Source: a virus (lineage: Duplodnaviria; Caudoviricetes). Taken from it: 64,000 nt of DNA. Positions 1 through 64,000 of the stretch are shown piece after piece. Under the pieces are notes generated by a model, which was given only the letters and a program-made list of their open reading frames with translations, had not been told where the DNA came from and searched no databases. The stretch is taken from positions 28,287-92,286 of IMG/VR virus record IMGVR_UViG_2929541355_000001. One strand, written 5' to 3'. How positions within the stretch are numbered: position 1 is the first letter of the stretch; every line of letters begins with the position of its first letter. The translations under genes were made by a program, and so were the position numbers.

Positions 1-111
1 CTGCGCGGCCAGTTGCTGCTGAGTCATGCCGTGCTCTTTGCGCAGCTCAGCTACCCGCTTACCGAATGCACGGTCTCTCGGGTCTACGTCCTTGCCTGTC
101 GGCTTACTCAT
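1..111 (-). CDS. XRE-family HTH transcriptional regulator (N-terminal part, truncated by window edge)
   Basis: Not in ORF track; ATG overlaps the upstream TGA (ATGA, 108-111); translates MSKPTGKDVDPRDRAFGKRVAELRKEHGMTQQQLAAQ, a typical HTH_3 start. Confidence 0.85.
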   Translation of the reverse strand, partial: MSKPTGKDVDPRDRAFGKRVAELRKEHGMTQQQLAAQ

Positions 112-431
112 GTCCCCTCCCCGGCGGGCCTCTTGCCGATTGTCTCGTTGAGGAACTCGACTTCGGTGCTGGTCAGGTACTGCTCCCGTTCGCTCAGCAT
201 GCGTTTGGTGTGGGGCTGAGACTCGTGCGCCTGGAAGGCGTCGTAGTCGGCGTACAGCTCGTAGAAGACCCGCACGAGCGGCTCATCCACTGGGACATGC
301 GCGACGTAGACGAGGGTTCCGGGCTCCTCGCGGATGCCCTCCAACGTGCGGGCCACGAGTGCGTCGAACTTCTCAGCTGCTTCGGCGTCGCGGGTGGTGA
401 ACCGCACGGCGAGTGCGTATCCGCTGCTCAC
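108..431 (-). CDS. ABM / putative quinol monooxygenase-fold protein
   Basis: EEPGTLVY...FYELYADYDAFQAHESQPH pattern; GTG start with GGAGG RBS. Confidence 0.85.
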   Translation of the reverse strand: MSSGYALAVRFTTRDAEAAEKFDALVARTLEGIREEPGTLVYVAHVPVDEPLVRVFYELYADYDAFQAHESQPHTKRMLSEREQYLTSTEVEFLNETIGKRPAGEGT

Positions 432-512
432 GCTTCCTCCTATAGGGGTCATGGGCACAGTCTCACATTAAGCATTGTAGTGCTAGTGCGAGAGAAAAAC
501 TCTCTTCAGCGA

Positions 513-541
513 TTGACTCGCACTGTGAGTGTGCGTAGTGT
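513..541 (+). promoter_or_regulatory. Sigma70/HrdB-type promoter for the rightward small-gene/transfer operon, overlapped by an operator-like palindrome
   Basis: TTGACT(513-518)-17 bp-TAGTGT(536-541); ACTCGCACTGTGAGT at 516-530. Confidence 0.65.
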
Positions 542-645
542 CGTCCATGTCACCTCAACGGGGACAGCAAAAAGGGCCTGGCGTGCGACCGCCAGGCCCT
601 GGATGCGAACCAAGCCCGACCTGCGTACACAGGAGGCCGATCCGC

Positions 646-813
646 ATGAATCAGGATCGCACACGCACTGCGAGTACCGCACTCGCCACCCCGCACGCCG
701 ACGAGCAGCTCCGCCGCACCGTCGCCGACCCCACCACCCGCCCCCGTCAGCTGATCGCCGCCGGCGTGAAGCGCGGCAACAGCCCCTTCACCATCCAGGC
801 GGTGAACGCGTGA
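646..813 (+). CDS. Small hypothetical protein
   Basis: AGGAGG RBS, ATG at 646, stop overlaps next start. Confidence 0.6.
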   Translation: MNQDRTRTASTALATPHADEQLRRTVADPTTRPRQLIAAGVKRGNSPFTIQAVNA

Positions 814-1253
814 TGGCTGACAACACGTCGATCGCGCAGCAGCTCCTCGCCGCACTCCACAACCTGGACATGGCCGACCTGGCCGCGAACCCCACCGGTC
901 AGCCCGTAGCCCGGATCAGCATCCGCACCATGGGTGGCGAGTTCGTCGGTGAGCTTCAGCTCGGGCAGCGCGCCGCGGAGGAGACCACCAACGCCGCCTC
1001 CGCTGTTGCCGAGTACGCCCTCGCGATGCCCGCCGACTACCAGGCCGGCCGCACCGCCCCCACCGCCAACTCCGAGCTTCACCCGATGGCCGCCGCCGAA
1101 CTCATCGACATGTTCGACTCCCTCGACCTCGTCACCCTCACCAAGACCGTCCTCAACGCGGCCGCCCCCACGGACCGGCTCGCAGCAACGAAGGCCATCG
1201 ACGACGTGTTCGGCCACATTCCCCACCCGGGCGTCGAGGACGGGGACCTGTGA
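813..1253 (+). CDS. Hypothetical protein
   Basis: TGATG coupling, high GC3; MADNTSIAQQ... Confidence 0.75.
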   Translation: MADNTSIAQQLLAALHNLDMADLAANPTGQPVARISIRTMGGEFVGELQLGQRAAEETTNAASAVAEYALAMPADYQAGRTAPTANSELHPMAAAELIDMFDSLDLVTLTKTVLNAAAPTDRLAATKAIDDVFGHIPHPGVEDGDL

Positions 1254-1390
1254 TGACCGCCGAGGAGCAGCAGGCCAACGCGAACGCCCTGGCCGCACAG
1301 GAAGCTGCCCGCCAGCAGGCCGCAGCCGACCTCATCGCGGCGAACGCGGCCGCCGAAGACCTCGCGAAGCTCACCGGGGGTCAGCAGTGA
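1253..1390 (+). CDS. Small Ala/Gln-rich protein (45 aa)
   Basis: Coupled on both sides (TGATG, GTGA); below ORF-track cutoff. Confidence 0.65.
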   Translation: MTAEEQQANANALAAQEAARQQAAADLIAANAAAEDLAKLTGGQQ

Positions 1391-1764
1391 CTACCACCCG
1401 TGTCACCGAGTTCGACAACGTCCTCGACGACCTGGCCGGCCTGACCTGGCTCCCCGGCATCACCCAGATCCTCGACGGGATCCGCGAAGCCCAGACCGCG
1501 ATCAGCCGCGGCGATCTCACCACCGACGCCACCCAAACCCTGATCGCCGGAATCGCCGGATCGGCTGGTGCCGACCTGGTTAGCGCCCTCGCCCACCTCA
1601 CCGCCCACGCCACCAATCCGCACACCAACCCCGCCCTCCACCAGCTGCCGGCCACCCAGCAGAAGGAGACCCAGCACCACGGCGAAACCGCCCTCTTCCA
1701 CCTCACCGACACCTGGCTCCACCAGCACGCATCCGAAGCCTCCGCCGCCATCAGCCAGTACTGA
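1387..1764 (+). CDS. Hypothetical protein
   Basis: GTG overlapping previous stop; strong codon bias. Confidence 0.75.
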   Translation: MTTTRVTEFDNVLDDLAGLTWLPGITQILDGIREAQTAISRGDLTTDATQTLIAGIAGSAGADLVSALAHLTAHATNPHTNPALHQLPATQQKETQHHGETALFHLTDTWLHQHASEASAAISQY

Positions 1765-1782
1765 CCCCGGAAGGAACTCCGC

Positions 1783-1953
1783 ATGTTCGGCAAGCCCAAC
1801 TCCCCGACCGCCGCCAGGAAGGCCGAAGCCAAACAGACCCGGCGCGACCACAACGCCCGCTTCAACAACGCCGACACCGACCCGACCAGCCCCGAGTACC
1901 TCGCCTCCCACGACCAGGTCATCGCCGCCGAGAAGGCAGCCCGCAACCACTGA
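1783..1953 (+). CDS. Small hypothetical protein (56 aa)
   Basis: GAAGGA RBS; MFGKPNSPTAARK... Confidence 0.7.
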   Translation: MFGKPNSPTAARKAEAKQTRRDHNARFNNADTDPTSPEYLASHDQVIAAEKAARNH

Positions 1954-1966
1954 CCACCCCACCCGC

Positions 1967-2000
1967 GGGGGTCCCGGCCGAGCCGACAGACCGGACCCCC
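1967..2000 (+). repeat. Intergenic hairpin family A, copy 1
   Basis: GC stem around GCCGAGCCGACAGAC (1977-1991), identical at 3049-3063. Confidence 0.75.
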
Positions 2001-2021
2001 CCCACCCCGAAAGGACCCGCC

Positions 2022-2201
2022 ATGGATGCCGCCCAGGCCGCCGCCAACCTCCGCGCCGAGCTCATCACCGCCGGAATCCTCCACGACCCCACCAGCATGA
2101 CCGACACCGACATCCAGAACATCACCACCGCCGCCCAGCAGCTCAACGCCGCCTCCGGCGGCAACACCTGGGACCTCGTCCACGCCGTCATCAGCCACTA
2201 A
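2022..2201 (+). CDS. Small hypothetical protein (59 aa)
   Basis: AAAGGA RBS; MDAAQAAANLRAELITAG... Confidence 0.7.
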   Translation: MDAAQAAANLRAELITAGILHDPTSMTDTDIQNITTAAQQLNAASGGNTWDLVHAVISH

Positions 2202-2218
2202 CCCCGGAAGGACCCGCC

Positions 2219-2446
2219 ATGACTACGCAGACCGAATCGGCGCCGGAATTCGTCGAGCTCATCACGGCCGATGGTGCCCGCTACCGCAAGGGCGACCTTG
2301 CCCCCAGCGGTCTCGGTATCGACGAGTTCGTGACCGTTGAGTCCCTCAAGGAATCCGGCGACTGGGTTGAGATCGGCCTCTCTCACGGATACGTCCTCAG
2401 CGTCCCCGAGACCCGCATCGCCCAGATCCTCACCCGCACCGTCTGA
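2219..2446 (+). CDS. Small hypothetical protein
   Basis: GAAGGA RBS; MTTQTESAPEFVEL... Confidence 0.7.
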   Translation: MTTQTESAPEFVELITADGARYRKGDLAPSGLGIDEFVTVESLKESGDWVEIGLSHGYVLSVPETRIAQILTRTV

Positions 2447-2455
2447 TCTGGCCCG

Positions 2456-2526
2456 CCCTGTCGCCCCCAACCCACCGGTTGGTGACGGCAGAGAGGCCCG
2501 GACCACCCGGAGCCAACCCGAAGGAG
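2456..2526 (+). repeat. Intergenic hairpin family B, copy 1
   Basis: Hairpin followed by GAGAGGCCCRGACCACCC...AAGGAG, repeated at 2733-2807. Confidence 0.7.
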
Positions 2527-2532
2527 AACACC

Positions 2533-2724
2533 ATGTTCGGCAAGAGCAAGCGCAAGGTCGCGACCACTCCCACCGCGCAGAACGACCAGTACCGCCTGAA
2601 GTCCACCGGCCGACGGGTCACCCTCCTGGAGCACCTCGGCGGCGGTGACGTCCGTATCGCCATGGACAGCGGCCGCATCACCCGGGACGACATCGTCAGC
2701 GCCCGCGACATCACCCCCGCCTGA
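2533..2724 (+). CDS. Small hypothetical protein
   Basis: AAGGAG RBS; MFGKSKRK... Confidence 0.7.
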   Translation: MFGKSKRKVATTPTAQNDQYRLKSTGRRVTLLEHLGGGDVRIAMDSGRITRDDIVSARDITPA

Positions 2725-2732
2725 CCCGACAG

Positions 2733-2807
2733 CCCTACCGCCATCAGCCGACCGGCTGGTGGCGGTGGAGAGGCCCAGACCACCCCGGACCCAACAACCC
2801 CAAGGAG
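2733..2807 (+). repeat. Intergenic hairpin family B, copy 2
   Basis: CTACCGCCATCAGCCG/CGGCTGGTGGCGGTGG stem plus conserved 3' tail. Confidence 0.7.
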
Positions 2808-2813
2808 CCCCTC

Positions 2814-3026
2814 ATGGCCGGCAGCCGCCACTTCTTCCGCAACCAGCCCGCCGAGCAGACCCGCGCCGAGATCAAGGACGACATCAAGAACAGCCGCACG
2901 GCCCAGCGCGACCTCCAGGCCACCGGGCAGCACCGCCTCGCCGAAACCATGCGGGAGGCCGCCGACGAGCACCTCGACGAGCTGAACAACCTGAACAACG
3001 GCACCTGGACCCCCAACCACGCCTGA
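2814..3026 (+). CDS. Small hypothetical protein
   Basis: AAGGAG RBS, high GC3. Confidence 0.75.
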   Translation: MAGSRHFFRNQPAEQTRAEIKDDIKNSRTAQRDLQATGQHRLAETMREAADEHLDELNNLNNGTWTPNHA

Positions 3027-3038
3027 CCCGCAACGCCT

Positions 3039-3073
3039 GGGGGCGGCCGCCGAGCCGACAGACGACCGCCCCC
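3039..3073 (+). repeat. Intergenic hairpin family A, copy 2
   Basis: Different stem, same 15-nt core GCCGAGCCGACAGAC. Confidence 0.75.
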
Positions 3074-3110
3074 CACCACGCTCCCGCCAGACACTCCGGA
3101 AGGACCCGCA

Positions 3111-3467
3111 ATGGCCGCCCAGACCACCCCCGACCAGCCCGTCACCACCGACGCCGAAGCCCGCATGCGGGTCTTCCAGATCATCGGCTCCGACCTCGAC
3201 GCCCCCGCCGCCTACACCGGCAACTGGCACACCGCCCTCAAGACCACCGCCGCCCGCTGGGCCGGAGACAACCCCGAGGCAGACAGCATCCGCACCTGCT
3301 GGTTCTGCGACGTCGAGACCGCCGCCAGTACCGCCCGCTGCGAATTCTGCGGCCACCACGCGGAGGACGGCCCCACCCCGGCCCTCAACGCACAGCACGT
3401 CATCGTCACCGGCATCACCGGCTCTGGAAAGGGCCGCGCCCTCCAGATCATCGCCACCGCCGCCTGA
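3111..3467 (+). CDS. Zn-ribbon protein with C-terminal Walker A-like remnant
   Basis: CWFC...CEFC; ends HVIVTGITGSGKGRAL. Confidence 0.65.
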   Translation: MAAQTTPDQPVTTDAEARMRVFQIIGSDLDAPAAYTGNWHTALKTTAARWAGDNPEADSIRTCWFCDVETAASTARCEFCGHHAEDGPTPALNAQHVIVTGITGSGKGRALQIIATAA

Positions 3468-3598
3468 TGCACAGCCACCTCGCCCGCTACGGCTTCGCCA
3501 CCCTCACCCTCCTCTCCATCTACGCCGACATGACCGGCCCCGCACTCCTCTGCGCCATCGCCACCGCCTACGCCTGGAAAGGACACCGAACCCGATGA
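3467..3598 (+). CDS. Small membrane peptide (43 aa)
   Basis: Coupled on both sides; hydrophobic. Confidence 0.55.
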   Translation: MHSHLARYGFATLTLLSIYADMTGPALLCAIATAYAWKGHRTR

Positions 3599-4608
3599 AG
3601 ACCCCCCTGGCCGGCCGGATCCGGAACCTGTCGCCGCTCCTCTACCCGGCAGCCTTCCTGTCCATCGCCTCCCTCGCCTGGACAACGTGGTCCCTCGTCG
3701 ACCTCCTCGGCACCGGCCGGATCGGTGTCACCGTCGCCGTCGGCGCCGACGTCATCTGGGGATCCGTCATCCTCGCCGAAGCCCGCGGCCTCCGAATCCC
3801 CGTCTTCAAGACAGCCCGCAACCTCGTCCCCGCATTCGGCTGGGCCACCCTCCTCGTCGTCGCCGTCTTCCTCGCCTGGCACGGCATCGCCAAGGACTCC
3901 CTCGCCATGGCCGCTGCCGGCCCGTTCCTCCCCTTCGGCGCGAAGACCGTCTGGGCCCTCGCCCTCGCCGACATGCGAGACCCCTCCGCCCTCACCGACC
4001 AGGAGAAGACCACCCTCGCCGCCATGGAGCGCGGCATGCTCTTCGAGGAGCAGGAGCACCGCATCGAGATGCGGCGCCGCGAGATGGGTGCCGAGCGGCA
4101 GATGAGCGAGGTGTCCGTCGACTTCGACATCGAGCTGATGCGGCAGGACAAGACCCGCGAACTGAAACGCCGTCGCCCGCTCGAACTGACCGTCGGTGAT
4201 GCGGGCGACGATGCGCACCGCATCAGTGATGCGCAGCAGGCCCACCGCATCACTGATGCACCCGCCTCATACAGCGCATCGTCGGCGCAGCGCACCATGC
4301 TCGCCGCCGCAGCGGACCGTACTGCTGCGGTTGGTGAAGCCGCTGATGAGACCAGTGATGCGCCCCTGATGCGGACCACACCGGCCCGCACTGCGGCGCC
4401 CCACACCGACCCTGAGGCGCTTCAGCTCGACGGCATGTCCAAGGCCGCCGCAGTCCGAGTGGTGCGTGATGCGGACCCCGCCGCATCAGCGCCGCAGATC
4501 GTTCAGCGCCTCGCGCATCACGGCATTGATGCGGACGCCGCATACGTGCGCACCGTCCTGTCCCGCACCCGGCAGCAGCGCTCCAACGGCAACGGCGGCT
4601 ACCTCTAA
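3595..4608 (+). CDS. SpdB-like plasmid spreading membrane protein
   Basis: About four N-terminal TM helices, coiled coil, C-terminal wHTH-like segment; lies in the tra operon. Confidence 0.65.
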   Translation: MKTPLAGRIRNLSPLLYPAAFLSIASLAWTTWSLVDLLGTGRIGVTVAVGADVIWGSVILAEARGLRIPVFKTARNLVPAFGWATLLVVAVFLAWHGIAKDSLAMAAAGPFLPFGAKTVWALALADMRDPSALTDQEKTTLAAMERGMLFEEQEHRIEMRRREMGAERQMSEVSVDFDIELMRQDKTRELKRRRPLELTVGDAGDDAHRISDAQQAHRITDAPASYSASSAQRTMLAAAADRTAAVGEAADETSDAPLMRTTPARTAAPHTDPEALQLDGMSKAAAVRVVRDADPAASAPQIVQRLAHHGIDADAAYVRTVLSRTRQQRSNGNGGYL

Positions 4609-4652
4609 GCCGCCGCATCACCCGACCCCGCCCGCATTCGAAGGAGACCCGC

Positions 4653-4877
4653 ATGACCACCACCCAGCTTCCGCCCAGTGCCCCGGCCTTCTCCGCGTTC
4701 ACGAGCCCCGACATTCGGCCCAGCGGACCCGCCGGGCTCCCGGCCACCGACGAGCAGTACGAGGTCCTCGACATGGGTCAGATCCAGGAGGAGCTCGCCG
4801 CAGCCCTCCGCCACATCGAGGAACTGCCCCGCCGCTACCCCTACGAGGCCTCCGGAGCCACTACGGAAGCCCTCTAG
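4653..4877 (+). CDS. Small hypothetical protein
   Basis: GAAGGAG RBS. Confidence 0.6.
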   Translation: MTTTQLPPSAPAFSAFTSPDIRPSGPAGLPATDEQYEVLDMGQIQEELAAALRHIEELPRRYPYEASGATTEAL

Positions 4878-4908
4878 ACCACCCACCCCAAGCCTCATTT
4901 GAAAGGAA

Positions 4909-7185
4909 GTGCAGGAGGTGAGCGCAGACACGATCTTCTCGCTCGATCCCAGTTCGACGACACCCGAGCCCGACACGTTGAGTGATGGCGACGGCGGCGG
5001 GGCGGGGCGGGGCGGAAGCCAGAATGGCTCCCAAGGCCCCCTGGTGGTCGTCCAGCAGCCCCGCGGCGCTTCCCCGCCCCGCCCCGCCCCACGCCAATCT
5101 CGGGGCAATGCGGATAACTCGCTACGTAACGGATACGCCGCAATCTCACACAGCGTCAGCGGCGAAACTGCGGCGATTGGAGCCGGATTCCTCCTCGGCG
5201 GCCCGGTTGGCGCTGTCATTGGCGGCCTTGTTGCACCCGCCGCCGCCGCTGCTGTGATGTGGCGCAGCAGGCGCCGCGAGCACGACGAGAACACCAACCA
5301 GAATGGTGCCGGCGCTGGAAACCCGGGCCGCGGCTCCTCTGGAAACGGGCACGGAACCGGCGGCCGGAACGGCGCCAGGGCGGACAGGAACAACAGCCCC
5401 GGCGGCGGTCGGCACCGCACGCCGAACACCAACGGAAGCGGAAACAGTAACGGGCGTGGGGGCGCCGACGGGGTCAGCAACCACCGGAAGCCGAAGACGA
5501 AAGACCCCGTCGCCGACAAGCTCGGGAAGCTCGGCAAAGACCTCGCCAGCAAGTTGAAGAACAAGCGAGACAAGGACGGCGCCAGCAAGAACGAGAAGAC
5601 CACGAAGGGCGGCAGCGCGAAGGGCCTGAGAGGCGGCCTGAGGGACGGCCTGAAGCTGAAGGACCGAGGCAAGCAGCCAGGAAGCAACCGCGTCTGGCGC
5701 GACCGCGGCGACAAGGGCAAGAAGAAGGGCAGCGACAACAACGTCTCAACGTCTTCGGCCCGAGACGGTCTCGACCCGAAGCGGCCGAAGGGCGGCGACG
5801 GCAAGGACAAGGGCCGGAAGAAGCGCGGGAAGGATGACGACGCCTCCGCAGCCACGGCCCGCGACGGCCTCGCCCCAAAGGATCCGAAGGGTCCGGAAAG
5901 TGGCGGCGGCGATCTCCCGCCGAAGCCCGAATACGAGCCGGACGAGTACATCGAAGCCGAGCTCGTTGACGACCTGCCTCCTAAGCCAGAAACCGGACCC
6001 GAGGACGTCATCGACGGTGAAGCCATCGACGAGGACCGAATCGCGGCCGTACGCGCAAAGCGCGAGAAGAAGCTTCGCCGCGAAGCGCTCGCCGCCGGCC
6101 GGAAAGCGGCTGGGAAGGCGGCACGCAACGGCGCAGCAGAAGATCCGCGCCGCGTGAAGGTCAGAGTGACCCGCCAGGCAAACCACGCGATCGACCTCGA
6201 AGTGCAACGCGAGGACCATCTGCTCGCCCTGACGAAGGCGGCAGAAACACCGAGGAGCACCCCCGTGAACTACCCCGCGATTCAGGCAGCACCCGTGGGC
6301 ACCAGCACCGCCGGTGTCGCTATCGCCCGGCACATCAACGTACGAGGCACGACCGCGTACGCAATCCTGCGCGCGATGGCGGAACAGATCGCCCACGGCC
6401 TCCACAGCGACGACGACGCCGACATGGCGGACCACGTCGTCGAGCTGACCGGCATCCCGAACATGTGCAAGAACCTCAGCACCGCCGTACAGGAAGCCGC
6501 CCGCGCCCTCGCCCGCACCGCGCCCCTCCACCCCTCCGTCATCAAGCACCTCAACAACGCCGCCGTCGCCGCCCGCACCGCCGGAGTCATGGCCGAGAAC
6601 ATCATGGTTGTCTTCGTTCAGGCGCACCGCGAGGACATCATCCGGGTCCTCGACCCGCGCATCGGCGAGGAGCGGTGGAACATCCGCAACGCCCCCGGCA
6701 CCCTCGACGCGGCGAAACTCCGTGCAGCGATCGCCTCAGCGAACACGGCGCGCCTTGCCCTCCCCGGCGGCTCCTCGTCGCAGTCCACAGGAGGGCAGGG
6801 CGGCAGCAAACTCGTGCCGGCCTCGGACGGCAGCACGAAGAAGCTGATCAACCTCATGAAGAACTTCAACAGCGGCCACATGGTGAACGTCCTGTCCGAA
6901 GTCGCCGGCAGCGCAGCCGGTGTCGACGCGGTCGCCGAATCGATCGGCAAGCTCTACCGGCGCATGCAGAAGACATGGCCGACCGAGAACGTCGTCGATG
7001 ACACGGTCATCCGGACCGCTGGGCAGGTGCGCCGCGTCTCCACCGAGCTCCGAAAGGCGATCAAGGCGGCGCAGAAGGCGCACCAGCGCGAGCTGCGCCT
7101 GAATGCAACCGGCCGCGCCAGCAAGGGAGCACGCGCCGAACGCAAGTGGGACGTCGTCGGCCGACGCGGGTCGTCCGGTAACTAG
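4909..7185 (+). CDS. Large transfer-region protein: TM segment, Gly/Lys-rich region, two C-terminal TraA-like helical repeats
   Basis: Directly upstream of traB; repeats end AHREDIIRVLDPRIGEERWNI and AHQRELRL...ERKWDVV. Confidence 0.65.
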   Translation: MQEVSADTIFSLDPSSTTPEPDTLSDGDGGGAGRGGSQNGSQGPLVVVQQPRGASPPRPAPRQSRGNADNSLRNGYAAISHSVSGETAAIGAGFLLGGPVGAVIGGLVAPAAAAAVMWRSRRREHDENTNQNGAGAGNPGRGSSGNGHGTGGRNGARADRNNSPGGGRHRTPNTNGSGNSNGRGGADGVSNHRKPKTKDPVADKLGKLGKDLASKLKNKRDKDGASKNEKTTKGGSAKGLRGGLRDGLKLKDRGKQPGSNRVWRDRGDKGKKKGSDNNVSTSSARDGLDPKRPKGGDGKDKGRKKRGKDDDASAATARDGLAPKDPKGPESGGGDLPPKPEYEPDEYIEAELVDDLPPKPETGPEDVIDGEAIDEDRIAAVRAKREKKLRREALAAGRKAAGKAARNGAAEDPRRVKVRVTRQANHAIDLEVQREDHLLALTKAAETPRSTPVNYPAIQAAPVGTSTAGVAIARHINVRGTTAYAILRAMAEQIAHGLHSDDDADMADHVVELTGIPNMCKNLSTAVQEAARALARTAPLHPSVIKHLNNAAVAARTAGVMAENIMVVFVQAHREDIIRVLDPRIGEERWNIRNAPGTLDAAKLRAAIASANTARLALPGGSSSQSTGGQGGSKLVPASDGSTKKLINLMKNFNSGHMVNVLSEVAGSAAGVDAVAESIGKLYRRMQKTWPTENVVDDTVIRTAGQVRRVSTELRKAIKAAQKAHQRELRLNATGRASKGARAERKWDVVGRRGSSGN

Positions 7186-7201
7186 GAAAGGGAGACAGGA
7201 C

Positions 7202-9379
7202 ATGTCCAGTGCAGAACTGCCGGTGACGCTCACCGACAAGCCGAAGCGGTGGGATTTCTCGCGAGACGCCGTCACCCCCGGACGTCTCGTTGCGTGGGGC
7301 GGCGAGCTTGCTGTCGCCTCTGCGCTTGTGGCCCCGCTCGCCGACATCCCGTGGACAGCAGGCGCCGGAGCCGGCGTCATCTGCACGGGCGCAGCCGTCA
7401 TGTACGAGCACGCCCGCGGATCGTGGCGTCGAGTCACCGTCGCCCGCGCCGCCTCATGGTTGTCCATGACCGGATGGCTCTCGTACACGCTCGCCGAAGG
7501 ACCCACCCTGCTGAAGATGGCCTTCGGCGGCGCCATCTGGGCAACCGGAGCGGCCGTCAATATCGGCATGGACCGGTGGGGCGAAGAAACGAAAGCAGCC
7601 GAGAAGGAGCTCGACCGCCAGCTGGAGAAGGGCGAGCAGATCAAGGGTGCGCAGGACTCCTGGGCGCGCCTCCTCGACGACGTCTGCGGCATCGAGGGCG
7701 CGGTCGCCGACCCCGTTGTCGACCGGTGGCGTTCCGGCGCTGGTGAAACCGTGAAGATCACACTCCCGGCTCAGATGAACGTTGATGCCCTCCGCGGCTA
7801 CGAAGCCGCCCTCGCGGGCGCCCTGCACCTCCCCAAGGGTGGCGGCGTCTCCTTCAACGCTGGCGGCCCCACCGTCCCCCGCAACGTTGTCTTCATCGCC
7901 ATCACCAGGAAAAACATGATGTCCGGGGCGATTCCGTACCCGCGTCTGACACCGACCACGATCAACAAGCCGGTCGGCTTCGGGATCGTCGGCAACGGCG
8001 ACGAAGCCGGTCTCAACCTCAAGGACGAAGGATTCATCGCGATCGGAGCCCAGGGCTCCGGCAAGACCGCCCTGATGAAGACCCTCGGGCTCGGGCTCGT
8101 CCGGTGCGTCGATGCGATCGTCATCGACCTCGATACCTCCGCGAAGATGTCCGCGGTCTTCGTGAACCCCTACCTGCGGTACGGCATCGGACGCCCCCTC
8201 ATCGACTGGCCCGCCACGACCGAAGACGAGTGCCGCCTCGTCATCCAGGCAGCGAAGGCAGCCATCTCCGCCCGCAAGACCGAGTACGCCGACCTCCTCG
8301 AAGACGAAGACGTCGACAACCTCCCCGCCCGACCCGACATCCCTGCCATTCACATCCGGGTCGACGAGACCAAGTCCATGCCCGACGACGTCCTCGACGG
8401 CATCGACTTCATCATCGAGGAAGGCCGCAGCGTCAACGTCCGCGTCAGCAACACCGGACTCCGCGCAACACGCGAATACATCACCGGCACGATGGACGAA
8501 CTCACCCCCGGCCGCATTGGTCTACGCACAAACAACTCTTCCGAACTGCAGATGCTGTTCCCCGACGCCGGCGCACCCGACATGGCGATCTTCACCGACC
8601 CCGGCACCGTCGCCTACATGTCCACGACCAAGGGCCCGTTCCAGCCCACCCCGGCCAAGGCCTACGCCACCATGGCCGAAGCCTTCACGCAGGGCAGCGG
8701 CGACTACACACAGATGCAGAACCTATTCATGGACGCCGCCCGCGAACTCTCCCCGATCCGCCCGGACATGGACGACATCACCGCCCGCGCCATGGGACTC
8801 GCCTGGACCCAGCGCTGGGCCCGCATCATCCCCAACCTTCGCGGCGACGCCTACGGCAACGTCACCGCCGAACGCATGCACGAGTCCGTCTGGGAGCTGT
8901 ACACCTCCTGGGAAACCCCCGCGTCGCCCGCCCTTCTCCTCGGACACATGACCGACGACGACGGCGACCCGATCACAGCCCCCCTGTCCGGGAAAGGCGC
9001 CGACATCCCGCGCCTCACCGAAACCCTCATCGACGAAGACGAACTTGAGCGCGCCGCCCAGCAGGAAGCAGCGATCGAACTCGCGAAGTCCGCGCCCCGC
9101 CCGAAGTCCAACGACGACCTCGCCGTCGAGCTCTTCACTGCCCAGGGCGGCCCCGCGAAACCGTCTGAGATCTACCCCCTGATGGTCCGCGCCGGCTACG
9201 ACAAGTCCGACCGAACCTTCCGAGACCTGTGCGCCAAACTTGGCCTGCAAGACAGGCTAGTTAGGGGTGATGATGGAACCTACGCGGCCCCTGAAAGCGG
9301 TGAGGTTCCCAATGCAGCCGGACGAGTTCCCGGAGCTGAAGATGACCCCGATGGACACAGTGATGCTCCACATGGCTGA
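7202..9379 (+). CDS. traB: TraB-type FtsK/SpoIIIE conjugative DNA translocase
   Basis: N-terminal TM helices, Walker A GAQGSGKT, Walker B IRVDE, GRS..V motif, C-terminal winged helix. Confidence 0.85.
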   Translation: MSSAELPVTLTDKPKRWDFSRDAVTPGRLVAWGGELAVASALVAPLADIPWTAGAGAGVICTGAAVMYEHARGSWRRVTVARAASWLSMTGWLSYTLAEGPTLLKMAFGGAIWATGAAVNIGMDRWGEETKAAEKELDRQLEKGEQIKGAQDSWARLLDDVCGIEGAVADPVVDRWRSGAGETVKITLPAQMNVDALRGYEAALAGALHLPKGGGVSFNAGGPTVPRNVVFIAITRKNMMSGAIPYPRLTPTTINKPVGFGIVGNGDEAGLNLKDEGFIAIGAQGSGKTALMKTLGLGLVRCVDAIVIDLDTSAKMSAVFVNPYLRYGIGRPLIDWPATTEDECRLVIQAAKAAISARKTEYADLLEDEDVDNLPARPDIPAIHIRVDETKSMPDDVLDGIDFIIEEGRSVNVRVSNTGLRATREYITGTMDELTPGRIGLRTNNSSELQMLFPDAGAPDMAIFTDPGTVAYMSTTKGPFQPTPAKAYATMAEAFTQGSGDYTQMQNLFMDAARELSPIRPDMDDITARAMGLAWTQRWARIIPNLRGDAYGNVTAERMHESVWELYTSWETPASPALLLGHMTDDDGDPITAPLSGKGADIPRLTETLIDEDELERAAQQEAAIELAKSAPRPKSNDDLAVELFTAQGGPAKPSEIYPLMVRAGYDKSDRTFRDLCAKLGLQDRLVRGDDGTYAAPESGEVPNAAGRVPGAEDDPDGHSDAPHG

Positions 9380-9485
9380 GCTGATCGAAGGCCTGAAGAA
9401 GGCCGGACTCAGCGAGAACTCAGCGGTGCGCTTCGCAGCCATCTACTTCAACGAGCAGTCCCGCAACGAGCCGGACGACGACTGA
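9312..9485 (+). CDS. Small hypothetical protein overlapping traB 3' end
   Basis: MQPDEFPELK...; followed by terminator. Confidence 0.5.
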   Translation: MQPDEFPELKMTPMDTVMLHMAELIEGLKKAGLSENSAVRFAAIYFNEQSRNEPDDD

Positions 9486-9501
9486 CGCAACACACGACCA
9501 G

Positions 9502-9532
9502 GAAAGCCCCCGGGTCGTACCCGGGGGCTTTC
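9502..9532. terminator. Intrinsic terminator-like hairpin
   Basis: GAAAGCCCCCGGGT-CGT-ACCCGGGGGCTTTC perfect stem. Confidence 0.75.
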
Positions 9533-9579
9533 TGCGTCCACACCCACCTCACCGCCGCCACACGAAGGAGTGCCAGCCC

Positions 9580-10083
9580 GTGAACCGCCTGCCCGACCCG
9601 CTGCAGCCCACCACCCAGGCCGGGCAGCCCACCGACACCGCCCGCGACCTCATCAACGCCGTCGAGGAAGCCCTCGCCGCCCGGCAGATCACCGCCTACC
9701 GCGACCCCACCCCGCTTCCCATCACCGGCACCACCCCGCCCGTCGCCCAGCCCGGCCGGCCGCCGATGTCTCAGAAGGCCACCGACATGAGCGGCCTCAT
9801 GCTCGCCAGCGGCGCAACCACCGTCATGGTCGGCGGAACCGCCTCGCTCGTCATGCTCGCCAGTGGGTACGCCGACCCTGTCGTCTGCGCCATTGTCGTC
9901 GGCGCCCCCGCCGTTCTCGTACTTGCCCTCTCCCGCCTTGTCGGCAAGGCCAAGGCTGTCGTCGCAGCAGCACCCGCCACCAACCACCACCACTACAACG
10001 GGAACGTCACCGTCGACCAGCGCAGCCTCAACACGACGACCCGCGGCGTCATCGCGAACACCCGGAATGAACTTCCCAAGTGA
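9580..10083 (+). CDS. SpdD-like membrane protein
   Basis: PPVAQPGRPPMSQKATD motif, two TM helices, HHHYNGNVT tail resembling Streptomyces spread proteins. Confidence 0.6.
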   Translation: MNRLPDPLQPTTQAGQPTDTARDLINAVEEALAARQITAYRDPTPLPITGTTPPVAQPGRPPMSQKATDMSGLMLASGATTVMVGGTASLVMLASGYADPVVCAIVVGAPAVLVLALSRLVGKAKAVVAAAPATNHHHYNGNVTVDQRSLNTTTRGVIANTRNELPK

Positions 10084-10291
10084 ACGAGCCCCTGCCCCGC
10101 ACCACTGTGGTGGCCGCCCGCCTTTCCGGCGGGCGGCACCTCATCGCCAGCCTCGACCCGGACACCCCCGAACAGAACAGCCCCCTACGACGCCACCTAC
10201 GCGCCGAGACCGCACAAACGCCTAAAACCCACAGCACGACGCAACAGGCAACCCTTACCGCCGCACCAGCCGAGCCGAAAGCGTAGAAGGC

Positions 10292-10738
10292 ATGCAGACC
10301 ACACACCTCGACGGGGCCGGTCCCGTCTCCGCTGTCATTCGCTCGATCGGCGTCCGCCACGAAGGCGCCCACGACTTGGTCACCGACGGCTTGTACGTTG
10401 ACCTACGGCGTGCGCTCCGCAACCCCGCCGACGACCCCACCATGCGGTTCCGCACCGGCCTGGACGCCGACGTATACGCCCACGTCCTCGCGACACCCGG
10501 GGCACAGGAGCTGATCGCCCGAACAGCAGTCCAGCTACGCGCTCTGGCCGACGAAGTCCCGACTGGACACCTGGTCCGCATGACCGTTGCATGCCAAGGC
10601 GGCCGCCATCGCTCCGTGGCGGTCGCGGAAGCGGTCGCCCGCCGCGTCTGGGCGGCCTGGGGAGGCAAATACGGAGTCGAGGTCGAACACCACCACATCG
10701 ACCACCCGGTCCTACCCGCCGCCACGACCGGCACCTGA
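10292..10738 (+). CDS. Stand-alone RapZ C-terminal domain protein
   Basis: VDLR..LRNP...TGLD...VACQGGRHRSVAVAE...VEHHHI; no N-terminal kinase domain. Confidence 0.8.
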   Translation: MQTTHLDGAGPVSAVIRSIGVRHEGAHDLVTDGLYVDLRRALRNPADDPTMRFRTGLDADVYAHVLATPGAQELIARTAVQLRALADEVPTGHLVRMTVACQGGRHRSVAVAEAVARRVWAAWGGKYGVEVEHHHIDHPVLPAATTGT

Positions 10739-10929
10739 ACCGGGGGAGGAGCAGCCCGGACAAACCCCCGAACGTACGCCACGCTGTAACTACACAGCCC
10801 GGTCGGGGAGCCCCGGTGTCCCCGCGCCCACTCCCCGGCCAGGCCGTGCCACGCATAACCGCCCGCAACCCGGGCACCAGACGATCTGACCCGAGCTCCA
10901 GCAGGCACATTCGACCTGCTTGAGCACCT

Positions 10930-10965
10930 CGGAGCCCCCGCCAGCTGATGCTGGCGGGGGCTCCG
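10930..10965. terminator. Bidirectional terminator-like hairpin between convergent genes
   Basis: CGGAGCCCCCGCCAGC-TGAT-GCTGGCGGGGGCTCCG. Confidence 0.75.
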
Positions 10966-10976
10966 GCGTATTCCGG

Positions 10977-11681
10977 CTAGTGCACGGGCTTCCACACCGC
11001 GCACCGCTCCGACGTGAACTGACCATCCGACGCCGCGATCGTCACCGTGATCGACTGCGCCGACGTCGCCAGATTGTTCGCGATGATGTCACCGCCCTTC
11101 GACGTCCGCTCCCAGTAGCAGTCCTGCATGCGCCCCTTAGCCCGATACGTGCCCGGCGGAATCGTCTCCACGCCCTCCTCAGCCTCGGCCGCAGTCGGCG
11201 CCTTCGACGACACCACGTACGTGCCATCCCCGAACCACCGGTCATAGCGGCCCGACACCGCCTGCTTCAACACCGGCTCCCACTTCGGGCACAGCTTCGG
11301 AATGCCGGCTTGCAGCACCGCCTTCCCGTCGTCGTCCATGTTCCCGGACTCGGCCAGCCACTGCGGCCGCGACGCCCCATCCACCGCGCTCACCGGCAGG
11401 GACTCACAGATGTCCGCCACAAAGTCTGACGCTGCCGGATACAGGTCATCGACAACCCAGCCCTTCTCATCAGCCAGCTTGTCCAGGTCCCCCTCAGGCG
11501 TATCCGGATATGCAGGCTCGGCCGGCACAGCCTCCTCCTCCGGCACCGGCGCATCCAACCCGCTCGCCGACGGACTTGAGGACGCCGAACCCCCAGCACC
11601 CCCGTCTCCACCACACCCCGACAACACGGCCACCGCGGCGAACCCCGCCACAACAACCCCCACCCCACGCATACGTCTCAT
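10977..11681 (-). CDS. Lipoprotein
   Basis: Signal peptide with lipobox VLSGC; C-terminal PGTYR...CYWER...C domain. Confidence 0.8.
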   Translation of the reverse strand: MRRMRGVGVVVAGFAAVAVLSGCGGDGGAGGSASSSPSASGLDAPVPEEEAVPAEPAYPDTPEGDLDKLADEKGWVVDDLYPAASDFVADICESLPVSAVDGASRPQWLAESGNMDDDGKAVLQAGIPKLCPKWEPVLKQAVSGRYDRWFGDGTYVVSSKAPTAAEAEEGVETIPPGTYRAKGRMQDCYWERTSKGGDIIANNLATSAQSITVTIAASDGQFTSERCAVWKPVH

Positions 11682-11749
11682 GCCGCGCAGGATCCCACCA
11701 GAACCAGGCAGGGGGAAGGAAACCCCGCACATCGGGGATCATCGGTAAT

Positions 11750-11763
11750 AGGCGCGGGGCCTG
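11750..11763 (+). promoter_or_regulatory. Late-gene upstream motif AGGCGCGGGGCCTG (also 13953-13966, 15893-15906)
   Basis: Exact 14-mer upstream of terS, portal and scaffold genes. Confidence 0.7.
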
Positions 11764-11791
11764 ACAACGACCAGCGGGAGCCCCGACCGCC

Positions 11792-12325
11792 ATGCCAGCC
11801 TCCAAAGCCAAGCAAGCACTCACCTCGGAACGGCGCACCAAGCTGTTCCAGCTCCGCCTCCAGGGCGTCAAGTACGACGACCCCCGCATCCTTGCCCTCG
11901 GCTACGCCACACCCAGTGCCGCCAGCAAGGACGTCATCCGCGGCCTCCAGTCCCGCCGCGACGACGAAGCCGCCGAGATCAGTGTCTACCGGCAGCAGGA
12001 GAACGAACGCCTCGACTCCCTCCTCGAAGCCGTCTGGAACAAGGCCACCAGCCCCAGCCCCGTCTTCGACCGGGAGGGCATGGAGGTGGCGCGGGAGATC
12101 GACCTCAAGGCCGTCGACACCGTCCTCAAGCTCATGGACCGCCGCGCCAAACTCAACGGTCTCGACATGCCGCAGCGCACCGAGCTGTCCGGCCCCGACG
12201 GCGGCGCGGTCCCGTTCGGCACCGGCTCTCTCGATGAACTGAACACTCTGATGGGATTCGCTGGCCAGAACACCCTCGCAAAGGGTGTCAAGCAGGAGGA
12301 TGCCGGTGACAACGCCGACGGATGA
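11792..12325 (+). CDS. Terminase small subunit
   Basis: N-terminal HTH, DRRAKLNGLDMPQRTELSGPDGG tail; position before terL. Confidence 0.8.
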   Translation: MPASKAKQALTSERRTKLFQLRLQGVKYDDPRILALGYATPSAASKDVIRGLQSRRDDEAAEISVYRQQENERLDSLLEAVWNKATSPSPVFDREGMEVAREIDLKAVDTVLKLMDRRAKLNGLDMPQRTELSGPDGGAVPFGTGSLDELNTLMGFAGQNTLAKGVKQEDAGDNADG

Positions 12326-13910
12326 ACTCCTCCAGGACGCTTTGCTCCACGAGTACCGCGAGTTGCCTGTAATCGAACGGCGCCGCATCGCCCACGCAGC
12401 CAGCCCCGACGTCCGGATGCATCTCGCCTGGGTGGAGCGGCATATGGCCATGGACCGTTCCCCTGGCGCTCTTGCCGCAGTCCTCACAGCGGGACGTGAG
12501 AAGCAAGCCCGGCATCTCGACATGATCGACGACGTGTTCATGCGGATCGCCGCTGGCGAGCGAATGCAGGTAATGATCACGTGCCCTCCTCGGCACGGGA
12601 AGTCGCAGCGCGCCTCACGCTGGGGCCCTCTCTGGTACCTGCGCCGTCACCCCACTCATCGCGTCATGCTCGCCTCGTATGGTGCCGAACTGGCGGACGA
12701 CCATGGCCGATGGGTACGCGACCAGCTCCGGGAGTACACCCACACGCTCGGAGTGCGCCTCGATGACGGCTCCCGCGCCGCCAACCGCTTCGACCTCGAG
12801 CAGCCCCGCGGGTCGTCTGTGCGCGGCGGCATGGTCACGGCCGGCGTCGGGGGTTCATTGAATGGTAAAGGATTTAATCTCGGCATCATCGACGACCCAT
12901 TCAAGGGCAGCGAGGACGCCAACAGCCCAACCCAGCGCGAACGCAAGTGGGAGTGGTACCAGGCTGTCTTCTACACCCGTCGTGCCCCTGGTGCCTCAAT
13001 CGTATTGATCAACACGCGCTGGCACGAAGACGACTTGTCCGGGCGCATCCTTGCCACCGAACCCGAAAACTGGACCCTCATCGATCTGCCCGCCACCGCA
13101 CTATCCAACGATGACCCACTTGGCAGGAACATCGGGGACGCCTTGTGGCCCGAGCAATACGACGTCGAAGAGCTGGAACGGACCCGCAAAGCGGTCGGCG
13201 AGCGCGTCTGGTGGGCCCTCTATCAGCAGCAGCCCCGCCCACTGTCGGGTGGCGTGTGGAAGCAGTCGTGGATCGACGACCACCGCATCAGCACCGCAGT
13301 CCTGCGCAGCATCGACCTCGACCGGATCGTCATCGCGGTCGACCCCGCCGGCGGAAAGTCCAGCTCGAATGACGAGGTCGGCATCACTGCAGCCGGATCC
13401 GCCTACGTGGAATCCCTCGGCGCACACCACTCCCATCCGGAGATGCGCGACGAGTTCTACGTCCTCGATGACAAGTCCGCGTCCCTCGGTGCGGATGAGT
13501 GGGGCATCGTCGCCTGCCAGCTCGCCATCGACTGGCAGGCCGACGCCATCGTCGTCGAGTCGAACTACGGCGGCGACATGACCGCCCAGGTCATCACCCA
13601 GGCCTGGCAGGAACTCGCCCGCAAGGGCCTGACCGGGCGAATGCTCATGCCCCGCCTTATCCCCATCAACGCCAAACAGGGCAAGCGGCTGCGCGCCGAA
13701 CCCATAGCCCAGCTGTACGGGCAAGGCCGCGTCCACCACGTCGGGCAGTTCACCAAGCTCGAAGGGCAGATGGTCACCTGGATGCCCGGCATGGACTCCC
13801 CGGACCGAATGGACTCCGCCGTCCACGCCCTTACTGAGCTCGCCGAGATCGACGGCCTGGAGACGGCGATGGGCACCTACGACCGCGACGATCCGCCAGG
13901 CCGCCGCTGA
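12306..13910 (+). CDS. Terminase large subunit
   Basis: PPRHGKS Walker A, IIDDP Walker B, TRWHEDD, nuclease AVDPA...SPDRMDS. Confidence 0.95.
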   Translation: MTTPTDELLQDALLHEYRELPVIERRRIAHAASPDVRMHLAWVERHMAMDRSPGALAAVLTAGREKQARHLDMIDDVFMRIAAGERMQVMITCPPRHGKSQRASRWGPLWYLRRHPTHRVMLASYGAELADDHGRWVRDQLREYTHTLGVRLDDGSRAANRFDLEQPRGSSVRGGMVTAGVGGSLNGKGFNLGIIDDPFKGSEDANSPTQRERKWEWYQAVFYTRRAPGASIVLINTRWHEDDLSGRILATEPENWTLIDLPATALSNDDPLGRNIGDALWPEQYDVEELERTRKAVGERVWWALYQQQPRPLSGGVWKQSWIDDHRISTAVLRSIDLDRIVIAVDPAGGKSSSNDEVGITAAGSAYVESLGAHHSHPEMRDEFYVLDDKSASLGADEWGIVACQLAIDWQADAIVVESNYGGDMTAQVITQAWQELARKGLTGRMLMPRLIPINAKQGKRLRAEPIAQLYGQGRVHHVGQFTKLEGQMVTWMPGMDSPDRMDSAVHALTELAEIDGLETAMGTYDRDDPPGRR

Positions 13911-13989
13911 CCGGGGGCAGCGATCCAGGCCCCGCGCCCTACCCTGATCACAAGGCGCGGGGCCTGATCACGTCCAGAAGGGGCGCCTG

Positions 13990-15867
13990 GTGGGCCTTGC
14001 CCGATTCATCGTCGACCGGTGGAGCGCACTGAACTACAAGCGCGCGTTCGCCGACCCGGCGTACAAGCAGCCCAACCGTGAGGTCTTCCCTCACGCCATG
14101 CGCACCTGGGTGCCGAAGGAAGACCACCGGCGCCTCGCCTCGTACACCCTGTTCGCCGCCTACGCGCACAACCAGGCGTGGGAGATTGCGTCGATTCAGG
14201 ACCACACCGACGCCTCCGCCCGGCGGGAGTTCGGCGACCCGGCCATGCTCGTCGCCGCGATCACCTCCCACATGCTGGGTCGCGAGCAGACCATCACCGT
14301 CACCGGGGCTGAGAACGCCGAACCGTCCGACGGATCCACCCCGGACCCAGAAGCCGTGCACGCTGCCGCGGTACAGGAGCGCCTGCGCGCCTGGGCCAAG
14401 GCCGAACAGTTCGCCCTGCGCCTGCAGCAAGCCGAGCGTAAAGCGGTTCGCGAGGGCGACACTGTGTACCTGCTGGGCCTGGACGCAGCCAAGGGCCGGC
14501 CCCGCCTCTCCGTCATCGACGCCGGCTTCTACTTCCCCGACCTCCCCGACAACGCTGGCGACTCCGCGGACTACCCCGACCGGATCCACTTCGCGTGGGA
14601 AGTCGACGCCGACCCCACCGTGTCCGGGGCCAAGGCCAAGCTCCGCCGCCTCACCTTCGAGCTCGGCCCGATCGGCACCCGCACCACCCCGGACACCGAC
14701 GGCCCCCGACCCGTACGCGTCCCCGCATACGACACCGACGGCGCAACCCCACTCATGACCGGCGGCGACGTCTACAACCCGGAGGCCGGCACGATCAGCC
14801 GCCTCTACCCGTGGAACGACACCCCGTCGACCATCACCTGCTACCTCACCGACGCCGAGTGGGACCTCGACGACATCAAGGCCGACCAGGACGTCCACAC
14901 CCTCGACTACCGCTACGCCACTTTCCTGACCCGCGACGACGGTGAAGTCCTCGACCACCTGGACCTCCAGCTGGACTTCATCCCCGCAGTCCACGTCCCG
15001 AACTCGATTCCCGAGGACGGGCACTGGGGCGAGTCATCCCTGGCGCCGCTCCTCCAGCTGTTCGACGAGCTGCAGGGCACCGACACCGACTCCTCTCGCG
15101 CCTCCGCGACCACCGGGGCCCCGATCCTTGGGATCGTGAACCCCGAGGCGAAGGGTGGCCGCCGCGGGGAGACGAAGAAGATCCGTGTCCAGCCCGGGAT
15201 GTGCGTCGAGCTGTCGCAGGGCGGCAACCTCATCACCGTCGACACGTCCCCGCAGCTCGCCGAGCTCCGCAATAAGACCGCCGAACTGCAGGACCGGTTG
15301 TCCCTCAACGCCCGGATGCCCGCCGTGGCCCTGGGTGCCATCGATCCGACGAAGGCGCCGTCCGGGTTCGCGATCGACCTTTCCTACGGGCCGATGGACC
15401 CGATGCTCGACTCCATGCACCTGCCGCGCGACGACAAGTACAGCCTGCTGTTCAAGATGGTCCAGCGCCTGTTCAAGGCCGGCCAGCACCCCGAGTGGAC
15501 CGGCCCCGTCGTCGACACCCGCCTCGTGTGGGGCACCTACAAGCCCACCGACAAGGCCGCCGTCCTGGAGCAGGTCCGCAGCGCGGTCAAGGACGGGGTG
15601 ATGTCCCTGGAGACCGGCATCCGCCTCCTGGACGAGGCCGGGTTCCCGATCAATGACGTCAGCGAAGAGATCGCGCGCATCCAGTCCCGCCAGTTCGAGC
15701 AGGCCCGTGCCCTCGCCGACGCCACCGGATCAACCGACGCTGTGGGTGACTTCCTCGGCATCGACATCAACCCCGACCCACCCCCTCCCGCGCCAGTACT
15801 GCCACCCACAGCGAACCCCGCTGACCAGTCAGAGCAGCCGACCCAGGGGAGCAGGGGGAACGAATGA
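13990..15867 (+). CDS. Portal protein
   Basis: 625 aa after terL; HVPN...WGESSL, PSG.A motifs. Confidence 0.8.
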   Translation: MGLARFIVDRWSALNYKRAFADPAYKQPNREVFPHAMRTWVPKEDHRRLASYTLFAAYAHNQAWEIASIQDHTDASARREFGDPAMLVAAITSHMLGREQTITVTGAENAEPSDGSTPDPEAVHAAAVQERLRAWAKAEQFALRLQQAERKAVREGDTVYLLGLDAAKGRPRLSVIDAGFYFPDLPDNAGDSADYPDRIHFAWEVDADPTVSGAKAKLRRLTFELGPIGTRTTPDTDGPRPVRVPAYDTDGATPLMTGGDVYNPEAGTISRLYPWNDTPSTITCYLTDAEWDLDDIKADQDVHTLDYRYATFLTRDDGEVLDHLDLQLDFIPAVHVPNSIPEDGHWGESSLAPLLQLFDELQGTDTDSSRASATTGAPILGIVNPEAKGGRRGETKKIRVQPGMCVELSQGGNLITVDTSPQLAELRNKTAELQDRLSLNARMPAVALGAIDPTKAPSGFAIDLSYGPMDPMLDSMHLPRDDKYSLLFKMVQRLFKAGQHPEWTGPVVDTRLVWGTYKPTDKAAVLEQVRSAVKDGVMSLETGIRLLDEAGFPINDVSEEIARIQSRQFEQARALADATGSTDAVGDFLGIDINPDPPPPAPVLPPTANPADQSEQPTQGSRGNE

Positions 15868-15932
15868 CCCGGACCATGCTTTCCTTGGATCAAGGCGCGG
15901 GGCCTGGAACAAGTTCGGGAGGACTTGCGCTT

Positions 15933-16676
15933 ATGCGTCGCCCCACGCAGCACCACAACACCCCTGCCATCCACTCCGTGTGGGCGCACCCGTACACCGG
16001 CATCCCTGGTCTCGGCGTGTTCTACAACGACGGCGGAGACCCGCCCACCGGTGGTGCCCCGAACCCGCAGGACCCCCCGAAGCCCGGCCCGCCCGCCACA
16101 CCACGCACCTTCACCCAGGACGAGCTCACCGCCCTGGCCGCGAAGGAGAAGGCCCAGGGAGAGCGTGCCGGCGCCAGGGCCGCGCTGGAGAAGTTCGCCA
16201 CCGAACTCGGCTTCACGAACGTCGAAGACGCCAAGGCGTTCATCGAGGAAGGCCGCAAGGCCAAGGAAGCCCAGCTGAGCGAGCAGGAGAAGAAGGAACG
16301 CGAACTCGCCGACCGCGAGGCCAAGGCCGACGCCCGCGAGAAGGCCGCCGAAGCCCGCGAACGCACCGCGAACCGACGCGCCGTCCTCGTCGGTCTCGGA
16401 GCCACCGGTGACGACCTCGACGATGCCGCCGCCCTCCTGCGGGTCCCGGACGACGTCGACGACACGGACCTGCAGGAAGCGGCCGAGGCGCTGAAGAAGC
16501 GCCGCCCGGAGCTCTTCGGAGTGACCCGGCAGGCCGATCCGGCAGCAGTCCCCCCGGCCCCCACCGGGCTGCCCGCCGCGGGCGTACCCCGCCCCGGCGC
16601 CAACCAGCCCAAGCCCGGTGAGCGAGGCCTGGCCATGCTCAAGCGCCGAGGGAAGATTCCCGCCGACGCCAACTGA
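15933..16676 (+). CDS. Capsid scaffolding protein
   Basis: TFTQDEL...LSEQEK coiled coil; RPELF tail. Confidence 0.8.
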   Translation: MRRPTQHHNTPAIHSVWAHPYTGIPGLGVFYNDGGDPPTGGAPNPQDPPKPGPPATPRTFTQDELTALAAKEKAQGERAGARAALEKFATELGFTNVEDAKAFIEEGRKAKEAQLSEQEKKERELADREAKADAREKAAEARERTANRRAVLVGLGATGDDLDDAAALLRVPDDVDDTDLQEAAEALKKRRPELFGVTRQADPAAVPPAPTGLPAAGVPRPGANQPKPGERGLAMLKRRGKIPADAN

Positions 16677-16774
16677 CCGCACCACCCGCACAATCTCGGG
16701 ACCACGCCCCTCTCCTCGTGGACGCGCCACCCAGTCGGCGCCGCCTGAAACGCACACACCCTGAGGAGAGGGCA

Positions 16775-17521
16775 GTGAACGACTTCCAGCCCATGCGCAC
16801 GAGCGAGGAAGCCACCGCCGACCGGCCGTGGCTCGCCTCCCTCGTCGGCGTCCACGACGCCAACACCATCACCCTGGACCTGACGAAGTTCGTCGCCAGC
16901 GTCCACTACGAGGCCGGTACCGCCTTCCAGCCGCGGAACGTCATCAAGTCGGGCCTCCCGCTCGGCAAGGTCACCGCGACGGGCCTCTACGCTCCCTACG
17001 CGGGGCCGACGTCCGAGGTTCAAACCGTCACCGTCACCGGCACCCCGACCGGCGGCACCTACACGCTGACGTTCTCCGGACAGACCACTGCTGCGATCCC
17101 GTACAACGCGACCGCAGCGCAGGTGAAGACCGCACTGGAGAACCTGTCGAACATCGCGGCCGGAGAGATCACTGTCACCGGCGGCCCTCACCCGGGTTCC
17201 GCCATGGCCGTCACGTTCAGCGGCCAGTTCATGGGCGACGACGTCGCCGCCATGACCGCGTCCGGCGCCAGCCTCACCGGCGGATCCACTCCTGGCGTCA
17301 CCATCGGCACCTCCATCGCCGGCGGCGCAGCCTCCGCCAGCGACGGCACCCAGATCTTCGCCGGGTTCCTCGCCACCGAGTCCCTGTTCGCGCCGGGATC
17401 CACCAAGACCAGCGGTGCGCTGCTGTGGTTCGGCGAGGTCTTCGCGGCCAAGTGCCCGATCCCCTTCGACCCGACCGACGTCGCCAGCGTCGCCCCCGGC
17501 GTCAACATCCACTACCGGTAA
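16775..17521 (+). CDS. Head decoration protein with inserted beta-rich domain
   Basis: IKSGLPLGKVTATGLYAPY ... DGTQIFAGFL core split by EVQTVTVTGTPTGGTYTLTF insert. Confidence 0.75.
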   Translation: MNDFQPMRTSEEATADRPWLASLVGVHDANTITLDLTKFVASVHYEAGTAFQPRNVIKSGLPLGKVTATGLYAPYAGPTSEVQTVTVTGTPTGGTYTLTFSGQTTAAIPYNATAAQVKTALENLSNIAAGEITVTGGPHPGSAMAVTFSGQFMGDDVAAMTASGASLTGGSTPGVTIGTSIAGGAASASDGTQIFAGFLATESLFAPGSTKTSGALLWFGEVFAAKCPIPFDPTDVASVAPGVNIHYR

Positions 17522-17536
17522 GCAAGGAGACCGACC

Positions 17537-18592
17537 ATGAGCACCACTCTCGACCGTCTCCTGCGGAACGTCACGCCGGAAGACCTCAACGTCTACATCA
17601 ACGGGCTCCCCGTCCCGAACACGTTCGCGCTCACACAGAGCGTGATCCCGGAGCGGAAGATCTTCGGGCCGAAGTTCCGCATCACGTCTCAGCAGCGCCG
17701 CGTCAACGCAGCGAAGTTCCGGGCGTACAACACCCCGCACGCCCTCGCCAAGCGGCAGGCCGAGCGAGTCGTCAACGAGGGAATGCTTCCCTCCGTCGGC
17801 CAGACCCTGGACATGGACGAACTGTCCCTGATCCTGTACCAGGCCAAGCGTGGCGCCGACGACCAGGAATTCATCCAGGCCCTGTACGACGACCTGGAAC
17901 GGCACTTCACCTCCATCAAGATCGCCATGGAGATCGCAGCCGGAGAACTCCTCACCACCGGCGTCGTCGACCTCCCCGGCCTCGGCCTGGACGTCGACTG
18001 GAACGTCCCCGACGCCAACAAGCCCGTCGCGGCCACCCCGTGGGACCAGGACGGAGCCACCCCCCTCACCGACGAGATGGCGTGGATCCGCTACCTCAAG
18101 AGCGTCGGCGCCCCGAAGCCGGCCCGCGTCATCACCTCCGAGCGTGCCGTCTCCGTGCTGGCCTCCAACCTGGAGTACCGCACCGCGTTCTGGAACTCCT
18201 CCAGCCCCAGCACCACGCCTTCGACGACCCTGTCGCCGCCGGACGTCAACGCAGTCCGTGCCCGCTGGAACCTGCCCCCGGTCGAGATCTACGACGAGCA
18301 GGTCTGGTCCGACGACCAGTACGTCCGCACCACCCCCGAGTCGCTGTGGGCCATGGTCCCTCCGAACCCGGACCAGTGGGCGCAGACCCAGTACGGCATC
18401 ACGGCCGAGCAGGACAATCTTGATGAGGGCGAGAACCCCGGCATCGAGGCCGCGCGGGAGCCGGGCATCTACGTCTCCTTCGAGAAGAACCAGAACCCGG
18501 TCTCCCTCTCCACCACGGCCAACGCGATCGCGATGCCGGTCCTGTACGTCAACAACTTCCACATCAGCGCCACGGTGCTGTCGGAGGACTGA
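17537..18592 (+). CDS. Major capsid protein (lambda gpE-like)
   Basis: 351 aa after decoration protein; AKFRAYN, EIAAGELLTTG, MPVL tail. Confidence 0.85.
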   Translation: MSTTLDRLLRNVTPEDLNVYINGLPVPNTFALTQSVIPERKIFGPKFRITSQQRRVNAAKFRAYNTPHALAKRQAERVVNEGMLPSVGQTLDMDELSLILYQAKRGADDQEFIQALYDDLERHFTSIKIAMEIAAGELLTTGVVDLPGLGLDVDWNVPDANKPVAATPWDQDGATPLTDEMAWIRYLKSVGAPKPARVITSERAVSVLASNLEYRTAFWNSSSPSTTPSTTLSPPDVNAVRARWNLPPVEIYDEQVWSDDQYVRTTPESLWAMVPPNPDQWAQTQYGITAEQDNLDEGENPGIEAAREPGIYVSFEKNQNPVSLSTTANAIAMPVLYVNNFHISATVLSED

Positions 18593-18595
18593 CTC

Positions 18596-18982
18596 ATGGC
18601 CAAGCTCGCACGGGCTGTGTTCGTGAGGGACCCGGACAAGCACCAGGACATCCTCCTGCGCGCGGGGGAGACGCCAGCACCGCAGTACGCGGCCCTGGTG
18701 AAGAACCCGGCGTGCTGGGAGGGCGGCAAGCTGCCCGCGGCCGCCAAGAAGCACCTCGCCGGCAGCGACGAGGGTGACAGCCAGGGACTGGGCGACAGCG
18801 CAGCCGCCCAGGACGACGCCAGTGGCGGCGCCCAGGGCGGAGACGCTGACACCCAGTCCGACGAGAAGACGCCCACCGCGGGCGACGACTCCGACGACAC
18901 CAAGCCGGCCGCCCGTAAGACGGCGGCCAAGAAGCCGGCCCGGGGCCGGACGGCCGCCGCTGAGGGCACCGGCGGCCAGTAA
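18596..18982 (+). CDS. Phage structural-region hypothetical protein
   Basis: Follows MCP; acidic then Lys/Ala-rich tail. Confidence 0.7.
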   Translation: MAKLARAVFVRDPDKHQDILLRAGETPAPQYAALVKNPACWEGGKLPAAAKKHLAGSDEGDSQGLGDSAAAQDDASGGAQGGDADTQSDEKTPTAGDDSDDTKPAARKTAAKKPARGRTAAAEGTGGQ

Positions 18983-19075
18983 GCGGTGTGTGGGCCCGGC
19001 ACCCCTGGTGGGGCGCCAGAGCCGGGCCCACACCTGCACCCTTCCTTCCCGCCCCACACCTGACCGGAGGACCTG

Positions 19076-19411
19076 GTGGACGCAGCCGTACAGGCCTGGC
19101 TGATCTCCCAGCTCGGCACCGACACCGACCTCACTGACCTCGAGCTGCGCTATACCAGGCTCCGCACAGCACGGGCCGTGGCCATAGAGGTCGTCCGCGA
19201 ACGCCTCGCCGGACTGCTGGCCTCACCCGGCAGCGTCTCCGTGTCCGGCGTCGTCTCCGTGAACTTCTCCGCGAACATTGCCGCGTACGAACGGCAACTC
19301 ACCATCCTTGAGTCCGGGGAGCCATCCGCACCGGACGATCCCACCGTTCCGGACGATGAGAGCAGCGACGGGCTTGGCCTGGTGTACCTAGTGGAACGGC
19401 CCCGCCGATGA
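19076..19411 (+). CDS. Putative head-tail adaptor
   Basis: GGAGG RBS; synteny. Confidence 0.55.
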   Translation: MDAAVQAWLISQLGTDTDLTDLELRYTRLRTARAVAIEVVRERLAGLLASPGSVSVSGVVSVNFSANIAAYERQLTILESGEPSAPDDPTVPDDESSDGLGLVYLVERPRR

Positions 19412-20241
19412 CCACCCCAACGAGGCGCCGCACCCTCCGAGCTCGTCTCCTCAACTTCATTCGGGATGCCACCGGCCGACTTACTGCCGCCTGGCGCATC
19501 CTGACCACCGCACAGAACTGGCTCCTGGACACGCTTGCCGCCATCCGGCCCGGCCGCAGCGCCTCGGCCTGCATCCGCGCCGCTCAAGCCGTGTTCCAAC
19601 GCAGCCTTGCCGACTTCAACCGGGCCGTCGGAGCGTTCACCGAGCGCTGGGCCGCCACCGACCTCCCCCTCGCCTACCGCGAAGGCGCCTTCGGCATGCT
19701 CGACCGAGCCGACCGGCCCCGCCGCAGTTGGTCGTGGACTGCCCGCCACCAGGCATCCATCACCACCCTGTCGTCGCAGTACTACTCCGACCTCATGGGC
19801 CGCCTCCAGGAGGCTGTGCGCCGCGCCCAGGCATTCCTGCGCGCCGCCGTCGAGGCCGCCCGCCTGCGTGCCAGCCGGTTCGAGTACGGCTCGTTCAACC
19901 GCGAGGCCCTGCGCAACGAGCACCCCCTGGACACAGTCATCTACGCCAACAATGCTCGGCACCCCGTCGAAGCGTGGGCAGGGGCCGCCATCGCATGGCA
20001 GGCCGTGACTACCGCGAACGCCGGAGCCGTTGCTACCGCGTACGAACAGCTCGCCTGCACCCAGGTCAAGGTCCGTGACGGCGCCGACTGCGGCTGGATC
20101 AGCCACAAAGACCCTGACCGGGCCGACGGCACCATCCGCGACATCGACGACGCCCTCGCCCACCCCACAGCCCACGCCCACTGCATTCGGGAGTTCCTCC
20201 CGCACTTCGACCGCCCCGAGCCGCTGGGAGCCTTCGCATGA
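19408..20241 (+). CDS. MuF-like minor head morphogenesis protein
   Basis: C-terminal DCG..SH..P...ADG...HPTAHAHCIR. Confidence 0.6.
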   Translation: MTTPTRRRTLRARLLNFIRDATGRLTAAWRILTTAQNWLLDTLAAIRPGRSASACIRAAQAVFQRSLADFNRAVGAFTERWAATDLPLAYREGAFGMLDRADRPRRSWSWTARHQASITTLSSQYYSDLMGRLQEAVRRAQAFLRAAVEAARLRASRFEYGSFNREALRNEHPLDTVIYANNARHPVEAWAGAAIAWQAVTTANAGAVATAYEQLACTQVKVRDGADCGWISHKDPDRADGTIRDIDDALAHPTAHAHCIREFLPHFDRPEPLGAFA

Positions 20242-20729
20242 CAAAGCAGAAGATTGGGTCACAGCTCGATCAGCTGGGCCTGACGGTCGACATGGAGAAC
20301 GGCGACCGCGTTGCCGAAGCGGTCGTGACCGTTACTACGTACCAGGGCGAAGGCATGCTGATGCATCACACACCCATTCGCGTACCCACCCCAGAGCCCA
20401 GGCCGGTGCCCTACCCAGTGGAGCGGCGCGTCACCACGGTGGTCGATGCTGACCAGGTGCTCAGCGAAACCCAGCAGCAGCGCCTTCGCGTCTGGCTGGA
20501 GGCGAACGGCATCGACCCGAAGTTCGTGTCCACCGGAGGGTCGATCACCGTGCACTCGCGCGCAGTGGACGGCAGCGAGGGCGCCTACAGGATTCGGTAC
20601 ACGGAGTACTGCCGGGACGAGAAAGGGCACAAGTTCATGGACCCAGGCGCCGGCGAGGCGGCGACAGTCGAACGTTGTGTCCTGCAGAGCGTGCCTCTCG
20701 ACGAGGATCCGGAGGTGCCACTGCAATGA
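20238..20729 (+). CDS. Hypothetical protein
   Basis: ATGA coupling; WLEANGIDP motif. Confidence 0.7.
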   Translation: MTKQKIGSQLDQLGLTVDMENGDRVAEAVVTVTTYQGEGMLMHHTPIRVPTPEPRPVPYPVERRVTTVVDADQVLSETQQQRLRVWLEANGIDPKFVSTGGSITVHSRAVDGSEGAYRIRYTEYCRDEKGHKFMDPGAGEAATVERCVLQSVPLDEDPEVPLQ

Positions 20730-21106
20730 ACGTCCCGAGCATGGCCGACCAGCCCCACCAGGTCCGCCTCACGTCCAACGGCCTCACCGGCACGGTGGAG
20801 GTCGACGGCTCCGACATCAGCGCCCAGGTGCAGGGCTACAACCTCGAAGCCCGGGTCGGCGCCGCGCCGCTCCTCGTGCTGTACACCCGCCCAGGTGAAG
20901 GCGGTGTCACCTTCGAGGGCCTCGCCCACGTCGCCATCGGCGCCGAGCAGGACGCCGGGCCGTCCATCGCCGCGTTCCTCGGCAGCATCGACCCCAACAC
21001 CCTCCAGCAGGCCGCCCTGAACCGGGACGACCTGGAGAACAGTAAAACCGGGGTCACCGCGGCGATCCTGGCGCAGCTCGCCGAGTGGGCGCAGGGGAGC
21101 AGCTGA
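20726..21106 (+). CDS. Hypothetical protein
   Basis: ATGA coupling; high GC3. Confidence 0.7.
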   Translation: MNVPSMADQPHQVRLTSNGLTGTVEVDGSDISAQVQGYNLEARVGAAPLLVLYTRPGEGGVTFEGLAHVAIGAEQDAGPSIAAFLGSIDPNTLQQAALNRDDLENSKTGVTAAILAQLAEWAQGSS

Positions 21107-21561
21107 TGGCCGGCCTTGATGCAGCGCTCGCCGGCGTCACACGGTGGATCGGAACCAACCTTCTGATCGACACTGTGCGCATCGTGCTGCCGGGGGCCAC
21201 CGAACCCGTCCTGAACACAGAGACGGGTCAGCTCGAGTACCCGCAGAGCGACGTGCTGTATGAGGGGCCGGGTGCAATCGTCCCCGGTTCCGCGACCATG
21301 GAACGCTCCGCTGTTCCTGACGCCACGCAGCCGTGGGCCCAGCAGACCCGATCCTCGTACGTTCTCCTCACGCCTCTTGAAGCGCCGATCCCGCCGGAGA
21401 ACGCCATCGCTTCCGCAGTCCAGGTCCATGACCCGCAGCGCACATCCCTGCTGGGCCGGACGTGGATCTGTGCCGACCCGGGCCAGGCTGGCACCGTCGA
21501 AGTGGTGCGCCGCACCGCCCTGGGCCAGAACCGGGCCCCGCAGTCGGGAGGGACCCCATGA
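21106..21561 (+). CDS. DUF6093-like head-to-tail stopper
   Basis: DTVRI...PVLN.ETG...VLYEGP pattern; synteny. Confidence 0.65.
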   Translation: MAGLDAALAGVTRWIGTNLLIDTVRIVLPGATEPVLNTETGQLEYPQSDVLYEGPGAIVPGSATMERSAVPDATQPWAQQTRSSYVLLTPLEAPIPPENAIASAVQVHDPQRTSLLGRTWICADPGQAGTVEVVRRTALGQNRAPQSGGTP

Positions 21562-21947
21562 CACCGGACGAGCTCGCCGACCGGCTGGAGAACGCCGCTG
21601 ATCAACTCGGCGACGCCATTGCCCGTCGGGTTGTGCACACCGCCGAACTCGGCCGGGGCATGATCAGGGCCAACGCCAGCGGCCGGCCGGGGCCGAACGT
21701 CATCACCGGGCGATACCGGTCGTCCTGGGAGATCACCGCCACCAGAATCCCGTACGGGGCGCAGTGCACCATCGGCACGAACGCACCGCAGGGCCGCCGC
21801 CTCGAGTTTGGGTTCTTCGACATGACCGACAGCATCGGCCGGCACTTCTACCAGCCACCATTCCCGCACGTCGGGCCTGCCGTCCCGCGCATGACTGCAA
21901 CGCTGCGGGACCAGATGGCCGGTGCCGTGCAGGAGGTGCTGTCTTGA
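21558..21947 (+). CDS. HK97 gp10-like tail component
   Basis: TGRYRSSW...GTNAPQGRRLEFG...PFPH. Confidence 0.8.
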   Translation: MTPDELADRLENAADQLGDAIARRVVHTAELGRGMIRANASGRPGPNVITGRYRSSWEITATRIPYGAQCTIGTNAPQGRRLEFGFFDMTDSIGRHFYQPPFPHVGPAVPRMTATLRDQMAGAVQEVLS

Positions 21948-22390
21948 TCGCACGCCTGCCCGTAACGATGGCTCTGTCCGCGCTCCTCGCCTCCGCGACG
22001 GGGTTTCCGGTCGGCCGCGGCCGCAAGCCGCTCGCCGACCCGCCGTACTACCTCCTGCACTCCGTCACCGCGGTGTACAGCGGCGCCCCGTTCAGCGACC
22101 TCCACGAGGACACGGCGCTCATCTACCAGGTGACCCCGGTGTCCGGCCCGGACCCGGACGTCCCTGACTCGCACGGAGTCGCCGACCAGGCCGAGCTGAT
22201 GGCCGACCTCGCCCGCAAAGCCGTCCTCGGCCGCGACCCGGTGACCGGACTGTGGCTTCACGCCCTCGCCATCCCCGACGCGAACGTCATCGGACGCAGC
22301 CCAGACGCCGAACCGGGGGGATCATCCGACCCCACCGATGCCATCATGAGTTACGTGCAGAGGTTCAGGCTCGACCTGACCGCAACCTGA
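21944..22390 (+). CDS. Tail terminator/completion protein
   Basis: PPYYLL...YQVTPV...QAE; position before major tail gene. Confidence 0.65.
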   Translation: MIARLPVTMALSALLASATGFPVGRGRKPLADPPYYLLHSVTAVYSGAPFSDLHEDTALIYQVTPVSGPDPDVPDSHGVADQAELMADLARKAVLGRDPVTGLWLHALAIPDANVIGRSPDAEPGGSSDPTDAIMSYVQRFRLDLTAT

Positions 22391-22523
22391 CCCCGGTCAG
22401 GCCTTCACCGCACCGCGGCGGGACCCCACGCGGACGCCACCACGCAGGTGGCCGCACCCACACACCACGTGTAAGGGGCCGGGTCCGCACCGCCGGATCG
22501 CCCCGGGACAAGGGGCCCATCCC

Positions 22524-23006
22524 ATGCCGGTCAAGAAGTACATGCGCCGCGGCACCTCGAAGTTCCACTTCCTCGAGACGATCGCCGCCGAAACCATGCT
22601 CCCCACCCGTACCGAGATCACCGCCGGTACCGAGTTCTCCGAGAAGATCGCCGCGATGGACGGCTGGACGGTCACGAACAACGAGATCGAAACGCCCGAC
22701 ATGGCGGACACCTACGACTCGACGATCCCCGGATCCGACAAGGCCGAGACGTCCACGTTCACGTTCTACGAGGACGAGGTCGACGCCGACGTCGAGGAGA
22801 TGCTCGCCAAGGGCACCGTCGGATACGTCGTCATCTTCCGTAAGGGCGACGTCCCCGCGAACCAGTCCATGGACATCTTCCCGATCCGAGTCGCCTCCCA
22901 GTCCCCGCAGTACACCGCGGACAACGAGGCCGCGAAGTTCGTCGTGACGTGCTCCATCACCTCCCGGCCGGTCCAGGGCGCCGCAGTACCCGCAACGACC
23001 CCGTGA
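22524..23006 (+). CDS. Major tail tube protein
   Basis: PTRTEITAG...TPDMA..YDSTIPG; precedes chaperone and TMP. Confidence 0.85.
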   Translation: MPVKKYMRRGTSKFHFLETIAAETMLPTRTEITAGTEFSEKIAAMDGWTVTNNEIETPDMADTYDSTIPGSDKAETSTFTFYEDEVDADVEEMLAKGTVGYVVIFRKGDVPANQSMDIFPIRVASQSPQYTADNEAAKFVVTCSITSRPVQGAAVPATTP

Positions 23007-23107
23007 CCTGACCCCTCTCAGCTCCCGGCCGGGCCCGAGCAGTGTTCGGGAAGGGGCGCCGCACGGCGCCCGGCCGGGCCCCCTTCCCCTGACGGAGGAC
23101 CCACCTC

Positions 23108-23668
23108 ATGACCACGGCAAAGAAGACCACCGCCCCCATTCCGCCGCCCGCCGCTGTAGCAACGGACGCCCACTGGGCAGCCACCCGCGAACGGCTCCGC
23201 AACCGGGCCCGGCCCATCGCCCGCCTCACGATCTGCGACGACCACACAGCCAAGCAGGCTCTTGCCGAGGCCCAGTTCGACGTACAGCGGGCCCAGGACT
23301 CCGCCGACAGGGCCCCGGACGACGAAGCCGCCCAGACCAATCTGCGCGACGCCACGACAGCCCTCGTCCGCGCGAAGGAAGCATTCGACAAGGCGTCAAT
23401 CCCGTTGCGGTTCCAAGCCCTGGACCGACGCACCTACAAGGAGCTCCTCGCCGCGCACCCGCCCACCGAAGACCAGGCCGAGGACGGCTACTCCTTCAAC
23501 CTCGACACCCTCGGCCCCGTCCTCATCGCCGCGTCGTCCCTGGACGGGATGACAGAAGAAGACGCGGCCGACTTCCTCGACACCTGGGCACCGGCCGAAG
23601 CCGAGGCGCTCCTGAACACCGTATTCGGGGTGCAGCAGGAAGACCGCATGGACCTGGGAAAAGGCTGA
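23108..23668 (+). CDS. Tail assembly chaperone (gpG-like)
   Basis: Ends DLGKG with slippery GGGAAAA. Confidence 0.85.
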   Translation: MTTAKKTTAPIPPPAAVATDAHWAATRERLRNRARPIARLTICDDHTAKQALAEAQFDVQRAQDSADRAPDDEAAQTNLRDATTALVRAKEAFDKASIPLRFQALDRRTYKELLAAHPPTEDQAEDGYSFNLDTLGPVLIAASSLDGMTEEDAADFLDTWAPAEAEALLNTVFGVQQEDRMDLGKG

Positions 23669-24030
23669 TCACGGATGACGTCCTGCGCGCAGAACTCCAG
23701 CTCTGCCACCACCACGGCATCCCCCACAGTCAGCTCAAAGGCGCCGGGAACGGAACCTGGACGCCGAAGGACCGGATCAAGGCCCTCACCTACCAGGCAT
23801 ACGAGCAAACGGTGTGCCCCCAGTGCGGGACCCGCGAGTCCGAATGGGACCCCGAGTACGGCGGAGACCCCTACGCCTACGTCGCCAGCGCCCGTAAGTG
23901 CTTCGGGTGCGAGGAGATCCAGCGAGAGCAGCAACGGATCCCTGACGGGGTCGCTGGTGCCGGAATGAAAGTGGTGCTCCTGCCGGCCTCCGTGGCCGCG
24001 GCGATCGAAGTGCAGCAAAACCTGACCTGA
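23656..24030 (+). CDS. gpT-like extension of tail chaperone via -1 frameshift
   Basis: -1 frame open from GGGAAAA (23656-23662): RLITDDVLRAELQLCHHHGIPHS...CPQCG...CFGC. Confidence 0.85.
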   Translation, partial: GKRLITDDVLRAELQLCHHHGIPHSQLKGAGNGTWTPKDRIKALTYQAYEQTVCPQCGTRESEWDPEYGGDPYAYVASARKCFGCEEIQREQQRIPDGVAGAGMKVVLLPASVAAAIEVQQNLT

Positions 24031-24083
24031 CCCCGGGCGCCTGGCCCGGGTGGTGATTGAGCGACGAGGAGGGGTGCGAGCCA

Positions 24084-27000
24084 GTGGCCCAGTGGAACCT
24101 GAGCGTTGATCTGCGCGGTAGCGGCAACAACCTCGCCCGCACCCTGCAGACCAATGCCCGTCACGCCCGCACCCTCGCCGACGCAGCCCGCGACGCCCAG
24201 GGCGAAATCCGTGGCCTCGGCGCAGCATCCCGCACGGCGCAGGGCCACATCACAGGTGTGGGTCGCGCGTCCGACCAGGCCCGGACCCGCCTTCTGGGAA
24301 TGGCCAGGCAGGCCCGGTCCGCAGCCGGAGAGTTCAGAGACCTGGCCCGCGCCGCCGAACTCGCTGAGCGGCGCCTGCGCGGCGCGATGCGCGACATCCG
24401 CATTACCGCACGCCTCGATGACGACACCGCCCCTGGCCGCGCCGCACTCCGTGCGTCCATCGACGACATCCAGCGCCTTAGCCCCGTCCGAATCCGGGTC
24501 CGATTCGACGGCGACTCCACACAGATCGCGGCAGCTGCGGCCGCCATGCGAGATCTCCACACTCACGCTGACCGAACCGACACCGCCCTGACCCGGCTCG
24601 CTACCCGCAGTACCGCTGCCACCCTTGCCCTGCGCGCCACGAATGACGCCGCGGGCAACCTTGCTCGTACCCTGCGCACGCTTCGCCGCCGCGCCACAGA
24701 CGCGGCCGGCGCACTCGATGAGCTTTCCAGCCGCGCCCTGCTCGCGGTCGGCGGACTGCGCGCCCTGAACGCCACCGCCAGCACTACCGACAGCCATCTC
24801 ACCTCCTTGTCCGACCGGACCCGCACCCTGCGCACCGACCTCGACGACCTCGACAGCTCCCTGCGTCAGGTCGGTAGCCGCATGGGCGACCTCCGCGGGT
24901 CTGCCACCACGCTCGGGTCGTCCACCAACTCTGCGGCCGAGGGCACCAACAACCTGATGCTTGGCGCCGTCGCCCTGGCGACTGCCCTGATCCCCGTCGC
25001 CGCATCCGTCGTACCCATCGCGGCCGGCCTGACCGCAGCTGGTGTCGCCATCGGCGCGTTCGGCGGGGCAGTCGCAGGGCAGATCGTCGCTCTGACGGAG
25101 TCGGCGGAGGCCGAGGAGAAGTACCAGAAGGCGGTCCGTGAGCACGGCACCGCATCTTCCGAGGCGGCCACGGCGGAGAAGGAATATCTGAGGACCGTTC
25201 ACGAGATGCCCGCAGCCACCCGCGAGGCCGCCGCCGGGCTGTCCGTCCTGAAGGACGACTACAAGGACTGGTCGGACGCCCTCTCCGGCGACACGATGCC
25301 CGTCGTCACCAAGTCGATGAGCCTGTTCGGGTCGATCCTGCCCCGCCTGACACCTCTGGTGCGTGGCACATCGAAGGAGCTGGACCGGCTCCTGAACGTC
25401 GCCATGGGCGGCATGCGCACCCCCGGTTTCGACCGGTTCGTCACCGCGTTCACCCGTTTCGCGACCGACTCCCTGAACCGCGGCACCACCGGAATCATCA
25501 AGTTCACCCAGGCCCTGGACACCGGGAACATCGGCGACAATCTGCGAGAGTTCCTCGACTACGCCCGCACCAACGGGCCCCTCGTCGCGGACACCCTCGG
25601 CAACCTCGCCCAGGCCGCCATGCATCTCCTCGTCGCCGCATCCGACATGGGCGTCAGCGTTCTGACCGCTGTCAACGCCCTTGCGAAACTCGTCAACGCG
25701 GTCCCCGCTCCCGCCCTGTCCGCGTTCCTGCAGCTGTACGCGGTCCTCAAGCTCGTGTCCCTCGGCGTCGCCATGGTCGGCGCCGCCTCCGGAGGGGCGG
25801 CGGCCGCGAACCTGGCCGCGTTCGTCCGCTCCGCCCGCTTCGGCGGTGTCGGCCCCGCCATCACCGGCGTCGTGCAGCGCATGTCCGCCCTACAGAAAGC
25901 GGCTGTCGGACTCGGTGTCCTCGGCCTCGTCGCGATCGGCATCGACAAGCTCGCAGACAAGGCGCGCGGAGCCCCGCCGGACGTCGACCGGCTGACCACA
26001 TCCCTGAAACAGCTCGCCGTCACCGGCCGGATGACCGGAGAGCTCAAGGACACCTTCGGCGGATTTGACGGCCTCATCGAGTCGATGAAGAAGTACCAGG
26101 CCGAGGTCGGGAAGGCAGAAAAGGCCTCCGAAGGGGCGTTCGGGTTCCGCATCCCCGGTGTCAGTGACCTGTCCGACTGGTTCGGCGACAAGGCCAACGA
26201 CCTGTCCCAGGGGGAGGAATCCCTCAACGCACTGAAGGACGACTTCAAGGGTGTCGACGAGGCACTCGCCCAGATGGCGTCGTCCGGGAACACGAAGGAA
26301 GCCGCGACCGGCTTCGACCTCCTCAGCAAAGCGGGAAAGAAGGCCGGCTGGTCTACGAAGGAACTCAGCGACCTTTTCCCCGAGTACAAGAACGCCCTCG
26401 CCGACCTGAAAGCCGAGCAGCAACTGGCCGCCGCCGGCTTGGGCCTGTTCGGCGAGCAGGCTCAGGCGACCAAGGCGAAACTGGACGCACAGAAGCAGTC
26501 GACGGATGGGCTGCGGCAGTCGGTCGTCGCCCTGAACGACGTCAACCGTGCCGCCCTCGGCGGAATGATCGGGTTCGAGGCGGGCATCGACGCCGCGGAG
26601 AAGGCGGCGAAGAAGAACGCCGGGTCGCTGCGCATGGTCAACGGCGAGCTGGACCTGAACTCCCCGAAGGCCCAGGCTGCCGCTACCGCCCTCGCAGACC
26701 TCGGGTCGAAGACCGATGCGGCAACGACCGCAGCCCGCGAGTCCGGGAAGTCCTGGGAGTACGTCAACGGGATCTACACGCGCGGCGAAAAGGCCATCAT
26801 CAAGAACGCCATGGCGATGGGCCTGAGCAAGGCCGAAGCCAAGGCATTCGCCGCGACGGTCCTAACGATCCCCGACAAGAAGTCCACCCTGCTGGAGATG
26901 CGCACCGAGGACGCCATCGTCGGCCTCGACGCCGTCATCGCGAAGATCAAAGCAACGCCTGGCGCCAAGTCCGTCACCGTGAAGGCCCTCACCACCGATG

Positions 27001-28796
27001 CTGTGCGCCTCCTGGAGAACCTCGGCTTCCGCGTCACACACATGAAGGACGGCCGGTTCAAGGTCACCGCCCTGACCGGCGAAGCCATCGCCGGACTGGC
27101 CGGCGTACAGCGGATGCGCAACGGCCTGAAAGACAAAACGATCCGCCTCACCACCATTCAGACGACGGTCAGGCGCACGATCGCGGAGAACAACACGATC
27201 GGCCGCCCTGGAGCCGGTGAGGGCGGACAGTCGAAGTACGCGGACGGTGGCATCGTCCACCGAGCCGCAGAGGGCCTGTTCGTCCCTGGGTACGCGCCCC
27301 GCCAGGACACGGTCCCCGCGATCCTGTCCCCGGGTGAAGGTGTCCTGGTGCCCGAGACGGTCCGCAAGCTCGGCGCGGCCACGGGCAAGGGCGGTCCAGG
27401 CGTCATCAAGGCCCTGAACATGTGGGGGCGCTACGGCAACAACATCATGGCGTTCTCCGGGGGCGGTACCGTCCCTCAGCGCTTCGCGTCCGGCGGCTTC
27501 ACGTACGCGCCAACAGGATCCCGCCGCAGCACCTCCGATGTGCAGTCCGCGTACTCCAACGCCCACCAGCCCATCACGAAGGACGACTACCTCAAGAAGA
27601 TCCGGGCGCAGCAGAACGCCGTCGACAACCTGCACACCGCAGAGGCGCGGCTGCGCCAGGTCCGTAAGAGCAAGCACTCCCACGCCCAGTTGGTTGCGGC
27701 CGAGAACCGGGTGTCGAAGGCCCGTCGTGCCGTCACCACCGCAACCGAAGCGGCCCGCAAGGCCGAGACTCGGTATAAGAAGACTTTCTCCCTGTCCGAC
27801 TGGCAGAAGACGTTGAACACCGCGGTGAAGGCCAACACGTCGTGGGAGTCGAATCTCAACAAGATTGCGGCCCGTGGTGGGGGAGCCGTCATCGACCAGC
27901 TCCGCGACATGGGCGAAGAGGGCGCCGCCATCGTCGCCGCCTTGGCCAAGGCTTCGACGAAGCAGTTCAACAGCATCGTCGCGAATCTGAAGAAGCTCGG
28001 CCCGCTCGCAAAGGCGTCCCTGGCGGACTACACGAAACAGCTCGCCGTCACGAACAGGACCAACACCGTCTTCCAGGGGAACCTGGCGAAACTGGCCGGC
28101 CAGGGCTACGGCGACCTCGCCACGCAGCTGGCCGGGCAGGGCGACGAAGCCGCACAGAAGCTTGCTGCGGAAGCCGTGAAGTCGAAGACGAAGGCCTCGT
28201 CGGCGAACAAGGCGGCGAAGACGTCTGGTGCGCAGCTGTCCAGCGATGAGCTCGCCGAACTGATCCAGATCATCGCCGCGGTCAAGACATCCAAGACCGG
28301 CATCCATGACGTTGCCGGGTCCACGGGGCTCGGCGAGGACGAGATCATCACCATCGCCACAAAGGGATCCGCACAGATCAAGAGCAGCCTCGGGTCCCGG
28401 GCCACAAAGTTCCTTGTCGACCTCGGCCGGGCCAAGAAGGGGCTCTCCTACGCCAACGGCGGGATCCGCCCTGGCGTCTACTCCACCGCGGGCGGCGCTG
28501 TCACGTTTGCCGAGCCGTCCACGGGCGGGGAGGCCTATATCCCCCTCGGGGCGTCGAAGCGCGGCCGCGCCACCGACGTCCTGCGCGACGTTGCCGGCCG
28601 GTTCGGCGTCGGCCTCACCGACGCAGCTGGCGGAGCCGGGCGAGTGGTCATCGTCCGCGAGCAGGGCCCCCTCATCGGCTCGCAGACCTGGCAGGTCACC
28701 ACCGGCGGAAATGCCACCGACACCGCACGGAAGATCGACGCCGACAACGGCTACCAGCTACGGCGCCTCGCGCGCGGAGGGGTCGCAGCACGATGA
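24084..28796 (+). CDS. Tape measure protein
   Basis: About 1570 aa, Ala-rich helical; YADGG/DTVPAILSPGE and AEPSTGGEAYIPL motifs. Confidence 0.92.
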   Translation: MAQWNLSVDLRGSGNNLARTLQTNARHARTLADAARDAQGEIRGLGAASRTAQGHITGVGRASDQARTRLLGMARQARSAAGEFRDLARAAELAERRLRGAMRDIRITARLDDDTAPGRAALRASIDDIQRLSPVRIRVRFDGDSTQIAAAAAAMRDLHTHADRTDTALTRLATRSTAATLALRATNDAAGNLARTLRTLRRRATDAAGALDELSSRALLAVGGLRALNATASTTDSHLTSLSDRTRTLRTDLDDLDSSLRQVGSRMGDLRGSATTLGSSTNSAAEGTNNLMLGAVALATALIPVAASVVPIAAGLTAAGVAIGAFGGAVAGQIVALTESAEAEEKYQKAVREHGTASSEAATAEKEYLRTVHEMPAATREAAAGLSVLKDDYKDWSDALSGDTMPVVTKSMSLFGSILPRLTPLVRGTSKELDRLLNVAMGGMRTPGFDRFVTAFTRFATDSLNRGTTGIIKFTQALDTGNIGDNLREFLDYARTNGPLVADTLGNLAQAAMHLLVAASDMGVSVLTAVNALAKLVNAVPAPALSAFLQLYAVLKLVSLGVAMVGAASGGAAAANLAAFVRSARFGGVGPAITGVVQRMSALQKAAVGLGVLGLVAIGIDKLADKARGAPPDVDRLTTSLKQLAVTGRMTGELKDTFGGFDGLIESMKKYQAEVGKAEKASEGAFGFRIPGVSDLSDWFGDKANDLSQGEESLNALKDDFKGVDEALAQMASSGNTKEAATGFDLLSKAGKKAGWSTKELSDLFPEYKNALADLKAEQQLAAAGLGLFGEQAQATKAKLDAQKQSTDGLRQSVVALNDVNRAALGGMIGFEAGIDAAEKAAKKNAGSLRMVNGELDLNSPKAQAAATALADLGSKTDAATTAARESGKSWEYVNGIYTRGEKAIIKNAMAMGLSKAEAKAFAATVLTIPDKKSTLLEMRTEDAIVGLDAVIAKIKATPGAKSVTVKALTTDAVRLLENLGFRVTHMKDGRFKVTALTGEAIAGLAGVQRMRNGLKDKTIRLTTIQTTVRRTIAENNTIGRPGAGEGGQSKYADGGIVHRAAEGLFVPGYAPRQDTVPAILSPGEGVLVPETVRKLGAATGKGGPGVIKALNMWGRYGNNIMAFSGGGTVPQRFASGGFTYAPTGSRRSTSDVQSAYSNAHQPITKDDYLKKIRAQQNAVDNLHTAEARLRQVRKSKHSHAQLVAAENRVSKARRAVTTATEAARKAETRYKKTFSLSDWQKTLNTAVKANTSWESNLNKIAARGGGAVIDQLRDMGEEGAAIVAALAKASTKQFNSIVANLKKLGPLAKASLADYTKQLAVTNRTNTVFQGNLAKLAGQGYGDLATQLAGQGDEAAQKLAAEAVKSKTKASSANKAAKTSGAQLSSDELAELIQIIAAVKTSKTGIHDVAGSTGLGEDEIITIATKGSAQIKSSLGSRATKFLVDLGRAKKGLSYANGGIRPGVYSTAGGAVTFAEPSTGGEAYIPLGASKRGRATDVLRDVAGRFGVGLTDAAGGAGRVVIVREQGPLIGSQTWQVTTGGNATDTARKIDADNGYQLRRLARGGVAAR

Positions 28797-29689
28797 CCAC
28801 ACCCGTAGAGCTCCTGGATGGGCAGCACCAGCTCGGCACCGTCCTGATCGGCAAGGGCACCCCGGTGACGATCGCGACGATCGAGGGCCTGGGCCTTCCG
28901 CCGATGCGGACCGGGGATGTGGAGCCGCCGGGGGAGGACGGGCTGTGGCTGGGCCGCGACTACTACGGCGGCCGCACGATCCGCATCGACGCCGCGGTTC
29001 GCCGCCCCGGCGACGAGGCCGGCGCCCTCGACACGGTGTCCTCGATCCAGAGGAACTCCGACAACCGCAACATCCGCCAGGCGGGCGGGGCCACCGTGAA
29101 CCTGCGCCTCAAGTTCCCCGGCCGGCCCACCCGTGTGGTCCGGGGCCGTGTCCGCAAGGCCGACACCGACCTACAGAAGGCGATCCACGGTTGGATTCCG
29201 GTCGATATCGAGTTCCAGTCCGACGACTACCTCTACTACACCGACGAGCCCGACACGACCGGCATCCCTCTCGCCGTCCTGTCCTCGGGCGGGCTGACGT
29301 TCCCCTTGATGTTCCCGTTCACCATCGACGGCGATCCGGCGGCGGTCGGTCGGCCCGGGTTCCTTGATGTCGGCGGCAACGCTTCTACGTGGCCGGTCCT
29401 GCGGGTCACCGGCCCGTGCGCGAACCCGGTGATCACACACGTCACGTCCGGCCGGACCTTGTCGGTGCAAGCGACCCTCGCGGCGGGGGAGTGGGTGGAG
29501 ATCGATACCCGACCCGGGTGGCGGTCCGTCCTCCGCGACAACGGCGGTGCCGCCCCGCTCTCACCGACGAGCCGCATCGACCTGTTCCGCCTGTCGACCG
29601 GCATCAACGAGATCCGGTGGACGGCCACCGACCCGACCCTCACCAGCACGCTGGCCGTCACCTGGTGGCCTGCCTACAAGGCCCTCTAA
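28793..29689 (+). CDS. Distal tail protein (Dit)
   Basis: After TMP; FPLMFPF, GNASTWPVLRVTGPCANP. Confidence 0.8.
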   Translation: MTTPVELLDGQHQLGTVLIGKGTPVTIATIEGLGLPPMRTGDVEPPGEDGLWLGRDYYGGRTIRIDAAVRRPGDEAGALDTVSSIQRNSDNRNIRQAGGATVNLRLKFPGRPTRVVRGRVRKADTDLQKAIHGWIPVDIEFQSDDYLYYTDEPDTTGIPLAVLSSGGLTFPLMFPFTIDGDPAAVGRPGFLDVGGNASTWPVLRVTGPCANPVITHVTSGRTLSVQATLAAGEWVEIDTRPGWRSVLRDNGGAAPLSPTSRIDLFRLSTGINEIRWTATDPTLTSTLAVTWWPAYKAL

Positions 29690-29699
29690 GGAGCCCCTG

Positions 29700-30653
29700 A
29701 TGGCCCTCAACCCTGTCCCCATCGCTACGACCGGGGCATCCCACACCGCCCAGCAGTTCCGCATGATGATCAAAGACCTGTCGCGGGACAATCAAGGTGT
29801 CACCACAGGACTCGACCTCAAGGTCACCGCCCTCGCCACCCCCGGTGCCGGTGTCCAGATCAGCGACGGGTCCGGTGTCATCGCCGGGAAGGTCTCCCCC
29901 GTCCAGGGCTACTACTCCGCGTACAACATCGGCTCCGACACGGTCAACATCGCGTCGACCGGCGGCACACCCCGCTCCGACATGCTCGTCCTGCGCGTCG
30001 AAGACCCCCAGTACGAAGGCACCCGGAACCCGGCAACGGACCCGATCGTGTTCTGGGAAGTCGTTCCGAACGTGTCCTCCACGGCCACGACCGTGCCGTC
30101 CGGGTACTCGGCGATCCCGCTCGCCCGGATCGACATCCCCGCGTCCACGGCCACCATCACCAACGCCATGATCAAGGACCTGAGGAAGGTCGCGAACCCA
30201 CGCCGCGACCGGATCCTCACCCCGTACTACGTGGCCGGCGCCCTCACCGAGATCTCGGGCACTACATCAACGTGGCGGACCTTTCCGAACTTCACCCTCG
30301 CCACCCTCGCGATCCCCTCCTGGGCGGCCACTGCGAAGGTCGTCTTCTCCGTGTACGGGCTGCGCCTCACCACCGGCAACGTTTTCGGGGCGTTCCGGTT
30401 CCTCCTCGGCTCGTCCCTCGAAGCCGTGCAGTCCGTGTACATCGACGACAACGGCGGTACCGGTGTTCGCCGCATCTACGTGGAGATGGTCGAGACGATC
30501 GACCTCACCACCACGGCCGGGGCGGCGTTGCGGGGCACGAACCAGACGATCAAGCCCCGCATGCGCACCGACTCCCTCAACACGGGGAAGATCGGCGCCG
30601 ACACCAGCACCACGTTCAAGATCGATGTGGAGTTCCTGGAAGGCCCACTCTGA
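29700..30653 (+). CDS. Minor tail protein
   Basis: PRSDMLVLRVEDPQY...AIPLARI...TITNAMIKDLR. Confidence 0.8.
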   Translation: MALNPVPIATTGASHTAQQFRMMIKDLSRDNQGVTTGLDLKVTALATPGAGVQISDGSGVIAGKVSPVQGYYSAYNIGSDTVNIASTGGTPRSDMLVLRVEDPQYEGTRNPATDPIVFWEVVPNVSSTATTVPSGYSAIPLARIDIPASTATITNAMIKDLRKVANPRRDRILTPYYVAGALTEISGTTSTWRTFPNFTLATLAIPSWAATAKVVFSVYGLRLTTGNVFGAFRFLLGSSLEAVQSVYIDDNGGTGVRRIYVEMVETIDLTTTAGAALRGTNQTIKPRMRTDSLNTGKIGADTSTTFKIDVEFLEGPL

Positions 30654-31750
30654 TGGGCCGGTGGCGGTACTTCACCACGCACCCGCTGACCGGTGCGGTC
30701 CTCCACCCCGCCCTGCCGCTATCCAACGTGGAGTTCGGGTCAGAGGTCAACGGTCCGGGCTCGTTCACGGCGACGATCTCGCCGAGGTGGCTGAGCGCCA
30801 ACGTCACGGCCCTGATGCCGCACGTGTCCCTGATCTACGCCCAGGCCGGCAGCTACCTGCGCTGGGGTGGCCTCGTCTGGACCGTCGAAGCCGAGGACGC
30901 CGAGTACCGCATCGAGGCCGCATCCTGGTCGTCGTACCTGACGAAACGCCACGACACCCATGGTCGGCTGAACGGGCGCGGCCCCTACGTCAACGCTGAC
31001 CCGTGCAACATCATCCGCGACATTTGGGCGTACGCGCAGGAGCAGCCCGACGGGAACCTCGGCGTCGTTGTCGACTCCACCACCTCAAACGCCAAGGTCG
31101 GAACACCGACCGAGCCGTGGTCCTCCTACTGGTACGAGACCCCAGCCCTCGGTGACCAGCTCGACGACCTCGTCTCGGAGGACGGCGCCCCCCAATACAC
31201 GAACACGTGCAGTTTCCAGACCAACGGCACCATTCGGAAGCGCATGGTCCTCGCCTACCCCCGGCTCGGGGCCCGCCGCACCGACATCACCTTCCGGACC
31301 GGCGTCAACATCATCACCGCGCCCCCAGTCCAGTACAACGGCGACGACTTCGCGAACGTAGTCATCGGCACCGGCTCCGGTGAAGGCACCGCGACCCGGT
31401 ACGCCGTCGACCCGGTCCGGGACGGGGGCCTGCGCATGGAGTCTGTGCTGGCCCTGCCCACCGTCAACGGCACCGACATCCTCGGCCGTCGCATCGCCGC
31501 CGAACGCAAACGGCGTCAGGTCATGGGCGACGTGCAGGAAATCACCATCCGGGACCACCCGGCCGCGCCCCTCGGCAGCTGGCAGATCGGCGACGACGTC
31601 CAGGTCAGCGTCCACAACGACTGGGTTTCCTGGACCGGCTGGTCGCGGATCATCGCCGACTCCTACAAGCCCGGCGAGAACGAGGACACCGCGACCCTCA
31701 GCCTGCAACGAGCCGACACATTCCACTACGGATCACCGGAGACGGTCTGA
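30653..31750 (+). CDS. Minor tail/baseplate hub (Tal-like) protein
   Basis: NGPGSF...WGGLVW...YPRLG...ANVVIGTGSGEG...IGDDV. Confidence 0.75.
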   Translation: MGRWRYFTTHPLTGAVLHPALPLSNVEFGSEVNGPGSFTATISPRWLSANVTALMPHVSLIYAQAGSYLRWGGLVWTVEAEDAEYRIEAASWSSYLTKRHDTHGRLNGRGPYVNADPCNIIRDIWAYAQEQPDGNLGVVVDSTTSNAKVGTPTEPWSSYWYETPALGDQLDDLVSEDGAPQYTNTCSFQTNGTIRKRMVLAYPRLGARRTDITFRTGVNIITAPPVQYNGDDFANVVIGTGSGEGTATRYAVDPVRDGGLRMESVLALPTVNGTDILGRRIAAERKRRQVMGDVQEITIRDHPAAPLGSWQIGDDVQVSVHNDWVSWTGWSRIIADSYKPGENEDTATLSLQRADTFHYGSPETV

Positions 31751-33600
31751 TGACGAACATCGCCACGGAGGTCGCCCGGCTGAAGAGCCAGATTGACCAG
31801 ATCAAGAAGGGGCAGCGCCTCTCCCACGGCGCCAGCATCGAGAACGCTGCGATCGAAGTCCGCGACGACGGCGGATCCCTGCGCGCGATCGTCGGCCAAC
31901 AGGGCGACGGCACCACCGGCGCCATCATCGTGAACGGGCCCCCGCCTCCGCAGCCCTCCGCCCCGCTCGTCGCCTCCGTCCTCGGCGGCGTCACCGCATC
32001 CTGGGACGGGCAGTTCGACGGCGGGGCGGTCATGCCCCTGGACTGGGCCCGGGTGGAGGTGCACGCCTCCACCGCCCCCGACTTCATCCCCGACCCGGTG
32101 ACCCTCCAGTCGACGATCGAGACCGCGCAGGGCGCGACCGCCGTCATCGCCTGCGAGAACGATGTGTACGTGCGCCTGCAGGCCCGCACCACATCCGGCA
32201 CCGCATCCACCCCGTCCAGCATCGTCGGCCCGTACGGGCCTGCTCCCGTTGTCGCCACCGACATCCTCGACGGCATCGTCACCACGGTGAAACTCGCCGA
32301 CGACGCAGTCACCCAGGCCAAGGTCGCCGTCGGCGCAATCGGCACCACCGAGATTAGCGACAGCGCGATCACCACCCCGAAGATCGTGGCTGGGGCCGTA
32401 CAGACCGCCCAGCTCGACGCCGAAGCCGTCAACGCCAGCAAGATTGCCGCAGGGGCGGTCACCACCACCAAACTCGACGCCCTCGCCGTGACCGCCGACA
32501 AAATCGACGCGAACGCCGTAATTGTTGGGAAACTCGCCGCCGGGTCAGTCGATGCCACCGCCCTCAAAGCCGACGCGATCACTGGAAAGACCATCACCGG
32601 TGGAGTCATCAATGGTGCCGAATTCCACTCCGACGACGGCGCGGGCAGCCTCGTCGATATCCAAGACGGCACCGTCACCACCACCGCCGCGAACGGGTGG
32701 AAAATCGTCGTCGACCCAACTCAGGCACTGCCCGTCATCGACTTCCTTGACGGCGAAGGAGACACGGCAGGATCAATCAACGCAACAGGCGACAACGCCT
32801 CACCTGCCCTGAACATCTCCTCAGGACCCTTTACCGACGGAGCCGTCACCGACTGGCGGTGGGTTACCGTCATGGGCCAGACCAGCGGCGCCAACGCATG
32901 CATCACAACACGAGTCCGCGAGTCCAACACCAACACCTTCAAGGGCGGCTACCTGGCGCTGAACCCATCCAACGCGCAACTCGCCCTGGTCGACAGCGCC
33001 AGCCCCACCACGAACACAATCTTCCAGATCGAGGCGCAACAATTCATCTTCGATGAAGGGCGCGTCATCGTCGACCCCCCAGCCAGCACATTCCCTGCGC
33101 TCGCCGTACTCGCAAAGTCGGGACACACTGGCACTCTGATCAGATGTCAAGTGAACAGCGTCGACAAGTTCTATGTCACGCCAGCTGGAAACGTCGTCGC
33201 ATCGGGCTCGATCAGCGGGGCGAGCGTGACGGCAACCGGTGCGGTCACCGCAGGAAGTGCAACAGCTACTGGTGCAGTCACCGCAGGGAGTATCACAACT
33301 GCTGGTGCGGTCACCGCAGCCAGCGCCACCATCAGCGGTCTCCTCGCCGCAGGGAACATTGCGTTCGGCACGATTGTCGTCACAACGTCCGCCGCGAACT
33401 CGCCAGCCTCTGCTGCTGTCACGGGCCTCAACGTCGCAGGCACGACCTTCCGCGCCTTCGTCACCGGAAGCTCTGGCGTTCCCGGCACGCAGTTCCTCGG
33501 CGCCGCCGCTACCAACCCCACCGCAAACGGTATGACCGTCACCGTCACCCGCACCAACGCCACGGCGACCAGCGTGTACTGGCTCCTCCTCGGCATTTGA
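31750..33600 (+). CDS. Tail fibre/minor tail protein
   Basis: FN3-like N-terminus; 10-aa repeats (VT..KL/I.A.A), TATGAVTAGS repeats. Confidence 0.75.
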   Translation: MTNIATEVARLKSQIDQIKKGQRLSHGASIENAAIEVRDDGGSLRAIVGQQGDGTTGAIIVNGPPPPQPSAPLVASVLGGVTASWDGQFDGGAVMPLDWARVEVHASTAPDFIPDPVTLQSTIETAQGATAVIACENDVYVRLQARTTSGTASTPSSIVGPYGPAPVVATDILDGIVTTVKLADDAVTQAKVAVGAIGTTEISDSAITTPKIVAGAVQTAQLDAEAVNASKIAAGAVTTTKLDALAVTADKIDANAVIVGKLAAGSVDATALKADAITGKTITGGVINGAEFHSDDGAGSLVDIQDGTVTTTAANGWKIVVDPTQALPVIDFLDGEGDTAGSINATGDNASPALNISSGPFTDGAVTDWRWVTVMGQTSGANACITTRVRESNTNTFKGGYLALNPSNAQLALVDSASPTTNTIFQIEAQQFIFDEGRVIVDPPASTFPALAVLAKSGHTGTLIRCQVNSVDKFYVTPAGNVVASGSISGASVTATGAVTAGSATATGAVTAGSITTAGAVTAASATISGLLAAGNIAFGTIVVTTSAANSPASAAVTGLNVAGTTFRAFVTGSSGVPGTQFLGAAATNPTANGMTVTVTRTNATATSVYWLLLGI

Positions 33601-33623
33601 CCACCAGCAAAGGACACCACCAC

Positions 33624-33851
33624 ATGGCCACCAGCCCTCTCGACCCCGGCGTCACCTTCATCCCCGCCACCTACTACAGCGTCACCGCAACGGACAAGAA
33701 TCCCGACTGCGTGAACCTGAACAAGACCTTCGAAGTCACCCAGTTCTACTCCAACGACGGCCACAACCTCGTCGTTGCCTGCGGACTCTGCGGCCAACTC
33801 ATGACGATCACGTCCGCGAGCATCCTCGACCCCCAGCCCGAGGTCGTCTGA
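33624..33851 (+). CDS. Small Cys-containing protein after tail fibre
   Basis: AAAGGA RBS; C...CGLC. Confidence 0.65.
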   Translation: MATSPLDPGVTFIPATYYSVTATDKNPDCVNLNKTFEVTQFYSNDGHNLVVACGLCGQLMTITSASILDPQPEVV

Positions 33852-33893
33852 CCGGGGGGAGCGTCAGCCCCGCACACCCGTACGCTGACCAGT

Positions 33894-33932
33894 AGGGCGA
33901 CCCTCCGCCCCGCACCACCCCCGAGGGACTGC
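33894..33932 (+). repeat. Bipartite repeat copy 1 (AGGGCGACCCTCCGC-N9-CCCCCGAGGGACTGC)
   Basis: Both 15-mers recur at 36056-36070 and 36093-36107. Confidence 0.8.
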
Positions 33933-34000
33933 CACCGGCCCCGGCCGGAGCAGCACACGCCACCAGCTCTGGGCGCGGGGAAGTGCAGGAGCGCGGGCTA

Positions 34001-34819
34001 GTGCCCACCGATCTCACGATCCGTACGTACGACACGCCGCCGCATCTCGGCCGCCACCAGGTCCTTGATGTGCGGAGTCTCGCGTACCGCCGCCCATACG
34101 ACGGCCGACCCCTCCGGGCCACGGAGTGGGAACCCCGCATCCCCGTCCTCAACCAGCAGCAGCTCGTCGCGCAGGGCATCTACACCTCCCGCGACTACGG
34201 CCTCGACGACGACGTGGACGCCCTGTCGTCGTGCACCGGAAACGCCGGCACCGCCCTCCTGTCGGTCCTCCTCAGCAAGGAGCAGGCGAACGCCGCCGGC
34301 CTGAACACCGACGACGCTGCGGCGGCCGAGCACTTCGCGATCGGCCTGTACGCGGATGCCACCGCCCGCGACGAGTGGCGCGACGCTCAGTGGCCCATCC
34401 AGGACGTCGGCTCGTCCGGCCTCGGCGTCGCCAAGGCGCTGCGCGACCGCGGGCTCATCGACCAGTACGGGCACGCCACCACCGCCGAGGAACTCTGCGC
34501 CCTACTGCAGACCGGACCCGTCCTCATGGGCATGAGTTGGTTTGATTCATTCTCGGCTCCGGACGGCCGCGGCTTCATCGACAGCGATTCAGCGTGGGCG
34601 GACTCGGCGCTGCAGGGCGGCCATGAGGTGTGCGTGACCGCACTTGAAGAGGTGGCGATGATTGACGGAGACCTGGTGCCAGAACATACGGTCCTCCGCT
34701 TTCGTCAGTCGTGGGGAGCGTCCTGGGGTGATCACGGAGAAGGGCGCATGCGCCTCAGCACCTACGAGGCGATGCGCCCTGGAATCGACATCTGCCAGCC
34801 ACGCAGGGACTTCCGCTAG
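34001..34819 (+). CDS. Papain-like (C1) cysteine protease
   Basis: SSCTGNA, GPVLMG, GGHEVCV, QSWGASWGDHG. Confidence 0.85.
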   Translation: MPTDLTIRTYDTPPHLGRHQVLDVRSLAYRRPYDGRPLRATEWEPRIPVLNQQQLVAQGIYTSRDYGLDDDVDALSSCTGNAGTALLSVLLSKEQANAAGLNTDDAAAAEHFAIGLYADATARDEWRDAQWPIQDVGSSGLGVAKALRDRGLIDQYGHATTAEELCALLQTGPVLMGMSWFDSFSAPDGRGFIDSDSAWADSALQGGHEVCVTALEEVAMIDGDLVPEHTVLRFRQSWGASWGDHGEGRMRLSTYEAMRPGIDICQPRRDFR

Positions 34820-35766
34820 GCGGACAGCCCAGCCGCCCGCCGCCTCTGTTTCCATGCGGCCCTACAGGGTCGGCACGTCCGTTTCCCAGTCCGCGATACG
34901 GACGTGTTCACAGCGTTGAACGCGTGGCCGTTCTGGCAGTGCGTCTTCCGAGCGTTGATGGCGGATGGAGAGTTCCCGCGCATGGTGTTGGCCACCGAGT
35001 CCTCGGGCGCCAAGTGGGACGGATTGCAGCAGCGCCGATGGGGGCAGCCGAATCCCCCCTTGCATTCCTCTGCTCGGTGGCACAGGTGATCTATGGTCAG
35101 GCCGTCTGGGATAGGGCCCACGAACGTCTCGTAGACCAAGCGATGAGCCAGCGCGTGGCTGTCCCTGCTCTCTGTTCCTTTGGTATACGCGTACCCTCGC
35201 TTCGAAACTGCCCCTGTCCACGGCCAGCATTCTTCCGGCGCGCGCCGGTCGATGAGCCTCGTGAGACGCGCTTTGAGGTCGCCGTTCTGAATCTGCTGCA
35301 CGACGAGCGGATCGCCGTACCGGCGCTTCCGGTATAGGTGTTTTTGGCACAGGCCGTGGCTCGCTGCGGCCCTCGGGTTCGGGCAGCCCTCAACCGCGCA
35401 GAGGGGCGCGGTGTCCCGATGGTGCTTCCCGTAGTGGTAGGAGCACCTTCCCTTTGAATCCACCGGTTTGTCGCAACCGTCCTCTGAGCACGTCGCCGAC
35501 AAGGGGATCCTTCTTAGGCGACTAGGTGCGGGGTCGCCCGTCTTCTCCCAGCGGCGGAAGTGTTCGAGGCACCATCCCTTGCGTCGCGCCGCCCCGCTGC
35601 ACTCCTCAATGGAGCATCGGGGCGGCAGTGGCGGCACCTTGCGCAAGGCAAGAGGGTCGCCATGGGCCCGCCATCTTTGGTAGTGCGTGGTGCACCAGCC
35701 GCGGACGTAGACCGACTTCTGGCACCCCTTGACGCTGCACGACTTTCCGGTGCTACCCATGCCCAC
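34816..35766 (-). CDS. HNH homing-type endonuclease with four N-terminal Zn-finger repeats
   Basis: 4x C-x4-C...CxxH; CWPW, AHRLVYE, IDHLC...CCNPSHL...N, THCQNGH. Confidence 0.85.
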   Translation of the reverse strand: MGMGSTGKSCSVKGCQKSVYVRGWCTTHYQRWRAHGDPLALRKVPPLPPRCSIEECSGAARRKGWCLEHFRRWEKTGDPAPSRLRRIPLSATCSEDGCDKPVDSKGRCSYHYGKHHRDTAPLCAVEGCPNPRAAASHGLCQKHLYRKRRYGDPLVVQQIQNGDLKARLTRLIDRRAPEECWPWTGAVSKRGYAYTKGTESRDSHALAHRLVYETFVGPIPDGLTIDHLCHRAEECKGGFGCPHRRCCNPSHLAPEDSVANTMRGNSPSAINARKTHCQNGHAFNAVNTSVSRTGKRTCRPCRAAWKQRRRAAGLSA

Positions 35767-35777
35767 TCCATTCGTAG

Positions 35778-35823
35778 TGACTATGAATAGTGTACTCAGG
35801 GTTTACCCTACTGACTATGAATA
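35778..35823. promoter_or_regulatory. Direct repeat TGACTATGAATA x2 in divergent promoter region
   Basis: 35778-35789 and 35812-35823. Confidence 0.7.
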
Positions 35824-35831
35824 TCTCCGGG

Positions 35832-36008
35832 ATGGTGACCACCGATCAGGCAGCAGAGATCTTGGGCGTAAAGAAGGAGTCGGTCTACATCTACGTGCGC
35901 CGACTGGAAGGGTTTCCGCAGCCCACGAAGCTGGGGCGCACGCTGCTCTTCGATGAGGCCGCTCTACGCCAGTGGCGACAGGGCCACCCTGCGCGCCCCC
36001 GCACATGA
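35832..36008 (+). CDS. AlpA/excisionase-like HTH protein
   Basis: TTDQAAEILGVKKESVY...FPQP..LGRTLLF. Confidence 0.8.
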   Translation: MVTTDQAAEILGVKKESVYIYVRRLEGFPQPTKLGRTLLFDEAALRQWRQGHPARPRT

Positions 36009-36055
36009 GCAGGGGGAACAACTGGACTAGTGGGCCATAGCCTTGAACTAGCAAC

Positions 36056-36107
36056 AGGGCGACCCTCCGCTCAGGACTGAAATCCCGTCCGCCCCCCGAG
36101 GGACTGC
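36056..36107 (+). repeat. Bipartite repeat copy 2
   Basis: Same two 15-mers with 22-nt spacer. Confidence 0.8.
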
Positions 36108-36157
36108 ATTCGTGCAGCCGACCAGACTCCCCCGGGGCGGAAAGGACTCACGCGCCC

Positions 36158-37603
36158 ATGACCACCTTCCACGCAGCGATCGACCACGTCGACCCGGGCA
36201 CCCTCGCCATCACGACCACGTACTGCGGCACCGTCGACCAGGACCACGTCGACCAGGTCCGCGCCATCGCCGCCCTCGACACCACCGAGCGGTGGGTCAA
36301 GGAGCACCCGCGCCTCGATGGCGCGTTCATGGTCCTGCGCGACGACGGCGACCTCGACGTGTATGTCCCGACCGACGCAGCCGAGTACCGGGTGTACGAG
36401 CCCGACCAGGACGCCCAGGGCGGGCAGGAGGATCTGCCGCGCGGCGCCTCCGGGCCGGCGTACATCAGTGGCGTCACCCGGTTCGGTGACCAGTCCATCG
36501 GCGGCGCCATGGACACCCCCGGCAACCCGCCGCGCGTCGTCCAGCACACCACCGAGTCGCCGTCCGGCAGCTCGTACTTCTACTCGGTCGCCGCGTACCT
36601 GATTCGTGTCGGTGCCGAACCGCAGGTCATCTACGACCCCACGTCCGACCTCCTCGGGCAGTTCGGCCCGCTCACCCAGTCCGGGCGAGCCCTGAAGAAC
36701 GACGGCTCCCGTCGTACGAACCGGGAGGGCAAGGTCTGCATTCAGATTGAGGTCCTTGGTCGTGCGGCCAGCCCGTGGACGAAGGGGTTCGACAAGGCGA
36801 AGAAGCCGAACTACCGGAAGTTCGAGGCAGCATGCCGGGCGCACGGCGTTCCGGACGTCTGGCCGGCGGGGAAGCCCCCGGCCACTGCCGCGGCAGCGGC
36901 CCAGGGGTCGCGGTCGCGTACGACGTGGCAGACCAAGGGCGGGTACTACGCCCACGGCCAGGTCCCCGGTCAGGATCACTGGGACCCGGGCGCGATCGAC
37001 ACCAGCATCGTGCCGGGCAAGCCCGGGTCCTCGAGCGCCCCCGACCCCACACCTGCCACCCCGTCGAAGCCGACCACAAAGGACGCGTTCCCCGGCGCTG
37101 GCAAGTTCGGTCCGGGCGCGAACAACGCCTACGTCACCAGGCTCGGCGAGATGCTCGTCGCCCGGGGCGGGAAGCGGTTCTACACCGTGGGCCCCGGCCC
37201 GAAGTGGGGTGATGCCGACAAGGCCGCGACGAAGGCGTTCCAGAAGGCCCAGGGCTGGTCCGGGTCCGACGCGGACGGTATCCCCGGTGCGACCACGTGG
37301 GAGTACCTCGTGAAGGGCACCGGGAAGAACATCCCGGCCGCGGCGACCTCCCAGCAGCTGGAGCCGTTCCCCGGCGCCGCATTCTTCCACGGCGGCCGCC
37401 ACAGCCCGATCATCACCGCGATGGGGAAGCGCCTCGTCGCGGAGGACTGCAGCAAGTACGCGACCGGGCCCGGCCCGAACTGGACGTCGTCCGACAAGAA
37501 GTCGTACGCCGCGTACCAGCGGAAGCTCGGCTACACCGGCGCGGCCGCCGACGGAGTTCCTGGCAAGGACAGCTGGGACAAGCTCCGCGTACCGAAGTCC
37601 TGA
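36158..37603 (+). CDS. Endolysin: amidase domain + two peptidoglycan-binding repeats
   Basis: VVQHTTE, IQIE, YAHGQVP..DHWDPG; two FPGA...GPGP.W...FQ/YQ...ADG.PG..W repeats. Confidence 0.9.
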   Translation: MTTFHAAIDHVDPGTLAITTTYCGTVDQDHVDQVRAIAALDTTERWVKEHPRLDGAFMVLRDDGDLDVYVPTDAAEYRVYEPDQDAQGGQEDLPRGASGPAYISGVTRFGDQSIGGAMDTPGNPPRVVQHTTESPSGSSYFYSVAAYLIRVGAEPQVIYDPTSDLLGQFGPLTQSGRALKNDGSRRTNREGKVCIQIEVLGRAASPWTKGFDKAKKPNYRKFEAACRAHGVPDVWPAGKPPATAAAAAQGSRSRTTWQTKGGYYAHGQVPGQDHWDPGAIDTSIVPGKPGSSSAPDPTPATPSKPTTKDAFPGAGKFGPGANNAYVTRLGEMLVARGGKRFYTVGPGPKWGDADKAATKAFQKAQGWSGSDADGIPGATTWEYLVKGTGKNIPAAATSQQLEPFPGAAFFHGGRHSPIITAMGKRLVAEDCSKYATGPGPNWTSSDKKSYAAYQRKLGYTGAAADGVPGKDSWDKLRVPKS

Positions 37604-37642
37604 CCACCCCCCAACCCACCCCACCTCTGCAAGGAGAACCCC

Positions 37643-37999
37643 GTGAAGATCTTCGGTCGCGAGCCGGCGGTACTGCTGTCGCTCATCGCCGTCCTCGTCA
37701 AGCTCGTCGCAGCGTTCGGCGTCGATGTGTCCGGTGAGCAGCAGGCCGTCATCAACGCCGTCGCCGCCGCGGCGGTCGGTGTCACCCTCGCCGTCATGGC
37801 ATCCGATGGTGTCGGGGCAGCGCTCCTTGGCTTCGTCCAGGCGGCCATCGCGCTCGCTGTCGGATTCGGGCTCGACTGGTCTGCCGAGAAGCAGGCCGTT
37901 GTCTTGTCCGTCGCCTCGGCCGTCGTCGCGATGTGGGACCGCACCCAGGTCACCGCACCCGTCCCGGCCAGCGCCCCCAAGGCCGCGCTCCCGCGCTGA
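37643..37999 (+). CDS. Holin
   Basis: MKIFGREPA, multiple TM helices, RTQVT tail; follows lysin. Confidence 0.8.
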   Translation: MKIFGREPAVLLSLIAVLVKLVAAFGVDVSGEQQAVINAVAAAAVGVTLAVMASDGVGAALLGFVQAAIALAVGFGLDWSAEKQAVVLSVASAVVAMWDRTQVTAPVPASAPKAALPR

Positions 38000-38036
38000 T
38001 CAACCAGCACGTGCAGATACGCAGAGGAGATGACCT

Positions 38037-38324
38037 GTGGCCGCCGAGTTGATGGGCATAGACGTAGCCCAAGGCGGCGCTGTCGCCCTCCTCGCCCTGG
38101 TCGTTCTCATGGTCCTCACCGGGCGCCTCGTGCCCCGGCGGACATATGACGACCTGTTGAAGGAACGCGACACCTGGCGTTTGGCGCATACCGAGTCCGA
38201 GGCTGCACGGACAAAGGAGCGGGCCCAGACCCAGGAACTGCTGGAACTGTCCCGGACGTCGGCGCACGCATTGCAGGCGCTGCCGCGGATGGGCATGGAC
38301 GACGAGGAGGTGGACGCTCGGTGA
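38037..38324 (+). CDS. Lysis-cassette membrane protein
   Basis: TM + GRLVPRR + coiled coil. Confidence 0.7.
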   Translation: MAAELMGIDVAQGGAVALLALVVLMVLTGRLVPRRTYDDLLKERDTWRLAHTESEAARTKERAQTQELLELSRTSAHALQALPRMGMDDEEVDAR

Positions 38325-38530
38325 AGCTGCGGTTGTGGCGGCGCCGACCGTCCCCCTCCGACGGCCAGAGGTCTGCTGAGTCGGCGCTGCGAAGGGCCCA
38401 GCAGGCACGTCGAGAGGCTGAGGAGCGGCAGCCTGCCGTGACCGAGGCGGCGGGACGGCTTCGCCAGTTCCGTGATGAGAACCATTTCGCAGCGCGCTTC
38501 CGCGCATCAATTGAGGGGAGATCGGCGTGA
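38321..38530 (+). CDS. Lysis-cassette small protein
   Basis: GTGA coupling; ENHFA motif. Confidence 0.7.
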   Translation: MKLRLWRRRPSPSDGQRSAESALRRAQQARREAEERQPAVTEAAGRLRQFRDENHFAARFRASIEGRSA

Positions 38531-38886
38531 GTATTGCGCAGGTCCTCAACCTGGCGGCCAGTGGCCTGGTCGCCCTTTTCGCGGGCGCGTTCATCGTCAC
38601 GTACCACCTGCTCGCCCCGTGGCGCCGTACCCGGATGGGCTGGCATCTGATGCTTTTCACCGGGGCGATCGGCTGCCTCGGCCTGTACACGATCGTCGTC
38701 ACGATTACCGGCCTGGACGGCACCCCGGCCATGGTCCTGCGATGCGCCCGCACCGTGCTGCTCCTCGTTGTTGCGGTGCTGATCGCGCAGCAGACACGGA
38801 TGGTGTACACCGCGCAACGCCACCCGCGCCCGGTGCCCGACGGCTCGGCAGCCGCCGAACCCACCAGTGAAGAAGAGGCACCATGA
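38527..38886 (+). CDS. Holin-like three-TM protein
   Basis: PWRRTRMGWHLM; three hydrophobic helices. Confidence 0.7.
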   Translation: MSIAQVLNLAASGLVALFAGAFIVTYHLLAPWRRTRMGWHLMLFTGAIGCLGLYTIVVTITGLDGTPAMVLRCARTVLLLVVAVLIAQQTRMVYTAQRHPRPVPDGSAAAEPTSEEEAP

Positions 38887-41129
38887 CGACCGTCACGGGC
38901 AAGCTCATCGGCGGGACGCCGGCGCGCACGGAGGTGACGTGCACCCTGGTCGACGTCACCGGGCAGCGGGCTGTCGGGTACGTCGCCGACGGCCGGGCGG
39001 AGATCGTGCGCCCGGTGACAGTGCGTCCGCAGGAGGATGGCGCCTGGTCTGCAGAGCTCACTGCGAACGCCCTCATCGACGCTGCTGCGGGTGACACAGT
39101 GTGGGCGGTCCAGGAGGGGCGGGCCCTCGACGGCACCGCGGTCGTCACTCACGTCCTGGTCCCCGAGGAGGGTGGCCCGCACTGGATGGGCGACCTGCGC
39201 GTCGACCTCGGTGACGCCCCGACCGGCGGCAGCACCATCGTGTACGTACCAGGCCCGGCCGGCACAGACGGCCAGGACGGAGTCGATGGTACGGACGGTA
39301 CCGCGGGCACTTCGGCGTACGAGCTGTGGCTGGAGGAGGGTGGCAGCGGTACGGAGGCGGACTTCCTCGATTCCCTCGTAGGGCCGTCCGGCACCGCAGA
39401 GGCGCAGGAGTACACCGACACTGCGGTCGCGGCCGAGGTGTCGCGCTCCGACGAGGCGTACGACCCTGCCGGCGCCGCAAGCACGGCGCGGGTGGCGGCT
39501 GTCACCGCCGCCGCGTCGGATGCCGCGAGCAAGGCCACGGCCGCGCAGAGCGCCGCCATCACCGCGGCGGCGGCCGACGCCACAGCGAAGGCCGACGCAG
39601 CCCGGACGGCAGCAGTGTCGACCGCCGCGAGCGATGCGACCACCAAGGCGGATGCGGCGCGCACAGTTGCCATCAGCGCGGCATCATCCGACGCGACGAC
39701 GAAGGCGAACAACGCCGTCTCCTCGGCGGCGGCCGGCGCCGCCACCCTGTACCTGCCGAACGCCATCCAGACGGTCGACGCGTACTTCGCTGGCGCCACC
39801 CCATCGTCCCCACGCTTCTTCGCGCACCGTGGTGGCGGAATGGTCCGCCCCGAGCACACCCTCGCCGGCTACCGGTCCAGCGCCGCCCTGGGCTTCCCGC
39901 TGGAGGTGTCCGTGAACGTGGACGCGTCGGGGGAGCTGTGGTGCATCCACGACACGACGATGGACCGCACCACGTACAAGACCGGCACGGTCAACTCCTA
40001 CACCACGGAGGAGATCGGCCAGCAGGTCCTCACGAACGGCCGCGTCCTGCTTGGGCAGGGCTGGACGGACCAGCCGATGGTGCCACTCCGGCAGGTCCTC
40101 GACGAGTTCCTCGGCAAGGTCATCATCCTGCTGGAGCCCAAGGGCAACGACAGCGTGGTCCCCGTCGAGAACCTCCTCGACACGTACTACCCGCACGCCC
40201 CACGCAGCGTGATCTGGAAAGCCCACATCGGCACCGCATCCCTGCCCTGGGCCAAGTCGCGCGGTTACCGAACGTGGGTGTACCTCGACTCCGGAACGAC
40301 CGACGCCACCATGGACGGCAAGGACTCCATGGTCGACTACTGGGGCGTCCAGACGACGTTCACGGACCTGCGAGTGCAGCAGGTCGTGGCCCGCGGGAAG
40401 CCGGTCTTCTCCTGGCCCGTCTACCGGCGCTCCCAGGTCGCTCGGCTCACCGGTCTCGGTGTCGTCGGCATCATGGCGTCCGACCCGCGGTACGTGTCCA
40501 CCGCCCTGCCGCAGCGCACCGCCTCCCGCTGGGACCTCCAGGTGAAGGAGTCCGGCGGCACCCCGACCCTCGACTACGACTCGACCTACGCCCTGAAGTG
40601 GGACGACACCCCCAACGCCGGGTGGGTGTACATCAACGCTGCTGGCCAGTCCTACGGGCTCGGGACCTACTGCCCGATCGTGGGCGGCGCCGGCGGGTAC
40701 CGGATCGGCTTTGACATGCGGTTTGAGGGCATCCCCGCGCTGACGACCGAGCATGCCGGGATCTACTTCGGCAAGGACTCGGACGACGCCTACCGGTTTG
40801 GTACCGCGAACGCGACGGGCGGCTACCACGTGGTGATGCGGGCCAATGGGCAGATGCAGCTCAACCGGCATACCGCTGGCGTCACGTCGGGGACGGCGCT
40901 CGGCACGGCGCAGAACACCACGGCCGTCGTTGCCGACAACCCTATGAGTTTCCAGCTCGATGTCACCCCGGCCACGGTCGAGCTGCGACGCACCGATGGC
41001 ACCGGCTGGACCACCGGGCCGATCGCCGACACCACCTACCGAGGTCTGTACTTCGGCCTGTCGAACGGTGGGATCACGAACCTGACGACCAAGCCGCACT
41101 GGCGGAACCTCGTGATCGCTCAGCTCTGA
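38883..41129 (+). CDS. Glycerophosphodiester phosphodiesterase-domain fibre-like protein
   Basis: Collagen-like stretch, SAYELW motif, Ala-rich stalk, AHRGG...PEHT, HD.T.DRTT, C-terminal beta-sandwich. Confidence 0.85.
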   Translation: MTTVTGKLIGGTPARTEVTCTLVDVTGQRAVGYVADGRAEIVRPVTVRPQEDGAWSAELTANALIDAAAGDTVWAVQEGRALDGTAVVTHVLVPEEGGPHWMGDLRVDLGDAPTGGSTIVYVPGPAGTDGQDGVDGTDGTAGTSAYELWLEEGGSGTEADFLDSLVGPSGTAEAQEYTDTAVAAEVSRSDEAYDPAGAASTARVAAVTAAASDAASKATAAQSAAITAAAADATAKADAARTAAVSTAASDATTKADAARTVAISAASSDATTKANNAVSSAAAGAATLYLPNAIQTVDAYFAGATPSSPRFFAHRGGGMVRPEHTLAGYRSSAALGFPLEVSVNVDASGELWCIHDTTMDRTTYKTGTVNSYTTEEIGQQVLTNGRVLLGQGWTDQPMVPLRQVLDEFLGKVIILLEPKGNDSVVPVENLLDTYYPHAPRSVIWKAHIGTASLPWAKSRGYRTWVYLDSGTTDATMDGKDSMVDYWGVQTTFTDLRVQQVVARGKPVFSWPVYRRSQVARLTGLGVVGIMASDPRYVSTALPQRTASRWDLQVKESGGTPTLDYDSTYALKWDDTPNAGWVYINAAGQSYGLGTYCPIVGGAGGYRIGFDMRFEGIPALTTEHAGIYFGKDSDDAYRFGTANATGGYHVVMRANGQMQLNRHTAGVTSGTALGTAQNTTAVVADNPMSFQLDVTPATVELRRTDGTGWTTGPIADTTYRGLYFGLSNGGITNLTTKPHWRNLVIAQL

Positions 41130-41164
41130 TCTACCGTCCCGAGAGGACCCCGGCCCAGGCGCCG

Positions 41165-41202
41165 TGTCCTATACTTTTGCGACGTTAATAACGTGATCTT
41201 GC
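41165..41202 (+). repeat. 38-bp inverted repeat, left copy (candidate recombination site)
   Basis: TGTCCTATACTTTTGCGACGTTAATAACGTGATCTTGC; exact reverse complement at 52841-52878. Confidence 0.92.
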
Positions 41203-41301
41203 TCAGCCCAGACGCTCTGCCCGGCGCCGCCAACTCGCCCCGTCCGGGTGAACAACACGCAGGTCGCGGTGGGGGCATACCCCTGCTGGTTCGGTGGGGG
41301 T

Positions 41302-41508
41302 ATGAGGTCTTTCGATGCGGTGCATGTGTCCGAGCCGGGTCTGGTCGTGGTGGAGGTGGCGGCCGGCGACGAGCAGACCGCGTTGGCGGCGGTCGCGGAG
41401 CTGGGTGAGCGGTGGGTGACGTCGGGTCCGTCGGAGGTGTGGCGGGAGATCGGCGAACCCGGAGTGCGGGTGCGGACGTACGCGCAGGTGCGGCCGTCGG
41501 TAGGCTGA
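41302..41508 (+). CDS. DUF6207-like small protein
   Basis: HVSEPGLVVVEVAAGDEQTA...PGVRVR.Y. Confidence 0.7.
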   Translation: MRSFDAVHVSEPGLVVVEVAAGDEQTALAAVAELGERWVTSGPSEVWREIGEPGVRVRTYAQVRPSVG

Positions 41509-41513
41509 CGTGG

Positions 41514-41548
41514 CGGTGCCCCCGACACTTCGGATGTCGGGGGCACCG
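41514..41548. terminator. Bidirectional terminator-like hairpin
   Basis: CGGTGCCCCCGACA-CTTCGGA-TGTCGGGGGCACCG between convergent genes. Confidence 0.8.
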
Positions 41549-41561
41549 TGCCGTGCAGCTT

Positions 41562-41906
41562 CTACTTGACCCCTTCGTGCTCGCTGCGCCACGCACGGAG
41601 GGCAGCGCGGGCGTAGTCGGCGGGCGTGGCACCGGGCCGGTGAACTCTACTCATCGCCGACAGGAGGGACAGGTACATCGGGTCTGCGTCGGCGGTGTCC
41701 TCCAGCAGCTCGAAGGCACCGCTGTTGAGCCGCGCCAGGCTGGCCTTGGTAGTGCGCCCGGCCTGACCGCCGTGGTCATGCTCAACGATGAGCGTTGCGT
41801 GGGTGGCACTGATTCCCGTAACGCGAAGGTGGCGCTGCCGATCCTTCATGTCCGGTGCCAGGTCGCGGTACAGCTGGCCTTCCGCGACGGCCGGTTGAAC
41901 GGTCAT
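41562..41906 (-). CDS. Hypothetical protein
   Basis: GAGGA RBS then ATG; GQLYRDLAPDM. Confidence 0.7.
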   Translation of the reverse strand: MTVQPAVAEGQLYRDLAPDMKDRQRHLRVTGISATHATLIVEHDHGGQAGRTTKASLARLNSGAFELLEDTADADPMYLSLLSAMSRVHRPGATPADYARAALRAWRSEHEGVK

Positions 41907-41917
41907 GGTTGTGGTCC

Positions 41918-42184
41918 TCACTGCTCGGTGGTGGCGGTTTCGGCGCCCATCAGCCCGATGGCTTCAGAGCCAGCTTCGATGGTGACAGCGCGCTTCAAGA
42001 GGAGCGTGGCTTCCTGGATCAGGCGGGTCAGGTCACCGGACGCGGTCCGCTTCCCGGTCGGCGGGTTCGCCGCGATGCGTGCAGCGTGCTCGGCCAGGAG
42101 CTCGGCTTCCTGGGTGAATCGCCGCTGCTCGTCCTCGATGGAACGGGACAGGAAGCTTGCGGCGGTCAGTGACGGGTTCACCAT
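41918..42184 (-). CDS. Hypothetical protein
   Basis: Same RBS context as neighbour; MVNPSLTAASF... Confidence 0.7.
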   Translation of the reverse strand: MVNPSLTAASFLSRSIEDEQRRFTQEAELLAEHAARIAANPPTGKRTASGDLTRLIQEATLLLKRAVTIEAGSEAIGLMGAETATTEQ

Positions 42185-42195
42185 GGTCGTGGTCC

Positions 42196-42516
42196 TCACC
42201 GCTCGGTGGTGGGGTGGTACTTGCGCTTGTGCTTGGTCATGCTGGCGGGCGCGCCTCGGTAGCCGGGCCGGGTGGCGCACTCGGTGCACTCCACCCAGTC
42301 GGTCTTGTTGATGGCGTCGCCGGTGACGGAGTGCTGGGGGCCGTAGCCGTGGGCGTGGAGGAAGTGGGGGACGCTGCCTTCGTACTTGAGGGCGATGAGG
42401 GCGGATTCGGCGGTCTTGTCGTGGCCTTGGGCGAAGAACTTGCCGAGGCCGGTGTCGCGTCCGCAGCCGCACCAGCACGTTCCGGTGGGGATGAGGCGGG
42501 GCTTGTCTGTACTCAT
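42196..42516 (-). CDS. Zn-binding protein, possible DNA-binding regulator
   Basis: CWCGCG...F.QGHD; C-terminal CxxC...HxxxxH. Confidence 0.75.
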   Translation of the reverse strand: MSTDKPRLIPTGTCWCGCGRDTGLGKFFAQGHDKTAESALIALKYEGSVPHFLHAHGYGPQHSVTGDAINKTDWVECTECATRPGYRGAPASMTKHKRKYHPTTER

Positions 42517-42519
42517 AAC

Positions 42520-42567
42520 GTCAAGACTACTCAGTCATGACTGCAAGTCAAGACTTGCGGTCATGAC
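42520..42567. promoter_or_regulatory. Operator-like array of four GTCAWGAC boxes over a leftward leaderless promoter
   Basis: 42520-27, 42534-41, 42547-54, 42560-67; minus-strand TTGACT-16-TAGTCT-7-ATG. Confidence 0.75.
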
Positions 42568-42619
42568 GTACCCGTGAGCCCGGGGCATCAACTCCCGTCA
42601 CCAGGCGCACCCTTGAACC

Positions 42620-42949
42620 ATGAGCACCATCCCGGCCCCTGCGACGCACGACTACGGCCCCGGCCAACGGCAGCGCGGCGTCGACTACAGCATCACCAGC
42701 TTCGACCAGACACCCGCCGGTGTGCGGTTCTACGTGGCAGGCCACATCCGCCCCGGCGACGCGACCATCCGCCAGGGCGACCAGGTCACCATCACCCCGC
42801 CCGGGGACTCCCAGGGCCGAACCTGCCGTGTGGCCAAGGTCCGGCACTTCGGGGACCAGTGGGAGGCCGTCCTCGACATGCCGCCGCCGGCCCGCCCGCA
42901 CGAACCCGGCGCCCGACCCCCACCACTGTCCCGGCTGCTGTACCCGTGA
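42620..42949 (+). CDS. Hypothetical protein
   Basis: High GC3 ORF divergent from operator array. Confidence 0.6.
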   Translation: MSTIPAPATHDYGPGQRQRGVDYSITSFDQTPAGVRFYVAGHIRPGDATIRQGDQVTITPPGDSQGRTCRVAKVRHFGDQWEAVLDMPPPARPHEPGARPPPLSRLLYP

Positions 42950-43119
42950 CCCGCATGCTCGGCGCGTGGCCCCGCCCGTGGTGCCCGTACTGCCGGGCCC
43001 TGGCCAAGGCGGACTGCCCGTCGCGCAGCTGGTCGAAGAAGTCGCAGCGGGCACGGGAGGCGCGGTCCTGGCGACGAAACGAGGGTCGCGCGCAGGATCG
43101 TTCTCTGAGAGACGCATAA
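42946..43119 (+). CDS. Small basic Cys-containing protein
   Basis: GTGA coupling; CPYC...C. Confidence 0.45.
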   Translation: MTRMLGAWPRPWCPYCRALAKADCPSRSWSKKSQRAREARSWRRNEGRAQDRSLRDA

Positions 43120-43252
43120 CGTGTGTTTGGCGCTCGTCATCGAATCGGGCCGATCCTTAGGACCGCTCTCACGGCAGAATAGAACGATTCGAACATCCGC
43201 TCGCGACGGAGGGATCGTCGGTCCTGGTTCCTACTTTTGATTCGCCAGGACG

Positions 43253-43720
43253 TCAGCCGAGCTCGTCCGCCCGGAGCTCCTGCCGCATCGCTGTGCGCAG
43301 TTCGGTCAGTGCGGCTTCGTACTCGCCTCGCCCGCCGGAGTACCTCTCGTCTCCCGCGAGAGTGCCATCCCCTGCGAGGTCGCGTACGTCACGAAGGCGC
43401 CGGAACGTCCTCTCTGAGGCGGCAACTACCTTGGCGGAGGCGGTAATCGTGATCTGGTAACGAACTTCGTAGCAGGGCGCGAAGCTGTTCCTGGCAGATG
43501 TGTCTCGCTGGGCCGGTAACGCGTCCGGGTCGCGGGCGAGGATGCGGAAGTCGTTGCGCGCCCTGGAGAGTGTGGCGAGGTACTCGCCGTAGAGGACTCG
43601 TCGAGTGTCGGTGCGGCGCTGCGCCTGTTCTCTGCGCCAGCGGTGGCGGTCAAGGAACGCTGTAGCTGCCGTGGCAATGACGGCTCCGGCGATGGCGCTG
43701 ATGAGCGATATCCACTGCAT
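43253..43720 (-). CDS. Membrane-anchored helical protein (KilB-like architecture)
   Basis: N-terminal TM then R-rich helix, R..LYGEYL. Confidence 0.65.
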   Translation of the reverse strand: MQWISLISAIAGAVIATAATAFLDRHRWRREQAQRRTDTRRVLYGEYLATLSRARNDFRILARDPDALPAQRDTSARNSFAPCYEVRYQITITASAKVVAASERTFRRLRDVRDLAGDGTLAGDERYSGGRGEYEAALTELRTAMRQELRADELG

Positions 43721-43926
43721 GGCTCTGAGCTTAGAACTGCGCACAGCGAAGATTCGTACTGTTCGAACGATGCCCCCTCCGCATGGTCGCGGCGGGGGCA
43801 TCGTCACGTCTCGCTCCAAGTAGTGTTCCTTCCTTCCAGTGTTGGCCCGCGTGTTTGTTGTGCGCTTTGTAGCACCCACCTATAATTTCCCTTGTACGCG
43901 CCTGCGTACCATGAGAAGGGATCTGA

Positions 43927-44553
43927 ATGTCGGCGGTCTGCCCCACCCCGAAGAAGAGAAGCTACCTGTCGAAGAAGGCCGCCTTCGCCGGGGCGGCAAC
44001 GTCGGGGGTCGCACTCAATCCTTACCTCTGCCAGTGCGGGAACTGGCACCTCACCATGCGAACGACGGTCACGGAGCAGTATGACGAGGTGGAGGTGCAG
44101 CGCATCCTCTCCCTTCCGGTCGATGACTTCGTCCGCCTCGCATTCGACGAGACCCGCCACGCCGTAGCCCCTGAGACGGCAGCGGCACTGCGCGCACCCT
44201 CTGTCATCTACCGGTGGGGAGACGCTCTCAAGGTTGTCCTGAATAGCGTGCAAGAGAGCCTTCGGGCGGCTCGCGGCGGCCCGACTGACAAGAGAGGCCA
44301 GCTGGCCCGCAGGGAGCAACTGGTGCGAACCCGCCTAATGGAAGTCAAGGATCTCAAGCGCGAACAGAATGATGTTCGTCTCTTTGAGAGCAAGGCGAAT
44401 CAGGAACGGACTAAGCGGCGGCAGGGCACGGCCGCCACCGCGGCAATCAACCGGCTGATCGAACTGCATCTTGATGAGTACCGCGCACTTTTGGATGAGG
44501 AACGACAGAAGCTTCCGAGCCCTCCAGCGGACTCGGCGGAGTGGATGGAATGA
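43927..44553 (+). CDS. Hypothetical protein with N-terminal Zn ribbon
   Basis: CPTPKK.SY...PYLCQCGNWHLT; coupled to recombinase; lower codon bias. Confidence 0.7.
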   Translation: MSAVCPTPKKRSYLSKKAAFAGAATSGVALNPYLCQCGNWHLTMRTTVTEQYDEVEVQRILSLPVDDFVRLAFDETRHAVAPETAAALRAPSVIYRWGDALKVVLNSVQESLRAARGGPTDKRGQLARREQLVRTRLMEVKDLKREQNDVRLFESKANQERTKRRQGTAATAAINRLIELHLDEYRALLDEERQKLPSPPADSAEWME

Positions 44554-45722
44554 CAAACCGCGACGGCCTGGAGGTGGTCGACGCCGAGCTGGTGGATGAC
44601 GACCACCTCCCCGCCACCATCCAGCCCCGCCTCGCCTCCGGCGCGCGCCCGGTGGTCGACAGGCACACGATCCTCTACCCCGGCCAGGCTGTCCCCACCG
44701 AAGCCGACCAGCCGACGTACACCGAACGGGACCTCTACGTCTCCGAACGCACCCAGGTGCGCCTGGAGACCCAGTCCACGCCGAAGAACACCAGCGCCAA
44801 CTACCTGTCCCAGCGCAACAAGTTCGCCGCCTGGTGCACCACCGAAGGCCGAGTAGCCCGCCCGTGCACCACCGCTACGTACGTCGAGTACGTCGCCCAC
44901 CTCATCGAGTCCGGCCGATCCCCAAACGCCATCAACGCCGCCATGTCCGCCATCCGCACCTGGATGCCCGAGGACAAGAAGCCCGGCACCAGGCAAGCCC
45001 GGGGCATGCTCAACGAGTACAAGAAGGAGTGGGCCAAGCGCACCGCCGTACGCAAAGCCCCGCCCATCACCGACGAGCTGCTGCGCGCCATGGTCGCCAC
45101 ATGCGACCTGCGCACCCCCGCCGGCCGCCGGGACCGGTGCATGCTTCTCCTCGGCCGCGGTGCCCTCAACCGCCGCATCGAGCTCGCGGACCTGTCCATC
45201 GCCGACGTGACGGTCGACGACGACTTCGTCACCCTTCACATCCGGGCCTCCAAAACCGACCAGGAAGCCAAGGGCGAGCACACGGACATCCCTGCCGACC
45301 GCGACGACCCGCTCCTCGACCCTGTGGCCGCTGTGCGGGACTGGCTCACCTCCCTGCACTACCTCGGCGTCCGAGAGGGGGCGTTCTTCCGCGCCCTCAC
45401 CTGCCGGGGCACGCTGCAGAACCGGGCGCGCGCCACGGAACGCAAGGAGTACGTCACTGGGGACGCCATCAACGACTGGGTGCGCGGCCGCGCGTTCAAG
45501 GCTGGGGCGAAGAACTGGCAGCAGATCACCGCGCACGGGCTGCGCCGTGGTGGCGCCCAGGCCATCGCGGAGGCCGACGGGGATCCGACGAAGCAGGGGC
45601 GGTGGAAGCCGGGCAGCGCGGTGGTGAAGCGGGAGTACCTGGACCGTGCCCAGTCGAGGGCGGAGAATCCGTGGCTGAAGGTTGCGGCGAAGCGCCGTGC
45701 CGCAGCAGAGGAGCAGGCGTGA
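44550..45722 (+). CDS. Cre-like tyrosine recombinase
   Basis: RDRCMLLL...NRRIEL, SKTDQ, HGLRRGG, GRW...EY: full R-K-H-R-W-Y set. Confidence 0.92.
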   Translation: MTNRDGLEVVDAELVDDDHLPATIQPRLASGARPVVDRHTILYPGQAVPTEADQPTYTERDLYVSERTQVRLETQSTPKNTSANYLSQRNKFAAWCTTEGRVARPCTTATYVEYVAHLIESGRSPNAINAAMSAIRTWMPEDKKPGTRQARGMLNEYKKEWAKRTAVRKAPPITDELLRAMVATCDLRTPAGRRDRCMLLLGRGALNRRIELADLSIADVTVDDDFVTLHIRASKTDQEAKGEHTDIPADRDDPLLDPVAAVRDWLTSLHYLGVREGAFFRALTCRGTLQNRARATERKEYVTGDAINDWVRGRAFKAGAKNWQQITAHGLRRGGAQAIAEADGDPTKQGRWKPGSAVVKREYLDRAQSRAENPWLKVAAKRRAAAEEQA

Positions 45723-46801
45723 CGCCCAAGACGTACAGCGCCCCGTCGGTACGGCAACTCGCCGCGGTGGTGGACGGGATGGCCGGGTCGGTGTCGGAGG
45801 GCCGACTGCGGCAGCTGCGGATGGTCGTCGACATGTTCGGACGCGCGGTCGGCCGGGACGAGATGCCGAAACGGTCCTCCCGTACGGCAGAGCAGCTGTT
45901 CACGTGGGCGGCGCTGCGCCCGTTCTGGGCGTTGGCGGCGGCGGGTGAGTTGCGGCACTGGGAGAAGGACGTCGGGAAGCCGTTGCCGGTGACGACGCTG
46001 CGGGTGGTGCGGAACTGCCTGGAGATCCTGGCCGACCGGGTGCTGCCCGTGGGCCGGCGGGTGCGGTTGCCGGAGCTGGACGTCCCGGAGCTGAAGCCGA
46101 CGGTCGACGGTCGTGCGTTGGACTCGCTGTACCGGGGGATGGTGGACCTGGCTGCGCAGGGTCCGTTGGTGCGGGATGGGACGGTGTTGTCGCCGGAGGA
46201 TCGGGCCCGGGTGCTGGCCATGGTTGCGGTGCTGCTGGACGCGGGGCCGAGGTCGGGGGAGATGGCTGCGCAGTCGTTGGCGGATCTGGCGCCGGGCGAG
46301 AGGGCGGTGGGGGTGCGGCGGCGGTCGCAGCGTCAGGACGGGTACCGGGCGGGTGAGGTCGCGGCGTTGACGGGCCTGCATCCGCGGACGGTGGAGTCGG
46401 TTCTGTCCGGGCTGGGGCATGGGGTTTCGGTGGCGACGGAGGCCCGGGTGCTGGAGGCGTTCGCGTCGTTGGAGCCGGTGCCGGAGGTGGAGTGGTTCGA
46501 GTTGCGGGAGGGGTCGCGGGTGGCGGTGCAACGGTGGTTGGAGGTGCGGGAGCGGCTCGTGGACCAGGTGCCGCTGACAGGACAGAAGACTGCGTTGTGG
46601 GTGTCGTTGGTGCCGTCGAAGGCGGGGCCGGCGGGGTTGCCGCTGCGGGCTCAGGGGTTGCGGCAGGGGTATGCGCGAGGGGTGCGGGCGTTGAACTGGG
46701 TGATGGCGGCCGAGTATGGGTGGGAGCCGTTGCCGACGACGATGGAGCAGATCCGCCGGTCGGTGGACGTGGTCCCGCTGGAGGGGCCGCCGACCGGCTG
46801 A
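45719..46801 (+). CDS. Tyrosine recombinase-like protein lacking C-terminal catalytic Tyr, with inserted HTH
   Basis: GTGA coupling; LLDAGPRSGEM..L.DL; EVAALTGLHPRTVESVLSG insert; ends EQIRRSV... Confidence 0.7.
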   Translation: MTPKTYSAPSVRQLAAVVDGMAGSVSEGRLRQLRMVVDMFGRAVGRDEMPKRSSRTAEQLFTWAALRPFWALAAAGELRHWEKDVGKPLPVTTLRVVRNCLEILADRVLPVGRRVRLPELDVPELKPTVDGRALDSLYRGMVDLAAQGPLVRDGTVLSPEDRARVLAMVAVLLDAGPRSGEMAAQSLADLAPGERAVGVRRRSQRQDGYRAGEVAALTGLHPRTVESVLSGLGHGVSVATEARVLEAFASLEPVPEVEWFELREGSRVAVQRWLEVRERLVDQVPLTGQKTALWVSLVPSKAGPAGLPLRAQGLRQGYARGVRALNWVMAAEYGWEPLPTTMEQIRRSVDVVPLEGPPTG

Positions 46802-46936
46802 TGCCGACGGGCGGTCAGGGCGGGTTGACCGTACGGTCGGTGTGGGTGCCCTGACAGGACGGTACTCGTGTGGCCCCGCGGGTCCTTCGCACGTTCCGCG
46901 GGGTCACCTGCTGCATCACGGCCGCAGGTTGGCCAG

Positions 46937-47116
46937 TCAGGCGGGGTCGAGTCCGCAGGCGAGGATGTTGCGCCGTTGGCCGTCGTCGAAGGTGACGTCG
47001 ATTCCGTCGGCGTAGTCCTTGTTGACGTGGTTCACGGTCCCGAGGGTGCCGTCGGGTAGGTCGAGGTCTCCGGTACAGGATTGGACGCGGTCGCCTGTGG
47101 TGTAGGTGGTCGTCAC
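46937..47116 (-). CDS. Small SH3/KOW-like protein (59 aa)
   Basis: GGAG RBS; TGDRVQ...GTLGTV...DVTFDDG; not in ORF track. Confidence 0.6.
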   Translation of the reverse strand: MTTTYTTGDRVQSCTGDLDLPDGTLGTVNHVNKDYADGIDVTFDDGQRRNILACGLDPA

Positions 47117-47125
47117 GGTGGTCTC

Positions 47126-47332
47126 CTATGTGCCGGGGATGGCGTCTTGGTCGATGTCGCGTGCGGGGGCGGGTTGTGGCCGGCGGGTGGGGTCGCAGTC
47201 CGGGCCGTACCCGAGCGTGCGCGAGGTGGCGGCAGTCAACGGTCGCCCGCACTTCCGGCAGTACCGGGCCCGATATCCGCTGTCCGGGGCCCCGGTGAGG
47301 GCTTGTTGCTGGTTCCGTCCGTCTCGGTCCAT
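47126..47332 (-). CDS. DUF6011-like Zn protein
   Basis: CRKCGRPLT..SR..GYGPDC. Confidence 0.75.
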   Translation of the reverse strand: MDRDGRNQQQALTGAPDSGYRARYCRKCGRPLTAATSRTLGYGPDCDPTRRPQPAPARDIDQDAIPGT

Positions 47333-47377
47333 GTGGCCAGTGTCCTGGAAGTGGTGGCGGTGCCCGGGGGGTTCGAT

Positions 47378-47408
47378 CTACAATCACCGTTATCTGACGG
47401 GTACGCCC
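47378..47408 (+). repeat. Intergenic direct repeat CTACAATCACCGTTATCTG (second copy 59082-59112)
   Basis: 19 bp exact, 28/31 when extended. Confidence 0.8.
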
Positions 47409-47459
47409 GCAGGTAAGGCCACTACCCGGTTCGGGGAGTGGCCTTCGGTGTTCCTGAGG

Positions 47460-47729
47460 TCAGGCAGGGAGGTCGGCGATCTGCTGCAGCATTGCCAGCA
47501 GGTCGTCCCGTGTCAGCCAGCCGACGACGTCGTTCGCGATGGACGTTTCGCTGGTGACGTGCCCTGCGGTGTCGAGCACCGCGAGCTCGTACAGACCCTC
47601 TTCGGAGCCGTACCCGTCGTCGATGACCGACGCGCCGTAGCCGTTGGGGAACTTCAGGCGCAGGCAGTGGTCGGTGCGCATCATGGCCGATGCCACTGTC
47701 GGAGCGTTCTGCAGGATCAGGTCTTTCAT
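47460..47729 (-). CDS. Phage hypothetical protein
   Basis: FPNGYGASVI...GLYELAVL...DVVGWLT. Confidence 0.75.
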   Translation of the reverse strand: MKDLILQNAPTVASAMMRTDHCLRLKFPNGYGASVIDDGYGSEEGLYELAVLDTAGHVTSETSIANDVVGWLTRDDLLAMLQQIADLPA

Positions 47730-47758
47730 GATGCTCCCTTGGTTCGGCTGAGGGCAGG

Positions 47759-48157
47759 TTAGGCGGCGAGTGCGGTTGTGTCGCGCATGACGGCGGTGCG
47801 GGGGAAGTAGTCGCGGCCGAGTTCGCGGGCGATGACCTGTGCGGCGCTACGAACCACGATGACGGCCCCGGCGGGGGTTGTTGCCTCCGGTCGGTCGAGG
47901 ACGAACGCCATCCGGTGCAGCGTGTACGACACGATCCGGTGGAGGTAGAAGGAGCGGGCCTCACCCCGCAGGCGGCACATCGCGCGGACCTGGATGCGAC
48001 CGGACTTGGTGGTGCGGATGTCGTACGCCTCGATCGTGCGGATGGACTCGGTGCCGTCTTCGTCGAGGTAGGTGATGGTTACGGCCTGGGCGCGGTCGAT
48101 GCTGCGGTAGAGGTCGGCGAGGGTCTTGGTCGTGGTCTGCGCTGCCGTGTTCTTCAT
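47759..48157 (-). CDS. Stand-alone WYL-domain protein
   Basis: VTITY.D.DG.ES.RTIE.Y...A.C.LRGE.RSF.L.RI. Confidence 0.8.
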   Translation of the reverse strand: MKNTAAQTTTKTLADLYRSIDRAQAVTITYLDEDGTESIRTIEAYDIRTTKSGRIQVRAMCRLRGEARSFYLHRIVSYTLHRMAFVLDRPEATTPAGAVIVVRSAAQVIARELGRDYFPRTAVMRDTTALAA

Positions 48158-48199
48158 CCTGTGCCCCCGCTTGTTGGTGTGCCTTCAGCATGCCATGAA

Positions 48200-48232
48200 C
48201 CTATTGCACGTGCAAGATGAATGACGTAGTGT
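48200..48232 (+). promoter_or_regulatory. Promoter with palindromic operator TGCACGTGCA over -35
   Basis: TTGCAC-17-TAGTGT; CCTATTGCACGTGCA repeated at 60948-60962. Confidence 0.7.
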
Positions 48233-48296
48233 TCTTTCCACCGGGACAGCCCCGGAGCAAGACGCCACATCATCCGTATGGCACTTGCGAGACGAA

Positions 48297-48884
48297 ATGG
48301 AGGACACTGGCGTGGCCAACGCCCCCACGCGCCCGCCGAGCCGCCCCCGGTCCGAACGGCGCAAGCCGAAAGGACCCGTACACGTGGCCCGCAGCGCAGC
48401 CAAGCTCCACGCCGACCTCACCGCCGCCTCCCACAAGCTCCGCGAAGTCGGATCCGCCGACCTCGCGGAGGCCGTGGATGAGGCCCTCACCTCCCGCGGT
48501 CTCGGCGCCCTGCGCAACGCAGTCGAGGCCGGCAACAAGGACCCGAACCTGTCGATCAGCCTGTCCGTGACGGACCGGGACCGCATCAAGTCCGCCGCGG
48601 CAGCCGCCAAGGCATCCCTGCAGAAGGATGTCGCGGACGGGTTCGCCGCGTTCATCGCCGGGACGTTCATCCCGGAGCAGCCGGCCCGCGCCGCGTACGG
48701 GGCAGCTACGGCGAAGGTCAACTTGAACGTCCGCGCCCAGCCCGAGCTCACCGCAGCGGTCAAGCAGGCCGCCGAGGACCAGGCCGACGAGCTGGGCTGG
48801 ACACCGAAGCCGATGCACATCGCGGCCGCGTGGCTGCTGAAGAAGTACCCGGCCCCGAAGCCGTCGAAGGCCGTCAAGAAGTAG
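48297..48884 (+). CDS. Putative tandem ribbon-helix-helix regulator
   Basis: NLSISLSVTDRDRIKSAA and NLNVRAQPELTAAVKQAA strand-helix units. Confidence 0.55.
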   Translation: MEDTGVANAPTRPPSRPRSERRKPKGPVHVARSAAKLHADLTAASHKLREVGSADLAEAVDEALTSRGLGALRNAVEAGNKDPNLSISLSVTDRDRIKSAAAAAKASLQKDVADGFAAFIAGTFIPEQPARAAYGAATAKVNLNVRAQPELTAAVKQAAEDQADELGWTPKPMHIAAAWLLKKYPAPKPSKAVKK

Positions 48885-48969
48885 GCGGCCGGCGGGTGTG
48901 GGGCCTGGACCGCCGACAACCGGGCCCCGCACCGCCAGTACATCGTGACAACCCCATAGGAGAGACCTC

Positions 48970-50040
48970 GTGACTGCCGTCACCGAGGCCCCCGCCAGCG
49001 TCACGGCGGAGGGCCCCACCCCGCACACCCAAAACCAGGACGACGCCCTCTCTCAGAGGTCGGCTCGCCTGTCTCCGCCGCAGGTCAACTTCCTGCTTTC
49101 TGGCATCTCTGACAGCCGCATCGGGAAGGACGGCAAGGGCTTCGCCCACGTCGAGGCGTGGGACATTCGCCGCCACCTGATCCGCGTGTTCGGCTTCGGC
49201 GGATTCGACACCGACCTGATCGAAGCACGCCTCGTCTCTCAGATCGACATCCCGGCGGGCAACAAGACCCGCTACACCGTGGTGTACCAGGTGTCCGTGA
49301 AGCTGACGGTGAAGGTCGACGGGATCGAGCTGGGGCATTGGCATGGCACCGCAATTGGGGACGCCACGAACCAGCCCGGTCTCGCTGACGCTCACGACCT
49401 GGCGCTGAAGACTGCCGACTCGCAGGCCCTGAAGCGGGCCGCGGTCAACATGGGCGACCAGTTCGGTCTGAGCCTGTACAACGGCGGCTCGGCCTCCCCG
49501 GTGGTGAACCGGTCCCTTGCCTACATGAGGCCGGAGGAGACCCCGAAGCCGGTCGCAGACCCTCCCGTGAAGCCGGAGCCCGGCCCGTTCCGGAACGTTG
49601 AGGAACCTGCCCCCACCCCTGAGGTCGCGGCTACTGCCGCGACTGGTCGGGACTACCTGCAGGAGGCTCACGCGGCGGTCGACGCTGACACGGTACGAGC
49701 CATCTACCGGGCTGCGCAGAACGACGGAGCCATCGCCGAGTACCTCGCGCAGATCGCCCAGGTCGGAAAGGCGAAGGCGGCCCCCGCCGCGGCGCCCCTC
49801 AGCATGGACACCGTTGACCAGCTGATGGCTCAGGTGCAGCGGCACTGGGACGACTCGCTGGAGCTCACGAAGGACATGGCCGAGGCCACCCGCCGCAACG
49901 TGGCGCTGGTCGAGGTCGACGGCCCGCACGGCGGGATGGTCCAGTTCGGCGCGATGGTCACCGCCCGCATCGCCGAGTTGAAGGAGCAGGCCCGCCAGGC
50001 CGAGCTGAACGCCCACACCCCGGAGAGGAGCGTCGCGTGA
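48970..50040 (+). CDS. Rad52/Sak-family single-strand annealing protein
   Basis: HVEAWDIRRHLIRVFGFGGF...ALKTADSQALKRAA..GDQFGLSLY. Confidence 0.88.
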   Translation: MTAVTEAPASVTAEGPTPHTQNQDDALSQRSARLSPPQVNFLLSGISDSRIGKDGKGFAHVEAWDIRRHLIRVFGFGGFDTDLIEARLVSQIDIPAGNKTRYTVVYQVSVKLTVKVDGIELGHWHGTAIGDATNQPGLADAHDLALKTADSQALKRAAVNMGDQFGLSLYNGGSASPVVNRSLAYMRPEETPKPVADPPVKPEPGPFRNVEEPAPTPEVAATAATGRDYLQEAHAAVDADTVRAIYRAAQNDGAIAEYLAQIAQVGKAKAAPAAAPLSMDTVDQLMAQVQRHWDDSLELTKDMAEATRRNVALVEVDGPHGGMVQFGAMVTARIAELKEQARQAELNAHTPERSVA

Positions 50041-50456
50041 TCGCCAACCGTCCTGGTGGTACCCGCGCCCACATCTACGCGTCGACCACCGACACATTCG
50101 ACGGCGACATCGACTTCATCGCAGTCGAGCACGCCCTGAACGGCGACCCGGTGAAGCTCACGACAGACGAGAAGATCATGGCGGCCCGAATCCTCGACTC
50201 TCGGAGACTGCCTGTGCTGGAGATCGCAGGCCGAGTCGGTTCCGCTCAGGAGACAGTTGCCGCATGGAAGGTCAATGGGTGGAAGCCGGGGCCCGCTCGC
50301 TCGAAGGTGGCTGAGTGGACACCACCGACGTGCGGAGAGCCTCGCATGTACAGGCAGCACCTGCGTAACGGAGAGAAGCCGTGTGACGCATGTCGTGCCG
50401 CGAACGCAGCCGCTGACCGCAGGTACCGCCTGACGGGTAGTCGGTCTGCCACCTGA
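50037..50456 (+). CDS. HTH + C-terminal Zn-binding protein
   Basis: IAVEHALNG, EIAGRVG, CG...Y..H...GE.PC.AC. Confidence 0.7.
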   Translation: MIANRPGGTRAHIYASTTDTFDGDIDFIAVEHALNGDPVKLTTDEKIMAARILDSRRLPVLEIAGRVGSAQETVAAWKVNGWKPGPARSKVAEWTPPTCGEPRMYRQHLRNGEKPCDACRAANAAADRRYRLTGSRSAT

Positions 50457-50545
50457 ATCTGCGGCAGCCTTCACGCACCGCACCATCGGCCGGTCCCACT
50501 CGGGGCCGGCCGCAGTCTTCTCCACCCCCTGTTGGGAGGCCCGCC

Positions 50546-50764
50546 ATGGGCACCGTCGTACTGCTGTGCCTGGTCCCGAGCGCCGCGGCCGCCACCGCTG
50601 CCGCTCTGCGGTGCCGCCCCCGGCGCCTGCCCGAGGAGTACGTCCGGCACCGCCCGCATCTGCACCCCGCGGTCATGCTCGCCGAACTCGAAGTCCGCCA
50701 GTCGTACACCGGACTCGCCGAGCTGTACGACACCCCCACCCTGTCCGGGCCGCCCGCCCGGTGA
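50546..50764 (+). CDS. Small hypothetical protein
   Basis: GGGAGG RBS; N-terminal TM. Confidence 0.5.
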   Translation: MGTVVLLCLVPSAAAATAAALRCRPRRLPEEYVRHRPHLHPAVMLAELEVRQSYTGLAELYDTPTLSGPPAR

Positions 50765-50802
50765 CCACACCCATCCAGCAGGTTCGGCGCCCCAAGGAGG
50801 CG

Positions 50803-51111
50803 ATGACCGTGTACCCGATAGCCGTGACCGTGTTCGCCGCCCTGGCGGTGGCCGGCGGTGTGACGTGGTGGAGGCTGCGCCGCCTGCAGCACCTGATCCG
50901 GAAGGAGCGGGCGACGCGCCGGCTGACGGAGGGCGCCCATCACCGGGACATGGAGGCATTCCGCCGCCGCCTCCGTGCCGCGGCCGCCGAGCAGGAAGCG
51001 GGGGCCCGACTCCTGGACGAGTTGGCGCTCCTCACCGCAGCCGAACGCATCGTGACCGCGGAACTGGCCCGCACCACCCATCACAACCCGCAGGAGGGGG
51101 ACACACCATGA
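50803..51111 (+). CDS. Small membrane protein
   Basis: AAGGAGG RBS; TM + helix. Confidence 0.65.
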   Translation: MTVYPIAVTVFAALAVAGGVTWWRLRRLQHLIRKERATRRLTEGAHHRDMEAFRRRLRAAAAEQEAGARLLDELALLTAAERIVTAELARTTHHNPQEGDTP

Positions 51112-51959
51112 CGGACCCGAAGACGGCACGGCAGGACCTGGTCGACCACCGGCACTACAAGTACCGCGGCTGCGCCCCCGACCCCGACAGCCGGGGCATG
51201 GCGTCGGCGGGCGGTATGGCCGGGGTCCCGTTGGACGTGTGGGGCCCGTACACGGAGGACGGTGCCGAGGCGCAGAAGGCCCGCATCGACCGGGAGCGCC
51301 TCGCCAAGACCATCTGTGGGCGGTGCCCTGTCCTCGCCGCATGCCGTACATACGCGAACACCACCACGGTCGATGACGACGGCATCGAGCGCCTCGTCGA
51401 GCGGGAGGGGGTGATGGGCGGGGAACTGGCCCTGGCCCGCCACCACGCGTTCATCAAACGCCGGCACGCCGCCACCATCAGCACAGACACCGCCGAACCT
51501 GTTCCGGTACGCAACATCGACGACGCCCGCACCCCCCAGAAGCTCGCTGTCCTGCGGGCCCTCGCCGTAGAGCTGTACGACGAACGCGTCGCCCGTCGGG
51601 CAGGGATGGACGTGCGGACGTGCAACTGGCACCGCAGCGCCCTGTGCAACATCCTCGGCTTGGACAGGGAGACCGCGACCCGTGACGAGCTCCTCCTCGA
51701 GGCGGTCCGCCATGGGCTGCTCCCGACGGCGACGCGCATCGTGTGGGACGGGCTGTGGCCGGTCGCCGCAGCCCCCACGACGGACGGCGCCCGCCAACGC
51801 CGCATTGCCCCCGGCATCCCCGCCGCCCTCCTTGCCCCGCTCTCGCGGACGAGGCGGGTCGCCCGGCGCCCTGGCTTGTTGCGGCGCCTGTTCCACCCGC
51901 GCGCCTTGTTCCCTGCCGCGCTACTCACCCCTTCACCCGTGCTGGAGCCTGCCGCATGA
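51108..51959 (+). CDS. WhiB-family Fe-S regulator fused to LuxR-like HTH
   Basis: C...AKTICGRCPVLAAC..YA...GVMGG; TPQKLAVLRALA...VARRAGMDVRT..WH. Confidence 0.8.
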   Translation: MTDPKTARQDLVDHRHYKYRGCAPDPDSRGMASAGGMAGVPLDVWGPYTEDGAEAQKARIDRERLAKTICGRCPVLAACRTYANTTTVDDDGIERLVEREGVMGGELALARHHAFIKRRHAATISTDTAEPVPVRNIDDARTPQKLAVLRALAVELYDERVARRAGMDVRTCNWHRSALCNILGLDRETATRDELLLEAVRHGLLPTATRIVWDGLWPVAAAPTTDGARQRRIAPGIPAALLAPLSRTRRVARRPGLLRRLFHPRALFPAALLTPSPVLEPAA

Positions 51960-52396
51960 CCACTCACCACACCCCAGCCCCCGCCGCCAGCACGACGGGC
52001 CCGGACGGGACCGCGGTCGCCGACCAGGCCCTCGCCGACCGGTGCCAGACATCCGGCGACTACCTCGCCGGACTCCTCGCCAAGGGCATGCGCGACGCCG
52101 TCAGCCGCCCCAGCAAGCTCCCGGAGCTGATGTTCCCCGACGCGGACCCTGCACTGGTGCGGGCGGTGTGGGAGGCGGCGTTGGCCGTGGGGTACCGGGC
52201 GGGGAAGGAGGCCGCACGGCCGACGTGGACCCCGGACGCGCTGCACCGGCTCCGGGCCGAGCTGGACGCGGCCGGGTTCGCAGCGATGGGGCGTATGGCG
52301 GGTAGGTCGGCGTCGCTGCACCCGCCCCGGCACCCCGCCGACACCGAAGTGCCCGCCCAGCCGGGCCCGGCAGTCCGGGACGGTGGCCACCCGTGA
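51956..52396 (+). CDS. Hypothetical protein
   Basis: ATGA coupling. Confidence 0.65.
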   Translation: MTTHHTPAPAASTTGPDGTAVADQALADRCQTSGDYLAGLLAKGMRDAVSRPSKLPELMFPDADPALVRAVWEAALAVGYRAGKEAARPTWTPDALHRLRAELDAAGFAAMGRMAGRSASLHPPRHPADTEVPAQPGPAVRDGGHP

Positions 52397-52821
52397 CCAA
52401 CACCCCGCGCCGTGGCCGTGGCCGGCCGACCGTGTTCGACGAGCCTGTCCGCACCCAGTACCTGGACCTGATTCGGCACGGGGCCCGACTCGGGGACGCC
52501 GCCACCCAGCTCGGCATCAACCGGGTCGTGCCCGCCCGGTACAGCAAGACGGACCGCGAGTTCGCGGCCGCCCTCGCCGAGGCCCGGAAGCTGGGGGCGA
52601 AAGTGCGGCGGGAGGACCTCCCGCATGACGAGTACCGGTACAACATCCTCAAGTGCCGCTGCCCGAAGTGCACAAGGGCCGCCGCGCGGGGCCGTGCGGA
52701 TCGGCGGACCGCCGAAGACCCGCCGGGCGGCCAGGCCCCGGCGGACGTACACCCGATCCGGCTGGAGGGGCCGGGTGTTGGTGAGTCCCTTCCATCCTTT
52801 TTGCTGGCCAGGGCGTCTTGA
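52393..52821 (+). CDS. HTH protein with H...CRC..C Zn motif
   Basis: GRPT...GARLGDAATQLGI; PHDEYRY...CRCPKC. Confidence 0.7.
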   Translation: MTNTPRRGRGRPTVFDEPVRTQYLDLIRHGARLGDAATQLGINRVVPARYSKTDREFAAALAEARKLGAKVRREDLPHDEYRYNILKCRCPKCTRAAARGRADRRTAEDPPGGQAPADVHPIRLEGPGVGESLPSFLLARAS

Positions 52822-52840
52822 TCGGTACCCGACCAACCTT

Positions 52841-52878
52841 GCAAGATCACGTTATTAACGTCGCAAAAGTATAGGACA
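52841..52878 (-). repeat. 38-bp inverted repeat, right copy
   Basis: GCAAGATCACGTTATTAACGTCGCAAAAGTATAGGACA. Confidence 0.92.
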
Positions 52879-53260
52879 GAGGCGGTGCCCCGCACGGCTG
52901 TGCGATGAGCTGCCGATCTGATGACAAGTCGGATCAACGACACGATCAGCAAGGAGGAGGACAAGTGTCGGACTCAAGGAGTAGGCTCAGCCTTGCGCCA
53001 GACGACCACTCAGGTATCTGGGGCACAACAGCAAACAGAACGGCTCCGCTCCCCCGGCTGGTAACCGGGATCGACGCGGAGCCGGTGCCGGCGACAGTCC
53101 CAACAGACTTCACCGGCTGGCCAACACCCCCTAGAGAAGGTGTCGACATGCAGAAGAGTACCCGGGGATTGAACCCCGCAGACAGTAGGCCCGGCGTTTC
53201 CGGCGTGACTATCACACCGCCGATGCACGCGGGCCCTGTCACCACTACCCACCGCGTCGC

Positions 53261-53512
53261 GTGACCGCCCAGGGCGAGGACATCCTCGCCTACCTGGAGC
53301 GCGCTATCAGCAAGGCTGAGCAGTTCGGTCTCCTTCTCCGAACGAACGCCGACCGGAAACTCATCGCTCTGCACGGCGGCAACATGCACTCCTGCCCCGC
53401 CACAGACGACACCGGCTACCTCGACGAGTGGACCCAGTTCGGCTACGACGACGCGTGCCCCGTTATGCAGCTTCTCGCTGAGGGCTACGGCTGGACGGAG
53501 GGCGAGCGATGA
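53261..53512 (+). CDS. Phage hypothetical protein
   Basis: ADRKLIALH...CP...LLAEGYGW. Confidence 0.65.
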   Translation: MTAQGEDILAYLERAISKAEQFGLLLRTNADRKLIALHGGNMHSCPATDDTGYLDEWTQFGYDDACPVMQLLAEGYGWTEGER

Positions 53513-53883
53513 GCGACAAGCTAACGGCCGGCAGTGAAGGTGCGGCCAAGGCCGACGCCATCGTTTCGAGGTACATCCTCCGGAAGTTCCGTGAGGAAAC
53601 CAAGACCAACATGACCAGCCCCCTGCCGTCGTTCCGTGCCCAGGTGTCCGACAGCGCGGCGCACCTCGTCTCCTGCCCGGACCTCCACGTAGTCGACCAG
53701 GAAGCCGCAGACGGCTCCTACGGCTGCGAGACCGGCTGCGAGTACGCCCGACTGGAAGCCGACCTCGTGTGCTCGCACGGCATGCGCGAGGAGTACGAGT
53801 ACGGCGACTTCGGCGAGCTGGCCGACATGCTGCGGGAGATCTGCTCCGAGCAGCTCGCTCTTGAAGAAGGAGATCAAAGGTGA
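53509..53883 (+). CDS. Hypothetical protein
   Basis: ATGA coupling; GCETGC. Confidence 0.65.
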   Translation: MSDKLTAGSEGAAKADAIVSRYILRKFREETKTNMTSPLPSFRAQVSDSAAHLVSCPDLHVVDQEAADGSYGCETGCEYARLEADLVCSHGMREEYEYGDFGELADMLREICSEQLALEEGDQR

Positions 53884-54144
53884 CGTAGCGACCATCTGAG
53901 CGGGAGGTCCTGGGCCCCTTGGCGGGGGCACTTCCTCTACCGCTGGCCGCTGGTGTTGACGCACCGTGCGCGGCCACTTCCTACGGCTCGAAGTTGACGC
54001 TTCGAGCTAAGGCCCGACTCTCAGATCCGGTTTGACGACCGGAGCCGAGCAGGTCGAGCGACTAACAGGTTCACCACGAACCCCTACGAGAACCCCACCG
54101 GGGCTTTCGCGTATGCCCACTCCGAAGAAGAGGACGGGTACATA

Positions 54145-55578
54145 GTGCAGCACCGCATGCCGTCTTGTCAGCTTGAGCGCGCCCAGAAGGGCGATTCGCG
54201 GCAAAAGTCCGCCCCCGAACCCGGCACCCAGTGCCCCCCGATCGCCCCCGCGTGCCAATGGCTCACCACCACGGCCGGGCGCATCGCCCTCGACGGACAC
54301 TCCTGGATGACCGCCGTCCACTGGGCAGCAGACCCCAAGACCAAGCGCTACCTGCCGACCCGCACCCACGGCCCGCGCGCCATGAACGCCACCACCATCG
54401 TCATCGCGCAGGAGTGCGCCAACCTCCTGGAGTGCCGGCCCGGCATCGCCTACCTCGCGCGCAAAGCCCGCTGCTCCGAGCGGACCGTCGAATACCACCT
54501 CGACATGCTCCGCGAAGCCGGGCTCCTCGCGTACGCCAGCAAGGGCACACGCACCAGCGGCGGCCCGAACCAGGCGTCCGTGTACGAGCGGGTCATCCCC
54601 ACCGCGTTCGACGAGGCCCTCGGCATCCGCACCACGCAGCGCAACGACACCGCCCCCGCATACTCCCGCGTCCCCGTCGGCATCGCCGAGACGGGCAGGA
54701 AGCTCATCGGAAAGCTCGCGAAGAAGGCCTCCCGGAAGGTCCGTCGCCGCCGCCCGCGCACCCCGGTTATGGGCCGTAACCGTTGCACCCCAATGCAGGG
54801 TGGTACCTCAGCGCCTTCATCTACCGGTACTTCCACATCTCCCTCTGAGACAAGACTCGCCAGCGGGAGCAGCACTCACCCCACCCAGAAGAAGACGAAC
54901 CGCGGGCCGCAGAAGCTGAACAAGATCGGGCGCCGCTACCAGCTCGCCCGGGAGCTCATCACCAACGTGCCGTGGCTTGAGCGCGCTTCCGTACCCCGCA
55001 TCTCGTGGATTGCCCGGCACTGCGCCGACGACGGCTGGACATGGCGTGAGGTTCAGGCTGCTGCCGAGGAGCACAGCCCCATCGACCCGATGGACAGTCG
55101 CCGACCGTCCGGGCTCCTCGCCTACCGCCTCAAGGGCGTCCACCAGCTGTACGCCAAGCCCGCGGCCAGGGAGCAGATGGTGTTGGCGTGGCACGAGTCG
55201 ACCGCGCAGGAGCATTTCCGTCACTCCGGCTACGGCAAGGTCACCGAGCACGCCGCCCCCGACACTGTCGAAATCAGTGACGCTCAGGCAGCGTTCGGGG
55301 CCTCCATGCGCACGGGCAGCACTACCCGCCCCGCCAGCACCCGCGACGACGGCGATGAAGGGCTCATCCCGGTCGGAGACCTCGACCTGCACGCCCTCAG
55401 CGCGCACGAGATTGGCATCCACCAGGCCTGGGCCGCCGCCGACCCCACCTACGTTCGCTCGCTCCTGAACGAGATGGGCGACACCGCGACCCGGCAGCTC
55501 CTCACCAACCGCCTCGTCAACCAGGCCCTCGCCGCCCTGCGCATCACCACCACCCCGACCCTCGCCAACGCCTTCTGA
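54145..55578 (+). CDS. Putative replication initiator (winged-HTH)
   Basis: PGIAYLARKARCSERTVEYHLDMLREAGLL; upstream of DciA-like and parAB genes. Confidence 0.65.
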   Translation: MQHRMPSCQLERAQKGDSRQKSAPEPGTQCPPIAPACQWLTTTAGRIALDGHSWMTAVHWAADPKTKRYLPTRTHGPRAMNATTIVIAQECANLLECRPGIAYLARKARCSERTVEYHLDMLREAGLLAYASKGTRTSGGPNQASVYERVIPTAFDEALGIRTTQRNDTAPAYSRVPVGIAETGRKLIGKLAKKASRKVRRRRPRTPVMGRNRCTPMQGGTSAPSSTGTSTSPSETRLASGSSTHPTQKKTNRGPQKLNKIGRRYQLARELITNVPWLERASVPRISWIARHCADDGWTWREVQAAAEEHSPIDPMDSRRPSGLLAYRLKGVHQLYAKPAAREQMVLAWHESTAQEHFRHSGYGKVTEHAAPDTVEISDAQAAFGASMRTGSTTRPASTRDDGDEGLIPVGDLDLHALSAHEIGIHQAWAAADPTYVRSLLNEMGDTATRQLLTNRLVNQALAALRITTTPTLANAF

Positions 55579-55590
55579 TCGGAGACCACC

Positions 55591-55923
55591 ATGGTTGCCA
55601 GCATCGCCACCTACCAGTTCACCGAGACCGGTGTCCGCCTGCGCATCGACGATGAGACCGCCACCCTCGACGTGAGCGGCGACCCTGAGCACCCGAATCC
55701 GATCAGGGTCGCCGAGCTGAACATCAGCTACAGGACCACCACGACCCGCACCGGGGAATCGGTTGAGATGGCCACCGAGATTACGAACATTACCTACCTG
55801 CTGGACCACGCCGACTACCAGGTGGCCTACGTGCACCCCGACCACCTTCAGCAGTCGCAAGAATGGCCGGACTGGGTTGCCGAGCTTGTCGACCAGCACC
55901 GTCCCACCGAGGGAGTCCGGTGA
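55591..55923 (+). CDS. Hypothetical protein
   Basis: GGAG RBS; ends PDWVAELVDQHRP. Confidence 0.7.
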   Translation: MVASIATYQFTETGVRLRIDDETATLDVSGDPEHPNPIRVAELNISYRTTTTRTGESVEMATEITNITYLLDHADYQVAYVHPDHLQQSQEWPDWVAELVDQHRPTEGVR

Positions 55924-56696
55924 CCGCCGAAGCGTCCGGGCAGGACCTCGCCCGCCTCGCCCTCGCCCAGTACAAGGCCAGCACCAAGAACCAGCCCCGT
56001 CAGCCCCGTCAGTCCGCCCGGCGGCAGGTCCGGAGCGCCCGCACCGGTGACCGCCGCGAACCTTCAGGGCTCGGCAGCGTCCTCACCAAGCTCGCCGGCG
56101 ACCTCGGATGGCAGCCCGGCGTCCAAGGCGGCGACATCCTCGACCGGTGGGACGAACTGTGCCCCCAGTACGTCGACCGCATCCAGCCCGTCCACTACGA
56201 CCCCGAGCGCCGGGTCCTTGAACTCCGGCCCTGCTCCCCCGCCTACGCCGCCCAGCTCCGACTCCTCGGCGGGCAGCTCGCGAAGCAGATCAACGACAAG
56301 GTCGGGTCTGAGGTCGTGCGCGCCATCAAGCCCCTGCCGGTTGGTGCTGTGGCGTCCACGTCCCCGAGCCGGCCCGCGCCCACCGTGGCCCCGGACACAC
56401 CGGTCGACGCCCCGCTGAAGACCCGCGACACCGCATCCCCCGGCTACCAGGCCGCGCTCGCCGCGGTCCGGCCGAAGGTGGTCACCGAAGTCGACGCCCT
56501 GGTCGCGGCCGCCATCAACCGGCAGGCCCGCACCGCAGCCCGCGAACCCGAGACCGTGTTCGCCGACGCCGCGGCCGCCCTCGACGCACTCCACGCCGGT
56601 CAGGAACTCACCCGATCCGAAGAGGTCCGGCAGGCCGCGATCCGCCGCAAGCACGCCGGAGACCAGCCCGTACGGACCGCGTTCGACGTCGCTTGA
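55920..56696 (+). CDS. DciA/DUF721-family protein (helicase loader-like)
   Basis: DLARLAL...GW...RW.EL...L.L...SPAYAAQLRLL..QL...IN..VG...V..I. Confidence 0.8.
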   Translation: MTAEASGQDLARLALAQYKASTKNQPRQPRQSARRQVRSARTGDRREPSGLGSVLTKLAGDLGWQPGVQGGDILDRWDELCPQYVDRIQPVHYDPERRVLELRPCSPAYAAQLRLLGGQLAKQINDKVGSEVVRAIKPLPVGAVASTSPSRPAPTVAPDTPVDAPLKTRDTASPGYQAALAAVRPKVVTEVDALVAAAINRQARTAAREPETVFADAAAALDALHAGQELTRSEEVRQAAIRRKHAGDQPVRTAFDVA

Positions 56697-56732
56697 ACAA
56701 GGCGCCCGCAGTCGAGCGATGACGGTCAGACG

Positions 56733-56825
56733 TATACCGCGGTATATGCGCTCTGGAGTGACCGCCCAGCCATCCTTACAAGCCAGCCTTGCTGACGGCC
56801 TATCGGCGTATACCGCGGTATACGC
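56733..56825. promoter_or_regulatory. parS-like palindromes TATACCGCGGTATA x2 upstream of parA
   Basis: 56733-56746 and perfect 20-mer GCGTATACCGCGGTATACGC at 56806-56825. Confidence 0.8.
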
Positions 56826-56935
56826 GCGACGCGCTGAACAACCAGGGTGGTGCAAATGTCCGGCTCCGGTATCTGCAATGCTGTCCCGGTCCGAGTACCG
56901 AGAACCCCTCGGGAAGCATACGGAAACGGAGCATC

Positions 56936-57598
56936 ATGGCCTCCTCCATCCTCGTCGTATCGACCGACCCACAGGGATCAACGATCTGGTGGGCCGATCG
57001 GATCGGCGACAACCTCCCCTTCGACTTCGCGACCGCCCACGAGGACCCCGACAGCCTGGCGGAACTCAAGAACCTGGGCGCCGAGATCCACGTCATCGCG
57101 AACCAGAAGGGTGGCGTCGGTAAGACGACCACCACGGTCAACCTGGCAGCAGTGACCCACGATGTCCTCGGGCACAGCGAGCAGCGCCAGCACATCTTCA
57201 TCGACACGCCAGGCAGCCTAGAGAACGAGCACATCCTGGCCGCAGCCCTCGACATCGCCGATGACGTGTTGGTCCCGCTCCCCCCGGAGCCGTTGGCCTT
57301 CGATCCGACCGCGCGAACGATCGAGAAGGTCATCGCCCCCCGCGGACTGCCGTACAAGGTCGTCGTCAACGCCTGGGACCCGCGCGACGGCAAGGCCGAT
57401 CGTGACGAGACCATCGAGTACATCGACGCCATGGGCTGGCCGCGCGCCAACACCGTCATCCGCCGCTACAAGATTCACACCCGCGCAGCGGCTGAGGGCA
57501 AGGTCGTCACCCAGTACGCCGACAACGGCACCACCCTCCGGGCGCGCGAGGACTACTTCCGGCTGGCGCTGGAACTCGGGTACGGAGGCCGCCGCTGA
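56936..57598 (+). CDS. parA: ParA-family ATPase with rearranged motif order
   Basis: NQKGGVGKTT, STDPQGS, IFIDTPG; coupled to parB. Confidence 0.9.
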   Translation: MASSILVVSTDPQGSTIWWADRIGDNLPFDFATAHEDPDSLAELKNLGAEIHVIANQKGGVGKTTTTVNLAAVTHDVLGHSEQRQHIFIDTPGSLENEHILAAALDIADDVLVPLPPEPLAFDPTARTIEKVIAPRGLPYKVVVNAWDPRDGKADRDETIEYIDAMGWPRANTVIRRYKIHTRAAAEGKVVTQYADNGTTLRAREDYFRLALELGYGGRR

Positions 57599-58773
57599 TG
57601 GCTGGCAAGCGACTCAACCTCGCCTCCCTCGCCGGCCAGACGGTGGAGAACACGCCCGGCAGTAGCAAGCCCACCCTGGTCCACGTTGCACCCGACCAGG
57701 TGGCGCCCACTCCCCTGAACCCTCGCCAGGACTTCAACCCGGCCCAACTCGTCGAACTCGGCAACAGCATGGCCACCGGGCAACTCCAGCCGTGCGTCGG
57801 TATCTCCCGGGCCCGCTACATCAAGCTGTTCCCCGAGCACGAGGAGCAGCTGCCTGACTGTCGGATCGTCATGGCCGCCGGCGAGCGCCGCTGGAAGGCC
57901 GCCCTTGAGGTCGGACTGCCCCTGCTCGACGTGCATGTCCGCGAGGACATCGCCGAGTCCAGAGTCCGCTTCCTTGCAGCCGTTCTCACAGAGAACGTGG
58001 AGCGGTCGAACTTTAACTTCATTGAGGAAGCCCGCGGTCTCAAGCTGATGCTGGACATGACCGACGGAAATCAGACCCAGGCCGCAGAGGGTCTGCAGAA
58101 GTCCAAGCAGTGGTTCAGTCAGCGCATCGGACTGCTGCGGCTCTCCGAGGAGATGCAGGCTCTTGTCGTCTCCGGGAAGCTCAAGGCATTTCGGGAAATG
58201 CGCGCCTACTCGGCTATGCCACCCGCTGAACAGTTCGCCGCATGGCAAGCCGACCGCGCGGAAGCGGAGCGCATGAAAGCCATCAGGGCTGCCCGCACCA
58301 AGGCGGCCGTCGCGGGGACAGTGCCGACCGAAAAGCCGTCCGAGGGAGGCGATGCGTATACCGCGGTATACACAGAGCCTGGTGGTGTGCAGACGTCAGC
58401 ACCTCAGGAAGCGATGTCGGGGCCTACGGCCGTCGAACCGCAGCCGGCGGCAGCCCAGCCCGCGGGGGTGTCAGCGAACACTCAGAGACCAGCGGTACAA
58501 GCACCTACCCCCGACTCGGGTAGCGGGCTCACGCAGGATGCGGCCAGCCCGCAGTCACCTCTTCCCGAGCCCCGCCACGAGAAGGAGTCTGGCGAGACCT
58601 CAGACGGGCCCGCCGCCAGCGAGCCGACACCCGTCAAGATGCCATGGCATGACGGTGCCGCCGTGGCGCGGCTGGCATTCCTGAAGATGCCAAAGGAGCA
58701 ACTGCCGCTGATGCTGGCAAAGCTCCAACAGATGCTGGACCAGGCCGAGCGCACAGACTCAACGAAGGTCTGA
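57598..58773 (+). CDS. parB: ParB-family partition protein
   Basis: NPRQDF, GQLQP, AGERRWKAA, ENVER, HTH. Confidence 0.92.
   Translation: MAGKRLNLASLAGQTVENTPGSSKPTLVHVAPDQVAPTPLNPRQDFNPAQLVELGNSMATGQLQPCVGISRARYIKLFPEHEEQLPDCRIVMAAGERRWKAALEVGLPLLDVHVREDIAESRVRFLAAVLTENVERSNFNFIEEARGLKLMLDMTDGNQTQAAEGLQKSKQWFSQRIGLLRLSEEMQALVVSGKLKAFREMRAYSAMPPAEQFAAWQADRAEAERMKAIRAARTKAAVAGTVPTEKPSEGGDAYTAVYTEPGGVQTSAPQEAMSGPTAVEPQPAAAQPAGVSANTQRPAVQAPTPDSGSGLTQDAASPQSPLPEPRHEKESGETSDGPAASEPTPVKMPWHDGAAVARLAFLKMPKEQLPLMLAKLQQMLDQAERTDSTKV
58356..58371. promoter_or_regulatory. parS-like palindrome inside parB
   Basis: GTATACCGCGGTATAC. Confidence 0.75.
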
Positions 58774-59400
58774 CGGGAAGACTGCGGCCCCGCCTCTCGC
58801 CTGACGGTGGGGGAGCGGGGCCGCTTTCGTGTGCGCGGTCGGGATTCGGTCGGGTTTCTGCACCTTGCCGGGGTTTTTCGGTCACACGAACGAATGACAT
58901 CCCGCCCCGCCCCTTCCCCGTACGGTCCGCGCGGACTTGGTTGGGAGTGCCGTCACCCTGCCGGGGGTGAACGGCCGCAGGGGTAGAGGTCTCCCGCACG
59001 GGATCGCAGCACCTCTGCCCCTGCCCACCACACCCACCACGCACTTCGCCCGAACCTCTCCCACCACCCCACCCTCCACGGCTACAATCACCGTTATCTG
59101 GCGGGCATGCCCCGTGAGGTCTCGGGCCCCCAACGGGTCGTGGGTGTTGTCGGCAAAACTCCGCCCCCAAACCGTCGGGGGCTTCCTCATGCCCCGGCCC
59201 AGGCCCGCCCGCGGGTGGCCGGGACCCTACCCCCTGCCGGGTCACAAGGGCATCAAAACTGAGCCACCGCTTACCGACGTGACCGAAACGGTGGGACAGT
59301 GACAGTCCCCCGGTGGGCAACCGGCAGCCGAACCGGGGGAGGCGTGAGGACTCGCAGCGTCACGTCGCCCTTCCCGATGCCGGAGGAGCGGAGACGCCCC

Positions 59401-59760
59401 ATGCCCTCATCAGCAGAGCCCACACACCCCGGGGAGCCCGCCGGGCCACCAGGCCAGGTCCTCAGCTTCGACCGCCGCGCCCGCCGGCACCGACCGGCGG
59501 CACAGCCGCGACGCCTTCATACCGAGCCGGCCCCGGACCAGACCCCGGAACAGCTGCTGGCCGAAACGATGGAGGCCCTGTTCCTCAAGCACGGGCACAC
59601 CCTGTCCGACGACTCCACCGCGGACATCTACCGCACCACGCTGCAGGCGCTGCAGATGATGCTCGACGGGTCGCTGGCGACAGGGAAGGTGGGGGAGGAG
59701 GAACACCGGCACCTGTCCGGGATGGTCGCGGGGATGCGCGGCTCACCTGACGTCCTGTGA
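59401..59760 (+). CDS. Hypothetical protein
   Basis: GGAG RBS; high GC3. Confidence 0.65.
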   Translation: MPSSAEPTHPGEPAGPPGQVLSFDRRARRHRPAAQPRRLHTEPAPDQTPEQLLAETMEALFLKHGHTLSDDSTADIYRTTLQALQMMLDGSLATGKVGEEEHRHLSGMVAGMRGSPDVL

Positions 59761-59979
59761 ATATGCCGGACGGCAATGCGGGTTGATCTGTGACGAATCG
59801 ACAACAGTCCCATACGTACCGTTGATCACTTACAACTTTCTGTTCAATACGGGACCATCCCGTGCCACACTGGGGCGTCCGGAACTACCCGGAGTCACAA
59901 GCTCCGGCCACCGGCGCGCGCCCCGGCCCCACACCGCTCCGTACCGCGCCCCCTGGCCGGCCACCGGAACGGGGACAAC

Positions 59980-60519
59980 ATGCTGGGAGACGACACCACC
60001 GCACAACGACTCCGCCTCCTCCAGGCCGAGTTCACCCAGCACGTACGGACCGGACCCGGTGACGGACGGTCGGCGACCAAGACCGAGGCCCCCGCACCCA
60101 TCGACCTCGGAGTCGTCGACCGCATCCGCGCCGCCGTGTACGAGGTCGAAGCCCACACCCGTGCCAGCGACTGGACGGCCGGCGCAGGTCCCGTTCCCAC
60201 CGACCCGGCCGACGTCTACGACTGGGCCCGCCAGCACACCGCTCACCTCGACCCCGAACGGCAGCAGGCCCGCGAGGCGATCATCTACCGGCAAGGGCTT
60301 GAGCACGCCCTCGCCATGGGCGACACCACCGTCATCCGCAAGCACCCCTGCCCCGAGTGCCGGTGCTGGGGCCTGTACTGGCGGGCTGCGGCCCGGCGCG
60401 CGGTGTGCGTGAATCACTACTGCACCGACGGCGACGGTCTCGCGAACACGTGGTCGCTGGCCCGGCTCGCCCGCGAACACGTCGCCGGAAAAGAATCATC
60501 AGCCCGGCGTGCAACCTGA
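59980..60519 (+). CDS. Zn-ribbon phage protein (possible transcription regulator)
   Basis: CPECRCWGL...CVN.YC. Confidence 0.7.
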   Translation: MLGDDTTAQRLRLLQAEFTQHVRTGPGDGRSATKTEAPAPIDLGVVDRIRAAVYEVEAHTRASDWTAGAGPVPTDPADVYDWARQHTAHLDPERQQAREAIIYRQGLEHALAMGDTTVIRKHPCPECRCWGLYWRAAARRAVCVNHYCTDGDGLANTWSLARLAREHVAGKESSARRAT

Positions 60520-60658
60520 CCGACTCATCACCGGTCTACTCACCAACAGCACGACCTCATCACAACACCCTCAACCGGATTCACTGAATCCGGCCCCTGT
60601 ATCGGCCGCCGAAGCTGCGAACGACGGCCAAGCCGACGCCGGGAGTGCACCCGTGGCC

Positions 60659-60877
60659 ATGCAAACGATCAGCCCGTACCCCGTCGCGAGTGACATGACG
60701 GAGCTGAAGGAGATCAGGGACCAGCTGAAGGACACCGGGTATCCGGCATCGCTCGACGACATCAAGGTGTGGATCAGGGATCAGGACCTGTACACCGAGC
60801 GGTACCGGGGCAGAACCTACGTCTCCTTCAGCGACATTCTGATGGCCCACCAGGAGGCTGTGACCGGTCGGTACTGA
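60659..60877 (+). CDS. Small HTH-like DNA-binding protein
   Basis: LKEI..QL..TG...SLDDIKVW...GRTYV. Confidence 0.6.
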   Translation: MQTISPYPVASDMTELKEIRDQLKDTGYPASLDDIKVWIRDQDLYTERYRGRTYVSFSDILMAHQEAVTGRY

Positions 60878-60900
60878 CCGGCCGGCGCGCATCAACGAGC

Positions 60901-60926
60901 AGGCCCTCACCTTCGGGTGGGGGCCT
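60901..60926 (+). terminator. Terminator-like hairpin
   Basis: AGGCCCTCACC-TTCG-GGTGGGGGCCT followed by TTCT. Confidence 0.75.
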
Positions 60927-60947
60927 TTCTCATGCCCACCCATCATT

Positions 60948-60981
60948 CCTATTGCACGTGCACTACGAATATGGGTACTCT
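60948..60981 (+). promoter_or_regulatory. Promoter with TGCACGTGCA operator
   Basis: TTGCAC-18-TACTCT; shares 15 bp with 48200-48214. Confidence 0.7.
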
Positions 60982-61040
60982 GGCATAGCCGACAACGGGA
61001 CGCACACCGCAACCCGGAGTACCCACACCAGGAGTCCGCC

Positions 61041-61385
61041 ATGGGCCACGCCGTGATGACGCACACCCAAAACCAGCCCACCGTCATCCACCTCAACCGG
61101 CTCCCCCGCACCACCCAGGACGCCTACGAGTACCTCATGGACAAGGCCGACCAGGCAGCCGACCGCCTCGACCTCCACGCCTACGCCGAACGCCACAACG
61201 AGGCCATACAGCTCCTCGGCATCTGCCCCCCGGACGGCGGTGAACTCGCCCGCTGCACCTGCACCAACTGCTACTGCGAAGCCGTCTTCGACGCAGCCAA
61301 GGCCCGCACCCACATGAACGGCACGGTCGAGTTCGTCCAGTGCGAGACCTGCGCCGACGAACACCGCCTCACCGGCGACGAGTAA
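61041..61385 (+). CDS. Cys-rich hypothetical protein
   Basis: AGGAG RBS; CTCTNCYC...CETC. Confidence 0.7.
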   Translation: MGHAVMTHTQNQPTVIHLNRLPRTTQDAYEYLMDKADQAADRLDLHAYAERHNEAIQLLGICPPDGGELARCTCTNCYCEAVFDAAKARTHMNGTVEFVQCETCADEHRLTGDE

Positions 61386-61498
61386 CCACAGCTCCCCGGC
61401 CCCGAGTCGAGCACCACACCTGATGGGTGCGCAGTAGCTCCCGGGGCCGGGTGCACAGCCCCTCCCTCACCACCACACCGACCATCCGGGAGACCGCC

Positions 61499-61939
61499 AT
61501 GCCCAGCACCGCCGGAGCCCTCCGCCGCACCGCACACCTCATCAACCACCACGACCTCCACGCCGACCACCAGTTCATCGACCAGGCCACCAACGCCATC
61601 GACCTGGCGGCCGCCATCTTCATCGCCGCCGAGGGCCACATCCCGGCCGAGTTCTACACCGACGAGAACACCTCGCTCGCCATCATCGGCGCCAGCGCCC
61701 CGGCCATGGCCGCGATCCGCACCCTCTCCGACTCCCTCATCACACCGGCCCCGTACACGGAGATCGCCCCCGGCCACGAGATCCCCGACTACATCGAGCA
61801 CGTCAGCAGTTGGGCCACCACGAAGCACATGTTCGCTGACCGGCCCCCGACCCTGTCCGAGGTCATCGGCGCGCTCCACCGCGCTGCCGAGGCCGCCGAT
61901 CAGCTGGCAGCACTCCCCGCCCAGCGCACCGCCGCCTGA
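61499..61939 (+). CDS. DUF6197-like hypothetical protein
   Basis: LRRTAHLI...AAI...V..W...EVIGAL.RAA. Confidence 0.65.
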   Translation: MPSTAGALRRTAHLINHHDLHADHQFIDQATNAIDLAAAIFIAAEGHIPAEFYTDENTSLAIIGASAPAMAAIRTLSDSLITPAPYTEIAPGHEIPDYIEHVSSWATTKHMFADRPPTLSEVIGALHRAAEAADQLAALPAQRTAA

Positions 61940-61974
61940 CCAGCCGGCCCCCAACGCCCAGAACGGAGCACGCC

Positions 61975-62250
61975 ATGAGCATCCTCACCATCGCCCTCGA
62001 CACCCTCGACAACCCCCACAACCCCGACCACGCCCACGGCCGCGCCACCGCCTACGACGCCATCCACGACGGCACCCCCCTCAACCACCTCGACGACCGC
62101 CTCGCCTGGATGGAAGACCCCACCGTCTCCGGCACCACGTACACCGCCGCGTACCTGTCCGGGTACCGCGCCCAGATCGCCGACTGGCGGGCCTACGACT
62201 ACGCCCAGCGCATCGCCGTCACCCACAACGCCTGGGAGGGCACCCGGTGA
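61975..62250 (+). CDS. Hypothetical protein
   Basis: GGAG RBS; high GC3. Confidence 0.7.
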   Translation: MSILTIALDTLDNPHNPDHAHGRATAYDAIHDGTPLNHLDDRLAWMEDPTVSGTTYTAAYLSGYRAQIADWRAYDYAQRIAVTHNAWEGTR

Positions 62251-62468
62251 ACGCACGCGAGACGCTCGCAGCCATGGTCTGCACCGACCAGGGCGGCACG
62301 ACGGTCTGGTCCCCGAGTGAGGTGCGCGCCGCGTTCCACGCCCACCAGGCCGAGGTGCTGCATGAAGCAGCCCGCCTGATGGAGACCGCCGGTTACGACG
62401 ACGACGCCATCAACTGGCTCGACACGTACGCGGACTACGACCCGGCTGGCGAGGCCGCCGCCCCGTGA
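62247..62468 (+). CDS. Hypothetical protein
   Basis: GTGA coupling; AEVLHEAA. Confidence 0.65.
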   Translation: MNARETLAAMVCTDQGGTTVWSPSEVRAAFHAHQAEVLHEAARLMETAGYDDDAINWLDTYADYDPAGEAAAP

Positions 62469-62587
62469 CATGGCCCGCCTTCATCGCGCTCGTGCTGGGA
62501 GTCGTAGCCATCGCCATGATCTGCGCCTCCCAGCACGGCATCGGCACCACAGACCCGCACGACCCTCCGGACGGAGACCAACCGTGA
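62465..62587 (+). CDS. Small membrane peptide (40 aa)
   Basis: GTGA-coupled on both sides; hydrophobic. Confidence 0.5.
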   Translation: MTWPAFIALVLGVVAIAMICASQHGIGTTDPHDPPDGDQP

Positions 62588-63087
62588 GCAGGAAGACCAC
62601 CACAAGACGCCCCACCCGCACCACAACCACCCCCACGCTCACCGCACGCGAAGCCCTCCCCGTCCGACCCCACCCCGGCCCCGAGTTCATCACCAAACAC
62701 CAGATGGCCGCCGCCTACGCCGCACGCCTCGCTGGCCTCCCCCTCATACCCATAACCGCCTGGACCCCCCAGCCCGACGGCACAGTCCGCGCCACGTTCC
62801 CCAGCGGCGCCACCCTCACCCACACCACCACCGGGTTCGACGCCTACACCCCCTGCACCCAAGGCGCCACCCACCACAACCACATCACCACCGGCCAAGA
62901 CCTCCGCGACGCAGCTGCAGCCGCCGCCCACTGCACCAACCTCCACGGCCGGCCCCGCACCCTCACCCTCCACCAAGCCGCCACCACCACCGCCGACACC
63001 CAAGCCCTCGACGGCAACACCATCACCGCTGGCCTCGCCCAGCGCGCCGCCGACACCGAGCAGCCGAAGGAGCACCCCCAGACATGA
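62584..63087 (+). CDS. Hypothetical protein
   Basis: GGAG RBS, GTG start. Confidence 0.65.
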   Translation: MSRKTTTRRPTRTTTTPTLTAREALPVRPHPGPEFITKHQMAAAYAARLAGLPLIPITAWTPQPDGTVRATFPSGATLTHTTTGFDAYTPCTQGATHHNHITTGQDLRDAAAAAAHCTNLHGRPRTLTLHQAATTTADTQALDGNTITAGLAQRAADTEQPKEHPQT

Positions 63088-63443
63088 CCACCCCCGACCA
63101 GGGCAAGCAGCTTGCCGACACCGTCCTTGCCCGCGCCATCCCCGACTGGGAGGCCGTGTACGAACCGGGCAACGTCTCCGACTACCTCATCGGCTACGCC
63201 AACACGGAAGCCGCCGCGAAGGGTGCAGCCGTCGCCTGGGTGCTGTCCCAGTCCGACAAGGACCCGGCCCGCCTGGAGTGGGTTGAGCAGGGCGGCAACA
63301 CCCGCGACCACGACCACTGGGACGACCTGATCGAGCGGCACGACGACGGCATCGACACCGGGGTCGGAGTCACCGTTCGACGACGCCTCCGCCCCTTCAC
63401 GGCCGCCGACTTCTTCTCCGCCATTGAGGAGCCGACGCTGTGA
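63084..63443 (+). CDS. Hypothetical protein
   Basis: AAGGAG RBS; coupling. Confidence 0.7.
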   Translation: MTTPDQGKQLADTVLARAIPDWEAVYEPGNVSDYLIGYANTEAAAKGAAVAWVLSQSDKDPARLEWVEQGGNTRDHDHWDDLIERHDDGIDTGVGVTVRRRLRPFTAADFFSAIEEPTL

Positions 63444-63796
63444 CGACCCCCGACCAGACGTACATCGTCATCCTCGGCGCCGCCCTCGCCCAAGCCAACG
63501 CCAACGCCCTCATCCTCGCCGAGAACGGGCCCAACCAGCTCGGCCGCCCCTACCCCGGGCACCCCGGATACCGCATCTGGGACGGCAACGTCATCAGCGT
63601 CGGGCGTCACGCCGAGGACGCCTTCGCCCTGGAGGTCAACGCGATCCTCCCCACCCCCTTCACCGTCGCCCTCGTCGACCACCGGCACGCCCGCATCAAC
63701 GACGGCACCTGGACCATCTGCCCCGCCAACGCCGACAACGCCGTCCCCATCACCGTCGCCCGCGCCAAGGCCAACGACACAGACCCGAGCGCCTGA
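63440..63796 (+). CDS. Hypothetical protein
   Basis: GAGGAG RBS; coupling. Confidence 0.7.
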   Translation: MTTPDQTYIVILGAALAQANANALILAENGPNQLGRPYPGHPGYRIWDGNVISVGRHAEDAFALEVNAILPTPFTVALVDHRHARINDGTWTICPANADNAVPITVARAKANDTDPSA

Positions 63797-64000
63797 TGGC
63801 CACCCGATACGTCACCGGCTACCAAGCCCTCTGCGACCTCTGCGACGAGTACAGCGAAGAAGGCGCCGGCTGGGGCGACACCCCCGACGAAGCCACCATC
63901 AACCTCCTCGAATCCGACTCCTGGACCCAGGTCGGCGACCGCATCATCTGCGACCGCCTCGACCCTGCCCACACCGCAGCCCGCGGCGGCCCCAGCCCCC
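63796..64000 (+). CDS. Hypothetical protein (truncated by window edge)
   Basis: TGATG coupling; MATRYVTGYQALCDLC... Confidence 0.6.
   Translation, partial: MATRYVTGYQALCDLCDEYSEEGAGWGDTPDEATINLLESDSWTQVGDRIICDRLDPAHTAARGGPSP

Follow-up and report, generated by a model that had tools for sequence, protein, structure and literature searches.

The DNA analysed in this study (the window) is a 64,000-nucleotide stretch of a complete 92,286-bp virus record with direct terminal repeats, and it carries a partition locus whose ATPase gene, parA, encodes a 220-residue product (P0001) (Table 1). The original prediction had described the reading frame, ribosome binding site and coupling to parB as intact, and this is what was found: the open reading frame has 220 codons, GGAG lies 4 nt before the ATG, and the TGA stop (57596-57598) shares one base with the start codon of parB. 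The ParB protein has N-terminal and HTH domains followed by a long Pro/Ala-rich tail, and it scored above the cut-offs for ParB_N (29.7, cut-off 26.3), HTH_ParB (34.7, cut-off 22.6) and TIGR00180 (76.5, cut-off 58.45). The pSAM1 homologue of the DciA-family gene is annotated as DUF721, and the probable replication initiator has the same position as pZL12.20c. A scan of 56600-59000 for promoters and terminators found none.

Table 1. Features of the partition locus in the window
Feature	Position	Strand	Remarks
Probable replication initiator	54145-55578	+	PHROG replication-initiation families, E 6e-7 to 8e-6
DciA (DUF721)-family gene	55863-56696	+	Just 5' of parA; Pfam PF05258, 41.8 bits (cut-off 24)
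Palindrome TATACCGCGGTATA, copy 1	56733-56746		Candidate parS/operator; 5' of parA
Palindrome, copy 2	56809-56822		Perfect over 20 bp (56806-56825); 5' of parA
RBS GGAG	56928-56931	+	4 nt 5' of parA ATG; direct sequence reading
parA	56936-57598	+	220 codons and stop; open reading frame and translation
parA codons 1-93	56936-57214	+	
Block B, residues 1-48	56936-57079	+	Block BLAST, secondary structure, invariant residues, dN/dS
A' strand VVSTDPQ, residues 7-13	56954-56974	+	Within Block B
Block A, residues 49-85	57080-57190	+	Block BLAST, invariant residues, dN/dS
Walker A KGGVGKT, residues 58-64	57107-57127	+	Within Block A
Block C, residues 86-220	57191-57595	+	Block BLAST, invariant residues, NCBIfam profile match
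Walker B strand HIFIDTPG, residues 86-93	57191-57214	+	Start of Block C
parB	57598-58773	+	391 codons; Pfam and TIGR00180 profiles
Palindrome, copy 3	58357-58370		Perfect over 16 bp; within the 3' half of parB

ParA/MinD ATPases usually have their motifs in the order Walker A (KGGxGKT), A' (D.DPQ) and Walker B (DTP). The translation of parA agrees exactly with the original claim: residues 5-15 read ILVVSTDPQGS, residues 51-65 IHVIANQKGGVGKTT and residues 86-93 HIFIDTPG. The motifs run from A' (VVSTDPQ, 7-13) through Walker A (KGGVGKT, 58-64) to Walker B (DTPG, 90-93). P0001 has the features of the class, namely a deviant Walker A with the signature lysine, an A' D-P-Q strand and a Walker B strand, but not their linear order, and profiles match it in two stretches instead of one. 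In Pfam it matched AAA_31 (39.5 bits, cut-off 27) and CbiA (34.7, cut-off 25.4), with matches running through the Walker A stretch. Against the NCBIfam model NF041546 ("ParA family partition ATPase") it reached 72.4 bits in two stretches, the better one aligning residues 79-199 with profile positions 72-192. A relative with canonical motif order, P0127, reached 89.9 bits in one stretch (7-205 against profile 3-198), and a relative with a third order, P0126, reached 84.1 bits in two. As all three scores are below the curated equivalog cut-off of 180, this actinobacterial subfamily lies outside the equivalog whatever the block order.

The original prediction held that the N-terminal segments of the protein had been exchanged, and comparison with canonical sisters at 45-62% identity bears this out, with blocks of residues 1-48 and 49-85. 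When each block was searched separately by BLAST against six canonical-order relatives, Block B (1-48) aligned with canonical residues 37-83 (E 1.6e-10 to 1.3e-19), Block A (49-85) with residues 2-37 (E 3.7e-11 to 2.2e-14, 69-81% identity) and Block C (86-220) with residues 85-236 (E 1.7e-53 to 1.4e-73). In these relatives Block A is the N-terminus and Block B follows the P-loop block, so that the order of the window ParA is B-A-C and not A-B-C; the C-terminal 135 residues are in place, and Block C is collinear with all relatives. Block A also aligned with residues 196-229 of proteins with the order B-C-A. A phmmer search against PDB chain 3cwq_A gave the same picture: query residues 53-73 matched chain residues 4-24 and 80-201 matched 64-183, while query residues 5-30 matched 31-54, inside the gap, though this middle piece is weak alone. 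No A'-like strand follows Walker A in either the sequence or the structural model, where helix 63-78 leads through a 7-residue linker to the Walker B strand (86-90); a DPQ motif 3' of Walker A had been named as a finding that would count against the exchange. Cyclic re-joining of the whole chain does not restore canonical order, since Block C stays last and A and B are exchanged. Judged from these alignments, the swap amounts to a circular permutation only within the N-terminal A-B part and is non-cyclic for the whole chain.

This arrangement is not confined to one gene. The 120 best homologues were drawn from NCBI, JGI, ENA and Logan, and 119 of them have the B-A-C order with DPQ, KGGxGK[ST] and D[TS]PG intact, and the remaining one is a partial sequence. 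The order was seen in 12 of 12 aligned homologues, each of the top 30 plasmid records gave a single collinear match covering 95-100% of the query, and B-A-C was present at 8 of 12 IMG/VR loci and 17 of 80 metagenome loci. Spacing is also kept in the 119 proteins, at 45-55 residues from DPQ to KGG and 31-37 from KGG to DTPG. In 60 sequences with a mean column identity of 66%, invariant residues were found in Block B (D11, P12, Q13, S15, W19), Block A (N56, Q57, K58, G59, G60, G62, K63, T64, T65) and Block C (D90, P92, G93). Compared with four plasmid orthologues, parA had a dN/dS of 0.034-0.112, with values of 0-0.09 for Block B, 0.08-0.17 for Block A and 0.03-0.10 for Block C; by this measure, parA is under purifying selection in every block. 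The rearrangement is therefore a real one, conserved and under selection in more than 100 related genes, which makes this protein one of the rare chains rewired in nature.

The AlphaFold2 model of P0001 is one compact monomer (pLDDT 93.0, pTM 0.91), and pLDDT was 86-93 in the ten-residue blocks over residues 1-50. In the model, Block B consists of the A' strand, helix 15-26, strand 30-33 (LPFDF) and helix 38-47, and Block A of strand 50-54, the deviant Walker A (K58 to T64), helix 63-78 and linker 79-85; Block C begins with the Walker B strand and continues with the remaining ParA core. Sequential structural alignment with ParF (4dzz_A) gave Z 18.2 and rmsd 2.3 over 162 aligned residues, model residues 49-220 corresponding to chain residues 1-206, and it is over this part that the three-dimensional ParA fold was recovered. 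The small Synechocystis ParA 3cwq, which was also the best PDB sequence match (E 4.1e-11), gave Z 16.3, and Soj, MinD and MipZ gave Z 14-16; Foldseek sequential scores were moderate (TM 0.64-0.68, rmsd 5.4). The ParF alignment starts at residue 49, as the swap predicts, because a sequential aligner must start there if residues 1-48 replace ParF residues ~28-75. P0126 has the order B-C-A, and in its model the counterpart of Block B could be aligned with ParF from residue 28. Although the alignments are sequential, residues 1-48 would sit at the position of the canonical A' unit, as suggested by a model that is compact and of high confidence, by a strand-helix-strand-helix pattern that matches that unit, and by the model of the B-C-A protein. 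The three-dimensional fold and active site would then be ordinary, with Block A (strand/P-loop/helix), normally first, lying between the A' unit and the Walker B strand and only two loop connections rewired.

A rival reading is an assembly or sequencing error that put two segments of a canonical parA together the wrong way round, and misassembly had also been named as a finding that would count against the exchange. The window does come from a single virus record, and the sole sequencing run with all of the window's words (X1) may be its own source; one contig of that run spans 56700-57700 with zero differences. However, three further runs have contigs that cross both junctions: those of X23 (15,975 nt) and X4 (2,384 nt) do so at ~90% identity and one of X2 (985 nt) spans 56806-57380, and no assembly joint was present at the parA junctions in any of the four runs. 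The same order occurs in the 119 homologues, which include those of pZL12 and of complete Streptomyces plasmids, and it is present in the complete plasmid pSAM1. Additionally, divergence between the genes is mostly synonymous, and identities of 64-97% among the records exclude one shared faulty template. For practical purposes this reading is refuted, and the original view stands, in that the ParA fold has been permuted naturally and not by a simple circular permutation, given the order in the homologues, the selection on every block and the confident fold.

If the chain is real, the question becomes how it works. The fold could be completed in trans, with Block B packing on the P-loop core of another subunit in a domain-swapped dimer or filament, which would make the protein an obligate oligomer. 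Helix 38-47 and strand 50-54 are connected by only 2 residues in the model, a connection that may be strained in cis, and residues 1-48 were left unplaced by the sequential structural alignments. However, AlphaFold2 returned a compact monomer with confident residues 1-50, and the connection lengths are kept throughout the 119 proteins, so we regard completion in trans as unlikely. It is similarly improbable that the permuted protein, though real and conserved, is no conventional partition ATPase but a nucleotide-binding regulator or adaptor with an altered hydrolysis or dimer cycle. In the A' motif (VVSTDPQ), Ser takes the place of the usual first acidic residue, P0001 is under the NCBIfam equivalog cut-off, and new linkers of 2 and 7 residues flank the P-loop unit, whose vicinity forms the dimer interface in solved ParAs. 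However, the A' Ser is found throughout the subfamily, also in canonical sisters, and the signature lysine K58, the P-loop residues K63 and T64 and Walker B D90 are invariant. The coupled parB and conserved palindromes are kept in relatives, and canonical and permuted forms share one slot in virus contigs of 82-93 kb.

The most likely function is that of an ordinary ParABS partition ATPase. Palindrome TATACCGCGGTATA has three exact copies in 64 kb where 0.01 would be expected, and copies lie at matching positions in four of four close plasmid loci and five of eight B-A-C viral loci; with the adjacent parB, the locus has the putative repeated centromere sites of a ParABS cassette. The product of parA should bind ATP, form a nucleotide-sandwich dimer and bind DNA, and the coupled ParB, which probably binds the three GTATACCGCGGTATAC-type palindromes in a parS role, should stimulate its ATPase activity. 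Overall, we put a probability of roughly 0.85 on the reading that parA encodes a functional partition ATPase of the ParA/ParF type, carried by a 92-kb Streptomyces plasmid-phage resembling pZL12, with a B-A-C chain that arose from a canonical ancestor.

The relatives offer some indication of how this chain arose. Seven divergent metagenomic proteins of the same subfamily have the third order, B-C-A, with the P-loop block C-terminal, and these alone are true whole-chain circular permutants. No B-C-A gene was found in PLSDB, with all matches listed in two pieces, among the matches listed in genome contigs, where the sole family match (L010) is B-A-C, or among 12 IMG/VR loci and 80 metagenome loci. 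In a tree rooted on distant A-B-C sequences, the B-A-C sequences were nested among A-B-C ones. The 32 main B-A-C sequences formed one side of a weakly supported branch (SH-aLRT 73.7), and one further B-A-C sequence, P0141, was placed with A-B-C sequences (SH-aLRT 96). Independent origins of B-A-C are not claimed, because a single clade for all 33 was not rejected by the AU test (p-AU 0.538) and the nearest relatives of P0141 are B-A-C. The seven B-C-A proteins fell in three places in the tree, but a single clade was again not rejected (p-AU 0.267, lnL 17.9 lower). A tree of Block C only was poorly resolved (59 of 114 branches open). The trees are compatible with one origin for each of the permuted forms.

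B-A-C probably derives from a canonical A-B-C ancestor, and the simplest route would be a tandem duplication of A-B, giving A-B-A-B-C, from which the first copy of A and the second copy of B were then lost. This probably happened once, and the new order was passed down through what is now a large clade of ParAs on plasmids and phage-plasmids of Streptomyces, Kitasatospora, Actinomadura, Embleya and relatives. No two-P-loop intermediate (A-B-A-C or A-B-C-A) was present among 360 proteins. A relic of an N-terminal P-loop 5' of parA was not detectable in 56600-56935 by blastn of the Block A DNA or tblastn of eight canonical N-termini; an in-frame LNNQGG at ~56834-56851 was considered as such a relic and rejected, as these searches gave no E better than 0.012-0.26 in a tiny search space.

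The closest solved proteins are ParF of TP228 (4dzz/4e07/5u1g) and the Synechocystis ParA (3cwq), which like the window ParA are small type-Ib-like proteins of ~200-220 residues without an N-terminal DNA-binding domain. All have a deviant Walker A, a Walker B, a DPQ-type A' followed by a Trp-containing helix, and an adjoining gene for a centromere-binding partner. However, the order in ParF and the Synechocystis protein is Walker A, A', Walker B whereas the A' block is first in the window ParA, and sequence identity is only ~20-30%. The partner also differs, as the window has a ParB/Spo0J-type HTH protein and TP228 has ParG, a ribbon-helix-helix protein.

Much closer are canonical actinobacterial plasmid ParAs of the same subfamily (45-62% identity), represented by Pseudonocardia pBCI2-1 (WP_060577442), Rhodococcus pGD02.2.1, M. 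avium pS2a (WP_023870444) and the metagenomic proteins P0127 and P0320. Like the window ParA, they have a VS.DPQ.S..WA.R...LPF signature, a P-loop block HVIANQKGGVGKTT and LALELGYGG at the C-terminus, and a parB lies directly 3' of their genes, but they have the order A-B-C and are ~15-20 residues longer because their A-to-B linker is long. The ParAs of pZL12 (pZL12.17c), pSLE1 and pSAM1 are B-A-C like the window ParA and 64-90% identical to it, that of pZL12 being 64% identical over 99%. These plasmids also share with the window the succession of an initiator-like gene, a small gene, a DciA/Tra3-like gene, parA and parB, and the pZL12 plasmid-phage and the 92,286-bp virus record are of one size class, though pZL12 does not have the TATACCGCGGTATA palindromes. 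The parts of the pSLE1 paper that were available name these proteins ParA and do not remark on the motif order.

Displaced P-loops also occur in the circularly permuted GTPases (YlqF/RbgA, YjeQ/RsgA, YawG), P-loop NTPases that are conserved as whole families and in which the P-loop is not the first nucleotide-binding motif. Unlike the window ParA, these belong to the TRAFAC class and not to SIMIBI/ParA, and theirs is a circular permutation of the whole domain (G4-G5-G1-G2-G3). We know of no canonical sisters of these GTPases at ~50% identity. The HK97 fold of phage BPP-1 is reportedly a named natural non-circular permutation (PMC3863775). The BY-kinase CapAB superposes on MinD only after circular permutation of a peripheral C-terminal extension (PMC2422856). 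In the CapAB/MinD and BPP-1 cases the partners are distant in sequence, whereas the window ParA variants can be aligned block by block at 45-80% identity; and in CapAB the moved part is not the P-loop unit, whereas here this catalytic unit is the part that moved. Literature searches turned up no paper on a permuted ParA, and mentions of "permut" in a ParA-immunity preprint concern FHA domains, not ParA.

The presence of three topologies in one subfamily suggests that the strand/P-loop/helix unit behaves as a relocatable cassette. We consider it likely, if less so than the assignment of parA itself, that one actinobacterial plasmid and phage-plasmid ParA subfamily exists as A-B-C, B-A-C (more than 130 proteins) and B-C-A (seven proteins) with blocks 45-80% identical, that its P-loop unit can be relocated in a working SIMIBI ATPase, and that these would be, within the literature searched, the first permuted ATPases of the ParA/MinD class to be described.

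The consequence for partition biology is probably small, because the cassette otherwise looks ordinary. For annotation, it should be noted that profiles match permuted ParAs in two or three pieces, which can mimic truncation, fusion or misassembly. The relevance of the B-A-C ParA to the evolution of protein topology is moderate to high. To our knowledge, it is rare for a natural permutation to move an element of the catalytic core, and such cases are usually seen between proteins too distant to align, so that the route of change cannot be reconstructed. Here, the permuted and canonical ParAs are closely related and occupy one and the same genetic slot in replicons of a similar kind, which would allow the junctions to be compared residue by residue, the rewired and canonical ParAs to be interchanged in a plasmid-stability assay, and the cost or benefit of each connectivity to be measured directly. 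If the reading given here is true, the three-topology ParA subfamily would be an unusually clean natural system for studying the limits that connectivity sets on how P-loop NTPases fold, dimerise and evolve.

The ParA protein of the window (P0001) is the 220-residue product of a 663-nt gene, and its translation has ILVVSTDPQGS at residues 5-15, IHVIANQKGGVGKTT at residues 51-65 and HIFIDTPG at residues 86-93, exactly the three motif readings behind the original prediction that Walker A' precedes Walker A in this protein. The ribosome-binding site and the coupling to parB were also as intact as had been described, with a GGAG just ahead of the ATG and the TGA stop of parA overlapping the ATG of parB by one base, the A. 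Here block A denotes the P-loop/Walker A unit, block B the A' unit (DPQ) and block C the chain from Walker B onward, so that the canonical order is A-B-C. P0001 scored above cut-off with the Pfam models AAA_31 (39.5 bits, cut-off 27) and CbiA (34.7 bits, cut-off 25.4), and the best stretch of both was confined to residues 51-73. When the PDB was searched with phmmer, the small ParA 3cwq aligned to P0001 in out-of-order pieces, with query residues 53-73 matching chain residues 4-24, query 80-201 matching chain 64-183, and a middle piece, not significant alone, placing query 5-30 on chain 31-54. Canonical-order plasmid homologues from Pseudonocardia, Rhodococcus and Mycobacterium avium (44-48% identical to P0001) begin about 37 residues further upstream when aligned to its N-terminus, and their translations read M..HVIANQKGGVGKTT...LAAV...SP-VLGVSTDPQ...LPFDF...-HIFVDTPG. 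Separate BLAST comparison of each P0001 block with six canonical relatives, a check the prediction had proposed, placed block B (1-48) on canonical residues 37-83 (E 1.6e-10 to 1.3e-19, identity 42-62%), block A (49-85) on residues 2-37 (E 3.7e-11 to 2.2e-14, 69-81%) and block C (86-220) on residues 85-236 (E 1.7e-53 to 1.4e-73, 51-71%). Three independent comparisons at the sequence level thus agree in reading P0001 as B-A-C against A-B-C relatives. No A'-like strand follows Walker A in either the sequence or the AlphaFold2 model of P0001, where helix 63-78 is followed by seven residues and then directly by the Walker B strand.

An apparent swap of this kind could also come from misassembly. 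This was ruled out because the B-A-C order is common to relatives and because public contigs cross both block junctions. The order was found in 12 of 12 sequences of a first alignment (64-89% identical to P0001; labelled Streptomyces, Kitasatospora, Actinomadura, Actinocorallia, Actinoallomurus, Embleya, Yinghuangia and Leifsonia). Among the 120 best matches in a collection of 5.8 billion proteins, 119 had DPQ, then KGGxGK[ST], then D[TS]PG at tightly kept spacings of 45-55 and 31-37 residues, the lone exception being a 166-residue entry labelled partial by its source. The top 30 PLSDB records, including the complete S. ambofaciens plasmid pSAM1, each aligned collinearly in a single piece that covered 95-100% of the query, and the ParA of the plasmid-phage pZL12 was 64% identical to P0001 over 99% of its length. 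Contigs from public sequencing runs aligned to 56700-57700 showed no joints in any run. One contig from run X1, possibly the source of the record, was identical across this whole region, contigs from X23 (15,975 nt) and X4 (2,384 nt) each crossed both junctions at about 90% identity, and a 985-nt contig from X2 spanned 56806-57380. Over the Walker A coding stretch (57074-57141), contig depth rose 10- to 60-fold in soil and rhizosphere metagenome runs; this reflects the conserved motif and not copy number, since many unrelated ParA genes match about 50 bases there at ≥85%.

Purifying selection acts on all three blocks of the rearranged gene. Compared with four plasmid orthologues (87-98% protein identity; the saturated pZL12 comparison was left out), parA had a dS of 0.51-0.71 and a dN/dS of 0.034-0.112, with block values of 0-0.09 for B, 0.08-0.17 for A and 0.03-0.10 for C. 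An alignment of 60 B-A-C sequences averaged 66% identity per column, and its invariant residues were D11, P12, Q13, S15 and W19 in block B; N56, Q57, K58, G59, G60, G62, K63, T64 and T65 in block A; and D90, P92 and G93 in block C.

Structure prediction gave a confident fold. The AlphaFold2 model of P0001, built from a 60-sequence alignment, had a mean pLDDT of 93.0 and a pTM of 0.91, with ten-residue pLDDT means of 86-93 over residues 1-50. Its elements run strand 5-9, helix 15-26, strand 30-33, helix 38-47, strand 50-54, P-loop, helix 63-78 and strand 86-90, followed by the usual alternation. The best Foldseek matches were ParF and 3cwq at a TM of only 0.64-0.68 (rmsd 5.4), as expected when a sequential aligner meets the swap. 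With VIA-align, model residues 49-220 aligned to residues 1-206 of ParF (4dzz_A), starting at the P-loop strand (Z 18.2, rmsd 2.3, 162 residues), and about 44 ParF residues of the A' region were left unpartnered. We infer that residues 1-48 would fill this gap in cis, based on the compact and confident model, the matching strand-helix-strand-helix pattern and a relative of a third topology, P0126, described below. In the Leipe-Koonin-Aravind classification the Walker B strand is said to lie between the A' and P-loop strands of the sheet. If so, the swap would exchange an adjacent plus a skip-one connection for a pair of the same kind, which would explain why it is tolerated.

To see how far the permutation extends, 1.84 billion cluster representatives were searched exhaustively with HMMER, and 614 relatives reached E<=1e-3. 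Among the best 150 of these, the majority aligned in three stretches, indicating that those relatives have the canonical order. Of 360 proteins classified by motif order, 146 were A-B-C, 131 were B-A-C (including P0199, a false call on inspection), 7 were B-C-A, with the P-loop block at the C-terminus, and 76 were incomplete and unclassifiable. The seven B-C-A proteins (P0126, P0129, P0147, P0224, P0275, P0278 and P0286), compared here at the protein level, are metagenomic entries of 217-238 aa from JGI, ENA and Logan; they are mutually divergent, with 30-65% identity to P0126. All motifs are conserved in them, and the chain starts with the A' block, continues through Walker B to a LALELG end, and has PR[IV]HVIANQKGGVGKTT...LAAV as its last ~30 residues, which makes these proteins true circular permutants of the whole chain. 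The AlphaFold2 model of P0126, from 7 sequences only, had a pLDDT of 80.5 and a pTM of 0.84, and its residues 4-191 aligned to ParF residues 28-206 (Z 16.1, rmsd 2.9, 173 residues), with block B aligned from ParF residue 28. The observation on motif order in P0001 is confirmed, and its interpretation as a natural topological permutation of the ParA fold, other than a simple circular one, is supported and widened by this third topology.

For the evolutionary analysis, clustering at 70% identity for A-B-C and 80% for B-A-C reduced 274 complete proteins to 117, and the three blocks were aligned separately. Leaving out P0199, 31 distant A-B-C rows and P0188, which has a long branch, gave 84 rows and 209 columns. 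The tree, rooted on eight distant A-B-C rows, places B-A-C within A-B-C. A single branch sets the 32 main B-A-C rows apart with an SH-aLRT of only 73.7, and the divergent B-A-C protein P0141 grouped with two long-branched A-B-C rows. A single clade of all 33 B-A-C rows was not rejected by the AU test (p 0.538; constrained tree 2.6 lnL better), and the nearest database relatives of P0141 are also B-A-C. The B-C-A proteins fell in three places, and a single clade was again not rejected (p 0.267). The data need at least two permutation events; more than two are not established. A duplication-and-loss route, the textbook inference, may have produced the permuted orders. The C-to-A junction of the B-C-A proteins (..GPR-IHVIANQ) resembles the canonical N-terminus (MAPRVH..) and the start of their chain (..SSQSP-VLVV) is similar to the linker between A and B in canonical proteins (..DHSP-VLVV), which is what in-frame fusion of tandem genes and then trimming would leave. 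No two-P-loop intermediate was found among the 360 proteins, and no relic of an N-terminal P-loop was found upstream of parA.

Features of the parAB region and its neighbourhood in the window
Feature	Position	Strand	Remarks
initiator-like gene	54145-55578		PHROG replication-initiation matches
small gene	between initiator-like and DciA-family genes
DciA (DUF721) family gene	55863-56696		PF05258, 41.8 bits; directly before parA
palindrome TATACCGCGGTATA, copy 1	56733-56746		upstream of parA
palindrome TATACCGCGGTATA, copy 2	56809-56822		upstream of parA; perfect over 20 bp
ribosome-binding GGAG	4 nt 5' of parA ATG	+	read from sequence
parA (P0001)	56936-57598	+	663 nt, 220 residues
parB (P0002)	57598-58773	+	ParB family profiles
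Pro/Ala/Ser-rich stretch of ParB	58300-58650		residues about 235-350; long, probably disordered
palindrome TATACCGCGGTATA, copy 3	58357-58370		inside parB 3' half; perfect over 16 bp

The partner gene encodes a ParB (P0002) detected by ParB_N (29.7 bits, cut-off 26.3), HTH_ParB (34.7, cut-off 22.6) and TIGR00180 (76.5, cut-off 58.45). Its Pro/Ala/Ser-rich stretch follows the HTH region and precedes a short C-terminal segment that is conserved, and the third palindrome copy is embedded where this stretch begins. The three copies in the window compare with 0.01 expected by chance. All 4 close plasmid loci compared, and 5 of the 8 viral loci with B-A-C order, have copies at matching positions, 5' of parA and inside the parB 3' half. 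The positions are kept in pSAM1 and other close relatives, but the palindrome is absent from pZL12 and from the three canonical-order loci compared. The copies are probable parS or operator sites. Being palindromic, the site yields the peptide YTAVY from either strand wherever that frame is translated.

The window is taken from a 92,286-bp IMG/VR virus record (bases 28287-92286), which has direct terminal repeats, an estimated CheckV completeness of 100% and one parA copy. The order initiator-like gene, small gene, DciA-family gene, parA, parB is that of pZL12.20c-16c and pSAM1 (90,435 and 89,658 bp), both syntenic with the window around parAB. The DciA (DUF721) family is related to helicase-operator proteins; this member had no PHROG match, and its relatives are labelled 'Tra3-like' in pZL12 and DUF721 in pSAM1. 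Based on this neighbourhood and on related loci in virus contigs of 61-93 kb, the element is a pZL12-like plasmid-phage with parAB as its partition module. Many homologues come from contigs 82-97 kb long, pointing to a probable widespread family of ~90-kb plasmid-phages. Canonical-order ParAs of the same subfamily (loci L098-L101) lie on virus contigs of 61-92 kb, and this overlap in size with the B-A-C carriers indicates that both topologies serve similar-sized replicons.

P0001 resembles the small ParF/type-Ib-style ParA proteins in motifs, predicted fold and partner, but departs from the linear motif order, which is one of the traits that define the ParA family. It falls below the NCBIfam ParA_partition equivalog cut-off, as does a canonical sister. 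Circularly permuted GTPases are known permuted P-loop NTPases, and the BPP-1 capsid protein is reportedly a natural non-circular permutation, such cases being described for a few folds. A full-text literature search of main texts returned no description of a permuted ParA, though the pZL12 paper may hold an earlier remark. Within the MinD/ParA neighbourhood, a figure legend comparing CapAB with MinD notes that a peripheral C-terminal extension is circularly permuted, and the part of the pSLE1 paper that names these proteins ParA does so without comment on motif order. P0001 most likely performs ordinary plasmid-prophage partition as a rewired but intact ParA (a probability of roughly 85%), and the novelty lies in its chain topology. 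The finding chiefly concerns how proteins evolve and fold, and permuted ParAs are also a caution for annotation pipelines.
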